A stretch of DNA of 64,000 bases from an uncultured Chloroflexia bacterium (GTDB taxonomy: Bacteria; Chloroflexota; Limnocylindria; Limnocylindrales; CSP1-4). Position 1 is the first letter of the stretch; every line of letters starts with the position of its first letter. The position numbers and the translations under genes were made by a program. The stretch spans positions 25,698 through 89,697 of the forward strand of contig CAVRZS010000005.1 of NCBI GenBank assembly GCA_963725745.1, in the 5' to 3' direction. The notes under the pieces are model-generated. The model saw only the letters and a program-made list of their open reading frames with translations. It searched no databases and was not told the DNA's origin. Positions 1-64,000 of the stretch are shown piece by piece.

Positions 1-1
1 G

Positions 2-664
2 CTCGCCGAGGCGGTCGGCGCGTCCCTCGTCTACGCCTCGACGTCGGAGGCCTACGGCGATCCGCTCGTCCATCCCCAGCCGGAGACGTACTGGGGCAAC
101 GTCGACCCGATCGGGCCTCGGTCGTGCTACGACGAGAGCAAGCGGTTCGGCGAGGCGCTGGTGACGGCGTTCCGACGCAATCGAGGGGTCAGGGCCGCCA
201 TCGTCCGCGTCTTCAACACCTACGGCCCGGCGATGCGGCTGGACGACGGCCGCGTCATCCCCGCGTTCGTCGACGCCATCCTCCGGGACCGGCCGCTGCC
301 CGTCCAGGGGGACGGCACCCAGACCCGCTCCTTCCAGTACGTGAGCGACCTCGTGGCCGGCCTGCGGCTGGTCGCCCTGGACCCGGAGCTCGATGGCCAG
401 GTGCTGAACATCGGCAATCCCGACGAGATGACCGTCGCGACGCTCGCGACACGGCTCATCGACATCGCGGGCTCGAGCCAGCGCATCGCCTTCACCCCAG
501 CGCGGGACGGCGATCCGCAACGGCGATGCCCGGACATCACCCGCATGCACGAGCGCTACGGCTGGCAACCCGTCGTCGCTCTCGACGAGGGCCTCGGACG
601 GACCCTCGACTGGTTCACCAACACGCGCGTCGACGACGCGGTCCTGACAGGAGGCCATCAATGA
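2..664 (+). CDS. UDP-glucuronate decarboxylase / dTDP-glucose 4,6-dehydratase-family extended SDR, 5' end cut by window edge
   Basis: Frame 2 is open from nt 2 (LAEAVGASLVYASTSEAYGDP...). Has the YDESKR (YxxxK) catalytic motif and RVFNTYGPAM..DGRVIPAFV..GDGTQTRSFQYVSDLV, typical of UXS-type enzymes. The TGA at 662-664 overlaps the next ATG. Confidence 0.85.
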   Translation, partial: LAEAVGASLVYASTSEAYGDPLVHPQPETYWGNVDPIGPRSCYDESKRFGEALVTAFRRNRGVRAAIVRVFNTYGPAMRLDDGRVIPAFVDAILRDRPLPVQGDGTQTRSFQYVSDLVAGLRLVALDPELDGQVLNIGNPDEMTVATLATRLIDIAGSSQRIAFTPARDGDPQRRCPDITRMHERYGWQPVVALDEGLGRTLDWFTNTRVDDAVLTGGHQ

Positions 665-1644
665 CCACCCGTGTACTGGTCACCGGGGCCGGCGGCTTCA
701 TCGGCCACCACCTCGTGACCGACCTCAAGGCCAAGGGCTACTGGGTCCGGGGCGTCGACCTCAAGGTCCCCGAGTACACCGCCATCGACGCCGACGAGTT
801 CGAGGTGCTCGACCTCCGGCGCGCCGACGCATGCGAGCAGGCGCTGAGCGGCGGTATCGACCACGTCTACGCGCTCGCGGCCGACATGGGCGGCATGGGC
901 TTCATCTCGGCCCATCACGCCGAGATCCTCCACAACAACGCCCTGATCAACCTGCACACGCTCGAGGCGGCCCATCAGGCGGGCGTGCAGCGCTACCTCT
1001 ACAGCTCGAGCGCCTGCGTGTATCCCGAGTACCTGCAGACCAACGCCGACGTGAAGCCCCTCCGCGAGGAGGACGCCTACCCCGCCCAGCCGCAGGACGC
1101 CTATGGGTGGGAGAAGCTCGTCACCGAGAAGCTGTGCGAGTACTACGCCCACGACTACGGGATGGAGACGCGGATCGTCCGGTTCCACAACATCTACGGG
1201 CCCAACGGCACCTACGACGGCGGGCGCGAGAAGGCCCCCGCCGCCCTGTGCCGCAAGATCGCGCTGGCCGAGAACGGCGGCGAGATCGAGATCTGGGGCG
1301 ATGGCGAGCAGACGCGCTCGTTCTGCTACGTCGACGACTGCGTCGAGGGGATCTACCGCCTGATGCAGTCCGACCACCGCGAGCCGCTGAACCTCGGCAC
1401 CGATCGCATGGTCTCGATCAACGAGCTGGCCCGGATCATCTTCGAGATCGCGGGCAAGCACGACATCTCCATCCGCCACGTCGAGGGGCCCCAGGGCGTC
1501 CGCGGGCGGAACTCGGACAACACGCGGCTGCGCGAGGTCCTTGGCTGGGAGCCCGGGATCGACCTCGAGGAGGGCCTCGCCCCCACCTACCGCTGGATCG
1601 AGGAGCAGGTCGCCGGCCGGGTGCCCACTCCAGTCAGCGGCTGA
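661..1644 (+). CDS. GDP-mannose 3,5-epimerase-like NAD-dependent epimerase
   Basis: MTTRVLVTGAGGFIGHH Rossmann start. SSSACVYPE, PQDAYGWEKL, RFHNIYGP.GTYDGGREKAPAALCRK and WGDGEQTRSFCYVDDCVEG match the GME family pattern. ATGA overlap with the upstream gene. Confidence 0.85.
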   Translation: MTTRVLVTGAGGFIGHHLVTDLKAKGYWVRGVDLKVPEYTAIDADEFEVLDLRRADACEQALSGGIDHVYALAADMGGMGFISAHHAEILHNNALINLHTLEAAHQAGVQRYLYSSSACVYPEYLQTNADVKPLREEDAYPAQPQDAYGWEKLVTEKLCEYYAHDYGMETRIVRFHNIYGPNGTYDGGREKAPAALCRKIALAENGGEIEIWGDGEQTRSFCYVDDCVEGIYRLMQSDHREPLNLGTDRMVSINELARIIFEIAGKHDISIRHVEGPQGVRGRNSDNTRLREVLGWEPGIDLEEGLAPTYRWIEEQVAGRVPTPVSG

Positions 1645-2414
1645 TGCAGCGGGTCGACATCCTGGGGGTCCACGTCAGCGCCATCAATCCCACGATGGCC
1701 GTGGACGAGATCGGACGCTGGATCGCGGACCGCGAGCAGCACTACGTGTGCGTCACCGGCGTACACGGCGTCATGGAATGCCAGCGCGATCCCGAGCTGC
1801 TCGCGATCCACAATGCGTCCGGCCTGACCACGCCCGACGGGATGCCGATGGTCTGGTCCGGGCATCGCGCAGGGGCGAGCTGGATGAGCCGGGTCTACGG
1901 CCCGGATCTCATGCTGGCCGTCCTCGAGGTCGCACAGGAGCGAGGCTGGTCCAGCTACTTCTACGGGGGCAAGGACGGCGTCCCGGAGCAGCTCGTCGAG
2001 CGGCTGCGTGAGCGCTTCCCGGACCTCCGGGTCGCCGGGACCTGGTCGCCGCCGTTCCGGCCGCTGACGCCGGACGAGGACGCGGCCCTCGTCGAGCGCA
2101 TCAACGCCGCCGCGCCCGACCTCATCTGGGTCGGGCTGTCGACGCCCAAGCAGGAGCGCTGGATGGCGGCGCACGTCGGACGTCTCGACGCGCCGGTGCT
2201 GCTGGGAGTCGGCGCCGCCTTCGACATCCACGCCGGGACGCTCAAGCAGGCGCCGCGCTGGATGCAGCGCAGTGGACTCGAGTGGGCGTACCGGCTCTAC
2301 CGCGAACCGCGCCGCCTGTGGCGGCGGTACGCCTCGGTCATTCCGCGCTTCGCCCTGGCGATCATGCGCCGCCCGCCGCGCCTGATCCGGGCATCGGAGC
2401 GGGCGCCGGGCTGA
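1644..2414 (+). CDS. WecB/TagA/CpsF family glycosyltransferase (GT26)
   Basis: MQRVDILGVHVSAI..., TPDGMPMVW, FYGGKDGV and LIWVGLSTPKQERWM are hallmark GT26 motifs. The ATG at 1644 overlaps the upstream TGA by 1 nt. Confidence 0.85.
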   Translation: MQRVDILGVHVSAINPTMAVDEIGRWIADREQHYVCVTGVHGVMECQRDPELLAIHNASGLTTPDGMPMVWSGHRAGASWMSRVYGPDLMLAVLEVAQERGWSSYFYGGKDGVPEQLVERLRERFPDLRVAGTWSPPFRPLTPDEDAALVERINAAAPDLIWVGLSTPKQERWMAAHVGRLDAPVLLGVGAAFDIHAGTLKQAPRWMQRSGLEWAYRLYREPRRLWRRYASVIPRFALAIMRRPPRLIRASERAPG

Positions 2415-3924
2415 CAGGCGCGACGAGCTCGCCGTCGCGGTCCTCGCCAGCGCCGACGATTCCGGCGGCGCGCATCAGGACCAGCCCGAATCCGACCACC
2501 GACCAGAACCAGATCCCACCCTGTGGCCCCTCCAGGTACACGTCGAAGCTCATGTTCACCAGTGCCGCCGCCCAGATCGCGAAATCCACGCCGATCATCT
2601 GGATCAGCCGGAACTGACCCGCGACGCGGGCGCGATAGGCGGCCCGGGCGAGTCCCACGCCGAATGCGATCTGGATCAGCACCCAGCCCGTGAACAGCGG
2701 AACGCCGCCTCGCGCGAGCATGGCGATGTGGCCGTTGTGCGGTTCCCGCAGCGAGTGGTCGGCGAGGACCTGGAACCCGTCGGCGTCGGCGAGGTTGATC
2801 CCGAAGCCCTTGCCGGTCCAGAAGTACTGGCCGTCGACCGTGTAGCTGATGATCTTGTTCCACCAGGCCAGGCGCCATTCCTTGGTGCCCTCGAGGTTGC
2901 CGGCGTTGGACGACGACAGGACGCTGGTGACGTTCTCGAACAGCTGGTTGAAGGACAGCGTCCGGCCCTGGACGCTGCCCACGTCGAGCGTCGGGTTGAG
3001 CACCGACAACGCGACGAACCCGGCGAGGGCGATCCCCATCGCCGTCGCGACCCGCTGGCCCGAACGCACGAACAGGAGCGCGGATCCGGCGCCGACCACC
3101 GCTGCGACCATGCCGCCGCGGCTCACCGCCGTGATGATCGCGAGGTCGGTGAAGGCGAGCACCCACATCATCCAGGTGGGCATCCAGCCGCGGCGAACCC
3201 CGTACAGGCCCACCAGGATGAACGCCGCGACGCCCGCGAGCTGCACGCCGAAGTCCCCCTGCTTGACCACGATCAGGGGCACGGGCGCGCCGGGCCACGA
3301 GGGCAGGCTGGACCCGAACTGCTGGGTCAGGATCGTCGCGAGTGGAAGCCACAGCAGGAACGCCGGCGCCACCCATCGATAGCTGTCGATCAGGCGCTCG
3401 AACCACCGCCGGTCGAAGACGGTCGAGATGAACAGGGCGAACGCCGCGTAGCCCCACACGACGGCATCGCGCAGGGCGAGCTGTCCGTACGGCCCGATCC
3501 CCGGAATGGTCCGGATCAGGCCGATCGCCATGAACCCGACGATCAGCCAGTGGACGATCCCGAACCGTGCCTTGTCGATGTTCAGCACGAACGCGATCAG
3601 CCCGAGGAACAGCACCGCCTCGCCGACGTACAGGGACCCGGACCCGACGTAGGCGACGCCGCGGCCGAGGAACGCGTAGGCGATCAGCAGGATGCCCAGG
3701 GCGCCCGCGAACACGGCGGCCGACCGCCGGCCGATGGCGGCCATCATGACCAGGATGGAACCGGCGGCGACGGCTCCGAGGGTGACGGCGGGCGCGGCGA
3801 CGAGCAGCACGCCGACAGCGGCGGCCAGCACCGCCGAAAGCACCGTCCACCACGGAACACGCTGCGCGGGTGAGCTCTCCCGTGCCCTGCCGAGGCGGTC
3901 GGCGAGCCCGGCACCAACGGTCAT
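2362..3924 (-). CDS. O-antigen ligase / Wzy-like polysaccharide polymerase membrane protein
   Basis: 520-aa polytopic membrane ORF. Has a periplasmic-loop-like segment (WRLAWWNKII..FWTGKGFG..REPHNGHIAMLARGGVPLF) resembling the Wzy_C/O-antigen ligase motif. Lies immediately downstream of the wzc-like gene. Confidence 0.7.
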   Translation of the reverse strand: MTVGAGLADRLGRARESSPAQRVPWWTVLSAVLAAAVGVLLVAAPAVTLGAVAAGSILVMMAAIGRRSAAVFAGALGILLIAYAFLGRGVAYVGSGSLYVGEAVLFLGLIAFVLNIDKARFGIVHWLIVGFMAIGLIRTIPGIGPYGQLALRDAVVWGYAAFALFISTVFDRRWFERLIDSYRWVAPAFLLWLPLATILTQQFGSSLPSWPGAPVPLIVVKQGDFGVQLAGVAAFILVGLYGVRRGWMPTWMMWVLAFTDLAIITAVSRGGMVAAVVGAGSALLFVRSGQRVATAMGIALAGFVALSVLNPTLDVGSVQGRTLSFNQLFENVTSVLSSSNAGNLEGTKEWRLAWWNKIISYTVDGQYFWTGKGFGINLADADGFQVLADHSLREPHNGHIAMLARGGVPLFTGWVLIQIAFGVGLARAAYRARVAGQFRLIQMIGVDFAIWAAALVNMSFDVYLEGPQGGIWFWSVVGFGLVLMRAAGIVGAGEDRDGELVAPVSPAPAPMPGSGAAGGA

Positions 3925-3945
3925 GTCAGGGTTGCCCGAGGCGTC

Positions 3946-5553
3946 CTAGCTGCCGCTGCTCGCAGACCGGGCCGACGCTGGGACGGCGGCTCCTTCCTGG
4001 CCGTCAGTCGCCTCGGGGCCACCGTAGACGGCGTAGGCGCTGTTCGGAGCTCCAGGCACCCGATTGAGGACCGCGCCCAGGATGCGCACCGAGGCCCGGT
4101 TCAGGACTTCGATGCTCGACTGCAGGGCCTTGGTGGGCGTGTGGCCGGCGTCGACCACGATGATCGTGCCGTCGGCGTGCTGTGCGAGCAGGGCGGCGTC
4201 CGCGACCAGCTGGAGCGGCGGCGTGTCGATGACCACGACGTCCGCGAGCCCTCGCAGCGACTCCAGGATGACGGCCATGCGATTCGACCCGACGAGCTCG
4301 GCCGGGTTGGGCGGCGCCTCGCCCATCGGGAGCACTCGCAGGTCCGGCTGTGCCGTCTCGATCAGCATGTCGGCGATGTTCCTGGACTCGTCGAGCAGGA
4401 CGTTGGTGAGCCCCGGCGACGCCGGAACGCGGAACATCGCGTGCACGCCCGGGCGGCGCAGGTCGGCGTCGACGAGGATCGTCGATCGCCCGTCCTGCGC
4501 GAAGGCCACCGCGAGGTTCGCCGACACCGCGGTCTTGCCCTCGCCCTGGAGCGGGCTCGTCACGAGCACGAGCTGGACCCGCCGGTCGACCGAGGCGAAG
4601 CCGACGTTGGTCCGCAGCTGGCGATACGACTCGGCGATCGCCGATCGTGGGTAGACCAGCGTCGAGAGCAGGTAGAACGGCTGGGTGCCGCGGTCGGTGC
4701 GCTGGCGCCCGATCGAGCCCAGGGTCGGCAGGCCGACGAGGCGCTCCACGTCGTCCGACGACTTGACCGAGTCGTCGAGGTGGTCCGCGGCCAGCGCCAG
4801 GGAGACCCCGATCAGGAGCCCCGCCACGACGGCGAGCACGAGGTTGAGGATCAGGTTCGGTGACGACGGCTTGGTCGGCGAGACGGCGGGGTCGCTCAGG
4901 GTCGCGAGGTTCGCCGACGCGCTCGAGGCCAGCGAGAGCAGCTGGGTGTACGAGGTCTGGAGGGTCGCGAGCCGCGACTGGAGCGAGGCCAGGAGGACCT
5001 GCTCCGACTCGGTCAGCTGGCCCTTGCTCGCGAGCGCGTCCGCGCGCGCCTGGGTGTCCGTGATCTGCGCCTGGGCGTCCTTGAGGCTCTGGTCGATGAA
5101 CGCCTGCGTCTCCGCGTCGCGACCGGTCACGGCCGGCGTGGTGGCGATCGTGTCCGCGGCGATCGCGTTGGCCAGATCTGCGGCTTGCTTCGCGCTCGAC
5201 GTATCGACCGTGATCTGGACGAGGTTGCTGTCTGTGGGTGCCGAGGCGGAGACGTGCTTGAGCACGTCGTCCGGGTCGAGGTCGAGGTTCAGGGCTTCGA
5301 GCACCCGCACGATCGTGGCCCGCTGCGTCGCGACGGCCGCATAGGTCTGGGAGAGCCGCTGACCGAGCAGCGCCTGGTCCAGGGTCGGCGTCACCGAGCC
5401 GGTGGCGTTGCCGACGATCAGGGTCGCCTGCGCCTCATACGTCTTGGGCCACACGAGGCTGAGCGCGAGGGCCGTCGCGAGCGTGACGATCAGGGCCGCG
5501 GCGAAGATCCGGTACCGGGTGCGGACGAGATTGCTGAAACCGCGCAAGTTCAC
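3946..5553 (-). CDS. Polysaccharide biosynthesis tyrosine autokinase (Wzc/CpsCD-like chain-length determinant plus BY-kinase)
   Basis: N-terminal Wzz-like TM and coiled region. Walker A TSPLQGEGKT, A' ILVDADLRRP, Walker B VVVIDTPP, and a short C-terminal Tyr cluster (SAYAVYGG). GTG start chosen at 5553 behind GGAGAG, 8 nt upstream. Confidence 0.85.
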   Translation of the reverse strand: MNLRGFSNLVRTRYRIFAAALIVTLATALALSLVWPKTYEAQATLIVGNATGSVTPTLDQALLGQRLSQTYAAVATQRATIVRVLEALNLDLDPDDVLKHVSASAPTDSNLVQITVDTSSAKQAADLANAIAADTIATTPAVTGRDAETQAFIDQSLKDAQAQITDTQARADALASKGQLTESEQVLLASLQSRLATLQTSYTQLLSLASSASANLATLSDPAVSPTKPSSPNLILNLVLAVVAGLLIGVSLALAADHLDDSVKSSDDVERLVGLPTLGSIGRQRTDRGTQPFYLLSTLVYPRSAIAESYRQLRTNVGFASVDRRVQLVLVTSPLQGEGKTAVSANLAVAFAQDGRSTILVDADLRRPGVHAMFRVPASPGLTNVLLDESRNIADMLIETAQPDLRVLPMGEAPPNPAELVGSNRMAVILESLRGLADVVVIDTPPLQLVADAALLAQHADGTIIVVDAGHTPTKALQSSIEVLNRASVRILGAVLNRVPGAPNSAYAVYGGPEATDGQEGAAVPASARSASSGS

Positions 5554-6345
5554 GTACGTGTCTCTCCAAAGGTGGTCGTGAGTATAGATGGGCCGCGGCC
5601 GCCGGCCCTCTGACGCGACTGGATTCGGTGCCGTGATGCACCTCGATTCGCCCCCAAAGGTCACCGATGCGTGGCCTCCTGGCACCACCCGAAGGTCTGG
5701 GGCCCCTTGGGGAGGATCGGGCTCTTGTTGCAGCCCCACCCCCTCCCTGACCATTCGGTGCGTTCGACTCCTCGAACGAGCACACCCGTCGCGAGGCGGG
5801 GCCGCAAAGCCACGGGGCCCCCGAGGTCAGCCGGGTTGCCGAAAGGAGGTTCTGCCCCCGTGTTCTGGGATGGCCACAAATGGGTCTCGGAGGCCCGCCC
5901 CGCCCCTGCCCCTGCACCGACCCGCCGCAACCGAGCCCGAGACTGGCTCGCGACACTGCCGATCGTGCTCCTCGTACCCGCGTTGATGCTGCCCCTGGTC
6001 GTCACCCAGGCGGCGCCGCCGCGCGATAACAAAGCCAACCTGAGCGCTTCAGCGTCACCTGTCGCGCTCGACGTGCAGGCCGTCATCGACATCGACGGAC
6101 AGATGGTTCCCGGCAGCACCTTCCGCATCCGAGGCGCGAGCTTCGTCCCGATGACCACGGCCGCTGTCCTGTGGGACACGAACAAGCAGCTCACAAAGCT
6201 CAGCATCAAGCGAACAGGTTCCTTCTCGGCCCGAGCCTCCGTCCCGGCTGGAGCCGATCCGGGCAAGCACACGATCACCGTGGTGTACACGCCGATCACC
6301 GACGGCCAGCCCGCCGCCACCACCGACGTGGTCGTGCCCGACGTC

Positions 6346-6749
6346 GCCCCGACGCCCACCCCGACGCAGAAGCCCACGCCGACGCCGGATCCCACGGCGA
6401 CACCGACGCAGAAGCCCACCGCCACGCCGACGGCCGCCCCGACGGCGACCCCGACCGTGGCCCCGACGGCGACCCCGACCGTGGCTCCCACGGCGACGCC
6501 GACGGCCGCACCGACCGCGCACGGCCCACCGCCACGCCGACCGTCGCCCCGACGGCGACGCCGACGATTGCGCCCACGGCGACCCCGACCGTGGCTCCCA
6601 CGGCGACGCCGACCGTGGCTCCAACGGCGACGCCGACGGCCGCACCGACCGCGACGCCGACCGCCAGGCCCACCGCGACGCCGACCGCGGCCCCGACGGC
6701 GACGCCGACGGTCGCACCGACGCCCACGCCCGCGCCGACGGCGGCGCCG
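6346..6749 (+). repeat. Imperfect tandem repeat, about 24-nt period, encoding an (A-P-T-A-T-P-T-V)n Pro/Thr linker
   Basis: Repeated GCSCCGACGGCGACSCCGACCGTG-type units are read directly. They translate to APTATPTV/APTATPTA units in two different frames on either side of the frame break. Confidence 0.75.
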
Positions 6750-7025
6750 CTCTCGATCACCGACAACATCGCCAGCGGGGCGATCGTGTCCGGGTCGTTC
6801 CCCTGGACCGCGACGGTCGCGGGCGGGAGCGCCAGCAAGGTCGAGTTCCTGGTCGACAACGTCGTCGCCTGGACCGAGCTGTGGGGTCCCTACCAGTTCA
6901 ACGGCGACCCCGATGGCATGCTCAACACCACGACGCTCGTCAATGGCACGCATACCGTTGGCGCGCGCGTCACCGACGTGAACGGCGCGAGCGCCCTCAA
7001 TTCGAGCCTGATCACCGTCTCGAAC

Positions 7026-7125
7026 GCGGCGGCACCGGCGCCCACGCCGACCCCCGTGCCCACCCCGACGCCTGCGCCGACCCCGACGCCTGCGCCGACC
7101 CCGACGCCCACGGCGGCGCCGCCGG
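7026..7125 (+). repeat. Second short Pro/Thr/Ala linker repeat (PTPxPTPTPAPTPTPAPTPTP) in the same gene
   Basis: Repeated CCGACCCCGACGCCTGCG units are visible. They lie between the Ig-like domain and the beta-helix domain. Confidence 0.6.
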
Positions 7126-8298
7126 GCTCGTGCCCGAGCTCGCTGCAGACCCTCGTCGACCAGGCCCCGTCCGGTGGCACGGTCTCCGTCGGCGCGTGCA
7201 CGTTCCACCAGACCGTCACGATCACCAAGCCGCTCACCCTCCAGGGCAACGGCACGGTCATCACCGGTGACAAGTCACGCACGTACGGCATCGTCGTCAC
7301 CGCCAACGACGTCACGATCGACGGCTTCACCGTCAAGGACACGACCAACCCGAACCAGGACGGCGCCGTGCGGGTGCGCAACGCCTCGCGCTTCACCTTC
7401 CGCGATGGCGTGATCACCGGCGCCGTCGGCGCGTGCATCAGCATCGCGGGCGGTTCGAACAACACCGTCGCGACGTCGACCCTCGCCTACTGCGGCCAGG
7501 AGGGCTTCCACGCCACAGGCGTGAACGGCCTCACCTACGACTCCAACAGCATCCACGACAACAACCCCAACTCCGCCAACGACCCCTATTGGGAGGCTGG
7601 CGCGGGCAAGGTCACCAACACCTCGAACCTGCTGTTCCGCAACAACGACGTCTACGCCAACAAGGGCCCGGGCCTGTGGTGCGACATCGACTGCACGGGC
7701 GTCACGTTCACCGGCAACCGCGTCCATGGGAACGACCAGTCAGGGATCTTCTTCGAGATCAGTGACGGCGCCGTGATCGAGAACAACGTGGTGTGGAACA
7801 ACGGCTGGACGCGGACGGGCTGGGGCTGGGGTGCAGGCATCCTCGTCTCGTCCTCCCGCAACGCCGAGGTGCGCAACAACACGGTCGCGTGGAACGCCGA
7901 CGGGATCTCGGTCATCAGCCAGAACCGCGGCGACGCGCCCGGGCCGATCATCGGGAACAACGTCCACGACAACGTCGTCGTGGTCGCGCCCAAGTCCACC
8001 GACTCCTCGGAGAAGATGGAGCTGGCCTGGCTCCAGGACTGGGGCGGGGTTCTCTACTCCTCCGGGTCCAACAACCGCGGCGCGTCGAATCGCTACTGGA
8101 TGTCGACGGCCGAGCCCACGGGCGGGCGCTTCAACTGGAACGGCGGCATCTCCACCCTGAGCTCGTTCAACTCGACTCCGGGTGAGGAAGCCGGATCGTA
8201 CCTGACGAGCGCCCAGAAGGACTCCTTGCTGAGCGCGGCCGGCATCCCGACCACCGCTCCGTAGCCACCCCGGCCGGCCGCCGGCCGGTCCCGCTCAT

Positions 8299-8322
8299 GG
8301 CTCCCGCCACGCGGCGGGAGCC
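8299..8322. terminator. Hairpin between convergent genes (possible bidirectional terminator)
   Basis: GGCTCCCGCC-ACGC-GGCGGGAGCC is a perfect 10-bp GC stem with a 4-nt loop. It sits between the stops at 8264 (+) and 8351 (-). There is no clear U tract. Confidence 0.4.
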
Positions 8323-8350
8323 GCATCACCCCGAGCTTCGCGGGTCACGG

Positions 8351-9379
8351 TCAGGCTGGGCGCAGCGATGCGTCCAGCGTGCCGTCGGCGAGCCGCTCCT
8401 GGATCTGGCGGATCCGGATGAACCGGGATCCGGTGAAGTCGTCGTACGTCACGTCCTCGGCACGGAGCCGGTCGGCCAGCTCGTGCGCGCCGGCTGCCGC
8501 GGTCCACGTGGTCGCGTAGCCGAGCTCGCGAGCGATCCGCCCGCAGTCGACACGGTAGTCGCGAACGTCGGCCTGGGCGCCCGTCGAGGTCTCCACGGTC
8601 GTCCCCGGCACCGCGTCCGCGACGAGGTCGGCCAGTTCTCGGATCCGGTAGTTCTCGGTGGTCGACCCGACGTTGAACGCCCGGTCGTGGACGGCCTCGC
8701 GCGGGGCGTCCAGGGCGGTCACGAAGGCCCGCGCGATGTCGACGATGTGGACGATCGGCCGCCACTGGCTGCCGTCGCTGGCGAGGCGCACCTTGCCCGT
8801 CGTCAGGCCCCAGCCCACCAGGTTGTTGAGCACGATGTCGAACCGCAATCGCGGCGAGACCCCGTACGCGGTGGCGTTCCGCAGGTAGGTGGGCGAGAAC
8901 CGGTCGTTGGCCAGCCCGTGGAGATCGCGCTCGGACCGGACCTTCGAGATCCCGTAGGCCGTGACGGGGTTCAGCGCACCGTCCTCGTCGAGGGTCCCGG
9001 ATCCGGACGCGGCGCCGTAGTTGCTGCACGACGACGAGAACACGAACCGCTCGGTGCCGGCCTCGCGGGCCAGCCTGGCGAGGCGGACCGTGGCGCGGTG
9101 ATTGATGTCGTAGGTGAGCTCGGCATCGAGGTCGCCGAGCGGGTCGTTGGACAGGGCCGCCAGGTGGACGACGGCATCGAATCCCTCGAGATCGCCGACC
9201 TCCACGTCGCGGACGTCGCGCCCGATGTTCGGGACGTCCGGGATCCCCTCCGGGTCGCCCAGGGTGCCGCGCGAATAGAGGTCGGTGTCGAGCCCAACGA
9301 CCTCGTGGCCGGCGGCCTGCAGGATCGGGACGGCAACCGTGCCGATGTAGCCGAGATGACCGGTGACGAGCACTCTCAT
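8351..9379 (-). CDS. NAD-dependent epimerase/dehydratase family protein (sugar-nucleotide modifying SDR)
   Basis: [13 protein letters not shown] Rossmann motif, SSSCSNYG and YGISKVRSE (YxxxK). The ATG overlaps the stop of the upstream beta-helix gene (ATGA at 9376-9379). Confidence 0.85.
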
Positions 9380-10731
9380 GTGAGCTCCCTTGCGCTGGGT
9401 GGCCGGCGACGCCGGCGAACGAGGACGATCAGGGCGGCGATGGCCGCGATAAGGGCGATGGCCGCCAGTCCAGCCGGCACGACGAGGTCGCGCGGGTCGA
9501 ACACGGCGGGATGGATGGCCGGGTGGCCCGGCAGGTCGGCCGAGGCCAGCGCGTCGGCAATCTCGGCATCGGTGAGATAGGCGGCGTCGGTCCCGCCCGC
9601 GGTCGCGCGGAAGTCGCCGAGGCTGGACAGGTTCGAGCCCCAGGCGAAACGCGCGTCGCGACCCTCGGGTCCGGTGAACCAGAACCGGTCGCCGCTCCCG
9701 CCGTTGCCCGACGTCGCCTTGGTCAGGACGGCGGACCCGTCGACCAGCCAGGCCTCGCCGAACGCCTCACGCCCCGTCTCCGAGGCCACGATGTTGCCTT
9801 CGCTGCGAAGGCCCGTGGCCGGGCCGGGCGAGTCGTCGCGATCCTGGCTCACGACGACGATCCCGTCCGCGTTCCAGGCGAGCACGTTGTCGATGACGGC
9901 CACGTTGCGTGACGTGGAGACGAGGATGCCTGCACCCCAGCCCCAGTCGGTGCGGCCCCATCCGTTCTCCCAGACCACGTTGTCCTCGACCGTGGCGCCG
10001 TCGCTGATCTCGACCTGGATGCCCGCGCGCGCGTTGCCGTGGACCCGGTTGGCACGGATCGTGGCATCGCGACACTCGATGTCGCACCAGATCCCGGGTC
10101 CGTGGTTGCCGACGACCTCGTTGTCCTCGAACCGGACCCGGGCGCTCTGGGTCACCTTGGCCCCGCCGGCCTCCCACTCGGGATCGAAGGCGGCCGCCGG
10201 GTTGTTGCCCGAGATCCGGTTGCCGGTGACGGCCAGGTCGTTCGCCTCGGTGGCGTGCAGGCCTTCCTGGCCGCAGCCCTCGAGCGTCGACCCGGTCACG
10301 GACGAGCCCTCGCTCCGGGCCACGCTGATGCAGGCCCCGGCGGCGTCGCGGATCTGGCCATCGCGGAACGTGAATCGGTCGACGTCCCAGGCGCGAACGG
10401 CACCGTCCTGCGGCGGGTTGGCGACCGAGGTCACCGTCAGGCCGGCGATCGTGACGTCATCCGCTTCGACGATGACCGCGTGCTCGAGCCGGCCCTGGCC
10501 GTCGATGACGGTGCCGTGGGCGTCGATGGCGAGGGGCCGGTCGATGGTCAGCGGCTGCGTGCTCGTGCACGCGGGGAGACGCACCGAGCTGCCTGCGGCC
10601 GCCCCGTCCACGACGGCCTGCAACGGCTCCGAGCAGCGCGGCGGACCTGGCGACGCGGATCCCTCGGCGGTGGGCGCCGGCAGGGACCCGGAGGGACCGG
10701 CCGCCCGGATGGCTCCCGTCGTCACCAGCAT
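9376..10731 (-). CDS. Right-handed beta-helix repeat protein, paralog of 5860-8264, with a C-terminal TM anchor
   Basis: Shares [75 protein letters not shown] with the 7150-8264 domain. Ends in [25 protein letters not shown]. No N-terminal signal peptide is visible. Confidence 0.8.
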
Positions 10732-10812
10732 CGAGCGCGAACGGCGCCATCACGCGGAGCGCGGCCGCCCACGCGGATCGCCATGGGATCGCCGGGGTCA
10801 CGAGCTCGCGTC

Positions 10813-11829
10813 CTACCGATCGTCCGGGGTCCGTTTGGGATGCGCCCCAAGCGTGGCGATCATGAACGCCAGCCTCACGGGCAGCCAGCGCACCGACGGG
10901 CCGAGCCTGCGGACCTCGCGCAGGTTGAACAGCTGCATGATCTGCGCGGCCGCGTCCCGGTCGCGTGCCTCGAGCGAACGGAAAGCGCCGGCGAGGATGA
11001 ACTTGTGGAACCACGCGGACTGGCCGGCGCGGACCTCGCGCGGCGTAAGGACGCCGAGGCCCGCCGCGCGGTCGAAGATGCGCATCAGGCGCTCGATCGT
11101 CTGCGGCGTGAACATCCCGCTCGTGAGCGCCTTGTCATGCACCGTGTACGCTGCCAGGACGTGCGGTACCGTGTGCAGCCCGTGCCGCGCGAACAGGCGG
11201 ACCCACATGTCGAGGTCGATGGCGTTGGCGGCGTCTTCGGCGAACGGTCCGGCGCCTCGATACGCCTCGGCCGTCGCAACCAGCCCGGGCAGGCGCACGA
11301 ACGAGGAGTCGGTGAGCAGGCGACGGAGGGCGGTCCGCGGGCTGAGCCGCTCCTCGCGCCGAGGGCGCTGGCGTCGTCTGATCCGGCCGTCGAGGCGAAC
11401 GACGTCGACCCCGAACAGATGGACCTGCGCGGCATCCTCGGCGGACACGACGTCGAGGACCCAGCTGATCCCGCCGGGCACGAACGCATCGTCGTCATGG
11501 AGGAAGGCGATGTTCCGCCCGGTCGCGAGCTCGATGCACCGGTTGTGGTTGCCGACCATCCCGACCGGTGGCTGGTTCCGCGTGTAGCGAGTCGGCCCGG
11601 GCCAGGTCGCCAGGAGCGCCGTCGCGACGGCCTCGGAGTCGTCGCCGGCCGAGTTGTCGGCAACGAGCAGCTCGACCCGCGCCATGCGCGGATCGACCTG
11701 GGCGACCACCGACCCCAGCGCCCGGCGCAGCAGGTCCGGCCGCTCGTACGTGGGCGTGCAGATCGTGAGCAGCGGCCGTTCGTCGGTCACCGGAGCGTCG
11801 TCGTTGGGCGTCGAGGCGTCGTTGGGCAC
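10813..11829 (-). CDS. Family 2 glycosyltransferase
   Basis: LLTICTPTYERPDLLRRALGSVVAQ and ELLVADNSAGDDS, plus a FLHDDD (DxD-like) motif. Confidence 0.85.
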   Translation of the reverse strand: MPNDASTPNDDAPVTDERPLLTICTPTYERPDLLRRALGSVVAQVDPRMARVELLVADNSAGDDSEAVATALLATWPGPTRYTRNQPPVGMVGNHNRCIELATGRNIAFLHDDDAFVPGGISWVLDVVSAEDAAQVHLFGVDVVRLDGRIRRRQRPRREERLSPRTALRRLLTDSSFVRLPGLVATAEAYRGAGPFAEDAANAIDLDMWVRLFARHGLHTVPHVLAAYTVHDKALTSGMFTPQTIERLMRIFDRAAGLGVLTPREVRAGQSAWFHKFILAGAFRSLEARDRDAAAQIMQLFNLREVRRLGPSVRWLPVRLAFMIATLGAHPKRTPDDR

Positions 11830-11848
11830 GGGGCTACTGGACCCGCGC

Positions 11849-13153
11849 TCAGATCGGGCTCGACCCGAAGAAGTGCCGGTACTGCTCGCTGCGGAGCTCG
11901 TCGGCCAGCCGACCCGGCGGGAGCTCGACGTCGTCGTACCGGATGACCTCGTCCTGCGCGATGTCGCGCCGCAGGACGCAGCCCTCCACGAGACCCTCGG
12001 GCAGGTACACCTGCTCGCGCATCTCCGCGCTGTTCACGGCCTCTCCGTAGGTCATGTAGTTCCCGTACTCGTCGAGTGTCTCGCCCCGCAGCAGCGGTCG
12101 CTTGGCGACCGCGCAGACCTCGACCACGGGCCCGCCCAACGGTTCAGCCAGGCCGTCGCGGAACAGGCGGACCCGGGCGATGGCGTTGGGCACCTCGAAG
12201 TGGACGAGATGGTAGGGGATCCAGAACGCGTACAACGGCCCGGGCCCCATCTTGTACAGCTCGAGGTAGTGGCGCTGCTTGGGGTCGTCGTGCTCGGCGA
12301 GCACGTAGACCTTGGTGTTGATCGTGCCGACCGTGTAGTCGATGATTCCACCCAGCTCGCGGATCTCGTCGAGACGTGGCAGGTACAGCTCGGGCAGCTT
12401 CTCAGGTGGCTCGCGAAACTCGAGCCCCCTCGACATCCCCCGCTCCAGGACGCCGAAGCCGGTCGCGTTGGCGACGATCGCCTGCTCGCAGCTGATCTTC
12501 GTCCCGTCGGCGAAGCTCGTGACCATGGCGGCGTTCTGGCCCCACCGCTCCGCCCACCCCTGCTGCGTCGTCGGGTTGCGATACGGATCCTGCAGGCCCT
12601 TGACGTTGCCGACGACGCGCGGGATGAGCCCAAGGCCGCGGACCCATCGGACCAGGTTCATCTGCACGCCCGGCTCGTCGCCGTCGCACGCCGACAGGAT
12701 GACCCCGTGCGCGCGCGCCCGGACCTGGAGGATCGGCCCGATCGTCGCGTCCAGCTCGGCGTTCAAGAGGACCACGTCCTTGCCGTGGGCGAACGCGTCG
12801 AGCACCGCGTGGGCGGCGTACTCGACCGCGCCGGTCGCCTCGACCAGGACGTCGACGCAGTCGCTTCGGCACAGGAGCTGCCAATCGTCGGTGATCGCGA
12901 CCGCGCCTCGGGCGACCGCGGCGTCCAGCGCGCCGATCGAGTCCACCGCGACCGGGTCGGCCCCGGCGTAGCGGACGACGTGCTCCGCGCGTTCGACACG
13001 GCGGCCGGCGACCGCCACCAGCCGCATGCCGGCGACGCTGTTGACGATCTGGTTGGCGAGGCCCTGGGCCATGAAGCCGGCGCCCAGGATCCCGACCCGG
13101 ATCGGCGTCCCGGCGGCCTCCAGCTCGCGGAGGGCGGTGTCGACGAGGATCAT
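11849..13153 (-). CDS. NAD(P)-dependent oxidoreductase with C-terminal SAF domain (COG4091-like, homoserine-dehydrogenase-like fold)
   Basis: IRVGILGAGFMAQG Rossmann motif, a long conserved core (GDEPGVQMNLVRWVRGLG..VVGNVKG) and a C-terminal SAF-like segment. ATG at 13153 chosen; the 47 codons upstream are Arg/Cys-rich junk that overlaps the neighbouring gene. Confidence 0.75.
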   Translation of the reverse strand: MILVDTALRELEAAGTPIRVGILGAGFMAQGLANQIVNSVAGMRLVAVAGRRVERAEHVVRYAGADPVAVDSIGALDAAVARGAVAITDDWQLLCRSDCVDVLVEATGAVEYAAHAVLDAFAHGKDVVLLNAELDATIGPILQVRARAHGVILSACDGDEPGVQMNLVRWVRGLGLIPRVVGNVKGLQDPYRNPTTQQGWAERWGQNAAMVTSFADGTKISCEQAIVANATGFGVLERGMSRGLEFREPPEKLPELYLPRLDEIRELGGIIDYTVGTINTKVYVLAEHDDPKQRHYLELYKMGPGPLYAFWIPYHLVHFEVPNAIARVRLFRDGLAEPLGGPVVEVCAVAKRPLLRGETLDEYGNYMTYGEAVNSAEMREQVYLPEGLVEGCVLRRDIAQDEVIRYDDVELPPGRLADELRSEQYRHFFGSSPI

Positions 13154-13157
13154 CGGG

Positions 13158-13724
13158 TCAGCCCGCGCCCATGCGACGGGCGACCTCGTCCCCGACCTCG
13201 GCCATGAGCGGCCACACGCGGTCCTTGTCCGACATGTCGCCCGGCGGCAGCGGCCAGGTGATCCCGAAGGCCGGATCGTCGAACCGCAGGCCACCCTCGT
13301 GCTCTGGCGAGTAGAACTCGCTCACGATGTAGCTGGTCTCGGTGACGTCCTCCATCACCTGGTAGCCGTGCGCGAACCGGCGCGGCACGTAGAGCGACCG
13401 CGCGTTGTCCGCGCTCAGCTCGACCGCGACGTGCTGCAGGTACGTCGGCGACTCGGGGCGCAGGTCGACGATCACGTCGATGATCGCGCCGCGCGTGCAC
13501 CGGACGAGCTTGGTCTCGGCCTTCGGCGGGTATTGGAAGTGCATGCCGCGGACCGTCCCGCGGCGATGGTTGTAGCCCACGTTGGCCTGGGCGATCACCG
13601 GCTCGAGGCCATGGTCACGAAACTCATCCTGGCAGAACGCCCGCGCGAACCAGCCGCGCACGTCCTCCCGACGCTCGAGATCGATGACGAAGGCCCCCGC
13701 GAGCTTCGTCTCCGTGAAGATCAT
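13158..13724 (-). CDS. dTDP-4-dehydrorhamnose 3,5-epimerase-like cupin (RmlC family)
   Basis: MIFTETKLAGAFVIDLERREDVRGWF..RGMHFQ..ETKLVRCTRGAIIDVIVDLR..SLYVPRRFAHGY is the canonical RmlC pattern. The remainder of the 565-aa track ORF is antisense junk. Confidence 0.85.
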   Translation of the reverse strand: MIFTETKLAGAFVIDLERREDVRGWFARAFCQDEFRDHGLEPVIAQANVGYNHRRGTVRGMHFQYPPKAETKLVRCTRGAIIDVIVDLRPESPTYLQHVAVELSADNARSLYVPRRFAHGYQVMEDVTETSYIVSEFYSPEHEGGLRFDDPAFGITWPLPPGDMSDKDRVWPLMAEVGDEVARRMGAG

Positions 13725-13928
13725 TCCGTCCCTCGTTCGCAATGGCACGCTGATCGAGCCCGCCGCCGATGGTACTGGTCCCCAATGCAGCCGACGAGGG
13801 GTCAGGAGGCCGATCTGCGAGGTGACGTTGCGGACCGTCAACGGAATGGCGTCGAGGCGGATGGCACTCGGCCAATCCGTCGGCGACACTAGGACCGTTG
13901 GGCTACGCCGCAACGGGATGACGATGGG
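13725..13928. promoter_or_regulatory. Divergent promoter/operator region between the rmlC-like operon (-) and the rfbF operon (+)
   Basis: 204-bp gap between divergent starts. It contains two inverted repeats sharing a GGACCGT core: CGTTG-N8-CAACG at about 13826-13843 and CCGTTG-N10-CAACGG at about 13895-13916. No promoter hexamers are confidently assigned. Confidence 0.25.
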
Positions 13929-14720
13929 ATGAAAGTCGTGCTCTTTTCGGGGGGCCTCGGGCTCCGGATGCGCGAGTATTCCGAGGTCGCCCCGAAGCCG
14001 ATGATCCCGGTCGGGGTGCGGCCCGTGCTGTGGCACGTCATGCGCTACTACGCGCACTTCGGTCACCGGGACTTCATCCTGTGCCTGGGCTACCGGGCCG
14101 ACCTCGTCAAGTCGTACTTCCTCAACTACAGCGAGGCGATGTCCAACGACTTCGTCATGGAGGACGGCGGCCGCTCGCTCGAGCTCGTGCGAACCGATAT
14201 CCAGGACTGGCGGATCACGTTCGCCGACACCGGCGTGAACACGATCGTGGGACAGCGCCTGCGCGCGATCCGGCCCTACGTCGCGAACGAGGACATGTTC
14301 CTCGCCAACTACGGCGACACGCTCACCGACGCGCCGCTGCCGGAGCTGATCGAGAAGTTCCGGGCGACCGACAACGTGGCCGCCTTCCTCGCGGTCCGGC
14401 CCACCTACTCGTTCCACCTCGTCGACGCGGACGACGATGGACGGGTGCGCTCGATCAGCAACGTCCGGGAGGCCGAGACCCGCATCAATGGCGGCTACTT
14501 CATCCTCCGGCGCGAGATCTTCGACTACATCAAGGAGGGCGAGGAGCTGGTCGAGGAGCCGTTCAAGCGGCTCATAGAGGAGGGCCGCCTGATGGCCTTC
14601 AAGCACGACGGCTTCTGGGCGCCGATGGACACCCTCAAGGACAAGCAGGATCTCGACGCGATGTACGACGGCGGGTCGCCGCCGTGGGCCCTGTGGCAGG
14701 ACAAGCGGGACGCGCCTTGA
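13929..14720 (+). CDS. rfbF: Glucose-1-phosphate cytidylyltransferase
   Basis: MKVVLFSGGLGLRMRE..PKPMIPVG.RPVLWHVMRYYAHFGHRDFILCLGY..INGGYFIL..GFWAPMDTLKDK matches RfbF end to end. Confidence 0.9.
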   Translation: MKVVLFSGGLGLRMREYSEVAPKPMIPVGVRPVLWHVMRYYAHFGHRDFILCLGYRADLVKSYFLNYSEAMSNDFVMEDGGRSLELVRTDIQDWRITFADTGVNTIVGQRLRAIRPYVANEDMFLANYGDTLTDAPLPELIEKFRATDNVAAFLAVRPTYSFHLVDADDDGRVRSISNVREAETRINGGYFILRREIFDYIKEGEELVEEPFKRLIEEGRLMAFKHDGFWAPMDTLKDKQDLDAMYDGGSPPWALWQDKRDAP

Positions 14721-15403
14721 TGCTGGGCCTGGGCCCGCTCGGCGACCGATCGCTGACGCTCCTGTGCCTCGGTGCTCATCCCGACGACATCGAGATCGGC
14801 GCAGGCGGCACGATCCTGCAGCTCGCCGCGTCCGGCCGCGTCGCATCGGCGACATGGGTGGTGATGAGCGGCACGCGGGAACGCGTCGACGAGGGCACGC
14901 GCGCGGCCGAGGCCTTCCTCGACGGCATCCCGCAGCGCTCCGTCGTCTTCCACGACCACCGGGACGGCTTCCTGCCCGCCGCGTTCGCGGAGCTCAAGGA
15001 CCAGTTCGAGGCTTTGAAGGCATCCGTGCAGCCCGACATCGTCCTGGCGCCGCGCACCGACGATGCCCACCAGGACCATCGCCTCGTCGCCCAGCTGGCC
15101 TGGAACACCTACCGCGATCACCTGATCCTCGAGTACGAGATCCCCAAGTACGACGGCGACATGGGCTCCCCCAACGTCTACGTCCCGCTGGACGAAGCCA
15201 CCCTGGGCCGCAAGCTCGACCTCATCGCGGGCTCGTTCGGCTCGCAGTCCGCCCGCTCCTGGTTCGATCCCGAGACCTTCCGCGGGCTCGCGCGGCTGCG
15301 CGGGATCGAGGCGGGCAGCGAGACCCGCTATGCCGAGGGGTTCCGCGGACGCAAGGTCCGGTTCGCCGTCCAGGCCGCCGCCGGCCCGGGCGCAACGTCG
15401 TGA
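14720..15403 (+). CDS. PIG-L/LmbE family deacetylase
   Basis: LLCLGAHPDDIEIGAGGT and DDAHQDH motifs. The ATG overlaps the rfbF TGA by 1 nt. Confidence 0.85.
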   Translation: MLGLGPLGDRSLTLLCLGAHPDDIEIGAGGTILQLAASGRVASATWVVMSGTRERVDEGTRAAEAFLDGIPQRSVVFHDHRDGFLPAAFAELKDQFEALKASVQPDIVLAPRTDDAHQDHRLVAQLAWNTYRDHLILEYEIPKYDGDMGSPNVYVPLDEATLGRKLDLIAGSFGSQSARSWFDPETFRGLARLRGIEAGSETRYAEGFRGRKVRFAVQAAAGPGATS

Positions 15404-16302
15404 TGCTGCTGGCCGTCCTGACCTTCGCCCTGGGCTGGGCGATCGGGTTCGGGTTCCGGGCGTCGGCCCTCGCCGCCGACCAGCGACGCGAACGCATCCG
15501 GTGGACGGTGTTCGGGGCGATCCTCGGGCCCGGTGCCCTGGCCATCCTCCAGACCGCTCCGCCGGGCATGTGCGGGTCGTGCCTGAGCGTCGTCCCGGGC
15601 TGGTCCTTCACCTGCCGGATCTGCGGGGCCGACGTGCGGGTCAGGCCGGAGTTGTTCGACGCCGCCGAGGCCTCACCACCCTCGAGGCTTGGGACGCCGA
15701 TGGCTCACCCGATCGCAGGTGCGGTTTCGTGGCCCGACTCGACCGTCGTCAGCGCATGGCGGACCGGGGTTCCGCCCGCGTCCGTGGCCCGGCGCCTGCC
15801 CGCCCAGAGCGCAGCGCCCGATCCTCGCAGCGAACCGGACGCCGGCGAGATTGCCGATCACGAGATCCCCGGCTTGTTCGCTGCGGCCATCGCCGCGGCC
15901 ACGGGCCGGTCGGCGGATGTCGAGGAATCGGTCACGGCGCCGACTCCGGAGGTCGACGCCGCCTTGCGCCCCGTCCGCCTCGCGTCGGTGGTGTTCGTCG
16001 AAGGCTCACTGTCGCTGCGCCCGGGCCTGCCCTACCAGCTCCTGGCGCAGGGCCGCGACCTGCGGATCACTGGGCCGTCGAGCGGGCTCGCGAACGACGA
16101 GATCGTATCCGAGCCGATCGACGAGCTGCGGGTGTCGGTGCGCGGCGACCGGATGCTGGTCTCGGGGACGTCCGAGGCGCTCGCGGACCTGCGGCTCGTG
16201 TTCACGAAGACCGAAGATCTGACAGGGCGCGGCATCGCGCGCGAGGTCAACGCCCGGCGGCGCGCGATCGCGGCCGGCGCCGGAGCGGCGACCTGGCAAT
16301 GA
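15403..16302 (+). CDS. Hypothetical membrane protein with zinc-ribbon-like CxxC..CxxC and an uncharacterised C-terminal domain
   Basis: Two N-terminal hydrophobic helices, CGSCLSVVPGWSFTCRIC, then about 200 aa with no recognisable motif. The ATG overlaps the upstream TGA by 1 nt. Codon third-position GC is high, like the neighbouring genes. Confidence 0.6.
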   Translation: MLLAVLTFALGWAIGFGFRASALAADQRRERIRWTVFGAILGPGALAILQTAPPGMCGSCLSVVPGWSFTCRICGADVRVRPELFDAAEASPPSRLGTPMAHPIAGAVSWPDSTVVSAWRTGVPPASVARRLPAQSAAPDPRSEPDAGEIADHEIPGLFAAAIAAATGRSADVEESVTAPTPEVDAALRPVRLASVVFVEGSLSLRPGLPYQLLAQGRDLRITGPSSGLANDEIVSEPIDELRVSVRGDRMLVSGTSEALADLRLVFTKTEDLTGRGIAREVNARRRAIAAGAGAATWQ

Positions 16303-16427
16303 ACGACGTTCGGCTTTGGGCCCTATCCACTGTCGAGCGACTCGGACCGGAGCGTTTCGCCGCAGGGCTGAGCGCGCTGGTGCTCGTGGTTTTCGGCCTG
16401 CTCGTGCTGGTGCTCGCCACGCGCTGA
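16299..16427 (+). CDS. Possible 42-aa single-TM peptide, translationally coupled
   Basis: ATGA overlap at 16299-16302. MNDVRLWALSTVERLGPERFAAGLSALVLVVFGLLVLVLATR carries one hydrophobic helix. Too short for any independent support. Confidence 0.35.
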   Translation: MNDVRLWALSTVERLGPERFAAGLSALVLVVFGLLVLVLATR

Positions 16428-16460
16428 CGGCTGGTGCCTCGCGATACCGTCACGGTCTCA

Positions 16461-16959
16461 CGACCTCCGTCTGCGCCTCAGGCCAGCGCCAGCGCTCCGA
16501 GGTGCTCGGTCAGGCGCAGGTTCTCGCGGTAGTCGATCGGGACCTCGACCAGCGACGGCCCGTCGACGTCGAGCGCCCGACCCAGTGTCGGCCGCAGGTC
16601 GGCGGCGGACGCCGGCCGGAACGCGGCCATCCCGAACGACTCAGCGAGGGCCACGAAGTCCGGGTTGCCGAAGTCGACCCCGAACGGGCGCCCGAACTCG
16701 TTGCGTTGCTTCCAGTCGATCAGGCCGTAGCCGTCGTCACGCCACACCACGACCGTCACCCGCACCCCGAGCCGGACCGCCGTCTCGAGCTCCTGGACGT
16801 TCATCAGCAGGCCGCCGTCGCCGCACAGCGCGACCACGTGACGATCCGGGTGCACGAGGGCGGCCGCGATCGCCCCCGGCAGCGCGATGCCCATCGAGGC
16901 GAAGCCGTTGGAGATGATCACGGTGTTCGGCTCGTAGGCCTGGTACAGCCGGGCCACCC
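16461..16959. repeat. Direct repeat copy A (499 bp): orphan 3' end of the TPP-enzyme gene plus 17 nt downstream
   Basis: Read base by base against 19613-20111. Identical except C at 16754 versus G at 19906, which is synonymous on the minus strand. Confidence 0.9.
16478..16957 (-). pseudogene. Truncated duplicate of the TPP-binding acetolactate-synthase-like gene (C-terminal 159 codons only)
   Basis: The translation ARLYQAYEPNTVIISNG...LTEHLGALALA is identical to the C-terminus of the 19630-21327 product. There is no N-terminal or central domain. Confidence 0.85.
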
Positions 16960-17095
16960 GCCATGGGTTGTCAGCGGGAGGCCGTCGAGGCGCACCCAGC
17001 GTCTACAGCCGCGCTGGCAGATGGCCGTCTTGACCAGCACCTCCGCGGGCGGCGTGGCCGGGCGAAGGAACCCGCCGTCCCGCAGGACGCAAGAA

Positions 17096-17122
17096 GGGCC
17101 CGACGAGGGACTCGTCGGGCCC
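17096..17122 (-). terminator. Intrinsic-terminator-like hairpin downstream of the Ig-like repeat protein gene
   Basis: GGGCCCGACGAG-GGA-CTCGTCGGGCCC is a perfect 12-bp stem. It lies 30 nt after the TAA at 17152-17154 and is followed on the minus strand by CTTCTTG. Confidence 0.5.
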
Positions 17123-17151
17123 AAGGTGACCGCTGCGCGCGGTCGCTCAGA

Positions 17152-19071
17152 TTACTGGCTGCTCACCGTCCCGCCGTTGGTGACGGTGAGGTTCGACGTC
17201 TCATGGCAGCTCACCGCGATGTCGCGCTGGCCGCTGTTGGTGCTGTCGTACTCGACCGACCACGCGTAATTGTTCGTCGCGGTCGCCGTCACGTTCTGGT
17301 TGTTCGTGGAAACCGTCTGCGGCGAGGCGCCGGAGACGGCCTTGTCCTCGCTGTAGATCGACGAGCCCGTGCAGGTGCTCGAGGCATACAGCTTGAACTT
17401 GACGGTTCCGGCGAGGTTGCCGCCAGCCGTTGCCGACACGGTCGCAGAGTCGTTCGGCAGCCAGGCCTGTGCCGTCGAGAGCGACGACGGCACGGTCGTG
17501 ACGACGACGTCCTCGTTGGTGTCAGCGCATGTCGCGTTGTGCGTTGTACCGCTGTTGTTCGGCAGGTTGCCGCTATAGACGGCCACCCAGTGGTAGGTTC
17601 CTGCGGCGGCCGGGGTGAACTGTGGGTCCGGGCTGTTGTATGGCCCGTTGCCGCTTACCGCGACGGCCGCTGACGTGTACGCCAAGGTGGTGCAGTTGTT
17701 CGGACCGTACAGCTTGAACGTGATGGTCCCCCCGGCGGCTGCTCCTCCGGTGCCCGTCAGGTTGATGACAGGGTTGGCCGGCTGCGTGGCGGTGCCACCC
17801 AGCGTTGCCGTGTCGGACACGCTGTTGCCAAGGATCACGTCGGCGCCGGCCGACGTCGACAAGGTGGGCGTTACCGGATTGACGGTGAAGCACTCGGTGG
17901 CCGAGGAGTCACTCGAGCTCGGGATCCCATTGGCGGAGTCGCCGCTGAACACGGCGCGCCAGCAATAGCGGCCGGCCGACGTCACATACGCGGTCGGGGA
18001 CTGCACCGTGACCGGATACGCAGTACCTGAGAGGTTGGTGGAGCCGACCGATGTGCCGCCAGTGGCGCAGAGCCCCGGAGCGTCGACCTTGCACAGGGAG
18101 AAGGCCACCGAGCCGGCCGGCGTGGCGGAGCCACCGGTGAGGCTCACGACGGCCGAGTCCGCGACGGCGAGGACACCGGTGCCGATGGAAGCGCCTCCGG
18201 CCGGAACGTTCCCAGCCGAGCCGCCCGTGACGACCTTAGGGGTAGTCCCCGTTGTCGAGGTGCAGTTCGTGATCGGCGGCGTGGTGGTGAGGATCGTGTC
18301 CTTATAGTCGGCCGTGTCGGAGTTGCCTGTCACGGTGCTCGGAACCGTGTTGGCGAACGACTTGCAGGCGGTGCTACCGCCGAAGATCGTCGCAGTCAGG
18401 TCCACAGCGGCTTCACCCATGAAACCATCGGAGCTGTACGCCGCCTGCGACGTGTTTGCGTCGAGCAGCGTCGCCGGACCGAGGGTCAGGTTCGGTGCCG
18501 TGCCGGACCAGGTCCGAAGGTACAGGTTGAGGCTATTGCCCTGCTGGTCCCACAGGATCATGAAGTCGCCTGCGGTCCGGTTGGCCCACGGGTTGCAGTT
18601 CGCGATCAGCTCGGCGTCGGTGGCGGTGCCATAGGCGCAGCCTGCGGGGGGCGCGTTCTTCATGAACTCGTAGGCAATGAAGCCGCTGCCGCTGTTGGCA
18701 TCGCGCTCCCAGGCGAAGTAGAGCCAATCGTGCTGAGTCGATGTGTCTCGCTCGGTGTCAAGCCACGCGCGGCGGAGGTCCACCTGGGCGTTCGGATTCG
18801 TCAGGCCGAGCGTTGGCACGGCATCGCTGTGGATGACGCCGATCTTCGTGGTGTTCGAGTTGAGCGGCCCGAGCTCCTTGACGTTGCCGGACAAGTCGGG
18901 CAGTTCGGTCGTGTTGGCATCGGGGATCGTGCCGTCGATCGTATAGGGGCCGTCGGCCGCCAGGGCGAACGGTGTGGTGATGATTGCGCTCGCGAGCACA
19001 AGTGCTGCGCTCGCAAAGGCAACAAGCCTCCGCCGAGCTTGTCGCGGCGGTTGGACCGCGCGATTTCTCAC
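17152..19071 (-). CDS. Secreted protein: unrecognised N-terminal domain plus three Cys-containing Ig-like (Big_3_5-type) repeats
   Basis: GTG at 19071 follows GGGAGGGAG by 5 nt (alternative ATGs at 19107 and 19173). Signal peptide RRRLVAFASAALVLASAIITTPFALA-ADG. Three repeats of the pattern G(T/S)V.F.LY....C.........V.(G)....S......AG.Y.W.A.YSG(D/N)....S.....C..E.(V/F)TV. No LPXTG motif. Confidence 0.8.
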   Translation of the reverse strand: MRNRAVQPPRQARRRLVAFASAALVLASAIITTPFALAADGPYTIDGTIPDANTTELPDLSGNVKELGPLNSNTTKIGVIHSDAVPTLGLTNPNAQVDLRRAWLDTERDTSTQHDWLYFAWERDANSGSGFIAYEFMKNAPPAGCAYGTATDAELIANCNPWANRTAGDFMILWDQQGNSLNLYLRTWSGTAPNLTLGPATLLDANTSQAAYSSDGFMGEAAVDLTATIFGGSTACKSFANTVPSTVTGNSDTADYKDTILTTTPPITNCTSTTGTTPKVVTGGSAGNVPAGGASIGTGVLAVADSAVVSLTGGSATPAGSVAFSLCKVDAPGLCATGGTSVGSTNLSGTAYPVTVQSPTAYVTSAGRYCWRAVFSGDSANGIPSSSDSSATECFTVNPVTPTLSTSAGADVILGNSVSDTATLGGTATQPANPVINLTGTGGAAAGGTITFKLYGPNNCTTLAYTSAAVAVSGNGPYNSPDPQFTPAAAGTYHWVAVYSGNLPNNSGTTHNATCADTNEDVVVTTVPSSLSTAQAWLPNDSATVSATAGGNLAGTVKFKLYASSTCTGSSIYSEDKAVSGASPQTVSTNNQNVTATATNNYAWSVEYDSTNSGQRDIAVSCHETSNLTVTNGGTVSSQ

Positions 19072-19612
19072 GATGTCTCCCTCCCGTGGATATTGATGCG
19101 TCGTCATGTATGGCCGCCCTGTATGGCAGCCGACGAAACTGGCCGAATGTCTCGCCTCGATGGATGAGTGCATCCGATGTCGACAGGCCTTTCAGTCTTC
19201 TCGACACGGCGATCCGGACCGGGTTGCCCCCTGACTCGGCTTGTGGCTCAGAGCGTCATCGTCCAGACCGAAGGGCAGTCGACGCAGTAGGCAGACGCGC
19301 ACAGAAGGTCGACCGGCGAACCGATCCGGGCAACTGAAGGCACGGTCATTGGTGAAGACCGGACTCTCCGAAACGCCTAGACCACAGGCGATGACCCTTC
19401 TTCCCCCGGTTGGAAGAAGTGGATGCGACTCGCTCCCCAGCGGCTCGCCGCTCCTCGCACCGGCTGCGTCCCCTGTCGCGTGCCGGGATCGGGAGTGTGG
19501 TTTAGCAGTACGAAAGTACCCCGGTCAATGGGTACGGGAGCCCTGTCACCGAAAGCCGTTGCATCGGGTCAACGGTGCGCTGTCACTAGGACTCCCCGTA
19601 CCACGTGTCCAG

Positions 19613-20111
19613 CGACCTCCGTCTGCGCCTCAGGCCAGCGCCAGCGCTCCGAGGTGCTCGGTCAGGCGCAGGTTCTCGCGGTAGTCGATCGGGACCTCGA
19701 CCAGCGACGGCCCGTCGACGTCGAGCGCCCGACCCAGTGTCGGCCGCAGGTCGGCGGCGGACGCCGGCCGGAACGCGGCCATCCCGAACGACTCAGCGAG
19801 GGCCACGAAGTCCGGGTTGCCGAAGTCGACCCCGAACGGGCGCCCGAACTCGTTGCGTTGCTTCCAGTCGATCAGGCCGTAGCCGTCGTCACGCCACACC
19901 ACGACGGTCACCCGCACCCCGAGCCGGACCGCCGTCTCGAGCTCCTGGACGTTCATCAGCAGGCCGCCGTCGCCGCACAGCGCGACCACGTGACGATCCG
20001 GGTGCACGAGGGCGGCCGCGATCGCCCCCGGCAGCGCGATGCCCATCGAGGCGAAGCCGTTGGAGATGATCACGGTGTTCGGCTCGTAGGCCTGGTACAG
20101 CCGGGCCACCC
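19613..20111. repeat. Direct repeat copy B (499 bp), continuous with the intact TPP-enzyme gene
   Basis: See copy A. The offset between copies is 3152 bp. Confidence 0.9.
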
Positions 20112-21327
20112 AGATCTTGTGGGCGCCGACGTCGCTGACCACGATGTCGCTCGCCGCCATCACCGCGCGGAGGTCGGCGATCGCCTTCTGGGGCCGGATC
20201 GGCCAGCCCTCGTCCGCATCGTAGGCGGCGAGCTCGCGCAGGAGCTCCGACCGCAGGTCGGCGTGCACGAGCACCTCGCGCGACAGGTGGCGCGCGGTCG
20301 CGTCCTTGCCACTGATTCCCCGCGGCAGCAGCGCCCCGAGCAACCGGCGGAGCGTGCCGCCGATGTCGCCGATCAGCTCGACCTCCGGTCGGTAGGCGGC
20401 GTCGACCTCGGCCGGCGTCGTGTCGATGTGCACGATCCGCGTCGTCCCGCCGGGGTTCCAGAGGCCCGGGCCGTATTCGACCGGGTCGTACCCGACCGAG
20501 ATCACGAGGTCGGCGCGATCGAACCCAGAGAGCACGTGATCGCGGGCCTGGAGCCCGACGGCCATAAGCGAGAGGTGCGACCGGTCGTCGATGGCGCCCT
20601 TGCCCATGAACGTGACCGCGACCGGGACGTGGAGCCCGCGGGCGAAGTCCCGCAACTCGGGCGAGGCCCGGCGGCGCAGCACGCCGTTGCCGGCCAGGAT
20701 CAGCGGACGCTCGGCGGCGGCGATCAGGTCGGCGGCCCGCGCGATGGCGTCGTCGGTGGGCTCCGGGAACGCCGCCGCCGCCAGCACCAGCGGCGCCAGC
20801 GCCGGGTCGACCTCGCGCGCCGCGATGTCCTCCGGCAGCTCGATATGGGTTGGACCGGGCTTCTCGAGGCGCGCGACCCGGAACGCCTTGGCGACGATCT
20901 CGGGGATCGCCCCCGGGACCTCGACCCGGGCCGTCCACTTGGTGACGGGCTCGAACATCCGCGGGATGTCGACGTACTGGTGCGATTCCTTGTGCACCTT
21001 GTCGATGCCCGTCTGGCCGGTGATCGCGACCATCGGGGCCCGATCGAGGTAGGCGTCGGCGATGCCCGTGACCAGGTTCGTGGCGCCCGGGCCGAGGGTG
21101 GCCAGGGCGACGGCGGGCCGCCCGGTGAGCCGACCGTAGACGTCGGCCATGAACGCCGCACCCTGTTCGTGGCGCGTGGTGACGTGGCGGACCTGGCGGT
21201 GGTCCGCGAGCGCCTCGAGGATGTCCATCGTCTCCTCGCCGGGCACCGAGAACACCCATTCGCAGCCTTCAGCCGCGAGGCAGTCAACGAGGAGGTGGGC
21301 GGCGGTGCGCCGGTTGCCGGTGATCAC
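19630..21327 (-). CDS. Thiamine-pyrophosphate-dependent enzyme, acetolactate synthase large-subunit-like (function unknown)
   Basis: AAHLLVDCLAAEGCEWVFSVPGEE..RHEQGAAFMADVYGRLTGRP..LGPGATNLVTGIADAYLDRAPMVAITGQ, with a C-terminal GDGG..N TPP motif. The GTG at 21327 overlaps the upstream TGA (GTGA). Confidence 0.85.
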   Translation of the reverse strand: MITGNRRTAAHLLVDCLAAEGCEWVFSVPGEETMDILEALADHRQVRHVTTRHEQGAAFMADVYGRLTGRPAVALATLGPGATNLVTGIADAYLDRAPMVAITGQTGIDKVHKESHQYVDIPRMFEPVTKWTARVEVPGAIPEIVAKAFRVARLEKPGPTHIELPEDIAAREVDPALAPLVLAAAAFPEPTDDAIARAADLIAAAERPLILAGNGVLRRRASPELRDFARGLHVPVAVTFMGKGAIDDRSHLSLMAVGLQARDHVLSGFDRADLVISVGYDPVEYGPGLWNPGGTTRIVHIDTTPAEVDAAYRPEVELIGDIGGTLRRLLGALLPRGISGKDATARHLSREVLVHADLRSELLRELAAYDADEGWPIRPQKAIADLRAVMAASDIVVSDVGAHKIWVARLYQAYEPNTVIISNGFASMGIALPGAIAAALVHPDRHVVALCGDGGLLMNVQELETAVRLGVRVTVVVWRDDGYGLIDWKQRNEFGRPFGVDFGNPDFVALAESFGMAAFRPASAADLRPTLGRALDVDGPSLVEVPIDYRENLRLTEHLGALALA

Positions 21328-23573
21328 ACGGAAAGTGTATGGGCGTCCTCGATGACGATGAGGGCATCGACCGCCACGGCGCCCCACGAGCCGGCGATGA
21401 CGGGGTTGAGGTCCACCTCCACAATGGTGCTATCGGCGTTGAGCAGGTCGCCGAGCGCGACGACGAGGTCGGCGATCGCGCCGGCATCGACGGCGTCGGC
21501 ACCGCGGACGCCACGCAGCAGGGCGGATCCCCGGAGGCCGGCGAGGCTCGCCGCAACCTCGTCGCGGCCCACGGGCGCCAGCATCACCGCGACGTCGTCG
21601 AGCGCCTCGGCCAGGATCCCGCCCAGCCCGACCAGCACCGCCGGTCCGAACACGTCGTCGCGCCGGCCGCCCACGATCAGCTCGACCCCCGTCGCGGCCA
21701 TGGGTTCGACGAGCAGGCCGCGAGGCTCGACGCCGGTACGCGCGGCGGCGGCGATCAGCTCCCCGACCGCCGCTCGGATCGCCGGGTCGTCCGTCACCCC
21801 GAGGGCCACCCCGCCGACGTCGCTCTTGTGGGCCAGCCCGGGAGCGTCCAGCTTGACGGCCACCGGTCCGCCGCCGAGGTCCCGCCAGGCCCGGATCGCC
21901 GCGTCCGGCTGGGCAGCGATCGCCCGCCAGGCCGTCACCGGGATCCCGGCCTCCGCCAGCCGTGCCAGGCTCTCCCGTTCGGACAGCGCGATTCGGGCAC
22001 CCCCGGCGGCGACCCGCGCCAAGGGGTCGAGCACGGTATCGGCGCCCCACGCGATGGCTTCCGCCGCCAGGGCCGGCCAGCCCGGCCGGCGAGGCCCGGA
22101 CTCGAGGCGCCGGGCATGCCGGCGCGACCAGGTCGCGTGCCGCGCGATCGCCGCGAACGCCTCGACCGCCCCCTTGAGCATCGGCATGCCGCCGTGCTCG
22201 TCGAGATAGGCCTTGACCGCGTCGCTGACATCGTTCGACGTCAGCGAGACGTAGACAGGCAGCAGCTCGGGCCGCTCGGCCGTGGCCTCCACCAGCGCCC
22301 GGCTGACGGTGGTGGCGACGTCGACCTCGCTGGGCAGGTCGCGGAACGGGTTGTCGTGGACGACCGCGAGGACGTCGTAGGCGCCCGAGGCCGCCATCGC
22401 CTCGAACGACGCCCGGTAGGCGATGGACTCCTCAGCCGCGCCCCACGGGTCGAGCGGGTTGCCGATGTAGCCCATCGTCGGCAGGTCCCGCAGGATCGCC
22501 TCTCTCGCCTGCGGGGTCACCGGCGGCAGGTCGAGGCCGGTCCGGTGCGCGAGGTCGGCCACCAGCGACGCCTCGCCGGTCGACACCGTCACGACGCCCG
22601 TCCGGCCGCCCCGCATCCGCCGGCCCAGGCGCCCGATCCCGGCGGCGAGCTCCGCCGCCTCGAGCAGCTCGTCGAGGTCGTCGCAGCGGATCACGCCGGC
22701 GGCGTCGAGGGCGGCGGTCGTCACCCGGTCCTCACCCGCCAGGCTGCCGCTGTGGGCGATCGCGGCCGCCTGGGCCTGCGCAGAACGACCCACCTTCACC
22801 GCGAGGATGGGCTTGCCCATGGCCAGCGCCCGGTCGGCCAGGGCGAGGAAGCGCTCGGGTCGCTTGAAGCCCTCGACGAACAGCATGACCGCGTGGGTCT
22901 CGGGGTCGTCGAGGCAGTACGCGAGGTAGTCGCACAGGTCGAGCACGACCTCGGCGCCCACAGACACGATCCGGCTGTAGCCGATGCGCGTGCCGGGTGC
23001 GTGCAGGAAGGCGTCCGTGACGCTGCCCGACTGCGCGAGGCCGGCGACATGACCGCGCGGCAGCCACGGGTTGACGTCGCCGATGTAGGTCGAGCTGTTG
23101 GTCGTCCAGTCGACCGCACCCATGCAGTTGGGCCCCAGCAGCGCGATCCGGTGGCGGATGGCGATGTCCGCGACCGTGCGCTGCATCTCCGCGGCGGCCT
23201 CGCCCCCTTCGACGACGCCGCCACCCGGGATCACGAGGCTCGGGACGCCGGCGTCGGCGGCCTCCTGCGCGAACCGGGCGGCACGCAGCGGGTTGACCGC
23301 AAGGATCGCCGCGTCCGGGCGCTCGGGGAGCGCATGGATCGTCGGGTAGCAGGGTTGCCCGAACGCCTGCTCGTAGTTGGGGTTGACGAAATGGCAGCGG
23401 GTCTCGCTGCCCATCCGGGCCAGGTTGTCGCGCACCGTGAGCGCCAGGGTCGAGCGCGGGCTGGCGCCGATGATCGCGATCGAGCGCGGCGCGAACAGCG
23501 GCCGCAGATCGATGCCACCGGTGCTCGCCGCGGCAGCCGGGGCCGGGGAGGCGACCGGCTCCGGGGACGTCAT
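21324..23573 (-). CDS. ADP-forming acyl-CoA synthetase family protein (CoA-binding plus succinyl-CoA-synthetase-like plus ATP-grasp domains)
   Basis: SIAIIGASPRS CoA-binding start, GPNCMG, HSGSLAG phosphohistidine-loop-like segment, and a C-terminal ATP-grasp region (AVKLDAPGLAHKSDVGGV). Confidence 0.85.
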   Translation of the reverse strand: MTSPEPVASPAPAAAASTGGIDLRPLFAPRSIAIIGASPRSTLALTVRDNLARMGSETRCHFVNPNYEQAFGQPCYPTIHALPERPDAAILAVNPLRAARFAQEAADAGVPSLVIPGGGVVEGGEAAAEMQRTVADIAIRHRIALLGPNCMGAVDWTTNSSTYIGDVNPWLPRGHVAGLAQSGSVTDAFLHAPGTRIGYSRIVSVGAEVVLDLCDYLAYCLDDPETHAVMLFVEGFKRPERFLALADRALAMGKPILAVKVGRSAQAQAAAIAHSGSLAGEDRVTTAALDAAGVIRCDDLDELLEAAELAAGIGRLGRRMRGGRTGVVTVSTGEASLVADLAHRTGLDLPPVTPQAREAILRDLPTMGYIGNPLDPWGAAEESIAYRASFEAMAASGAYDVLAVVHDNPFRDLPSEVDVATTVSRALVEATAERPELLPVYVSLTSNDVSDAVKAYLDEHGGMPMLKGAVEAFAAIARHATWSRRHARRLESGPRRPGWPALAAEAIAWGADTVLDPLARVAAGGARIALSERESLARLAEAGIPVTAWRAIAAQPDAAIRAWRDLGGGPVAVKLDAPGLAHKSDVGGVALGVTDDPAIRAAVGELIAAAARTGVEPRGLLVEPMAATGVELIVGGRRDDVFGPAVLVGLGGILAEALDDVAVMLAPVGRDEVAASLAGLRGSALLRGVRGADAVDAGAIADLVVALGDLLNADSTIVEVDLNPVIAGSWGAVAVDALIVIEDAHTLSV

Positions 23574-23577
23574 GCGA

Positions 23578-24750
23578 TCAGCCGACGACCGCGCCGACGC
23601 CGCGCTTCTCGAGCGCCCGGGCGACGATCAGGCGCTGGATCTCGGAGGTGCCCTCCCACAGGCGGTCGACGCGGAGCTCGCGCAGGTACCGCTCGGCCGG
23701 GAACTCGCGCATGTAGCCGCGGCCGCCGAAGACCTGGACCACCCGGTCCGCGCAGCGCCACGCCGCCTCGGACGCGAACAGCTTGGCGACCGATGCCCTC
23801 GCGTGGACCACCTTCGCGTCCGCCCCCGAGTCCATGAGCCAGGCCGTCTCGCGGGTCAGCAGCCGCGCCGCCGAGGCGTCGGCGGCGGAGTCGGCCAGCG
23901 GGAAGCTCACGCCCTGGAAGTCGTAGATCCGCTGGTCGAACTGGATCCGGCTCGTCGCCCATTCGACGGCCAGCGTGAGCAGGCGCTCCATGGCGCCGCT
24001 GCACCGGGCCCCGATGTGCAGCCGCTCCTCGACGAACCATTCGTTGGTCATCGTGTCGGCCTCCCCCACGCCGCCCAGCAGGGCGTCGTCGGTGACCCGG
24101 ACGTCCCGCAGGGTGAACTGCGGATGCCGGTCGGCGAAGGTGTGCGTGTAGTCGGGGTCGCCGGTCTGGCGCAGACCGGGCGCGTCGTAGTCGACCAGGA
24201 ACAGCGTCGGCCTGCGCTCGTCGCCCTCGATGACGTGGCAGTGGAAGATCATGAAGTCGGTGTCCGACGGCCCGGTGACGAACCACTTCTCGCCGTTGAG
24301 GACCCACTCCCCCGTGGCGGCATCGCGGACGGCGGTCGAGGCGAGCGTGCGGGCGTCCGATCCCTGGCCGGCCTCGGTGATCGCGTAGCTGCCGTTTCGC
24401 TCGCCGCGCAGGCTGGGGTCGAGGTAGCGTCGGCGCTGTTCTGGCGTGCAATGGACGAGCGCGTTGTAGGCGCCCGGGATGAAGCTCCACAGGCCGCCGG
24501 TGGCCTGGCCGAGCTGCTCGTGCACGAGGACCTGCTCGATGGCCGTCCAGCCCTGTCCGCCGGCCGACACCGGGAGGCTGCCGCCGTGCAGGCGAGCATC
24601 GATGGCGAGCCGCTTGAGCTCACGAACGGTCGCATCGGGCAGCCCGTGGTTGCGCTCGAACTCGGCCTCGAGCGGCTGCAGCGCCTCGACGACGTAGGTG
24701 CGCGCGCGATCCCGCAGATCCACCTGGTCGGGCGTGAGCGTGAGGTCCAT
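23578..24750 (-). CDS. Acyl-CoA dehydrogenase
   Basis: 390 aa. YAITEAGQGSDA, GEKWFVTG, and a C-terminal QVFGGRGY..ERYLRELRVDRLWEGTSEIQ are classic ACAD motifs. Confidence 0.9.
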   Translation of the reverse strand: MDLTLTPDQVDLRDRARTYVVEALQPLEAEFERNHGLPDATVRELKRLAIDARLHGGSLPVSAGGQGWTAIEQVLVHEQLGQATGGLWSFIPGAYNALVHCTPEQRRRYLDPSLRGERNGSYAITEAGQGSDARTLASTAVRDAATGEWVLNGEKWFVTGPSDTDFMIFHCHVIEGDERRPTLFLVDYDAPGLRQTGDPDYTHTFADRHPQFTLRDVRVTDDALLGGVGEADTMTNEWFVEERLHIGARCSGAMERLLTLAVEWATSRIQFDQRIYDFQGVSFPLADSAADASAARLLTRETAWLMDSGADAKVVHARASVAKLFASEAAWRCADRVVQVFGGRGYMREFPAERYLRELRVDRLWEGTSEIQRLIVARALEKRGVGAVVG

Positions 24751-24814
24751 CGCGGCTCAGTGTGGGCCACGCCGGTGACGGCGGCCCACGCGGTCGCGGC
24801 GCCCGGGACAGGCG

Positions 24815-25603
24815 TCAGGCGCGGCCGCGGATCGCCCAGGCGCGCGCGATGAGGTCGATCGTCCCCTCGGGGCCCGTGGGCAGGGTCGCGCGCAGCCGCT
24901 CGCGGAGCGCGTCCCGGCGATCGGCCGGCAGCCGGCTGGCATATCCCGGGGCCGGCGCGATGTCGACGGTGAACGGCCGCCAGAAGTCGTCGAAGTCGGC
25001 GAATCGAGTGGGCACGTCGATCGCCATCACGAGCACGTCCGAGAGGCCGGCGTTGATCCATGCCGCCGCCAGCCGGTCCGGCGCGGCGATCGGGAACCGG
25101 ACCCCTTCGTCGAGCTCCCGTGCGGCCGGGTCGAGATCCACGGCGGCATCCCAGAACCGGCGCATCAGCTCCATGCGCCCCGCGTAGTCCCAGACGTACG
25201 CGGCGACGGTTCCGCCCGGCCGCGTGACGCGCCGCGCCTCGATGAGGGCGGCGGGCACGTCAGGGACGAAGTTGATGACGAGGCCTGAGACGACCGCGTC
25301 GGCCTCGGCGGCCTCGAGCGGGAGCGCGTCCGCGCGGCCCACGACGAACGATGCCGCCGGATCGGGGACGCTGGCCCGCGCTGCGGCGACGAAGTCGGGC
25401 GACGGGTCGACGCCGAGGACGCGCCGCGGCTCGGTGCGCCGCACGATCGTCCCCGACAGCGCACCCGTGCCGCAGCCGACGTCGACCCAGCTCGCATCGG
25501 CGGCGATGCCGAGCCACGCAACGAAGACGTCGGCCGCGCGCCGGCTCCAGCGGCCGACGTAGCGCTCGTAGGCGTCGGCGTCCAGCCAGCGGTCAGGCGC
25601 CAT
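24815..25603 (-). CDS. Class I SAM-dependent methyltransferase
   Basis: Motif I VDVGCGTGAL, post-I LGVDPS, and RPGGTVAAYVWD. Confidence 0.8.
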   Translation of the reverse strand: MAPDRWLDADAYERYVGRWSRRAADVFVAWLGIAADASWVDVGCGTGALSGTIVRRTEPRRVLGVDPSPDFVAAARASVPDPAASFVVGRADALPLEAAEADAVVSGLVINFVPDVPAALIEARRVTRPGGTVAAYVWDYAGRMELMRRFWDAAVDLDPAARELDEGVRFPIAAPDRLAAAWINAGLSDVLVMAIDVPTRFADFDDFWRPFTVDIAPAPGYASRLPADRRDALRERLRATLPTGPEGTIDLIARAWAIRGRA

Positions 25604-25615
25604 GGAACACCCCGT

Positions 25616-27064
25616 CTACTGGGGCCAGGCCAGCACCATGATCCGGATCTCGGTCATGTCCTCGATCGCCCAGCGCAGGCCCTCGCGCCCGAGGCCCGAG
25701 TCCTTCACGCCGCCGTAGGGCATGTGGTCGATCCGGTAGGTCGGGACGTCGTTGACGATCACGCCGCCGACCTCGAGGTCCGAGAAGCTCGCCCAGGCCG
25801 CCGCGAGGTCGTTGGTGAACACGCCGGTCTGCAGGCCGAAGAAGCTGTCGTTGACCTGGGCGATGGCGTCGCCCATGTCGCGGAACGGGAACGCCACCAC
25901 CAGCGGTGCGAACGCCTCGTTGGAGCACACCTTGGCGTGCACCGGGACATCGGTCAGGATCGTGGGGGCGAAGAAGTTGCCGTCGGCGGTCCCGCCCAGC
26001 AGCACCTTGCCGCCGAGCGCCCTCGCCTCGTCGACCCAGTCCTGCGTCCGCCGAGCGGCCGCGCTGTCGACCATCGGCCCGACGTCCGTCGTGCTGTCGG
26101 CTGGATCACCCACCTTCAGCGCGCCGGCCGCGGCGACGAACTTGCCCATGAACTCGTCCCACACGTCCTCGTGCACGAACATGCGCTGGACGCTGATGCA
26201 CACCTGGCCCGAATAGGCGAACGCCCCGACGACCATGCGCTTCACGGCCCAGTCGATGTCCGCGGTGCGGTCGACGATGACGCCGGCGTTGCCGCCCAGC
26301 TCGAGCACGACCTTCTTCTTCCCGGCGCGCTCCTTCATCCGCCAGCCCACCGACGGGGAGCCCGTGAACGTGAGCAGCTTGAACCGGTCGTCCGACACCA
26401 TCCGGTCGCCCAGCTCGCGGCTCATCGGCAGCACGCTGACCATGCCCTCGGGGACGCCTGCGGCATCGATGATCTCCGCCACCTTGAGCATCACCAGCGG
26501 ATCCTTGGACGGCGGCTTGAGGATGATCGGGTTGCCCGAGGCGATGGCCGGCGCCACCTTGTGGGCGGCCAGGTTGAGCGGGAAGTTGAACGGGCTGATT
26601 CCGGCGATCGGGCCGATCGGGAAGCGCCGGGTGATCCCGACCCGGTCGCGCGACGCGGCCATCAGGTCGAGCGGGATCAGCTCGCCCGTCATCCGCTCGG
26701 CCTCCTCGGCGCCCAGCCGGAAGGTGAGCGTGGCCCGGTCGACCTCCACGAGGGCATCGCGGATCGGCTTGCCGGCCTCGGCCGCGATGGTCGCGCCCAG
26801 CTCCTCGCGCCGCGCCTTGATCCCGGCGCTGACCTCGCGCAGGATGCGGCCGCGTTCGTAGGCAGGCAGCTTGCGGGTGACCTCGAACGCCTTGACGGCG
26901 GCTTCGACGGCTTCCTCGTACTGCGCGGGCGTCGCGTGATAGGTTGAGCCCGCGGGCTCGTCCGGACGGGCCGGGTTGTCGACGACGAGCGGGTCGTCGG
27001 ACTCGACCCAGCGGCCCGCCAGATAGATGGGATGAGGGGTCGTCGCCGTGCGGGTGGCAGTCAT
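25616..27064 (-). CDS. NAD(P)-dependent aldehyde dehydrogenase
   Basis: ATG at 27064 follows AGGAG by 8 nt. FTGSPSVG, LELGGNA and GQVCISVQR (catalytic Cys), and PYGGVKDSGLGREG. The upstream part of the 708-aa track ORF is junk. Confidence 0.9.
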   Translation of the reverse strand: MTATRTATTPHPIYLAGRWVESDDPLVVDNPARPDEPAGSTYHATPAQYEEAVEAAVKAFEVTRKLPAYERGRILREVSAGIKARREELGATIAAEAGKPIRDALVEVDRATLTFRLGAEEAERMTGELIPLDLMAASRDRVGITRRFPIGPIAGISPFNFPLNLAAHKVAPAIASGNPIILKPPSKDPLVMLKVAEIIDAAGVPEGMVSVLPMSRELGDRMVSDDRFKLLTFTGSPSVGWRMKERAGKKKVVLELGGNAGVIVDRTADIDWAVKRMVVGAFAYSGQVCISVQRMFVHEDVWDEFMGKFVAAAGALKVGDPADSTTDVGPMVDSAAARRTQDWVDEARALGGKVLLGGTADGNFFAPTILTDVPVHAKVCSNEAFAPLVVAFPFRDMGDAIAQVNDSFFGLQTGVFTNDLAAAWASFSDLEVGGVIVNDVPTYRIDHMPYGGVKDSGLGREGLRWAIEDMTEIRIMVLAWPQ

Positions 27065-27160
27065 AGGGGCACTCCTGGCGCCCCACGCGCGGGGCGGTCC
27101 TCGATGGGCCGATGCTACCAGCGGCACGCATGCATCGCGCCCGTCGCGCGAGATCGTCGG

Positions 27161-27814
27161 GTGACCCACGTCCTGCGGCTGGTCCGGTTCCGCTCCGTCG
27201 GCGCGGGCTTCGACGCGGCACTGCGTGGGTCGTTGCGGTCGGCGCTCGACGACGTGTCCGGGCTGCGCACCGTCGTGGGCGGACGAATCGGACCCGGCGA
27301 GGACGGCGAGCGGATCCTCGTGTCCGCGTGGGACTCGGAGGACGCGCTGGGCGCCGCGATCGCCAACGGTTCCGCGCCGCTTCCCGTGCCGCGCGACCTC
27401 GTCGACGAGGCGGCGATCGAGCCCGTCGAGACGCTGCCGATCGCCATCGAGCTGGACCTCCAGCAAGACGTGCCGATCGCGATCATCCGGGTCGTGACCG
27501 GGATCACCCGGCGAGGGCAGCTGGACGACTACGTGGCGGACGCCCGGGAGGGCTCCCTGCGCGATCGCGCGGCGGGCGAGGGCCCGCTCGCCCTGTACCT
27601 CGCCGTGGCGCCACCCGACCGCTTCGTCACCATCTCGCTGTGGGGCGGCTGGTCGCACGTCGAGGCGGCGACGGGCGCGGACCACGAGCACGTCGACCGG
27701 ACGCGCCACGCCGAGCGCCTCGCGACGTGGACCGCCGAGCACTACGAGGTGATCCCGGGGCTCGCGCTGGTCCGGCCGGGCGACCGCGACGCCCGGGCGG
27801 CCGCCGAGCCGTAG
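27161..27814 (+). CDS. Hypothetical protein, possibly tandem ABM/Dabb-like (ferredoxin-fold) domains
   Basis: Two similar halves (..RILVSAWDSEDAL.. and ..FVTISLWGGWSHVEAA..). The start is uncertain: GTG at 27161 or ATG at 27104. No catalytic motif recognised. Confidence 0.45.
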   Translation: MTHVLRLVRFRSVGAGFDAALRGSLRSALDDVSGLRTVVGGRIGPGEDGERILVSAWDSEDALGAAIANGSAPLPVPRDLVDEAAIEPVETLPIAIELDLQQDVPIAIIRVVTGITRRGQLDDYVADAREGSLRDRAAGEGPLALYLAVAPPDRFVTISLWGGWSHVEAATGADHEHVDRTRHAERLATWTAEHYEVIPGLALVRPGDRDARAAAEP

Positions 27815-27848
27815 GTAAGCGCCGACCAGGGTCAGCGCGACACCTGGG

Positions 27849-29527
27849 TCAGCGGCGCTTGCCGGTCCCGAAGATCGTGTCGAAGACGCCCCGCAGCAGC
27901 GACTGGCCGGCGCGCGACGACGCGACTCGGCCGGCGGTGCGGAGCCCGGTCTCGATGGTCTTCTCGCGCTGGCGGGCGTCCGCGCGCGCCTCGCGCTCCC
28001 GGGCCTTGCGCTCGCGGTCGGCCGCCTCCTGCGCCTTGCGCAGCTCGCGCGCCTGGCGCTCGATCTCGCGCCTCTGCTGCGCCGCGGTCATCGTCCCGAG
28101 GCCGGTCGCCGTGGTCGGCGAGACCTGGTCGCGCATCGTCGCGTCGGCGGCCGCGGTCGCGGCGGCCGCGTGGGCGGTGGCCAGCCTCGCCGTGATGATC
28201 TCGTGGGCGCTCTCGCGGTCGACCGTCTCCCCGTAGCGGCTGGCGAGCGGCGAGGCGGCGACCACCTGCGCCAGCTCGGGCTCGCTGAGCGGCGCCATCC
28301 GCGAGTCGGGCGGGATCAGCCGGGTCGCCGCGAGCGGCGTCGGGACGCCCTTGGGCGAGAGCACCGTGACCAGCGCCTCGCCGATGCCCAGGCTCGTGAT
28401 CGTGCGCTCGACGTCGTAGTGCTCGGTCATCGGGAACGTGCGGGCCGTCTTGCGCAGCGCGTCGGCGTCGTCGGGCGTGAACGCCCGCAGCGCGTGCTGG
28501 ATCCGGTTGCCCAGCTGCGACAGGACCGATGACGGCACGTCGGTGGGGGCCTGGGTGACGAAGTACACGCCGACGCCCTTGCTGCGGATGAGGCGCGCCG
28601 TGCGCTCGATCTGCTCGAGCAGCGCCTCGGAGGCGTCCTTGAACAGGAGATGCGCCTCGTCGAAGAAGAAGGCGAGCTTGGGCTTGGGCAGGTCGCCGAC
28701 CTCGGGCAGGCCCTCGTACAGCTGGGCCAGCATCCACAGCACGAACGTCGAGTACAGGCGCGGGCGGTCCATCACGTCCGCGACCTCGAGCAGGGTCACG
28801 ATCCCCTTGCCGTCGCGCGGTGGTGCGCAGCAGGTCGTCGACGTCGAACTCGGGCTCGCCGAAGAAGATGTCGGCGCCCTCCTGCTCGATCGTCACGATC
28901 GCCCGCAGGATCACGCCCAGCGAGGCCGGGCTGATGCCGCCCAGGTCCTCGAGCACAGGCTTGCCGTCGTCCGAGCCCAGGAACTTGAGGGTCGTGCGCA
29001 GGTCCGCGAGGTCGAGCAGCGGCAGGTGCTGGTCGTCGCAGTAGCGGAACACGAGCGACAGGATCGAGGTCTGGGTCTCGTTGAGGTCGAGGACCTTGCC
29101 CAGCAGCAGCGGACCGAACGAGCTGACGCTGGCCCGCACGTGGGCACCGGTCTTCCCCGACAGCGACAGGACCTCGAGCGGGTGGCCGGCGGCCTGCGAA
29201 GGTCCAGGCCAGCGACGTGCACCGATCGATGGTCCGCTGGTCCGTGGCGTCGCCCGGCGCGCCGATGCCCGACAGGTCGCCCTTCACGTCGACCGCGAAC
29301 ACCGGGACCCCGAGCGCGGACAGCTGGCCCGCGAAGATCTGGAGGGTCTTGGTCTTGCCCGTGCCGGTGGCGCCCGCGATCAGCCCGTGGCGGTTGACGC
29401 GCGAGAGCGCGACCTGGACCCGCACGTCCGACAGCACCTCGTCGGCCAGGAGCGGCGAACCGAGCACGATCGCGGGCTCCGCGAGCGTGTAGCCCGCGGC
29501 CATCTCGGACCGGAACGCCTCGTCCAT
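27849..29527 (-). pseudogene. DUF853 (YjgR/HerA-like P-loop NTPase) gene with two frame breaks as assembled
   Basis: Three consecutive frames carry GATGTGKTKTLQ..FAVDVKGDLSG, then VRASVSSFGPLLLGKVLDLNETQ..FFGEPEFDVDDLL, then IVTLLEVADVMDRPRLYSTFVLWMLAQLYE..PKLAFFFDEAHLLF..IRSKGVGVYFVTQ. Breaks lie near 29199 (TT) and 28815-28818. Confidence 0.8.
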
Positions 29528-29595
29528 GCGCCTACCTCCGAAGGGTCGCCGTCACGCGGGACCGGGCCCATGATCGCATCCGACCCCGCGCCCGG

Positions 29596-30472
29596 TCAGT
29601 CCTCGGCGGCCCGCGGGTAGGTGCCGAGGATCCGGACGACCTCGGTCTCCGCCTCGAGCTCGGCGAGCGCGGCCGCGCAGGCGGGATCCGCCGGGTCGGC
29701 GTCCAGGTCGACCCAGAACAGGTACTCCCAGCGCGCCCCGCGGGCGGTCCACGGCCGGGACTCGAGCCGCGACAGGTTCAGCCCGCGGCCGGCGAAGGCG
29801 CCCAGGCGATCGGTGCAGCGAGCCCGGCACGTTGCGCACCGCGAACACCATCGTCGTCCGTGGCGGTCCGTCGATCGCCTCCGGCCTGGCTGCCGCCCTG
29901 GCGCTCGCCTCGTCGCCCGGTCGCGTGATCACCGCGAACCGCGTCCGGTTGTCGTCACCGCCCTGGATGTCGTCGGCCAGCACCTCGAGGCCGTAGATGT
30001 CCGCCACCCTCGCGGACGCGACCGCCGCCGCCCCGCGCTCGCCGCGCTCGGCGATCTGCTTCGCGGCCCCCGCGGTGTTGTACGTCGTCTGCACCGTCCA
30101 GGCGCGGGAGCGCAGGAACTCGTCGGCCTGGGCCAGCGCGGCCGAGATCGAGTACACCCGCTCGATCGAGTCGAGCGTCTCGCCCGGGAGGGCGAGCAGC
30201 GCCAGGCGGACGGCGACCGAGACCTCGCCCGCGATCGGCAGCTCGAACGCCCACAGCAGGTCGAGGTTCTCGCGGATCGTCCCCAGCAGCGAGCTCTCGA
30301 CCGGCACCACGCCCGCGTCGGCGTCGCCGTCGCGGACGGCCTCGAACACCGCGCGGAACGACGTCAGGGCGAGGGGCGTGGGCGTGGCGAAGAAGCGCAG
30401 GACGGCGTCCTCGGCGAACGCGCCCGGTTCGCCGGCATAGGCGACGCGCGGCTGGCTCAGCGGTTGAACCAC
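29596..30472 (-). pseudogene. pheA: Prephenate dehydratase with one frame break as assembled
   Basis: RVAYAGEPGAF..VPVESSLLGTI..TRFAVI, then VFAVRNVPGSLH. The ACT domain (RLGAFAGRGLNLSRLESRPW..WEYLFWVDL..ILGTYPRAAED-TGA at 29596) continues in the +1 frame. Break near 29812 (extra C in CACC). Confidence 0.8.
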
Positions 30473-30986
30473 TCGGTGGTGTCGATCGGTCGCGCCTCGT
30501 CGTCGAACTCGGCGGGCGACGATCCCGCGGCGTGGGCGCCGGCCCCCGAGCGGCGGGATCCCGCGGCCTCCGCCGCCCCGGCCCAGGAGTCCGCGCCGAG
30601 CATGGCGTTGATCGCATCGACGTACGCCTCGACCGACGCCGCGACGATGTTCGTGCTCGTCACCTCGCCGGTGAAGCGGCCGTCGCCGCGCGCGCCCTCG
30701 GCCGAGGTGGGCGGCGCGATCCCGACCGTGACCTTGCCCTCCGCATCGGGGCCTTCGGCGAGCGCGTGGACGTCATAGGCCACCAGCCGGGGGTGGCCGT
30801 CCAGGACCTCGGCCAGCGCCAGGTCGACGGCCTTGAACAGGGCGTCGACCGCGCCGTTGCCCTCGGCGGACGCCTTCCAGTCGTGCTCGCCGGCGCGGAT
30901 GACCACCGCGGCCCGGCTGTTGACGTTGCTGCCCGAGGTCACGGTCCAGCGGGCCAGCCGGGCGGGGTCGGGCGCGCTCGCGTCGC

Positions 30987-30990
<4 letters not shown>
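30457..30990 (-). CDS. Stand-alone LeuA allosteric/dimerisation (LeuA_dimer) domain protein
   Basis: 177 aa. ..SAEGNGAVDALFKAVD..YDVHALAEGPDAEGKVTV..GEVTSTNIVAASVEAYVDAIN matches the C-terminal regulatory domain of isopropylmalate/citramalate synthases. The ATG overlaps the cimA TGA (ATGA) and is preceded by GGAGG. Confidence 0.75.
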
Positions 30991-32697
<1,707 letters not shown>

Positions 32698-32759
32698 CGG
32701 GTGAGGGTCCAGTGGCCCGTGCGGGTGGGTCGTCGACTCGCTGTGGCCGGTGCCCCGCC

Positions 32760-33887
32760 TCAGGCGGTCACCGGCCGGCAAATCGCGATCCGCTCCCCCA
32801 CGATCCGGGCCATCTCCCGGGTTCCAACGTACGAGTCGGCCGGCCCGAGGTCGCGGGTCCGGAAGCCGTCCGCGAGGGCGCCCGCGACGGCCGCCTCGAT
32901 CGCATCGGCGGCCGCGGCCTGGCCGAGCGAGGTGCGCAGCATCATCGCGGCCGACAGGATCGTGCCCAGCGGGTTGGCGATGTCCTGCCCCGCGATGTCC
33001 GGCGCGGAGCCGTGGATCGGCTCGTACAGTCCATGGCGCCCGTGGGCGGTCTGGGTCGTGCCGATCGAGGCCGAGGGCAGCATCCCGAGCGAGCCCGAGA
33101 TGACCGCCGCCTCGTCGGACAGGATGTCGCCGAACAGGTTCTCGGTGACCAGGACGTCGAACGACGCCGGCGACTTGGCGAGGACCATGGCGGCCAAATC
33201 GACCAGCCGGTGGTCCAGCGCCACGTCGGGGAAGTCGGCGTGGACCTCCTCGGTCACCTTGCGCCACAGGCGCGAGGTCGCGAGGACGTTCGCCTTGTCG
33301 ACCTGGGTCACCTTGCTCCGCCGGCCGCGCGCCAGCTCGAACGCGAGCGTGACGATCCGCCGGATCTCGCCTTCCGTGTACCACAGGGTGTCGATCGCGG
33401 CCCGGCCCTCGGGCGTGTCCCTGGGCTCCGACGGCCGGCCGAAGTACAGGCCGGACGTGAGCTCGCGCACGATCAGGCAGTCGACACCCGCGAGGAGCTC
33501 GGGCTTGAGCGGTGAGGCGTCGATGAGCGCCGGATGGACGGTGATCGGGCGCAGGTTGGCGAACAGGCCGAGGCCGCTGCGCAGCGCGAACAGCGCCTGT
33601 TCGGGGCGCACGGTGGCGTCGGGGTTGTCCCACTTCGGCCCGCCGCAGGCGCCGAGCAGCACCGCGTCGGCCGAACGGCAGGCGTCGATGTCCTCGGGCC
33701 GGATCGCGACGCCGTAGGTGTCGATGCCGATGCCGCCGACGAGGAGCTCGGTCCAGTCGAACGCGAAGCCGAACGCCCGACCCGTCGCCTCGAGGACGGA
33801 GACCGCCCCCGCGACGACCTCCGGACCGACGCCGTCGCCCGGGATCAGCGCGATCCGGTACCTGGGCGTCGTCGAGCCGTCCGTCAC
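32760..33887 (-). CDS. leuB: 3-isopropylmalate dehydrogenase
   Basis: RIALIPGDGVGPEV..LLGACGGPKWD..VRELTSGLYFG..NLFGDILSDEAA..GSLGMLPSAS..YEPIHGSAPDIAG. The ATG overlaps the leuA TGA (ATGA). Confidence 0.92.
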   Translation of the reverse strand: MTDGSTTPRYRIALIPGDGVGPEVVAGAVSVLEATGRAFGFAFDWTELLVGGIGIDTYGVAIRPEDIDACRSADAVLLGACGGPKWDNPDATVRPEQALFALRSGLGLFANLRPITVHPALIDASPLKPELLAGVDCLIVRELTSGLYFGRPSEPRDTPEGRAAIDTLWYTEGEIRRIVTLAFELARGRRSKVTQVDKANVLATSRLWRKVTEEVHADFPDVALDHRLVDLAAMVLAKSPASFDVLVTENLFGDILSDEAAVISGSLGMLPSASIGTTQTAHGRHGLYEPIHGSAPDIAGQDIANPLGTILSAAMMLRTSLGQAAAADAIEAAVAGALADGFRTRDLGPADSYVGTREMARIVGERIAICRPVTA

Positions 33888-35528
33888 GGCAGCTCCTCCG
33901 CGGTCCGGCGGCCGACGAAGGCGACCTCGATGCCGTTGATCTCGGCGCCGTGGAGCTTGTTGGCGGCGACGAGGTAGGCCTCGAGCGACGCCTCGATGAT
34001 GTTGGTCGAGAGCCCGTGGCCGGTCACGACGAGGGCGCCCGGACCCTCGTCGTGCGACCGCCGGCAGCGGACCAGGACCTGTCCCTGGGCATCCTCGCCC
34101 GCGGACACGGCCTTGATCTCGTACTCGGTCAGGACCGGATGCCAGCCGAGGACGGGCTGGACGGCCTCGTCGACGGCCCCGAACAGGGCGTTCACCGGGC
34201 CGTTGCCGGTCGCGTTGGCGGCCTTCGCCTCACCGGCGACGACCAGGGAGACGCTGCCCACCGAGTGCCCGCCGCTCGACGAGCTGATGTTCCAGCCGAG
34301 CAGCTCGATCGACCGGGGGACGTCCGCCTTGCGCTGCTCGACGAGCGCGACGAGGTCGGCGTCGGTGACGTCCTTCTTGGCGTCCGCCAGCGCGATCGCC
34401 GCCCGGTAGACGGCGTCGAGCGCCTCGCCGTCGACGTCATGGCCCAGCTCGTGGAGCTTGCCCTGGAGCCCGCGCCGGCCCGACAGCTTGCCGATCGACA
34501 GGGTGCTCCCCGCGAGCCCGACGGACTGCGGGGTCATGATCTCGTAGGTCAACGGGTTCTTGAGGAACCCGTCCTGGTGGATGCCCAATTCGTGGGCGAA
34601 CGCGTTGGCGCCGACGATGGCCTTGTTGGGCTGGACGGCGAACCCGGTCAGGTACGACACCAGCCGCGAGGCCGGGGTGAGCTGTTCGGTCTGGACCTGC
34701 GCCGCGAGCTCCGGGAACTGGTTGGGGCGCGTCCGGAGGGCCATCACGACCTCCTCCAGCGACGCGTTGCCCGCACGCTCGCCGAGGCCGTTGACCGTCA
34801 CCTCGACCTGGCGCGCGCCGGCCTGGACCGCCGCGAGCGTGTTGGCCGTGGCGAGGCCGAGGTCGTTGTGGCAGTGCACGCTGACGGTCGCGTCGCGGCC
34901 GACGAGATCGACGACGGTGCCCGACGAGGCGGCCGAACTCGGCCGGGATGGCGTAGCCGACGGTGTCCGGGATGTTCACGGTGGAGGCGCCGGCCTCGAC
35001 GACGGCCTGGTAGACCTCGAGCAGGAACGACGCCTCGGTCCGCGACGCGTCCTCGGCCGAGAACTCGATCTCGGCATCGCGGCCGAGCGTCTCGCGCGCC
35101 CAGCTCACCCACTTGACCGCGTCGGCGAGGGCCTCCTCGCGCGACAGCCGCAGCTTGTGCTTGAGATGGATGTCGCTGGTCGCGATGAACAGGTGCAGGT
35201 GCGGTCGCTCGGCGACCTCGATCGCCTCGACGGCGCGCTGCGGATCCCCGTCGCGGCAGCGCGCGAGCGCGGCCACCGCAATTCCCCCCTTGGTCTCCTG
35301 CGCGATCCGCCGGACCGCCTCGAAGTCGCCGGGCGAGGCGGCCGGAAAGCCGGCCTCGATCACGTCGACCCGAAGCCGCGCGAGCTGGCGCGCGACCTCG
35401 AGCTTCTCGGCGGCGGTCAGCCCGGCGCCGGGCGCCTGCTCCCCGTCGCGGAGCGTGGTGTCGAAGATGCGCACGGTCCCTGCGGCGACGCCGCCGCCGA
35501 ACCGCGGCTGAGTAGCCTCGAACGTCAT
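33884..35528 (-). pseudogene. leuA: 2-isopropylmalate synthase with one frame break as assembled
   Basis: ATG at 35528 follows GGGGAGGG by 6 nt. [43 protein letters not shown], then [37 protein letters not shown] in the +1 frame. Extra base in the CCC run at 34920-34922. Total 1645 nt equals 548 codons plus 1. Confidence 0.85.
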
Positions 35529-36585
35529 CGCGTGCCCTCCCCGGCCGGTACCGGCGCTGGCCACGGCCTGCGCCTGTCCGGCCTCGACGACGACCGGCTT
35601 CAGGAACGGCATCTTCGCCCGCAGGTCGGCCCCGACCTGCTCGATCTGGTGGTGCCGGTCCTGCTCGCGCAGCCGGCGGAACTCCTCGCCGCCGGCGTCC
35701 TGGACGGCGATCCAGCGGGTCGCGAACGATCCGCTCTGGATGTCGGTCAGGACGTCCTTCATCGCCGCCTTCGTGCCCTCGGTCACCCGCGGCCCGGAGA
35801 CGTAGTCGCCGTACTCCGCCGTGTCGGACACGCTGAAGCGCATGAAGTTGAGCCCGCCGCGGTACATGAGGTCGACGATGAGCTTGAGCTCGTGCATCGT
35901 CTCGAAGTACGCGAGCTCGGGCTGGTAGCCGGCCTCGACGAGCGTCTCGAACGCGGCCTTGACCATGGCCGAGACGCCGCCGCACAGGAGCGCCTGCTCG
36001 CCGAACAGGTCGGTCTCGGTCTCCTCCTTGAACGTGGTCTCGAGCACGCCCGCGCGGGTCGACCCGATGCCCCAGGCGTAGGCCAGGACGCGAGCACGCG
36101 CGGTCCCCGACGGGTCCTGCTCGACGGCGAACAGCGCCGGCACGCCGCCGCCCTGCTCGTACACGCTCCGCAGCAGGTGGCCGGGCCCCTTGGGGGCGAC
36201 CATGCCGACGTCGATCGTGTCCGGCGGCTGGATCCGGGCGAACCGGATGTTGAAGCCGTGGGCGAACATCAGCAGCTGGCCCGGGCGGAGGTTGGGCTCG
36301 ATCTCGGCGTCGTAGACCGCCTTCTGGGCCGTGTCGGGCACGGCGATCATGATCACGTCCGCCGCCTTGACGGCGTCCGCGACGTCCTCCACGCGCAGCC
36401 CGGCGGCCTCGGCCAGCGCGCGGCTCTTGGACCCGGCCGCCAGCCCGACCACGACGTCCACGCCGCTGTCCCGCAGGTTGAGGGCATGGGCGTGGCCCTG
36501 GCTGCCGTAGCCGATGATCGCGACCGTCTGCTCCCTCGAGAGCGCCCGGGTCGGCGTCAGCGTCGTAATACATCCGGGCGGTCAC
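35525..36585 (-). pseudogene. ilvC: Ketol-acid reductoisomerase; one frame break near the 5' end and no in-frame stop before leuA as assembled
   Basis: (MTAR)[13 protein letters not shown] in one frame, then [46 protein letters not shown].. in the next (extra G near 36533-36535). The frame then runs straight into the leuA ATG. Dropping one G from the GGGG run (35539-35542) gives a TGA overlapping the leuA ATG. Confidence 0.8.
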
Positions 36586-37178
36586 AGCTTCACAGCCTCC
36601 TCGATCGATCCGGCGCCGCGCAGCATGACCACCGCGCCCGTGCGGACCAGCTCCTTGATCCCGTAGCCGCGCAGCAGCGCGACGATGGCGTCGATCTCCC
36701 CCTCCGTCCCCGTCGCCTCGACGATCACGGAGTCCGGCGCGATGTCGACCACGCGCCCCTTGTACAGCTCGACGATCTTGATCACCTCGCCCCGGTTGGC
36801 GTCGCCGGCGCGGACCTTGACCAGCGCGAGCTCATGCTCGACCAGCTGGTCCGCGGTGACGTCCTGGACCTTGAGCACGTCGACCAGCCGGTAGAGCTGC
36901 TTGGTGGCCTGCTCCACCGCGACGTCGTCGCCGTGGATCGTGATCGTCATCCGGCTGACGCTCTCGCGGTCGGTCCTCGACACCGCGAGCGAGTCGATGT
37001 TGAAGTTGCGCGCGCGCATGAGGCTGGCGACCCGGTTGAGGACGCCCGGCCGGTTCATGACCAGCACGACGAGGATGTGGCGCGCCGCCTCGCCGGTCCC
37101 GGGCAGCGCCCGCGGCGGCGGGGCGCTGGTGTGGGCCGGCTGGGGATGCTGGCCGTTGGACTCCTGGTCGGCGCTCAT
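36582..37178 (-). CDS. ilvN: Acetolactate synthase small (regulatory) subunit
   Basis: HILVVLVMNRPGVLNRVASLMRARNFNIDSLAV..TITI ACT domain plus a C-terminal ALS_ss_C-like domain. ATGA overlap with the ilvB stop. Confidence 0.9.
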   Translation of the reverse strand: MSADQESNGQHPQPAHTSAPPPRALPGTGEAARHILVVLVMNRPGVLNRVASLMRARNFNIDSLAVSRTDRESVSRMTITIHGDDVAVEQATKQLYRLVDVLKVQDVTADQLVEHELALVKVRAGDANRGEVIKIVELYKGRVVDIAPDSVIVEATGTEGEIDAIVALLRGYGIKELVRTGAVVMLRGAGSIEEAVKL

Positions 37179-39043
37179 TCCTCCGGTGCCCCCCAGGTCT
37201 CGATCAGGTCGGACAGACCCTTGCCCGCCGGCATCATCGGGAACACGTTCTGCTCCTCGGCGATCTCGAACCAGATCAGGGCCGGGCCGTCGACCGCCTG
37301 GGCCGCACGGATGGTGGTGTCCACCTCGTCGGTTGTCGTCGCCTTGAAGGCCGGGATCCCGTACGCCTCCGCGAGCTTGACGAAGTCCGGCCCCGGCAGG
37401 TGCGCCGAGTGGTAGTTGCCGGCGTAGATGATCTCCTGCCACTGGCGGATCATCCCCAGCTTCTTGTTGTCGAGGATGGCGATCTTCACGGGGATCCGGT
37501 CGGCCGCCAGGGTCATCAGCTCCTGGCTCGTCATCTGGAACCCGCCGTCGCCGGTGACGGCCCAGGTCTCGAACTCCGGACGCCCGAGCGCGGCGCCCAT
37601 CGCCGCCGGCACGCAGTAGCCCATCGTGCCCAGGCCGCCCGACGACAGGTGGCTGTTGGGCCGCTGGAACCCGGTGTAGCGGGCGAGCCACATCTGGTTC
37701 TGGCCCACGTCCGCGACGTAGTTCGCGACGTGGCCCGTGAGCTCGCCGATGCGCTCCACGACGAAGTCGGCGGACAGCAGGCCGTCGCGCCAGGCGCCCG
37801 AGCCGTGCCACGAGCTGCCCAGCGACTCGCGCTTCCACTCGGCGATCTCGTCGAGGTAGGCGCGCCGGTCATCGAGCGGCGTCGCCGGGACCAGCGCCGA
37901 GAGGCCCGCCAGGACCCGCCGCGCGTCGCCCACGATGGGCACCTCGACCGCGACGTTCTTGCCGATCTCGGCGGGGTCGACGTCAGCGTGGATGATCCGC
38001 GCGTACGGCGCATAGGTCCGCACGTTGCCGGTCACCCGGTCGTCGAAGCGCATGCCGACCGCGATCAGCAGGTCGGCCGACTGGATCGCCCGGTTGACGT
38101 GCTTCCAGCCGTGCATGCCCATGTAGCCGTAGGCCAGCGGATGGCGCTCGTCGATGGCGCCGATGCCCAGCAGCGTCCAGGCGACGGGAATGCTCGTCTT
38201 CTCGGCGAAGGCGCGCAGCTCCTCGACGCCGTCGGCGATCAGCACGCCGTGACCGGCGAGGATCAGGGGCCGCTTGGCCGCGGCGATCTCGCGGGCGGCG
38301 AGCTTGAGCTGCTTGGGGTGGCCGTCGAGGGTGGGGCGGAAACCCGGCAGACCGGCGACGACGTCGTCGAGCGAGGGATGCTCGGCGCGCGTCTCCTGCT
38401 GCAGCGCGTCCTTCGTGATGTCCACGTGGACGGGGCCGGGGCGGCCGGAGCGGGCGAGGTGGAACGCCTCGGCGACGACGTGCGGGATGTCGTCGGCGTT
38501 CCGGACGAGGTAGTTGTGCTTCGTCATCGGCAAGGTGATGCCGGTGATGTCGATCTCCTGGAACGCGTCCTTGCCGATCAGGGCGCCGGGCACGTTGCCG
38601 GTGATCGCGACCATCGGGATCGAGTCCAGCTGGGCGGTCGCGATCGCCGTCACGAGGTTGGTGGCGCCGGGTCCGCTGGTGCCCATGCACACGCCGACCC
38701 GCCCGCTCGCCCTGGCGTAGCCATCCGCCGCGTGGCCCCCGCCCTGCTCGTGGCGGACCAGGATGTGCCGGATCTCGGGATAGTCGCCGAGGATGTCGTA
38801 GATCGGGAGGATGACGCCGCCGGGGTAGCTGAACAGGACGTCGGTCCCCTGGCGGATGAGCGCCTCCATCAGCGCGTCGGCGCCGATCCTGGTGCGGTTG
38901 CGCGGCCGCGTGTCGCGGAGCATGTCCTTGCGCGCCTGCTCGACCGCCGCCGACTCCGCCGTACCGTCGGCGGGCACGTGGCTGTGCCGGGCAGGCGCGG
39001 TGGCAGGCCCACCTGTCGGCGGCTCGCCTTTCGTCATCGTCAT
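37175..39043 (-). CDS. ilvB: Acetolactate synthase large subunit
   Basis: GADALMEALIRQGTDVLFSYPGG..RHEQGGGHAADGYARASGRVGVCMGTSGPGATNLVT..MVAITGNV..GGLGTMGY..GDGGFQM. ATG at 39043 (or 39037) lies behind GAGAGGGA. The upstream part of the 685-aa track ORF is not ALS-like. Confidence 0.9.
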   Translation of the reverse strand: MTMTKGEPPTGGPATAPARHSHVPADGTAESAAVEQARKDMLRDTRPRNRTRIGADALMEALIRQGTDVLFSYPGGVILPIYDILGDYPEIRHILVRHEQGGGHAADGYARASGRVGVCMGTSGPGATNLVTAIATAQLDSIPMVAITGNVPGALIGKDAFQEIDITGITLPMTKHNYLVRNADDIPHVVAEAFHLARSGRPGPVHVDITKDALQQETRAEHPSLDDVVAGLPGFRPTLDGHPKQLKLAAREIAAAKRPLILAGHGVLIADGVEELRAFAEKTSIPVAWTLLGIGAIDERHPLAYGYMGMHGWKHVNRAIQSADLLIAVGMRFDDRVTGNVRTYAPYARIIHADVDPAEIGKNVAVEVPIVGDARRVLAGLSALVPATPLDDRRAYLDEIAEWKRESLGSSWHGSGAWRDGLLSADFVVERIGELTGHVANYVADVGQNQMWLARYTGFQRPNSHLSSGGLGTMGYCVPAAMGAALGRPEFETWAVTGDGGFQMTSQELMTLAADRIPVKIAILDNKKLGMIRQWQEIIYAGNYHSAHLPGPDFVKLAEAYGIPAFKATTTDEVDTTIRAAQAVDGPALIWFEIAEEQNVFPMMPAGKGLSDLIETWGAPEE

Positions 39044-39096
39044 CCGCTGGGTTCCCTCTCTGTCCAGGCGGCCCCGCGACCTCCCAGACATGCAAA

Positions 39097-39121
39097 GACC
39101 CTCGCCGCCCCGGCGAGGGTC
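39097..39121 (-). terminator. Candidate attenuator terminator in the ilvB leader
   Basis: GACCCTCGCCG-GGG-CGGCGAGGGTC (perfect 11-bp stem), followed on the minus strand by TTTGCATG. It lies 54 nt upstream of the ilvB ATG and 25 nt after the stop of the leader ORF. Confidence 0.45.
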
Positions 39122-39146
39122 CCTTCGGTGTTCGGTGGCCGGCGCC

Positions 39147-39359
39147 TCAGTGGCGCTGGTCCCTCCGCGTTCCTCCGTTCTCCCGCCGGGAGCCGGTAAT
39201 GAGGAGGCCAAGAAGGCCGTCAAGGCCGGCAAGAAGCGAGCGAAGCAGGTCGGGAAGGGATACGTTGCTGGTCGAGAGGTCGCGGAGGGGCACAGAGACG
39301 CGGCGGCCGTCCGTCGTCACGACGACGGCAACGCGATCACGATCTCCGAAGAAGCCCAA
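39147..39359 (-). promoter_or_regulatory. Candidate ilvB leader ORF (70 codons, Val run and Leu/Ile-rich tail)
   Basis: The TTG start follows TAGGAG by 8 nt. Encodes ..RVAVVVTT.. and ..LPDLLRSLLAGLDGLLGLLITG... Of 12 Leu codons, 7 are CTT, which by eye is unusual against the CTG/CTC-dominated neighbours. Ends just before the hairpin. Confidence 0.3.
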
Positions 39360-39401
39360 GCGACCGACTCCTATTGGGGCCCGCCAGTGGCGGGTCCGCG
39401 C

Positions 39402-39431
39402 AGTCTAAACGTCGACACGGTGGTCGCGCAA
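39402..39431 (-). promoter_or_regulatory. Possible sigma-70-type promoter for the ilvB leader
   Basis: Minus strand reads TTGCGC-N18-TAGACT (TANNNT-type -10). It lies about 45 nt upstream of the leader ORF start. Pattern match only. Confidence 0.2.
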
Positions 39432-39503
39432 CTCACCCCCGGCCCGGACGATGGTCCCGTAGCGAAATCCCGGGCAAGGCGTGCCCGATCTCGTTGACAC
39501 GAA

Positions 39504-39526
39504 GAGACCGCCTCAACGGCGGTCTC
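39504..39526 (-). terminator. Hairpin, possible terminator of the small ORF / DUF5317 transcript
   Basis: GAGACCGCC-GTTGA-GGCGGTCTC (perfect 9-bp stem), followed on the minus strand by TTCGTGTC. Confidence 0.35.
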
Positions 39527-39660
39527 GACGCGATGGGATGAGGGCGCATGGCCCGACCATCAGGTCCAGCGCTGCCCGGCCTCGATGACGATGTCCGGGT
39601 GTGGGCGTGCCGGCGAAGCGACGACGACAACGACGGGGAGCGTCCCGTTCGGGGTCATCG

Positions 39661-39750
39661 TCAATACCACCGCATGCCCGCGCCGATGGCCAGGGCCATG
39701 GACGCCAGAAGCGCCGCAGCCCAGGTGAAGCGCGCCAGGTTCGCCTTCAC
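39661..39750 (-). CDS. Possible 29-aa hydrophobic peptide
   Basis: GTG follows AAGGAG by 5 nt. MKANLARFTWAAALLASMALAIGAGMRWY-TGA forms one TM helix, with mostly G/C third positions. Below the length cutoff of the ORF track. Confidence 0.3.
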   Translation of the reverse strand: MKANLARFTWAAALLASMALAIGAGMRWY

Positions 39751-39986
39751 GTCGACTCCTTCGAGCCTGTCCGGTTGGCGTCGCGATCCCGGCAACCGGG
39801 CGGTCTCCGCGAAGGAAGATCCCTGGCTTTGCGTCCCCGGCTCACGCCGGGTTTGCCCTGGACGGTGATCACGGCGGAGACCGATACGGCCTCACTCGCA
39901 GGCTAGGTCGATCGGGTCCGGGGGCGACTCCCCAGAGGTACCGTGCCGAGGCGCCGTTGGAGGGAGGTTCCCCGCGCACCGGGCGC

Positions 39987-40571
39987 TCAGGCGAGGTCGG
40001 GAACGTCTGCCGTGGCGGGGGCGTTGACCTGGGTTTGCGTCCGGCCGGAGCGCATGGCGAGCACGATCACCAGCGCGATGCCCGCCCCGATGAGCACGTC
40101 CCCGACGCTGAACACGTTGGCGAACGGCACCCAGCGCGGCAGGACGAACACGTCCGTCAGGAAGGGCAGCACCGGATCGGGCGACAGCGAGCTGTTCGAG
40201 TACGCCCCGGAGGCAACCGGCGCGGCCCCGCGCAGGGCCACCATCGCGTCGCGTCCGGCGGGCATCCAGCCGCCGTTGGCGAGGATCGCGACCAGGTTGC
40301 ATGCGGCGCCCGCGGCGACCAGGGACATGCCCGGCAGGCGCCAGTTGCGCACGAGGGCGGCGTCCACGAGCAACGTCGAGCCGACGTAGAACAGCGCCCC
40401 CTGATCGCCGACACGCTCGGCCACGAGCGGGGTGAACAGCACCACCTGGACGAGCAGCCCGCCGACGATCGCCGCCGGCCAGCGGATGGTGATCGAGGCC
40501 AGACCGGCGATGCGGCCGCCGAGGAGGACCCCCGTCACGATGCCGATCGCGACGGCGTACAGCAGGAACAT
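39987..40571 (-). CDS. DUF5317-like polytopic membrane protein
   Basis: 194 aa, about 6 hydrophobic segments, ANGGWMP motif. The start overlaps the stop of the upstream GGDEF/EAL gene by 1 nt (TGATG). Confidence 0.7.
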   Translation of the reverse strand: MFLLYAVAIGIVTGVLLGGRIAGLASITIRWPAAIVGGLLVQVVLFTPLVAERVGDQGALFYVGSTLLVDAALVRNWRLPGMSLVAAGAACNLVAILANGGWMPAGRDAMVALRGAAPVASGAYSNSSLSPDPVLPFLTDVFVLPRWVPFANVFSVGDVLIGAGIALVIVLAMRSGRTQTQVNAPATADVPDLA

Positions 40572-43222
40572 CAGGCGAGCTGCCCGGTGAGGGCGCCGTC
40601 CACGACGCCCGTGGGCTCGGCGACCCGACGGATGACCGGCGGGCGCAGGCGTTCGGCCATCTCCTCGCCCGGGATCGCCCGCGCGAACAGGAAGCCCTGC
40701 CCGAGCTCGCAGCCCATCGCCCGCAGCTGGTCGAGCTGATCGGGCTCCTCGATCCCCTCGGCGATGATCCGCAGCCCGAGCGTGCGGCCGAGGGCGATGA
40801 TCGCGTTGGCGAACGCCCAGCCGTCGGGGCCGGACTCGGCGGGGGCGATGAACTCGCGCGCGATCTTGAGGATGTCGACCTTGAACCGGCGCAAATAGCC
40901 CAGCGACGAGTAGCCGGTGCCGAAGTCGTCGACCGCGATCCGCACGCCGAGGTCGCGCAGGGCCGTCAGGCGGGCGATCGTCGTCTGCGTGTCGCTGAAC
41001 ATGACCGTCTCGGTCATCTCCAGCACCAGGCGGGTGGCCGGGAAGCCGGTGGCGCGGAGGACGTCGGTCAGCTCGTCGATGAACGTCTCCTGGGCGAGCT
41101 GGGCCGCCGACAGGTTGACGGTGAGCGAGATCCCCTCACCGTTGCCCGAGCGCCACGGCGCCGCCTCGCGGCACGCCTCGAACAGGACCGCCCGGCCCAG
41201 AGCGAGGATGGCCCCGCTCTCCTCGGCCAGGGGGATGAACTCGTCGGGCTCGACGAACCCCCGCGTCGGATGCTTCCAGCGCGCCAGCGCCTCGACGCCG
41301 AAGGTGACGCCGGTCGCCAGCGACAACACCGGCTGGTAGAACACGTCGATCTCGCCTTCGTCGACGGCGTGCGACAGCTCGGTGGACATCGCGTGCCGAG
41401 CCACGATCGCGGCGTGCATGGTCGGATCGAACACGGCGAACCGGTTCTTGCCGGCCTGCTTCGCGGTGTACATCGCCACGTCGGCGTTGCGCAGCAGGTC
41501 GTCGGCCACCTCCGCGTTGCCGAGGCCAGCGGCGATGCCGATGCTCGCCGAGACCTTGAGGTCCTGGCCGTTGATCGGGAAGGTGACGGCGAACGCGGCG
41601 ATCAGCCGCGCGGCGACGTTGACCGCCACCCCGAGCTCGGGCTCGTCGAGCAGCAGGATCGCGAACTCGTCGCCGCCGAGGCGCGCGGCCAGATCGCCCT
41701 CCCGGATGCACGACCCGACCCGCTCCGCCACGGCGGTCAGCAGGCGGTCGCCGGCGGGATGGCCCAGCGCGTCGTTGACGTCCTTGAAGTTGTCGAGATC
41801 GAGGAACAGGACGACCGCGACCTTGCCCACCGTCCGCTCCTCGAGCGCGGCGTTCACGCGCTCCGCGAACAGGCTGCGGTTGGCGAGCCCGGTCAGCGGA
41901 TCGTGGTAGGCCTGGAACCGAAGCTGCTCCTTGAGCCGGGACAGTTCGGCGAGCGACTGTTCGAGCTGGCCGTTCTCGAGGGCGACGGCCGCCTGGTTGG
42001 CGAGGGTCTCGAGGAGGCGCAGATCGTCCTGCGAGAACGTGGTGCCCTCGGTCAGGCGGTTGGCCACGACCATCGAGCCGATCAGCCCGCCCTCGCCGAG
42101 CAGCGGAGCGGCCATCGCGTTGCGCACCGCCGGTTCGTCTCGATCGGGCGAGATGTGGAGGAACGCCCGGCGCTCGTGGGCCACGCGGCGGTGCAGGCGG
42201 TCGGCGTCGGCGAGCGGCTGCGGCGCCATCATCCTCGGCTCCCGGTCCTGCTCGCAGACCGTCAGCAGACCCTCCTGGCGGCTCTCGTCCCGCGGCCACA
42301 GGAGCACCTCGGCCCGCTCGGCGCGGAACATCTCCCGCGCGTGATCGAGCAACGCCGACAGCGCGGAGTCAAGCTCGGGCGAGTGCTGGAGGATCCGGCT
42401 GGACTGGTAGAGGAGCTCGAGCCGCTCGTGCTTCTCGCGCTCCGAGACGTAGGCGCCGTAGGCGAGGAACACCGTCAGCAGCGGGACCACGAGCAGGGCG
42501 AGCAGCAGCGGGTCGAGCCACAGGACGGACACCGCCAGCAGGGCCAGGCTCGTGTTCGCGATGGCGACCAGCCCCCCGAACTGGATCATCTCCGGCAGCT
42601 TCTCGTACTGCGGGGCACCGCCGGACATCGAGATCGCGGTCGCGATCGTCAGCGCGCTCAGGACCGCGGCCACCGTGGTTGCGGCGAACGCCGCGATCCA
42701 GTCGGTGGGATCTGGGACGGCCTGCGTCGATTCGAGGGCGTAGAACACCGACAGCGCGGCGGCGGCGGTGAACGCGAAGTTGGACAGGTTGAACGCCATC
42801 TTGAGGCGGGGCTGGCCGTGCACCAGGAGCGCGGCGCCCGTCCCGAGCAGCATCGCCAGCAAGTAGTCGGTGGGCGTGAGCAGGAAGAACCCGATCACGG
42901 CCGGGAACTCGCTCAGCGAGAACGAGTGCTTCTCGCGCCGGAAGTGGACGTCGACGACCTTGAGCTCGGCGGCGAAGAAGGCGACCGCCATGACGTACCA
43001 CGGGATCGCGACGGGCGGGGTGAGCGGCGGCTGGTCGCGCAGGAAGGCGACGTAGAGCACCAGCGCGAGGCTGCTCAGGACGACGCTGAACAGGGCGACC
43101 CGGACCGGCGCCGGCACGCGGCGCAGCAGCGTTCGGCCCGCGTCGGCCCAACCCCCGCGCTTGGGGTCGACGACGCGAGCGTTGGGCCCCCGGGCATCGG
43201 CGCCCCGGTCCGCGTCGAGCAT
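40571..43222 (-). CDS. Membrane-anchored GAF-GGDEF-EAL protein (diguanylate cyclase/phosphodiesterase)
   Basis: About 8 N-terminal TM segments, a GAF-like region, RLGGDEFAILL (GGDEF), and an EAL domain (GVEALARW, DDFGTGYSSL, KIAREF, EGIE..Q). Confidence 0.9.
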   Translation of the reverse strand: MLDADRGADARGPNARVVDPKRGGWADAGRTLLRRVPAPVRVALFSVVLSSLALVLYVAFLRDQPPLTPPVAIPWYVMAVAFFAAELKVVDVHFRREKHSFSLSEFPAVIGFFLLTPTDYLLAMLLGTGAALLVHGQPRLKMAFNLSNFAFTAAAALSVFYALESTQAVPDPTDWIAAFAATTVAAVLSALTIATAISMSGGAPQYEKLPEMIQFGGLVAIANTSLALLAVSVLWLDPLLLALLVVPLLTVFLAYGAYVSEREKHERLELLYQSSRILQHSPELDSALSALLDHAREMFRAERAEVLLWPRDESRQEGLLTVCEQDREPRMMAPQPLADADRLHRRVAHERRAFLHISPDRDEPAVRNAMAAPLLGEGGLIGSMVVANRLTEGTTFSQDDLRLLETLANQAAVALENGQLEQSLAELSRLKEQLRFQAYHDPLTGLANRSLFAERVNAALEERTVGKVAVVLFLDLDNFKDVNDALGHPAGDRLLTAVAERVGSCIREGDLAARLGGDEFAILLLDEPELGVAVNVAARLIAAFAVTFPINGQDLKVSASIGIAAGLGNAEVADDLLRNADVAMYTAKQAGKNRFAVFDPTMHAAIVARHAMSTELSHAVDEGEIDVFYQPVLSLATGVTFGVEALARWKHPTRGFVEPDEFIPLAEESGAILALGRAVLFEACREAAPWRSGNGEGISLTVNLSAAQLAQETFIDELTDVLRATGFPATRLVLEMTETVMFSDTQTTIARLTALRDLGVRIAVDDFGTGYSSLGYLRRFKVDILKIAREFIAPAESGPDGWAFANAIIALGRTLGLRIIAEGIEEPDQLDQLRAMGCELGQGFLFARAIPGEEMAERLRPPVIRRVAEPTGVVDGALTGQLA

Positions 43223-43416
43223 CTCGCACTCCGTGCAGCGGCGACCATCGTGCGGACGCCGCCGGATGACGCAGTTCTACGCCCCGTTGCCCGTTGGAAC
43301 CGCGACCCGAAAGTACCCGCGCCCACGGGACCACCCCGCCCGGCCATCTCGGGCCGGGATTGCCGGCCGCGCTGGTACGCTTCTGCCCGAACCGCCGCAC
43401 AGGGCTCAGCGTCGAC

Positions 43417-44859
43417 ATGACAACCGCACGAACACTGGTCGAGAAGATCTGGGACCGGCACGTCGTTGCCGAGGACCCAGGGGCGCCCGCGATCCTCGCG
43501 GTCGACCTCCACCTCGTCCACGAGGTCACCAGCCCGCAGGCCTTCACGGGGTTGCGTGCCCGCGGGCTGCCCGTCCGGCGCCCCGACAAGACCGTGGCCA
43601 CGGCCGACCACTCGACCCCGACCACGCCCCGCGGCCTGCCGATGCTCGATATGCAGGCGGCCGCCCAGATCGGGCAGCTCGAGAAGAACTGCGCGGAGTT
43701 CGGCATCCCGATTCACGCGTTCGGGAGCGACACCCAGGGCATCGTCCATGTCATCGGCCCTGAGCTCGGGCTGACCCAGCCAGGAATGACGATCGTGTGC
43801 GGCGACTCGCACACGGCGACCCACGGCGCGTTCGGGGCGCTGGCGTTCGGGATCGGGACGAGCGAGGTCGAGATGGTGCTGGCCACCCAGACCCTGCTCC
43901 AGCGCCGCCCGAGGACCTACGAGGTGCGCGTCGACGGGCGGCTGGCCCCGGGCGTCAGCGCCAAGGACATCATCCTCGCGTTGATCGCCCGGATCGGGAT
44001 CGGGGGCGGGACGGGCCACGTGTTCGAGTACCGCGGCGAGGCCATCCGCGCGCTGACCATGGAACAGCGGATGACGATCTGCAACATGAGCATCGAGGGC
44101 GGCGCCCGCGCCGGCCTGATCGCGCCGGACGACACCACGTTCGACTACGTCCACGGCCGCCGTCACGCGCCCCAGGGAGCGGCCTGGGACGTCGCGGTCG
44201 AGGACTGGCGCACGCTGCCGACCGACGACGGCGCCCGCTTCGATCGGTCTCTCGTGCTCGATGCCGGCGCGCTCGAGCCGATGGTGACCTGGGGCACGAA
44301 CCCGGGCATGGGGATCGCCGTCACGGGCCGCCTGCCGCGCCCCGAGGACCTGGCCGACGACGCCGCGCGACGCGCAACCGAGCATGCGCTGGAGTACATG
44401 GGCCTCCAGCCGGGGCAGGCGATCGCCGGCCAGCCGGTGGACGTCGTGTTCATCGGGTCGTGCACCAACAGCCGGATCAGCGACCTGCGGCTCGCCGCCG
44501 GCGTCCTCGCCGGACGTCATGCCGCGGACGGCGTACGCCTGATGGTCGTTCCCGGCTCTCAGCAGGTGAAGGCCCAGGCGGAGCGCGAGGGGCTCCACGA
44601 GATCTTCCGCGCCGCCGGCGCCGAGTGGCGCGAGTCCGGCTGCTCCATGTGCATCGCGATGAACGGCGACCAGCTGTCGCCCGGCCAGTACGCGATCAGC
44701 ACGTCCAACCGCAACTTCGAGGGCCGCCAGGGCAAAGGCGGCCGCACGTTCCTCGCGTCGCCACTGACCGCCGCGGCGTCCGCGATCGCCGGCGTCGTCA
44801 CCGACCCCCGGACCCTGCCGGGCATCGAGGCCCCCGCGGCCGTCGGCGGGGGGTACTGA
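43417..44859 (+). CDS. leuC: 3-isopropylmalate dehydratase large subunit
   Basis: [74 protein letters not shown]. Confidence 0.92.
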
Positions 44860-44860
44860 C

Positions 44861-45490
44861 GTGCCCGAGCCCTATCGCGGCTTCTCGTCCCGCGTCGTCC
44901 CGCTGCCGGCCGAGAACGTGGACACCGACCAGATCGTCCCGGCGCGCTACCTCAAGGTGACCGACAAGGAGGGCCTCGCGGAGGCGCTGTTCCGCGACTG
45001 GCGGTTCGAGGAGGACGGATCGCGCAAGGATCCGCCGTTCGTCCTCGACCGGCCCGGCATGAGCGGCCGCCAGATCCTGCTGGTGGGCGACAACTTCGGC
45101 ACCGGCAGCTCGCGCGAGCACGCCCCGTGGGCGCTCCGGGCGTGGGGCGTGCGGGCCATCCTGTCGACCTCGTACGCCGACATCTTCCGCAGCAACTCGC
45201 TCAAGAACGGCGTGCTGCCGATCGTCGTCGACCAAGCGACCCACCAGCACCTGTTCCGGCTCCTGGCCGACGACCCCGACGCGGAGCTGCGGGTGGACCT
45301 CGCCGAGCAGGGCGTCCTGCTGCCCGACGGCTCGACGATCGACTTCGACATCGACCCGTTCGCCAAGACGATGCTCCTGGCCGGGACCGACGAGATCGGC
45401 TACGTGCTGGGCCACGAGGAGGCGATCACGGCCTGGGAGGCCGCCAACCCGCCGCGCGTGGACACCCGGCTGGGCGCGGCGGCCGGCTGA
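44861..45490 (+). CDS. leuD: 3-isopropylmalate dehydratase small subunit
   Basis: VDTDQIVPARYLK..ILLVGDNFGTGSSREHAPWAL...GVRAILSTSYADIF..N. The GTG start lies 1 nt after the leuC TGA. Confidence 0.92.
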   Translation: MPEPYRGFSSRVVPLPAENVDTDQIVPARYLKVTDKEGLAEALFRDWRFEEDGSRKDPPFVLDRPGMSGRQILLVGDNFGTGSSREHAPWALRAWGVRAILSTSYADIFRSNSLKNGVLPIVVDQATHQHLFRLLADDPDAELRVDLAEQGVLLPDGSTIDFDIDPFAKTMLLAGTDEIGYVLGHEEAITAWEAANPPRVDTRLGAAAG

Positions 45491-45522
45491 CGCTGGTCCC
45501 TCCGCGACGGCGTGGGGAACCG

Positions 45523-46176
45523 ATGACGCCGGCACGCCGTCTGCGGGCCATGACCCAGATCGTCGGCCGCGCGAGTTCCGTCCTTGCGTCCCTCGCCCTC
45601 GTCGCCGTCCTGCTTGCCGGCTGCACGTCGGGTGGCGCGGCACCGTCGGCCTCCGTCTTCCCCGGCGGGTCCCCCGACATCGGCTCCGCCCCCACCCCGG
45701 TCCCGGGATCGAGCACCGCTTCGCCCGGGCTGCCGGGCGGCGGTGGCGCTGACGGCCCCGCGTCCGGTGGCGGCTCCAGCCCGAATCCCGCGACGGGCTC
45801 GGGCGGGGCTCCCGGATTCGCCGACCCGGGCCAGCCGGCGCCGACCATCGTGACGCCCGGCAGCGGCCTGAGCGGTGTCCACCCGGTCGGGGCGACCAGC
45901 ATCGAGACCGCGGTCAACGGCCGCGACCTGGCCGTCCGGGTGGCGTGGTGGAGCGGCGTCGAGCCGTGCACCGTGCTGTCGGGCGTCGACGTCGCCCAGG
46001 ACGGCAGCACGTTCACCCTCACGGTGCGCGAGGGCAGCGCCGCCCCGCCGGATACCGCGTGCATCGACATCGCGCAGTACAAGGCCAGCATCGTGGACCT
46101 CGGCGAGCTCGAACCCGGGACGTACACGATCGCAGCGTTCGGCGACGCGGCACCGGTCACGGTGACGATCGACTGA
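45523..46176 (+). CDS. Hypothetical lipoprotein
   Basis: Signal peptide with a lipobox (LLAGC), a Gly/Ser/Pro-rich linker, then a roughly 100-aa Cys-containing domain. Alternative ATG at 45553. Confidence 0.6.
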   Translation: MTPARRLRAMTQIVGRASSVLASLALVAVLLAGCTSGGAAPSASVFPGGSPDIGSAPTPVPGSSTASPGLPGGGGADGPASGGGSSPNPATGSGGAPGFADPGQPAPTIVTPGSGLSGVHPVGATSIETAVNGRDLAVRVAWWSGVEPCTVLSGVDVAQDGSTFTLTVREGSAAPPDTACIDIAQYKASIVDLGELEPGTYTIAAFGDAAPVTVTID

Positions 46177-46233
46177 CCCGGCTGGGCCGGTTGGTCCGCC
46201 GCACGCATCCACCACTGCCCCGATACTCCGACG

Positions 46234-47409
46234 GTGAACCTGTTCGACCTGTTCGCCGTCGTGATGCTCATCACGGCGATCCTCGCCGGCATCCGGACCG
46301 GCGCCCTGCCCCAGGTCGGCGGCGTCGCGGGCGCCATCGGCGGCCTGCTGCTGGTCCTCGCCCTCGCGCCCGCGGTGCTCGACGTCACGGCGACCCTGGA
46401 GCCGATCCCGCGGGCCCTCGCCGTCCTGGGCGCCGTGCTGGCGGCCGTGATCATCGGCGAGGCGATCGGCTCCGGCGTGGGACGCGTCCTCGCCGGCCAG
46501 CTCGGTCGGGGCGTGCTGTCGGGCATGGATCGGGCCGCGGGCGGGTTCCTGGGCGCCGTCCAGGCGATCCTGATCGTGTGGCTCGCGGGTGGCCTGCTGG
46601 CCGCCGGGCCCTTCCCCAGCCTGGGCCGAGCGGCCACCCAGTCGGTCGTGGTGCGCGGGGTGGACCAGGTGCTGCCGCCACCAACCGAGGTCGTCGGCGA
46701 GATCGCGGGGGCGCTCGATGCCTCGGGCCTGCCGGACGTCTTCGTCGGGCTCGATCCCCTGCCGCTGCCCGCCGTGGACACGCCCACCGATCCGCAGGCG
46801 GAGCGGATCGCGAGCGCGGCGATCGGCGCCACGGCCCGGATCACCACCCGCGCCTGCAACAGCCAGGTCAATGGGACGGGCGTGATCATCGCGCCCGGGT
46901 ACCTGGTCACCAACGCCCACGTGGTCGCGGGCGCGAGCGCCATCCGTGCCGCGCTCGATTCGGGCATCGCCGACGCCGTGCCCGTGCTGTTCGATCCGAG
47001 CCTCGACGTGGCCGTGCTCTACGCACCCGACCTGGGCGGCCACGCGCTGCGCTTTGCGACCTCGATCCCCGATCGGGGCGCGGAGGGCGCGACGCTCGGG
47101 TACGCGGGCGGCGGCGCGCTCGTGATCCTGCCGGCGGCGGTCGCGGGTGCCTACCAGGCGACCGGCCACGACATCTACGACACGGCGCAGGTCCGGCGCG
47201 AGATCCTCGAGCTGCGCGCGGCCATCGAGCCAGGCGACTCGGGCGGACCGCTGGTCCTCGAGGACGGCACCATCGGCGGGCTGGTGTTCGCGGAATCGCG
47301 CGCCGATCCCGAGGTCGGCTACGCGCTGAGCCCGACGGCCGTCTCGACCCGGGTGGCCCCCGCCATCGGCCGGACGGGCGCGGTCGACGTGGGGCGGTGC
47401 ATCGACTGA
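46234..47409 (+). CDS. CvpA-domain membrane protein fused to a trypsin-like serine protease (MarP-like)
   Basis: Four N-terminal TM helices (CvpA-like). The protease domain has VTNAHVV (His), a DVAVL-type Asp and GDSGGPLV (Ser). Confidence 0.8.
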   Translation: MNLFDLFAVVMLITAILAGIRTGALPQVGGVAGAIGGLLLVLALAPAVLDVTATLEPIPRALAVLGAVLAAVIIGEAIGSGVGRVLAGQLGRGVLSGMDRAAGGFLGAVQAILIVWLAGGLLAAGPFPSLGRAATQSVVVRGVDQVLPPPTEVVGEIAGALDASGLPDVFVGLDPLPLPAVDTPTDPQAERIASAAIGATARITTRACNSQVNGTGVIIAPGYLVTNAHVVAGASAIRAALDSGIADAVPVLFDPSLDVAVLYAPDLGGHALRFATSIPDRGAEGATLGYAGGGALVILPAAVAGAYQATGHDIYDTAQVRREILELRAAIEPGDSGGPLVLEDGTIGGLVFAESRADPEVGYALSPTAVSTRVAPAIGRTGAVDVGRCID

Positions 47410-47524
47410 TCCATCCGGGCGGTGTCGCGCCGCACCGCCGTGCATGCGGGTCGAGCACCGGGGTGTCGCGTTGCCGACACCTCCCGGCCGTCCCTGCCGC
47501 GGTCGTGGTCGATACGATCTGCCG

Positions 47525-49261
47525 ATGGACTTGATGGCCCACCCGGCGGCCGCCGACGCGACCGGCGACCTCGACGCGCTCGCCGCCGAATACTGGACGA
47601 CGTACCTCGAGACGCACCCGCTGTTCGCCACGGCCATCGGCGATCCGCGCTTCGACGACCTGCTGACGGATCCCACGCCCGAGGGTTCCGCGGCGACGAG
47701 GGCGCGCTTCAGCGACCTGCTCGACCGCGTCAACGAGGTCGACCCGCGCGCGCTGGAGGGCGAGGCGAAGGTCAGCCTGCTGATGCTCCGCGAGACGATC
47801 GCGTCGGACATCGCGGAGCTCGACACCGGCCTGCTCGACTGGAACATCGACCCGATCGAGGGCGTGCCCGCGGACTTCCTGCTGGTCCCCGACTACCAGC
47901 GCCTGGACACGCCCGAGGATGGCGCCCGGATGGCCGCACGGTGGCGGGCGATGGCCGAGTACACCGACCGGCATCTCTCGAGCCTTCGCCGCAGCCTGGC
48001 CGAGGGACGCGTCGCGTGCCTCCCGCCGGGCCAGCGAACCGTCGACATCCTCGAACGCCTGCTCGACGGCGACACCGCCGATTGGGCCCTGTTGGCGCCG
48101 CTGGGCGATGTCGCCGACCTGCCCGGCTGGTCGACGGCCGAGCGGGAACGCTTCAGCGCCGAGCTCACCTCGATCGTCGAGGGGGAGATCCGGCCGGCCT
48201 TCATCCGGCTCCACGACGCGCTCGTGACCGAGATCCTGCCCGCGGCGCGCTCCGCCGACCGACCCGGCATGTGCCAGGTGCCCGAGGGTGCCGACGGCTA
48301 CAACCGGCTGATCCGCGTGCACACCTCGCTCGATCTCGACGCCGCGGCCCTCCACCAGATCGGCCTGGACGAGATCGCCCGGATCGATTTCGAGCTCGCG
48401 GAGCTGGCCGGACGCACGATCGGATCCGCGAGCCTTGACGAGGCGCTGACGAACCTGCGCCACGATCCGAGCCTGTACTTCGCGACCCGCGACGAGGTGT
48501 TCGACAAGGCGGCGTCGTGCCTGGCGCGCGCCGCCGAGGCGATCCCCGACTGGTTCGGCCGCCTGCCCAAGGCCTCGTGCGAGATCGTCCGCATGGCGCC
48601 CCACGAGGAGCTCCATTCGTCGATCGCCTACTACCGCCAGCCGGCGGTGGACGGGTCGCGCCCGGGCAGCTACTACATCAACACCTCGGAGCCCGAGACC
48701 AAGCCGCGCTACGAGGCGGAGGCGCTCACCTACCACGAGTCGATCCCTGGCCATCACCTCCAGATCGCGATCGGCCAGGAGCTGCCGCACCTGCCCGAGT
48801 TCCGCCGTCACCTCGGACCGACCGCCTTCTTCGAGGGCTGGGGCCTGTACACCGAGCGGCTGAGCGACGAGATGGGCCTGTACACCGGCGACCTCGACCG
48901 GATCGGCGTCCTGTCGTTCGACGCCTGGCGCGCCGCGCGCCTGGTCGTCGATACCGGGATCCACGCGATGGGCTGGCCGCGCGATCGCGCGATTGCGTTC
49001 ATGCTGGAGCACACGGCGCTGGCGCCCAACAACATCGCCAACGAGGTCGATCGCTACATCGTGCTCCCCGGACAGGCCCTGGCCTACAAGCTCGGCCAGC
49101 TCGAGATCCTCCGGCTGCGGGAGGAGGCGCGGACGCGCCTGGGCGACAGGTTCGACATCCGCGGCTTCCACGACGCCGTCCTGGGCAGTGGTGCGCTGGC
49201 GCTGCCGACGCTCCGCGGCGTCGTCGAGGCCTGGGCCTCGGGACGGCTCGCCGAGGGCTGA
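47525..49261 (+). CDS. DUF885 family protein (putative metallopeptidase-like)
   Basis: The length and the YHESIPGHHLQ motif, plus the conserved ..EVDRYIVLPGQALAYKLG.. tail, are typical of DUF885. Confidence 0.8.
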   Translation: MDLMAHPAAADATGDLDALAAEYWTTYLETHPLFATAIGDPRFDDLLTDPTPEGSAATRARFSDLLDRVNEVDPRALEGEAKVSLLMLRETIASDIAELDTGLLDWNIDPIEGVPADFLLVPDYQRLDTPEDGARMAARWRAMAEYTDRHLSSLRRSLAEGRVACLPPGQRTVDILERLLDGDTADWALLAPLGDVADLPGWSTAERERFSAELTSIVEGEIRPAFIRLHDALVTEILPAARSADRPGMCQVPEGADGYNRLIRVHTSLDLDAAALHQIGLDEIARIDFELAELAGRTIGSASLDEALTNLRHDPSLYFATRDEVFDKAASCLARAAEAIPDWFGRLPKASCEIVRMAPHEELHSSIAYYRQPAVDGSRPGSYYINTSEPETKPRYEAEALTYHESIPGHHLQIAIGQELPHLPEFRRHLGPTAFFEGWGLYTERLSDEMGLYTGDLDRIGVLSFDAWRAARLVVDTGIHAMGWPRDRAIAFMLEHTALAPNNIANEVDRYIVLPGQALAYKLGQLEILRLREEARTRLGDRFDIRGFHDAVLGSGALALPTLRGVVEAWASGRLAEG

Positions 49262-50940
49262 TGACCGGTAGCGGGGGAGGCGCGAGGACGGCGCCGCTCG
49301 CGATCGCGACCCGTTCCCTGGTCGGGGTCCTGCACAACCGCGACCTCAGGTCGCTCGAGCTCGCGTGGACGCTCGGCGTTGCCGCCGACTGGGCCCTGCT
49401 CGTGGTCGCGCTGCTGGTCGCCTACGACGCGGGCGGCGCCGTGCTGGTGGGGCTGGTCTCGCTGACCCGGATGATCCCGGCCACCCTCGTGAACCTGTTC
49501 GTGGACACGAGCCGGTTCGGGCGGCCCGAGCGCACGCTCGTCGGCGTCAACCTGATCCGGGCCGCCGGCGCCGTGGTCGTCGCGGCCGCGAGCGTCGCCG
49601 ACACGACCGTCGTCGTGTTCGCCGCCATCGCGGTCGCCTCCGCGGCCGGGGCGCTGGTCCGGCCGACGATCCTGACGCTCCTGCCCCAGGTGGCCACGAG
49701 CCCCGCGGAGCTGGTCAGCGCCAACACGGCGGGCGCGCTGGGCGAGAGCCTGGGCACGTTCGCCGGGCCGCTGGTCGCCGGCATCGTCGTCGCCCAGCTG
49801 GGGGCCATGCCCGCTGCGCTCGTGTCTGCCGCGCTGTGCCTGCTCGCGGGCGCGGTCGCGCTCGCGGTGCGCGTCCCGGACGCCTCGCGCCCGCCCCGCA
49901 GGGCGCAGGAAGCGAGGCCGGCGATCCCGTTCCTCGCCGGGGTGCGGGAGCTTGCGGCGCGCAGGCCCGCCGGGATGGTGATGGTGTCGTTCGTCGGGCA
50001 GACCGTCGTCCGCGGCGCCCTCACCACGTTCATCGCCATCCTCGCGATAGAGGTCCTGGGGATGGGCGACGCCGGCGTCGGGATCCTGGGTGCCGCCGTC
50101 GGCCTGGGCGGCATTGTCGGGGCGCTCGCCGCGCTCGGCATCGGGGCGGAGCGACGGCTGGCGACGGTGTTCGTGATCGCCCTGGTCGGCTGGGGGGCGC
50201 CCGTCGCCGTGATCGGGTTCGTCCCGGTGACGGTCGTCGCGATCGTCGCCCTTGCGGTGGTCGGCATCGCCAACGCCCTGCTCGACGTGTCCGGGCTGAC
50301 GCTCCTCCAGCGCGGCACCGCCAACGACGCGCGGTCGGCGGTGTTCGCGGTGCTCGAGGTGGCCGCCAGCGCGGGGGTGTCGATCGGCGGCGTACTGGCG
50401 TCGGTCATGATCGCGGTGCTGGGCATCGAGCGATCGCTGGTCCTGGTCGGGCTCAGCCTGCCCGTGATCGCGGTCCTCGGCTGGCCGCTGGTGCGGCGCC
50501 TGGACACGGAGGGCGTCGTGCCCGAGCGCCAGTCGTCGCTGCTGCGCGGGATCCCCCTGTTCTCGCTCCTGCCCCTGGCCGCGCTCGAGCGCGTGGCGAC
50601 CGGGATGCGCGAGGTGCGCTTCACGGCCGGCGAGCCGCTGATGACGCAGGGCGACCCGGGCGACACGTTCGTGGTGATCGAGCGCGGCGACGTGGAGATC
50701 GCGATGGACGGGCGGCCCCATCACCGGGAGGGTCCGGGCACCGGCATCGGCGAGATCGCCCTGCTGCGCTCGATCCCGCGGACGGCAACCGTGACGGCGC
50801 TCGACGACGTCGATGCGTGGTCGATCGGCTGCGAGACGTTCCTCGAGGCGGTGACGGGCCACGAGGGCAGCGCCGCGGCGGCCGATGCCGTCGTGGAGTC
50901 GCGGCTGCACGTGGACGCCGGACCGGCCGACCCTCGCTAG
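49261..50940 (+). CDS. MFS transporter fused to a C-terminal cyclic-nucleotide-binding domain
   Basis: About 12 hydrophobic helices, then [47 protein letters not shown]...PRTATV (cNMP-binding fold). The ATG overlaps the DUF885 TGA by 1 nt. Confidence 0.8.
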
Positions 50941-51014
50941 CGCCGTCCCCGGCACGAGGGCGCGCCGCCGCCGTACCCTGTCCTCCTGCACCGCCGCCCG
51001 ACCACGAGGACCCG

Positions 51015-52763
51015 ATGGCCGCCGACACGACCCCCAAGCACAACCGCCCCACCGATCCCGCCAAGCGGCACAGCCATGCCCTGACCGACGGCCCCGACCG
51101 GGCCGGCGCGCGCGCGATGCTCAAGGCCGTGGGCTTCACGGACGACGACCTGGCCCAGCCGATCGTCGGCGTCGGGACCTCGTGGATCGAGACGATGCCC
51201 TGCAACCTCAACCAGCGGCGGCTGGCGGAGAAGGTCAAGGAGGGGATCCGGTCCGCCGGCGGCACGCCGATGGAGTTCAACACCATCGCCGTCTCGGACG
51301 GGGTGTCGATGGGCACCGAGGGGATGAAGGCGTCGCTCATCAGCCGCGAGGTGATCGCCGACTCGATCGAGCTCGTCGCGCGCGGCCACCTGTTCGACGG
51401 CATCGTGTGCCTGGTCGGCTGCGACAAGACGATCCCCGCTGGGGCGATGGCGCTGGGCCGCCTGGGCATTCCCGGGCTCGTGCTCTACAACGGGACGATC
51501 TACCCCGGCACCTACAAGGGCCAGCCGTCGGACATCGTGAGCGTGTACGAGGCGATCGGCTCGTATCGCGCGGGCAAGATCAGCCTCGAGGAGCTGTACG
51601 AGATCGAGGAGGGCGCGTGCCCCGGGGCCGGGGCCTGCGGGGGCCAGTTCACGGCCAACACCATGGCCACGGCCCTCGAGTTCCTGGGCCTCTCGCCGGC
51701 TGGCCTCAACGGCATCCCCGCCGAGGATCCGGCCAAGGACGAGGCCGCGCGCCGAGCGGGTGAGCTCGTGATGACGCTCGTTCACCACAACATCCGGCCG
51801 GCCGACATCGTCACCCGCAACTCGCTCGAGAACGCCATCGCGTCGGTGTCCGCGACGGGCGGCAGCACGAACGCCGCGCTCCACCTGCCGGCCATCGCCG
51901 CCGAGTTCGGCATGACGCTGACCCTGGACGAGTTCGCGGTGGTGGCGGACCGGACGCCGCTGATCGCCGACATGCGGCCCGGCGGCCGGTACGCCGCGGC
52001 CGACATGTACGACGCGGGCGGCGTCGGGCTGGTCATGCGCGAGCTGCTCAAGCAGGATCTCCTCCACGGCGAGGAGACGACCGTCGACGGGCGGACCATC
52101 GCCAGGATCGCCGAGGACACGGTCGAGACGCCCGGCCAGCCAGTCGTTCGAACCATCGACAACCCGATCAAGCACACCGGCGGGCTCACCGTGCTGCACG
52201 GCAGCCTCGCCCCCGACGGCTGCGTCCTCAAGCTCGCGGGGGCGGAGCGCCGCCACCACAGCGGCCCGGCGCGCGTGTTCGACTCCGAGACGGCGTGCTT
52301 CGAGGCCGTCCGCGAGCGCCGGATCGTCGCCGGCGACGTGGTCGTGATCCGCTACGAGGGCCCGGTCGGTGGCCCCGGGATGCAGGAGATGCTCGGCGTG
52401 ACGGGCGCCCTGGTCGGTGCCGGCCTCGGCGAATCGGTCGCGCTGCTGACCGACGGGCGATTCTCGGGCGGCACGCGCGGCCTGATGATCGGCCACGTGT
52501 CGCCGGAGGCCGCCGTGGGCGGCCCGATCGCCCTGATCGAGGAGGGCGACACGATCACGGTCGACGTCGACGCCCGGCAGCTCAACCTCGAGGTGCCCGA
52601 GGCGGAGCTGGCCGAGCGGCGCGCGCGCTGGTCGGCGCCGGCGCCGCGGTACACGACGGGGGCGCTGGCCAAGTACGCGGCGCTCGTCTCGTCGGCGTCC
52701 GAGGGCGCGATCACCAGCGGCGCGCGCCTGCGGACCGCCCTCGCCTCGAGCGCGGGCGGCTAG
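51015..52763 (+). CDS. ilvD: Dihydroxy-acid dehydratase
   Basis: [23 protein letters not shown]...V..G....[27 protein letters not shown].....H.FDG.V.L.GCDK..PG, and a C-terminal TDGRFSGGT. Confidence 0.92.
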
Positions 52764-52770
52764 GCGCCCG

Positions 52771-53697
52771 ATGCGCGCGGGCACGCGGCCGGGTCTCGTC
52801 GGCTTCCGGATCTCGGCGACCGAATCCACGGGCCTCGACTGGTCCCGGATCGACGAGACGTGGGCGCTCGCGGGCGAGCTCGGGGTGTTCGACGCCGGTT
52901 GGGTCAGCGACCACCTCTCCGATGCCAGCCGGGAGCGCAACGGCCCGGCCATGGAGTCGCTCACCACCGTCGCGGCGCTCGCGCACCGGGTCAGCGGCAA
53001 ATGGATCGGCGTTGCCGTGGCGGCCAACACGTTTCGCCACCCGGCGGTCCTGGCCAAGTCCGCGACGGTCGTCGACAACGTGACCGGCGGGCGGTTCATC
53101 CTCGGCCTGGGCGCCGGCTGGCACGAGGGCGAGCACACGGCCTTCGGGCTGCCGTTGCCCCCGCTGCCCGAGCGCTACGACCGCTTCGAGAGCGCACTGC
53201 GCGTCCTGACGGCGCTGTTCTCGGACCAGGCGCGCCGCCCGCCCGGCGTCACCCTCGACGACCGGTTCTACCCGCTCCAGGGGGCGACCAACGAGCCCGG
53301 GCCCGTGCGCGTGGGCGGACCGGCGATCTGGCTGGGCGGCCAGAAGCGACGCGGGATCGACCTCGCGACGCGCTACGCGGAGGGCTGGCCGATGCCCGGC
53401 AACCGCCCGGGCGACGTCGACTACTTCTCGGCCAAGCGGGACGAGATCTCGCGCGCGCTGGAGGCCGCCGGCCGGGACCCGGCCAGCTTCACGTTCGCCG
53501 CCCAGCTCTCGTGCGGCGCCACGGCCGACTCCCGACGGGAGGCACTCGAGACCGCGCGGGCGTTTCTCGCCGTCGGCGCCAACCACGTGATCCTGGGCGT
53601 CCCCGCGAGCATGGCGCCGGACGGACTGGCGGTGGTCGCCGACGAGGTCGCCGAGCCGCTTGCGGAGCGGGCTGCGGCGGCCTCGCCGCTCGCGTGA
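52771..53697 (+). CDS. LLM-class (luciferase-like) flavin/F420-dependent oxidoreductase
   Basis: GWVSDH, GRFILGLGAGWHEGEHTAFG and a PIWLGG-like segment, typical of LLM oxidoreductases. Confidence 0.85.
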   Translation: MRAGTRPGLVGFRISATESTGLDWSRIDETWALAGELGVFDAGWVSDHLSDASRERNGPAMESLTTVAALAHRVSGKWIGVAVAANTFRHPAVLAKSATVVDNVTGGRFILGLGAGWHEGEHTAFGLPLPPLPERYDRFESALRVLTALFSDQARRPPGVTLDDRFYPLQGATNEPGPVRVGGPAIWLGGQKRRGIDLATRYAEGWPMPGNRPGDVDYFSAKRDEISRALEAAGRDPASFTFAAQLSCGATADSRREALETARAFLAVGANHVILGVPASMAPDGLAVVADEVAEPLAERAAAASPLA

Positions 53698-54650
53698 CCG
53701 TGCGCGGCGCCACCGGGGTGCGGCGGCTCGACGCCGGCGACGATGCCGGCCTGCGCGACTTCGTCGCCATCGTCAACGCCGTCACCCCCGAATGGCCGAC
53801 ATCGGTCGAGGACCAGGCCTGGTCCGACGCGACCTACCCGGGCGGCACCCGATTCCTCGGCTTCCTCGATGGCCGGCCGGTCGCGGCCGCGTCGGTCGGG
53901 CGGATCTACATGTACGAGCCGACGTTCGAGCGCTACTGGTTCGGGATGCAGGTGTTGCCGGAGGCACGACGCCGTGGCCTGGGCACCGGGCTCTGGACCG
54001 CCTGCTCACGGGCGGCGAGCGTTGCCGGCAAGACGGGGCTCCAGACCGACGTCTCGGAGCAACAGGAGGATGGGGTGGCGTTCCTGGAGCATCGCGGCTT
54101 CGAGGCGGTCGAGCGGATGAAGATGGTCCAGCTCGACCTGCGCGGGATGACCCCGCCGGACGTGGTCGCCCCGGCCGGGTTCAGCCTCACGACGCTCGCC
54201 GCGCGCCCGGAGCTCGAGCGGGGCGTGCACGCGGTCGCCGTCGAGGCGTACCAGGACATCCCGACGATCGATGAGCTGGTCGCCGTGGGCCCACTCGAGG
54301 AGTTCATCGCCCGCGACGTCCGCCGCGACAGCATCCCGCCCGACGGCTTCGCGATCGCCGTCGACGAGGCGACCGGGGAGGTCGCCGGCTGGGCCTCGCT
54401 CATGATCGTGCCCGGATCCCCCACGATGGCCTGGCATGACATGACCGCGGTCGGCCGCCGGTGGCGCGGAAGGGGCGTGGCGACGGCGCTGAAGCGCGCG
54501 ACCATCGCCTGGGCGGTCGAGCACGGGCTCGAGACCCTGGAGACCGGCAACGATCCCGAGAACGGGCCGATGCGCGCCGTGAACATCAAGCTCGGCTACC
54601 TGCCGATCCCGGACATGCTCACGATGCGCGGCCCGTTCGCCCCGTCCTGA
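53694..54650 (+). CDS. GNAT family N-acetyltransferase, apparently two tandem GNAT folds
   Basis: GTGA overlap with the LLM gene. Two acetyl-CoA motif-A-like segments (VLPEARRRGLGTGL and VGRRWRGRGVATAL). Confidence 0.75.
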   Translation: MTVRGATGVRRLDAGDDAGLRDFVAIVNAVTPEWPTSVEDQAWSDATYPGGTRFLGFLDGRPVAAASVGRIYMYEPTFERYWFGMQVLPEARRRGLGTGLWTACSRAASVAGKTGLQTDVSEQQEDGVAFLEHRGFEAVERMKMVQLDLRGMTPPDVVAPAGFSLTTLAARPELERGVHAVAVEAYQDIPTIDELVAVGPLEEFIARDVRRDSIPPDGFAIAVDEATGEVAGWASLMIVPGSPTMAWHDMTAVGRRWRGRGVATALKRATIAWAVEHGLETLETGNDPENGPMRAVNIKLGYLPIPDMLTMRGPFAPS

Positions 54651-54672
54651 GGCCGACCGGCATACTTCGGGC

Positions 54673-55737
54673 GTGGGCGTCGTCGACCTCAACGGGATCA
54701 GGCTGCGGAACCGGCTCGTCACCTCCGCCAGCCTGCTGGGCTACGGGGCGTCGAAGCGGCGGCTGATCCTGTACGGCCTCTCCCCCATCGCGCAGTGGGT
54801 GCCCCTCGAGCGCTTCGGCGCCGTGACCACCCGGACCATGACGCTCGAGCCCCGCGAGGGTCACTTCACCCTGCGCGAGGACTGGGGCATCACCGAGTTC
54901 CCGGCCATGCTCCGGCTGTACGGCAAGGCGCTGCGGCGCGTCGACGCGGGCTGGCTCAACGCCTTCGGCTGGTCGAACATCGGCATCGAGCGCTACTTCG
55001 AGGAGTACTTCGCCCGCACGGCCGACCTCAACCGGATCGTCTCGATCGGCGGCTTCTCCGCGGACGAGATCGAGCGCCTGGTCGAGATCGTCAACGAACG
55101 GGCGAGGCCGGGCGAGATCGCCGCCATCGAGCTCAACGCCTCGTGCCACAACGTCAACTTCCCGTTCGAGACGATCCTCGAGGAGAGCCTCGCGCGCGCC
55201 GTGCCTCGAAGCCGCCACCCGCTCATCCTCAAGGTCTCCCCGGACGAGGACTACCGCTGGCAGGCCCGCCTCGCCGAGCGCTACGGCTGCGCCGGGATCA
55301 CCGCGATCAACACGGTCAAGGGCCTGCGCCTCGATCCCGAGACGGGCGAGCCGTGGCTCAAGAACCGCTACGGCGCGGTGTCGGGCCGCGCGATCAAGCC
55401 GATCGGGATGCGGGTCGTCGCCGAGCTGCGCGACGCGGGGATCCGGCTGCCGATCATCGCCAACGGTGGCATCCGCGACTTCGACGACTGCCGCGAGTAC
55501 TTCTGGGCCGGCGCCGACGCCGTGAGCCTCGGCTCGGCGGTCTGGCTCACCCGGATGCCGCTGTATGCCCTGGGCCCGATCGAAGGCCTCCGATTGCGGC
55601 GCCTGATCTCGCGGGTCGCCTCGTTCGCGCCACCTGACGCGGCCCCGCACTGGCGGCCCGCCGAGGACGGGCGCGTGGCGCCGTCAGGCGACGATGCACC
55701 GGAGGCCGTGCCGGCCTCGGCTGCCAACGCTGGCTAG
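54673..55737 (+). CDS. Dihydroorotate-dehydrogenase-like flavoenzyme (DHOD family, substrate unknown)
   Basis: LRNRLVTSAS, IELNASCHN, ILKVSPD, NTV.G and IIANGGI....D..EYFWAGADAVSLGSAVW follow the class-1 DHOD/DHPD TIM-barrel pattern. Confidence 0.7.
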   Translation: MGVVDLNGIRLRNRLVTSASLLGYGASKRRLILYGLSPIAQWVPLERFGAVTTRTMTLEPREGHFTLREDWGITEFPAMLRLYGKALRRVDAGWLNAFGWSNIGIERYFEEYFARTADLNRIVSIGGFSADEIERLVEIVNERARPGEIAAIELNASCHNVNFPFETILEESLARAVPRSRHPLILKVSPDEDYRWQARLAERYGCAGITAINTVKGLRLDPETGEPWLKNRYGAVSGRAIKPIGMRVVAELRDAGIRLPIIANGGIRDFDDCREYFWAGADAVSLGSAVWLTRMPLYALGPIEGLRLRRLISRVASFAPPDAAPHWRPAEDGRVAPSGDDAPEAVPASAANAG

Positions 55738-55987
55738 CCACGAGGCGGTCTTCGCCCCTGACAGATCGGAGGCCCGCGACGGTTGACCAGCGGATCGATG
55801 GCCCGATAGGGCACGCGCCTGACAGTTTCTGCCGCCGGATGACGATCTGGCAGTCGCTTGGCCCCAAATCCGGCGGCTTTTCCGGCCAACGATCACAAGC
55901 CGCTGTTCTGGCAGGGAAATCAGGGTTCGATCGGCCTGCGGGTCGCCGTCTCGTGAGCCGTCCGGGCACGGTTCGCCGCCGGGCGGC

Positions 55988-56269
55988 ATGATTGGTGCCG
56001 TGACCGCAGGACCCACCCCGACCGCGCCGCTGCCGCCGGATCCCGTCCAGTACGACGCCGTGCGCAACGAGCACGCTCGCAAGCGCGGCCTGCCGGGGCC
56101 CTACATCGCCGGCGGCACGGACCCCGAGCTGCCCAAGACGCTCGCCCGCGAGCGGCCGTACGTCCAGCTGCTGGTCGCGATGGTGATCGCGATCGTGGTG
56201 ATCGGGTTCGTGCTCGGCATCGTCGAGGCGATCATCGCCGTTCCCGTCGTCAACGTCCCGTCCATCTGA
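55988..56269 (+). CDS. Hypothetical small membrane protein
   Basis: 93 aa with a single C-terminal TM helix (YVQLLVAMVIAIVVIGFVLGIVEAIIAV). Ends 2 nt before the M20 gene start. Confidence 0.45.
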   Translation: MIGAVTAGPTPTAPLPPDPVQYDAVRNEHARKRGLPGPYIAGGTDPELPKTLARERPYVQLLVAMVIAIVVIGFVLGIVEAIIAVPVVNVPSI

Positions 56270-56271
56270 CG

Positions 56272-57705
56272 GTGCGCCCCGAGCCGCCGGCCGGCCTCCC
56301 CTCGGCCGGTATCGACGAGGGGACGTGGGCCCGGGCGCACGATGACCTGGTCGAGTTCCTCCGGGACCTGATCCGGATCCCCTCGATCAACCCGCCCGAT
56401 CCCCCGGGCCCCGAGCTCGTGGCGGCCGAGTTCATCGCGAGCGCGCTCCAGGAGGCCGGCCTGGCACCCGAGGTGGTCGAGCCGGCGCCCGGCCGCGGCA
56501 GCGTCGTCGCGCGGCTCCGCGGCGACGGCACGGGCGGCGAGCCGCTGCTCCTCCTGTCGCATCTCGACGTCGTCCCGGCCGTGGCCGAGGGCTGGACCCA
56601 CCGGCCGTTCTCGGGCGATCTCGCCGACGGCTACGTGTGGGGCCGCGGCGCGGTCGACATGAAGGCGATGGTCGCGCTCGAGGTCGGGGTGCTCCGGCTG
56701 CTCGCCGCGCGGGCGCTCGCCGCGGGGCTCGACCCGGCCGTCGACGCCGTGCCGGGCCTCCGTCGTGACGTCCTGTTCGCGTGCACGGCCGACGAGGAGG
56801 CCGGCGGCTGGAACGGCGCCGGCTGGCTGGTGGACAACCGGCCCGAGACGATCCGCGCCGCCGGCGCGCTCAACGAGGCCGGTGGCATCCCGATCGAGAT
56901 CGGCGGGCGCCGGTTCTATGCGATCGGGGTCGCCGAGAAGGGCTACGAGGTCTACCGGATCCGGGTGCACGGCACGTGGGCCCACGGCTCGATGCCCCGC
57001 GCCGACAACGCGATCGTGCTCGCCGCGGAGATCGTGGGCCGCATCGCCGTCAAGGGCGAGCCCCGTCCGACGCCCGTCGTCCGACGGCTGCTCGCGGAGG
57101 TCGGCGCGGCCCTCGACCCGGACGGGGCGAGGCTCCTGGACGCGATCCTCGACGACGACCCGCGCCGCTCCGACGCCGCCATCCGCGCCGCGTGCGAGCC
57201 GGTCTACGCGCTGGCCCTGAGCGCGCTCCTGCGGGACACGTTCAGCCCCACCATCTTCAACGCCGGCATCAAGTACAACGTCATCCCCGGCGAGGCCGTG
57301 ATCGAGGTAGACGTGCGCAAGCTGCCGGGCACCACCGAGGGCGACGTCCGCGAGGAGCTCATGGCCCGGATCGGGGACCTGGCGCCCCGGTGCGAGATCG
57401 AGCACGTCATCGGCGCCGTGCCCGTCGAGGCGCCGGCCGAGGGCGCGCTCTACGAGGCGATGACCGCGGCGATCCGCGCCCACGACCCCGAGGGCATCCC
57501 GGTCCCCGTCATCGCGCCCTTCGCGTCCGATGCCAAGCACACGCTCCGGCTCCGCGTGCCGACCTACGGCTTCTCGCCCCTCCGGCTCGCCCCCGGCGAG
57601 CGATTCCTCGACCGGTTCCACGCGGTCGACGAGCGGGTGGGCGTGGAGGCGCTCCGGTGGGGCCTGCCCGTGCTGTACGACGTGGTGGCTGGCTACTGCG
57701 GCTGA
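56272..57705 (+). CDS. M20 family metallopeptidase (dipeptidase/deacylase-like)
   Basis: LIRIPSINPP, LLLLSHLDVVPA, GRGAVDMKA and ADEEAGG metal-ligand motifs. Confidence 0.85.
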   Translation: MRPEPPAGLPSAGIDEGTWARAHDDLVEFLRDLIRIPSINPPDPPGPELVAAEFIASALQEAGLAPEVVEPAPGRGSVVARLRGDGTGGEPLLLLSHLDVVPAVAEGWTHRPFSGDLADGYVWGRGAVDMKAMVALEVGVLRLLAARALAAGLDPAVDAVPGLRRDVLFACTADEEAGGWNGAGWLVDNRPETIRAAGALNEAGGIPIEIGGRRFYAIGVAEKGYEVYRIRVHGTWAHGSMPRADNAIVLAAEIVGRIAVKGEPRPTPVVRRLLAEVGAALDPDGARLLDAILDDDPRRSDAAIRAACEPVYALALSALLRDTFSPTIFNAGIKYNVIPGEAVIEVDVRKLPGTTEGDVREELMARIGDLAPRCEIEHVIGAVPVEAPAEGALYEAMTAAIRAHDPEGIPVPVIAPFASDAKHTLRLRVPTYGFSPLRLAPGERFLDRFHAVDERVGVEALRWGLPVLYDVVAGYCG

Positions 57706-57719
57706 CGTGCCGCACCCGG

Positions 57720-57941
57720 TCACCGCTGGTCGCCGGCCTCATCGCCATCGGAGCTCGGACCGAGGGTCACCGTCTCATCGCAGCGCGAGCAGCGGAACAC
57801 GAGGCGCTTGGCCCAGGAACGTTCCACGTCGTGGTCGGCGGCGTCGTGGTGGCTGGCGTCCGCAGTCATCTCGGACCAGGTGCCGTCTCCGTGACGGTGC
57901 TGGACTCGGTACTGGAGTTCGTAGGAGCGGAGCGGGTCCAT
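57720..57941 (-). CDS. Hypothetical small protein
   Basis: 73 aa with a non-junk composition (YELQYRVQHRHGDGTWSEM..RLVFRCSRCDETV). Convergent with the M20 gene. No motif recognised. Confidence 0.4.
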   Translation of the reverse strand: MDPLRSYELQYRVQHRHGDGTWSEMTADASHHDAADHDVERSWAKRLVFRCSRCDETVTLGPSSDGDEAGDQR

Positions 57942-58002
57942 CGAGCTACCTCGTCGCTTGCACGGTCGGTGCGATTGTGGCGCGCCGCGTGTCCCGATGT
58001 CG

Positions 58003-58740
58003 CTAGGTCGCCGCAGCCGTGTCGCCCGGTGCTCGCAGCCAGGCGAGCACGGCCAGCACCCGTCGGTGATCCTCGGCGGCCGGCTCCAGGCCGAGCTTGG
58101 AGAAGATCGCGCGGACGTGTCCTTCCACCGTCTTGACCTCGAGACCCAGCCGCTCGGCGATCGCCTGGTTCGATCGACCCTCGGCCATCAGCGCGAGGAT
58201 CTCGCGCTCCCGCGGCGTCAAATCGTCGAGGGCCGACCGGCCCCGGGGACGGCCCAGCAGGCGGCCGACCACCTCCGGGTCGATGACTGACCCGCCGGCG
58301 CCGACGGTCCGGACGGCCGCGGCCAGGTCCTCGACGCGCGTCACCCGGTCCTTGAGCAGGTACCCGATCCCGGACGGGTCGTCGCGCAGGAGGTCGATCG
58401 CGTGGCGCGTCTCGACATACTGCGACAGGACCAGGATCGACGTGCGGGGCCAGCGGGCACGGATCGCTCGAGCGGCCTCCAGGCCCTCGGTGGTGTGCGT
58501 GGGCGGCATCCGGACATCGAGCACGACGACATCCGGTCGTCGATCCGCCACCAGGATCAGCAGCCGGTCCGCGTCGGCCGCCTGCCCCACGACGTCGAAG
58601 CCCGCGGACGCCAGCGCGGACGCCAGTGCCTCCCGCAGGAGATCGGCGTCGTCGGCGAGGACGACGCGGAGCGGCTGGTGACGCACACCGCGCGGGTCCG
58701 CCGGTTCAGGCTCATGGCTCGGCACGCGTGCATGGTGCAT
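58003..58740 (-). CDS. NarL/FixJ (LuxR-type) response regulator
   Basis: REC domain (RVVLADDADLL..DVVVLDVRMP..LVLSQ) plus an HTH_LuxR domain (LTPREREILALMAEGRSNQAIAERL.L..KTVE.HV..I..KL). The start may be the internal GTG at 58686. Confidence 0.85.
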   Translation of the reverse strand: MHHARVPSHEPEPADPRGVRHQPLRVVLADDADLLREALASALASAGFDVVGQAADADRLLILVADRRPDVVVLDVRMPPTHTTEGLEAARAIRARWPRTSILVLSQYVETRHAIDLLRDDPSGIGYLLKDRVTRVEDLAAAVRTVGAGGSVIDPEVVGRLLGRPRGRSALDDLTPREREILALMAEGRSNQAIAERLGLEVKTVEGHVRAIFSKLGLEPAAEDHRRVLAVLAWLRAPGDTAAAT

Positions 58741-58864
58741 CGGGCGCGACGCCGGGTACAGGTGCAGACCCTCGAATCTCGCGGATTCCGTTCGCGTGCG
58801 GCCACGGACGCCGCAGGCGGACCGAGCGCCGATCGTGATGGCACCAGGACGGGAGGTGATCGAG

Positions 58865-59047
58865 ATGACGACGCGACGGTTTGACGTGGTGGCAACGATG
58901 CTGGCGCTGGCAGCGGTGGAGATCCTGCTGTTCGCCGCCGTGGTGATGACGGCGATCGGCCCGCTGGCCGGAGCTGCTTCGGGGACCGACGCGGGGTCGC
59001 CAGCCCCGGAAGCGCCCCTGCCGACCCAGTCGTCCGCGATCGAATGA
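58865..59047 (+). CDS. Possible 60-aa single-TM protein
   Basis: The ATG follows GGGAGGTG by 6 nt. MTTRRFDVVATMLALAAVEILLFAAVVMTAIGPLAGA.. forms one TM helix. First gene of the plus-strand sensor operon. Confidence 0.4.
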   Translation: MTTRRFDVVATMLALAAVEILLFAAVVMTAIGPLAGAASGTDAGSPAPEAPLPTQSSAIE

Positions 59048-59137
59048 GCGAGCGTACGATGCCCCAGGGTTGGTGTGCGGTGGCGGAGTTGCGCTGCCGT
59101 GGCTGAGGGTCCGAATCAGGCGGACAACGGAGGCGCG

Positions 59138-61091
59138 ATGGTGGAGCGCCATACGACCCGGCGGTCCGCGCGTCGATGGGCATGGATCGCCGTCGGGTTC
59201 GGCGTCTGGGTCATCGGCGGCACCTTCCTCGTCGTCCGTGCACTGACACGCGGCGATGCGACCGACGTCGGCATCTCGCCCTACCACGCCGTCGCCTATG
59301 CGGGCCTCCTCTTCCTCGCCCTGCTGACGGTCGCCCGCGGCCTGATCGCGGTCCGTCGGGGTCACTCGTGGACCGCGGCGTATCCGCCGGGCTTCGGGGC
59401 ACTCGGCGCAGGGGCCGGGGTACTCCTCGCGTACGTCGTCGCCGACGTCGCGTGGCGCGAGGGCGTGGGCATCGGCCCGGGGATCGAGGGGGGCTTCGCG
59501 CCCAGCCGCGTCCTGCTCGCGGTCGGCCTGGTGCTCGTTGGCGGCACCGCCCTGCGCGCGGCGATCGCCCTCGGTGACCCGCGATTGCGCTGGCCCGCCG
59601 CGATCTCGGCGGGCCTGGTGATGGCAGCCCTCGCGTCGCCGGGCGGGCTCCACCCAGCGCTCAGTCCCTGGATCGAGCGGCCGTCCACCCTCGAGCCACA
59701 GGCCGAGGTCTGGGTCATGGACGCCGACGGGCGGCGCCAGACGCGCCTGATCGAGCCGGACGAGGGTACGGGACTCGGCAACCCGGTCTGGTCTCCGGAT
59801 GGCTCCCGCATCGCCTACGTCCGCTTCTCGGGGCTCGGCGCCGGGTCGCCGACCCGCGAGGCCGACATCTGGGTCGCCGACGCCGACGGCGGGAACGCGC
59901 GAGTGCTGGTGGGGGATCCCGGCTGGCAGTGGTTCCCGCGCTGGTCGCCTGACGGCGCGTGGATCGCCTACACCCAGGAAGCATCGGGTGGCCCGTGGAT
60001 GAACTCCGGACCCGTCGGGCCGGTCCCCGGTCAGGGGCCGCAGGGGCCGGACTTCGCGGCGACCGGCGAGGCCGCTCGACCCGAGGCGGACCTGTGGCGG
60101 ATCCGGTCCGACGGCGTCGGCCCTGCCGTGCGGCTGACCGACGCGCCGGGCGACGACCGATCCGCGACCTGGTCGCCGGACGGCCGGCGGCTCGCGTTCG
60201 ACTCGACCCGCGACGGCCACACGCAGCTGTACGCGATCAACGCCGATGGCTCGGACCCGGTCCACATCGCGGAAATCGAGCGGCGAGGACTGGGCCGCGT
60301 CGTGGTCCCCCGATGGACGCAACGTCGCATTCACTTCCGATCGCAGCGGCGGTGCCCAGGTCTGGGTCGTCGATCCTGACGGGGGGCAGCCGCGCCCGCT
60401 GACCGATGACACGACGGGCAACCTGTGGCCGGCGTGGTCGCCCGATGGCTCGCGGATCGCATTCACGACGTGGCGCACCGGTACCTCGCAGGTCTGGGAC
60501 ATGGCCGCCGACGGCAGCGATCCACGCCCGCTGGGCAGGAGCCCCGAGACGACGGATTCCGTCTGGGACGGGTCGTGGGGAGCCGATGGCCGGATCGCGT
60601 TCATGCGCACGCCCCAACCTGCTGCGACGGCGCAGCCGATCGCCCGGGAGGACCTCGGGGTAGCCTCGATGCTGATTGCGATCGGCGTCCTGTCGCTGGT
60701 GTTCGTGCTGCTCACCCGGACCGCTCCCCCGTTCGGCGCCTTCGCCGTCGCCCTCGGCGCGGCGACGGCGCTGATCGCCATCCAGGGGGACGGCTGGCGG
60801 TTCGTCCCGGGCGCCATCGCAGCCGGGCTCGCTGCCGACCTGTGTACCCGGTTCGCATCGAGAGAGCGAGCCCCCGTGGCCGCGGCGGCGGCGTCGGCCG
60901 GCCTGGTCGTCGCGGCGGGCCTCGTCGCGATCGCGAGTGGCGGTCTCGGCTGGACGGCGACGCTGTGGCTCGGCGTCGCGGTCGCGGCGGGCGTCGCCGG
61001 GTGGGTCATCGCCTGGATCGCGTCGACGGCCGGCGCGTCGGGCGCGCCGAGCGTCCCTGCGACGTCCACGCCGGTCGATGACAGCACCTGA
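59138..61091 (+). pseudogene. TolB-like (PD40 beta-propeller) protein flanked by N- and C-terminal multi-TM bundles; one frame break as assembled
   Basis: The ATG follows ACGGAGG by 4 nt. About 5 TM helices, then six (W)SPDG-type blades (PVWSPDGSRIAYV, PRWSPDGAWIAYT, ATWSPDGRRLAFDS, ASWSPDGRNVAFTS, PAWSPDGSRIAFTT, GSWGADGRIAFM), then about 5 TM helices. Extra A in the AAA run at 60273-60275 splits the frames. Confidence 0.75.
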
Positions 61092-62850
61092 CCGTCGCGG
61101 GCGCACCGAGCGGGCGGCGGCCTTGGGGATCGTGGCCATCGCCCTCACGGCGCTCCAGCAGTTCGGACCGCTGCTGTGGCCGTACGGGCTCGGCCCGTGG
61201 TGGTCGCCGGCAATCCAGGCGTGGATGCTCGCGATCGACCTGCTGTGGGTCGCCGCGATGGTCGTCGCCTACCTGCGTGATCCCTCCGGTCCGCTGTGGA
61301 AGCTCCTGTTCGCGTACCGCCTCGTCGCGACCGTTGGCATTCTGTGGGTCTTCCCCACCTCCCTGACCTGGACGCTCAGCAACTTCATCGTCGGGCTCGC
61401 CGGCGTCGTGTTCGTGCACCTCGTCCTCGCGTTCCCGAGCGGGTACCTCGACGACCGCTTCGACCGGCGATTCGTGCTCACTGCGTACGCGTGGCTCGGC
61501 GTGACCCGCGTCGCCTGGCTGCTCGTCTGGCAGCCCCCGTCGACGGGAATCGGGTTCTCGCCGCGCAATCCGTTCGTGCTGCTGCCGCAACCGACGCTGG
61601 CGTGGCTGTTCGGGCCCTTCGCGCTGGTCGTCCTGGCGGCGGGCCTGTTCGCGGGGGTCGCGGTCGGCCTCGCCCGGCACTGGCGACGGGCCGGTCCCGT
61701 CGAGCGCCGCGCCCTCCTGCCGGTGGCCTTCGCCGCGCCGGTACAGCTGTCGCTGCTGGTCGGCTGGCAGCTGGCCGGCGCGAACCCATCGGAATGGGGC
61801 GCGTTGCGCGACGCGCTGCAGTCGCCCGTGCTCGCCGTCGCCGGACTGCTGTTCCCCGCGGCCTACCTGCTCGGGCTCGTGCGCGCCCGGCTCGCCAGGG
61901 CGGGCGTGGCGGACCTCGCCGTCGAGCTCGGCCGCGGGATCCCCCTCGGCGGGCTGGAGGCCGCGCTCTCGCGAGCGCTCGGCGACCCATCGCTCGTCCT
62001 CGCGTTTCCCGCCCCGTCATCCGACGGGCTCGTGCGAGCCAACGGGCAGCCGTTCGACCCGCCGCGGCTGGCCGCCCGGCGGGCGACGAACCGGCTCGAA
62101 CGCGACGGCGAGCTCCTCGCCGTGCTCGAATACGACCCTGCCGTTGAGCGGGAAGATCCCGGCCGGGTCGACGCAGTCGGGTCGGTGGCACGGCTCGCGC
62201 TGGCCAACGAGCGACTGGCGGCCCAGGTCCGGGCACAGCTCACGGAGGTCCGTGCGTCGCGGCTGCGCATCGTCGAGGCCGGCGACGCCGAGCGGCTGCG
62301 GATCGAGCGGGATCTCCACGATGGCGCCCAGCAGCGCCTGGTCGCGCTCGCCATCCGGCTGGACCAGGCCAAGGGGCGGAGCGACGATCAGGATGCCCTG
62401 ATCGAGATGGCGCGGGGCGAGCTGCTGGCGGCGATCTCGGACGTCCGCGACCTCGCGCGGGGCATCCGGCCGCCCATCCTGCGCGAGGCGGGGCTCGGCG
62501 CGGCGATCGAGGCCCTCGCCGAGCGGACGCCGTTCCCGATCGAGATCGAGGCGACGCCGGAACGCTTCGCGCCTGAGGTCGAGGCGACGGCCTACTTCGT
62601 CGTCGCCGAGAGCCTCACCAACATCGCCCGCTACGCCAAGGCGAGCTGCGCGAAGGTGGCGGTGCAGGCCGACGACCGGCAGCTGGAGGTTCGGGTGTCC
62701 GATGACGGCCGGGGCGGCGCGGACCCGGCGACCGGGAGCGGCTTGCGCGGGCTCGCGGACCGGTTGGAGGCGCTCGGCGGGGCGCTGACCGTGACCAGCC
62801 CGCCGGGCGGCGGGACGACGATCGTCGCCCGCCTGCCGACGTCCGCCTGA
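61078..62850 (+). CDS. Sensor histidine kinase, HisKA_3/NarX-type, with a polytopic N-terminal membrane domain
   Basis: About 8 TM helices, an H-box (IERDLHDGAQQRL), an N-box (VVAESLTNIARYA) and G-boxes (DDGRGG, GSGLRGLADR). The start overlaps the upstream gene end by 14 nt. Confidence 0.85.
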   Translation: MTAPDRRGRTERAAALGIVAIALTALQQFGPLLWPYGLGPWWSPAIQAWMLAIDLLWVAAMVVAYLRDPSGPLWKLLFAYRLVATVGILWVFPTSLTWTLSNFIVGLAGVVFVHLVLAFPSGYLDDRFDRRFVLTAYAWLGVTRVAWLLVWQPPSTGIGFSPRNPFVLLPQPTLAWLFGPFALVVLAAGLFAGVAVGLARHWRRAGPVERRALLPVAFAAPVQLSLLVGWQLAGANPSEWGALRDALQSPVLAVAGLLFPAAYLLGLVRARLARAGVADLAVELGRGIPLGGLEAALSRALGDPSLVLAFPAPSSDGLVRANGQPFDPPRLAARRATNRLERDGELLAVLEYDPAVEREDPGRVDAVGSVARLALANERLAAQVRAQLTEVRASRLRIVEAGDAERLRIERDLHDGAQQRLVALAIRLDQAKGRSDDQDALIEMARGELLAAISDVRDLARGIRPPILREAGLGAAIEALAERTPFPIEIEATPERFAPEVEATAYFVVAESLTNIARYAKASCAKVAVQADDRQLEVRVSDDGRGGADPATGSGLRGLADRLEALGGALTVTSPPGGGTTIVARLPTSA

Positions 62851-62859
62851 TGGACCGCC

Positions 62860-63516
62860 TCAGCCGCCGCCGCGGACCAGGCGCCCGCGCCGGCTGATCG
62901 CATGGGTCGCGAGGGCCGCGACCCCCATCGCGATCAGCGCCCGCTCGCCGCGCGGCATCGGGCGCACGGCGGCCAGGAACTGCTCCGCGCGAGCGCGGTC
63001 GACCATCCGCAGCACGGCCTTGCCGCGCTGGGTGAGCCACACGGTGCGCAGGCGCCCGTCGTCGTCCTCCCGCCGCCGTTCGACGAGGCGCCGCTTGACG
63101 AGCCCGTCGACCAGCCGCGAGGTCGCCGACGGCGAGCGGCCGATGGCGTCCGCCAGGTCGGCGACCGTGGTCGTCGACCCCTCCGCGAGGACGTACAGCG
63201 CCGCCAGCTGCGTGAAGCCGAGGTTGAGCTCGCCGAGCTGCGACGCGAACCCGACGACCAGCTCCCGCCACAGCGCACGGCCCATCGCGACGCGCTCCGA
63301 GATCTGGCGGACGTTCTGGATCCGCGTGCCGGCCGCGACGACGGGCGCTGACAGGTCTGCCTCGAACATGCGCGCGATGACCCGGCTCTGGGCGGGACCG
63401 CGGCGGGGTCCACGGACGAGCGCCGCGGGCAGGGCCGGCCCGGCGGCCGGGTCCGATGGACGGGTCCGGCGGGGCTTGGCGGGCGGGGTTGGGACGGGCT
63501 GTTCGACGTCGGTCAC
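62860..63516 (-). CDS. MarR family transcriptional regulator with a Pro/Arg-rich N-terminal extension
   Basis: The GTG follows GGTGAGGA by 7 nt. Winged-HTH core (LGFTQLAALYVLAEGSTTTVADLADAIGRSPSATSRLVDGLVKRRLVERRREDDDGR). Divergent from fabD. Confidence 0.8.
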   Translation of the reverse strand: MTDVEQPVPTPPAKPRRTRPSDPAAGPALPAALVRGPRRGPAQSRVIARMFEADLSAPVVAAGTRIQNVRQISERVAMGRALWRELVVGFASQLGELNLGFTQLAALYVLAEGSTTTVADLADAIGRSPSATSRLVDGLVKRRLVERRREDDDGRLRTVWLTQRGKAVLRMVDRARAEQFLAAVRPMPRGERALIAMGVAALATHAISRRGRLVRGGG

Positions 63517-63619
63517 GGGCAGATCCTCACCCGGCCGAGCGTAGGACCGCCCGTCGATTCCTGCAACCGTGCACGGATTCGTCCACCGCGCGGGCCGTCC
63601 ACCCGTACGCTTGTGCGAG

Positions 63620-64000
63620 ATGAGCCAGATCGCTTTCGTGTTCCCCGGGCAGGGCAGCCAGGCCGTCGGGATGGCCAAGGCCCTCGCCGAGTCGTCGCCC
63701 GCCGCCGCAGCCGTGTTCGACGTGGCCGATGCCGCCCTCGGCGAGCCCATCAGCCGCCTTGCGTGGGAGGGACCCGAGGACGAGCTCAATCGGACCGAGA
63801 ATGCCCAGCCCGCGTTGCTGGCCGCCTCGATCGCCTATCTCGAGGCCCTTCGTGCCCGGTGGGCCGAGCTCGGCATCGACGCCCCCGACCCGATCTTCGC
63901 AGCCGGCCACTCGATGGGCCAGTACTCGGCGCTCGTCGCGGCGGGTGCCCTCGACCTCGCCGACGCGGTGCGCCTGGTCCGCCGCCGCGGCGAGCTGATG
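63620..64000 (+). CDS. fabD: Malonyl-CoA:ACP transacylase, 3' end cut by window edge
   Basis: Manual translation gives MSQIAFVFPGQGSQAVGM..NRTENAQPALLAASIAY..AAGHSMGQYSAL (GHSxG active site). Open to the window end, so it is absent from the ORF track. Confidence 0.85.
   Translation, partial: MSQIAFVFPGQGSQAVGMAKALAESSPAAAAVFDVADAALGEPISRLAWEGPEDELNRTENAQPALLAASIAYLEALRARWAELGIDAPDPIFAAGHSMGQYSALVAAGALDLADAVRLVRRRGELM

What the first reader, a model, noticed from the sequence alone, without database searches (positions are those of the whole stretch)
16461..20111. 499-bp near-perfect direct repeat of a gene 3' end brackets a lower-GC single-gene insertion with no mobility genes
Segments 16461-16959 and 19613-20111 were aligned by eye. 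They differ at one synonymous position (16754 C versus 19906 G). Each copy comprises the last 480 nt, the stop and 17 nt downstream of the TPP-enzyme gene. Copy B is continuous with the intact gene, while copy A is an orphan fragment abutting the polysaccharide locus. The 2653 bp between them are visibly less GC-rich (hand-counted lines 58-65% versus 72-75% in the flanks). That stretch carries only a secreted Ig-like repeat protein gene with its own strong RBS, a terminator hairpin and a 440-bp upstream non-coding region. The topology matches what a single-crossover (Campbell-type) integration of a circular DNA carrying a 499-bp homology segment would leave. It also matches a 3'-end-restoring island. 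However, no integrase, transposase, inverted repeats or vector-like genes are present. Near-identity of the repeats implies either a very recent event or ongoing gene conversion. The cassette should also be excisable by homologous recombination, which would give on/off heterogeneity of a surface protein.
Basis: partly seen in the sequence, partly recalled or inferred. Interest (0 to 1): 0.7.

Follow-up and report, generated by a model that had tools for sequence, protein, structure and literature searches.

The report
Recombination scar beside a variable surface-protein gene
An uncultured soil Chloroflexota genome carries both the "gene present" and "gene absent" versions of a variable surface-protein locus fused in tandem, which leaves a 499-bp duplicated gene end; this is most likely an ordinary scar of recombination between strains rather than a new kind of mobile element.

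Summary
The repeat is real in the sequence. Segments 16461-16959 and 19613-20111 are identical except for one synonymous site, and both ends are sharp.

The host is a Limnocylindria-type Chloroflexota. The 2653-bp "insert" is not a fresh foreign arrival. The same cassette (promoter-like site, conserved leader, secreted Ig-like-repeat protein "hem", terminator) lies just downstream of the same TPP-enzyme gene in related genomes L164 and L172. Neither of those has a repeat. Close relatives of those two, and L002, have an empty site.

So hem is an old present/absent variant between two convergent genes, next to a polysaccharide locus that differs among relatives. The window holds both junction types. 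Only 16959/16960 is a new, illegitimate joint. The other repeat end, 17 nt after the stop codon, is where the two allele types naturally stop matching.

A short-read contig from an independent sample (L173) confirms the copy-A junction and ends exactly 30 nt into the repeat.

Best explanation: exchange between hem+ and hem- strains of one species, anchored on shared sequence at one end only. This could be homology-facilitated illegitimate recombination or a circularised fragment plus a single crossover.

Main rival: an assembly that wrongly places two alleles in tandem (about 0.17). The new joint has not been verified independently. Interest is low to moderate.

The parts
15397..16302 (+). Gene X, a membrane/zinc-ribbon-like protein and the last large gene of the polysaccharide-side flank.
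   Evidence: GC-frame analysis and translation. tblastn with the 416-aa homologue from L171/L166 hits this frame at 15397-15735 and 15946-16251.
16299..16427 (+). Small gene Y, encoding a 42-aa hydrophobic peptide. Its ATG overlaps the stop of X (ATGA).
   Evidence: The same 42-aa ORF is called at the same place in L164 and L169-L172. An identical protein occurs on two Logan short-read contigs.
16428..16460 (.). A 33-nt spacer of the hem-minus type, lying between the stop of Y and repeat copy A.
   Evidence: The region is collinear with the empty-site relative L002. The independent short-read contig L173 confirms this junction.
16461..16959 (-). Repeat copy A. It is an orphan TPP-enzyme 3' end: 479 nt of coding sequence, the stop at 16478-16480, and 17 nt downstream. 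The 159-codon ORF at 16478-16957 has no promoter or RBS of its own.
   Evidence: Its only cluster mate is the full TPP protein from the same contig.
16959..16960 (.). J1, the only novel (illegitimate) joint. It connects TPP codon -160 to the end of the hem downstream spacer.
   Evidence: Identity ends sharply here. The flanks share no similarity. This adjacency occurs in no relative.
16960..17151 (-). The spacer downstream of hem, containing a conserved 12-bp-stem hairpin at 17096-17122.
   Evidence: Folding gives -49.9 kcal/mol, z = -3.4. The hairpin is conserved in L164 and L172, and homology with L082 reaches this point.
17152..19071 (-). hem, a 639-aa secreted protein. It has a signal peptide, an N-terminal domain of unknown fold, and tandem Ig/FN3-like beta-sandwich repeats.
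   Evidence: AlphaFold2 model with pLDDT 67. Foldseek matches only tandem Ig/FN3 proteins. No Pfam, NCBIfam or PDB sequence hit.
19072..19612 (-). The 541-nt region upstream of hem. It holds an RBS (GGGAGGGAG, 19077-19085), a promoter-like TTGACC-N18-TAAACC at 19499-19528, and a conserved leader at about 19385-19525.
   Evidence: The block is conserved with L164 and L172 only. It is absent upstream of the actinobacterial homologues.
19613..20111 (-). Repeat copy B, the 3' end of the intact TPP gene plus 17 nt.
19630..21327 (-). The intact TPP-dependent enzyme gene, acetolactate-synthase-large-subunit-like. It was called as 565 aa; the longest ORF runs to 21387.

Best explanation
The space between the convergent TPP-enzyme gene and the small gene Y exists in two alternative forms in this Limnocylindria clade.
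- The hem+ form holds a cassette of about 2.6 kb with its own promoter, leader, secreted Ig-like-repeat protein and hairpin.
- The hem- form holds a spacer of a few dozen bases.

The window is a tandem fusion of both forms. I infer that DNA from a strain of the same species carrying the other form recombined by homology through the shared TPP 3' end. At the other end it was joined illegitimately at 16959/16960. This could have happened in two ways that leave the same product:
- homology-facilitated illegitimate recombination of a linear fragment; or
- end-joining of the fragment into a circle, followed by a single crossover.

The result is an intact TPP gene, a hem gene that keeps its own expression signals, and a dead 159-codon TPP fragment. 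Because 499-bp direct repeats flank hem, RecA-type recombination between them would remove hem and exactly restore the hem- form.

**Shown:** the two allele forms in relatives; the homology of the cassette across genomes; the uniqueness and sharpness of J1; the independent confirmation of the copy-A junction.

**Inferred:** the order of events, which strain was donor and which recipient, and the enzymes involved.
For: **Same cassette at the same site, without repeats.** L164 and L172 have SCL...TPP-hem-Y/X. Window homology with L164 runs through the TPP stop into the upstream region of hem, including a conserved promoter-like site and leader.

**Empty sites.** L002, which is as close as L164 (TPP 91% versus 92% aa), has TPP directly beside Y/X and is collinear with copy A and its flank. 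L166 and L168-L171 belong to the same species as L172 but lack the cassette: 2.58 kb is replaced by about 67 bp.

**hem presence does not track the flanking phylogeny.** In the last 483 nt of TPP, hem+ L172 differs from hem- L169 and L170 by 3-4 nt, but from hem+ L164 by 20 nt. So one difference in 499 between donor and recipient of one species is plausible.

**Stop+17 is a natural allele boundary.** The hem- spacer of L002 begins ACGAGGGGACCCGGCCCGT, matching the hem+ start ACGCGGGGCCCGGCCCGT of L172, and then diverges. The short-read contig L173 (ERR11523661) is 99.63% identical to 15409-16490. It carries the copy-A junction and stops exactly 30 nt (k-1 if k = 31) into the repeat, as expected at a de Bruijn branch at 16461.

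**The duplication is not a property of hem.** None of 44 hem loci with enough flank on both sides has flanking repeats. hem is absent from the plasmid and phage collections.

**Both routes are documented in bacteria.** One-ended homologous plus illegitimate integration, and circularisation followed by a single crossover, are both described in PMC3240628. Similar processes are invoked for orphan 3' fragments and immunity-gene arrays in PMC5361080.
Against: - J1 (16959/16960) is seen only in this one long-read contig. No independent read or assembly supports it.
- No genome of the same species with a plain hem+ allele was found. This hem allele appears nowhere else in the protein collection: the best other hit is 80% over the full length and 74% over the C-terminal 140 aa.
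- Microhomology at J1 cannot be assessed without the partner allele.
- The sequence cannot distinguish this model from a purely intrachromosomal duplication.
- Competence, conjugation and end-joining capacity of the host are unknown.
Confidence: 0.52

Rival explanations
1. Assembly artefact, specifically a false "heterotype" duplication. The sample held both hem+ and hem- strains of one species. The long-read assembler, or a chimeric read, placed the two alleles end to end. That would create J1 and a near-identical duplicate of the shared TPP 3' end.
For: - hem+ and hem- strains of one species do occur across samples in the sister species.
- An independent sample shows a branch exactly at 16461, so allele mixtures exist.
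- The copies differ at only one site, which is the level expected between strains.
- Related contigs from the same ENA series show many split genes, which suggests noisy consensus sequence.
- J1 has no independent support.
Against: - The two sides of J1 share no similarity, so no false overlap could have produced it.
- A random chimeric join landing 3 kb away, on the same strand and at the same locus, is improbable.
- There are no Ns or adapter-like sequence at J1.
- The genes in the window are intact.
Confidence: 0.17
2. An intrachromosomal event in a hem+ genome. A 499-bp copy of the TPP 3' end was inserted into the spacer downstream of hem, either by template switching during replication or by end-joining repair. 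The window form would then be the intermediate through which hem- alleles arise, by recombination between the repeats.
For: - It would give two initially identical copies without needing a donor.
- Pop-out of hem would give exactly the copy-A-type junction seen in L173.
- The L002 hem- spacer keeps the first 19 nt or so of the hem+ upstream region.
Against: - It needs two new joints (J1 and 16460/16461) rather than one.
- There is no detectable microhomology at either joint.
- The stop+17 boundary coincides with the old allele boundary seen in L002 versus L172. That coincidence would be unexplained.
Confidence: 0.15
3. A foreign, actinobacterial-type circular DNA or island carrying hem was recently inserted into an empty site, with a 499-bp target duplication. 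On this view it is a new type of mobile cassette without mobility genes.
For: - The named homologues at 73-80% identity are Actinomycetota.
- The cassette has lower GC than the window.
- L002 has an empty site.
- No integrase or transposase is present.
Against: - The cassette, with its promoter-like site and leader, is at the same site in L164 and L172 without repeats.
- It is also in the same neighbourhood in L165.
- Both repeat copies are host sequence.
- Lower GC is typical of hem in every host examined.
- No other hem locus has flanking repeats.
- hem was not found on plasmids or phages.
Confidence: 0.05
4. An old duplication made when hem first arrived. It was kept in this lineage and held at 99.8% identity by gene conversion, while relatives lost it.
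For: hem has long been resident at this locus.
Against: - No relative keeps even a degraded second TPP 3' end.
- Direct repeats of 499 bp would delete hem readily.
- A non-functional fragment has no obvious reason to persist.
Confidence: 0.04

Closest known systems
Homology-facilitated illegitimate recombination. It was described in Acinetobacter, Streptococcus pneumoniae and Pseudomonas stutzeri, and during conjugation in E. coli (PMC3240628; references 41, 42 and 47 in PMC5361080).
   Same: One end of the incoming DNA is integrated through a homologous anchor, here the TPP 3' end. The other end is joined without homology, here at J1. No mobility genes are needed.
   Different: - Here it is only inferred from the final product. 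Donor, recipient and uptake route are unknown.
- The usual experimental outcomes are insertion with deletion. Here the illegitimate joint falls so that the anchor is duplicated.
- Microhomology at the joint could not be checked.
Campbell-type single-crossover integration of a circularised fragment. PMC3240628 reports that linear DNA in E. coli can be circularised by ligation and then integrated by a single crossover.
   Same: The product has direct repeats of the homology segment flanking the inserted DNA. One copy completes the gene and the other is truncated. The repeats allow precise loss.
   Different: There is no vector or replicon backbone and no evidence for a circle. The "insert" is an allelic segment from the same locus, not foreign DNA.
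Displaced orphan 3' fragments and immunity-gene arrays at Rhs, CDI and T6SS effector loci (PMC5361080 and the work it cites).
   Same: A conserved upstream gene serves as the recombination anchor for a variable downstream module. Imperfect replacement leaves orphaned pieces beside the new module.
   Different: - Here the orphan is a piece of the conserved anchor gene, a metabolic enzyme, not of a toxin.
- The variable module is a secreted Ig-like-repeat protein.
- There is a single event, not an array.
Switching of capsule or O-antigen loci by homologous recombination in conserved flanking genes. This rests on general knowledge and was not looked up here.
   Same: The TPP gene borders a polysaccharide-type locus whose content differs among relatives. 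hem presence varies within a species.
   Different: Clean switches leave no duplication. This one left a scar.

Membership tests
Single-crossover (Campbell-type) or one-ended homologous integration product | Two direct, near-identical copies of one chromosomal segment flank the extra DNA. | tested here: met
   498 of 499 positions identical, same orientation, offset 3152.
Single-crossover (Campbell-type) or one-ended homologous integration product | One copy completes an intact gene and the other is a truncated orphan. Relatives have a single copy. | tested here: met
   Pfam domains. One TPP 3' end in each of L002, L164, L166, L167 and L168-L172.
Single-crossover (Campbell-type) or one-ended homologous integration product | One joint is illegitimate, being either a fragment end or the closure point of a circle. 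| tested here: inconclusive
   J1 is sharp, unique, and its flanks are unrelated. The partner allele is not available, so microhomology and the original adjacency are unknown.
Single-crossover (Campbell-type) or one-ended homologous integration product | The structure is physically present in cells: molecules span it, and excision products exist. | not testable with these tools
   No reads are available. Only the copy-A junction is independently confirmed.
Site-specific integrative island that restores the 3' end of its target gene | An integrase or recombinase gene is carried by, or lies next to, the element. | tested here: not met
   The insert carries only hem. All other sequence from about 10 to 27.7 kb is syntenic with relatives.
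Site-specific integrative island that restores the 3' end of its target gene | Short att repeats, with the element-borne copy diverged from the host copy. | tested here: not met
   The repeats are 499 bp and both are host-type sequence, 79-89% identical to other Limnocylindria.
Transposon or insertion sequence | Terminal inverted repeats, a transposase, and a short target-site duplication. | tested here: not met
   The insert ends have no inverted repeats and there is no transposase. The duplication is 499 bp.
Cross-phylum horizontally transferred gene (hem family) | Close homologues in a different phylum, with the host copy nested among them. | tested here: met
   73-80% aa identity to proteins of Phycicoccus, Pedococcus, Janibacter, Nocardioides and Microbacterium. 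The tree is star-like with the window copy embedded. The direction and date of transfer are not resolved. The transfer is not recent at this locus.
Phase-variable (on/off) surface gene | Reversible switching observed within one population. | not tested
   Only the potential for one-way loss through the repeats is evident.

The most novel reading that the evidence does not exclude
The repeat-flanked arrangement could be a recurrent, selectable state rather than a one-off scar. On this reading, soil Limnocylindria toggle a secreted adhesin-like protein through homology-anchored capture and repeat-mediated loss, with the 3' end of a housekeeping gene acting as a landing pad. The same promoter-bearing single-gene cassette family would also pass between Chloroflexota and Actinomycetota without any dedicated mobility machinery.
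Probability: 0.08. Interest if true: 0.55.

Novelty: new member of a known kind. Interest (0 to 1): 0.3.

Why it matters
If the structure is real, it is a footprint of homologous plus illegitimate recombination between strains of an uncultured soil Chloroflexota lineage, at a surface-structure locus that differs among relatives and varies in hem content within a species. That is direct sequence evidence for how accessory genes are gained and lost there without mobile elements. It also provides a cassette that can be lost precisely.

It also flags an uncharacterised, highly conserved family of secreted proteins shared between Actinomycetota and Chloroflexota.

If it is an artefact, it is a useful example of two alleles from a strain mixture being placed in tandem in a long-read metagenome assembly. 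Either way, it is not a new type of element.

Tried and rejected
- **Rfam** on 15.5-21.5 kb gave only a sub-threshold sRNA hit at the hairpin. No riboswitch or known RNA lies in the 541-nt leader.
- **Domain and structure searches for hem.** Pfam (including E up to 5), NCBIfam and PDB sequence search found nothing. Foldseek gave only generic tandem Ig/FN3 matches.
- **Plasmid and phage collections** have no hem homologue, so a plasmid or phage vehicle is rejected.
- **Homology of the insert's non-coding flanks** to actinobacterial or JGI hem loci: none.
- **A second, degraded TPP 3' end** downstream of hem in L164: none.
- **A remnant of a second Y gene** in 16960-17084: none by eye.
- **Extended diverged homology outside the repeat ends:** none.
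- **Flanking repeats at 44 other hem loci:** none.
- **Exact-protein look-ups** of the window's hem and TPP found no other contig.
- **A search with the hem C-terminal 140 aa** found nothing above 74% identity, so this hem allele is unseen elsewhere.
- **Ancestry of the mismatch.** L002 has G at the mismatch site and four other relatives have C, so which state is ancestral cannot be decided.
- **The consensus scan** found no sigma-70 match and did not call the hairpin as a terminator.
Full report
**1.

A repeat search and a base-by-base comparison confirm that 16461-16959 and 19613-20111 are direct copies, 499 bp long and offset by 3152 bp. They differ only at 16754 (C) versus 19906 (G). That site is a synonymous third codon position, ACG versus ACC. 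Identity ends abruptly at both ends, and gapped alignment of the outer flanks finds nothing above shuffled controls.

Copy B is the 3' end of a complete thiamine-pyrophosphate enzyme gene (19630-21327/21387, minus strand). The protein has N, M and C domains and fits the acetolactate-synthase-large-subunit model NF006187. Copy A is an orphan C-domain fragment.

The 2653 bp between the copies have 65.6% GC, against 71.8% for the window. They carry one gene, which I call hem (17152-19071, minus strand, 639 aa). Its start is a GTG preceded by GGGAGGGAG. A strong hairpin lies downstream at 17096-17122, and 541 nt of non-coding DNA lie upstream.

Minor corrections:
- The coding part of each repeat is 479 nt, not 480.
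- The neighbouring "16427 gene" is a 42-codon small ORF (Y, 16299-16427). It overlaps the stop of a larger gene (X, about 15397-16302).

**2. Whose genome, and whose gene**

The TPP enzyme's relatives in species-representative genomes are all Chloroflexota of the Limnocylindria/"Chloroflexia" type, with up to 91% aa identity.

The hem protein has no Pfam, NCBIfam or PDB sequence match. It does have more than a thousand homologues. The named ones, at 73-80% identity, come from Actinomycetota: Phycicoccus, Pedococcus, Janibacter, Knoellia, Nocardioides and Microbacterium, where they are labelled "hemagglutinin". At first this looked like a cross-phylum import or a chimeric assembly.

**3. The turning point**

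The nearest hem homologue (P0011, 80% identity) lies on contig L164, which is syntenic with the window:
- The CoA-ligase-like gene (SCL, window 21324-23573) region is 82.5% identical in nucleotides.
- The TPP gene is 84% identical in nucleotides and 92% in amino acids.
- hem follows directly downstream of TPP.
- Homologues of Y and X and polysaccharide genes come next.

The alignment with the window runs through the TPP stop codon and into the region upstream of hem. A block of about 140 nt is strongly conserved there, including TTGAC(C/T)-N17/18-TA(A/C)ACC. The downstream hairpin is conserved too.

L164 has only one TPP 3' end and no trace of a second.

Five further contigs share an identical TPP C-terminal fragment and so belong to one species (94-97% nt identity, consensus sequence with many frameshifts). 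One of them, L172, has the cassette. L168-L171, together with L166, do not. In those, 2.58 kb is replaced by about 67 bp, bounded by the TPP stop codon and a point about 15-20 nt before the stop of Y, with no repeats.

In the last 483 nt of TPP, hem+ L172 differs from hem- L169 and L170 at 3-4 sites, but from hem+ L164 at 20 sites. hem presence is therefore uncoupled from the flanking phylogeny, as expected if alleles are exchanged by recombination.

Other relatives:
- L002 is as close to the window as L164 and shares the direct SCL-TPP adjacency. It is hem- and collinear with copy A plus its flank.
- L167 is also hem-.
- The more distant L165 (about 75% nt) has hem next to the CoA-ligase-like gene, without TPP.

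hem genes have lower GC than their surroundings in every host examined. None of 44 hem loci with enough flank on both sides has flanking repeats. hem is absent from the plasmid and phage collections.

**4. What the structure is**

hem is a long-resident present/absent cassette that fills the space between two convergent genes, next to a polysaccharide locus whose gene content differs among relatives. The window contains both junction types:
- TPP-to-hem, as in L164 and L172.
- TPP-to-Y, as in L002.

The repeat end at stop+17 is where the two allele types stop being homologous. Two observations support this:
- The hem- spacer of L002 begins with about 19 nt that match the start of the hem+ upstream region of L172, and then diverges.
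- A short-read contig from an independent run (L173, ERR11523661) is 99.63% identical to 15409-16490. It contains the copy-A junction and ends exactly 30 nt into the repeat. A k = 31 de Bruijn graph does this when a sequence has two different left contexts. The k value of Logan is from my own knowledge. A second contig ends one base before a T/C polymorphism at 16445, which shows that these contigs do break at branch points.

Only J1 (16959/16960) is a joint that exists in neither allele type.

**5. Mechanism**

The simplest account needs one homologous exchange in the shared TPP 3' end and one illegitimate joint. Three routes give the same product:
- A hem+ fragment entering a hem- cell.
- A hem- fragment entering a hem+ cell.
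- A circularised fragment integrating by a single crossover.

Both one-ended integration and circularisation followed by a single crossover are documented fates of linear DNA in bacteria (PMC3240628). Similar processes are invoked for orphaned 3' fragments and immunity-gene arrays at Rhs and T6SS loci (PMC5361080).

The single difference between the copies implies that donor and recipient were nearly identical there, which the sister species shows to be realistic. It also implies that the event is recent.

Recombination between the 499-bp repeats would delete hem and restore the hem- allele exactly. This is inferred, not shown.

**6. Rivals**

The main rival is an assembly error that places two co-occurring alleles in tandem. 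The precondition, a mixture of strains, is plausible, and J1 has no independent support. Against it:
- The two sides of J1 share no similarity that could cause a false overlap.
- A random chimera would rarely join two points 3 kb apart on the same strand.

An intrachromosomal duplication in a hem+ genome cannot be excluded. It needs two new joints, and it leaves unexplained why one of them coincides with the old allele boundary.

The literal "foreign cassette newly inserted" reading and the "old duplication kept by gene conversion" reading are both poorly supported.

**7. The cargo**

hem has a Sec-type signal peptide (…FALA|ADG). The AlphaFold2 model built from 30 homologues has a mean pLDDT of 67:
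- The N-terminal region of about 230 aa is poorly predicted.
- About four beta-sandwich domains follow.

Foldseek matches the model only to tandem Ig/FN3 proteins and a bacterial adhesin stalk. The family is unusually conserved, with 78% mean column identity and many invariant Cys, Trp and Gly residues. Its tree is star-like, and the Chloroflexota copies are embedded among actinobacterial ones.

The function is unknown. A secreted or surface-binding protein is the best guess. The "hemagglutinin" label is only an annotation with no tested basis that I could find.

**8. Verdict**

- The "new lower-GC insertion" reading is replaced by "tandem fusion of two old alleles".
- This is a new instance of a known kind of recombination scar, of modest interest.
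- The outstanding question is whether J1 exists in real molecules.

Noticed in passing
window 19385-19528 (minus strand); L164 9582-9724; L172 about 7660-7800: A block of about 140 nt upstream of hem is conserved. It holds a promoter-like TTGACC-N18-TAAACC followed by a leader with a hairpin (CTTCTTCCAACCGGGGGAAGAAG). It is conserved among the three Limnocylindria hem+ loci but absent upstream of the actinobacterial homologues. It has no Rfam match. The start codon lies more than 400 nt further on, so this may be a regulatory leader.
   Followed up: partly
window 16299-16427 (+): A 42-aa hydrophobic small ORF (MNDVRLWALSTVERLGPERFAAGLSALVLVVFGLLVLVLATR). Its ATG overlaps the stop of the upstream gene. 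It is conserved as a 42-aa ORF in L164 and L169-L172, and an identical protein occurs in two Logan short-read assemblies. The long ORF 15330-16427 that covers it is in the wrong frame upstream.
   Followed up: partly
window 17152-19071 and homologues (P0003-P0120): The hem family has no Pfam or NCBIfam model. Pairwise identity is about 75-80% across Micrococcales, Propionibacteriales and Limnocylindria, and the tree is star-like. Phycicoccus sp. Soil803 shows two entries (P0029, P0032) whose aligned residues are identical. In Intrasporangiaceae-type contigs hem lies next to a radical-SAM gene (L001, L082).
   Followed up: partly
L164 5503-7723; L166-L172, equivalent positions: The sister species has a three-gene block, including a Peptidase_M73-like gene, between the CoA-ligase-like gene and the TPP gene. 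In the window and in L002 these two genes abut, with stop and start codons overlapping at 21324-21327.
   Followed up: no
L060 16906-17916: A distant hem-like gene, 43% identical over the C-terminal repeat half, lies about 5 kb downstream of the TPP gene in another Chloroflexota MAG.
   Followed up: no
window 6354-6748: A degenerate tandem array with periods of 12, 24, 48 and 72 nt, rich in ACG/CCG/GCC units. It probably encodes a Pro/Thr/Ala-rich linker.
   Followed up: partly
window 7475-7946 and 9820-10291: A 472-nt inverted repeat, 71% complementary, with arms 1873 nt apart. This could be a pair of divergently or convergently oriented paralogous gene segments.
   Followed up: no
window about 12000-15000: The polysaccharide-type genes (dTDP-sugar epimerase, PIG-L/LmbE-like deacetylase) also have lower GC, 65-69%. 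They are shared with L002 at 86% nt but are replaced by different gene sets in L164, L166 and L167. The whole flank differs in gene content among relatives.
   Followed up: partly
L165-L172 (ENA ERZ250395xx contigs): Many genes in these related long contigs are split into fragments. For example, TPP is called as pieces of 124, 170, 265 and 285 aa. This suggests indel errors in the consensus, so fragment lengths in protein searches of these assemblies should not be read as real truncations.
   Followed up: no
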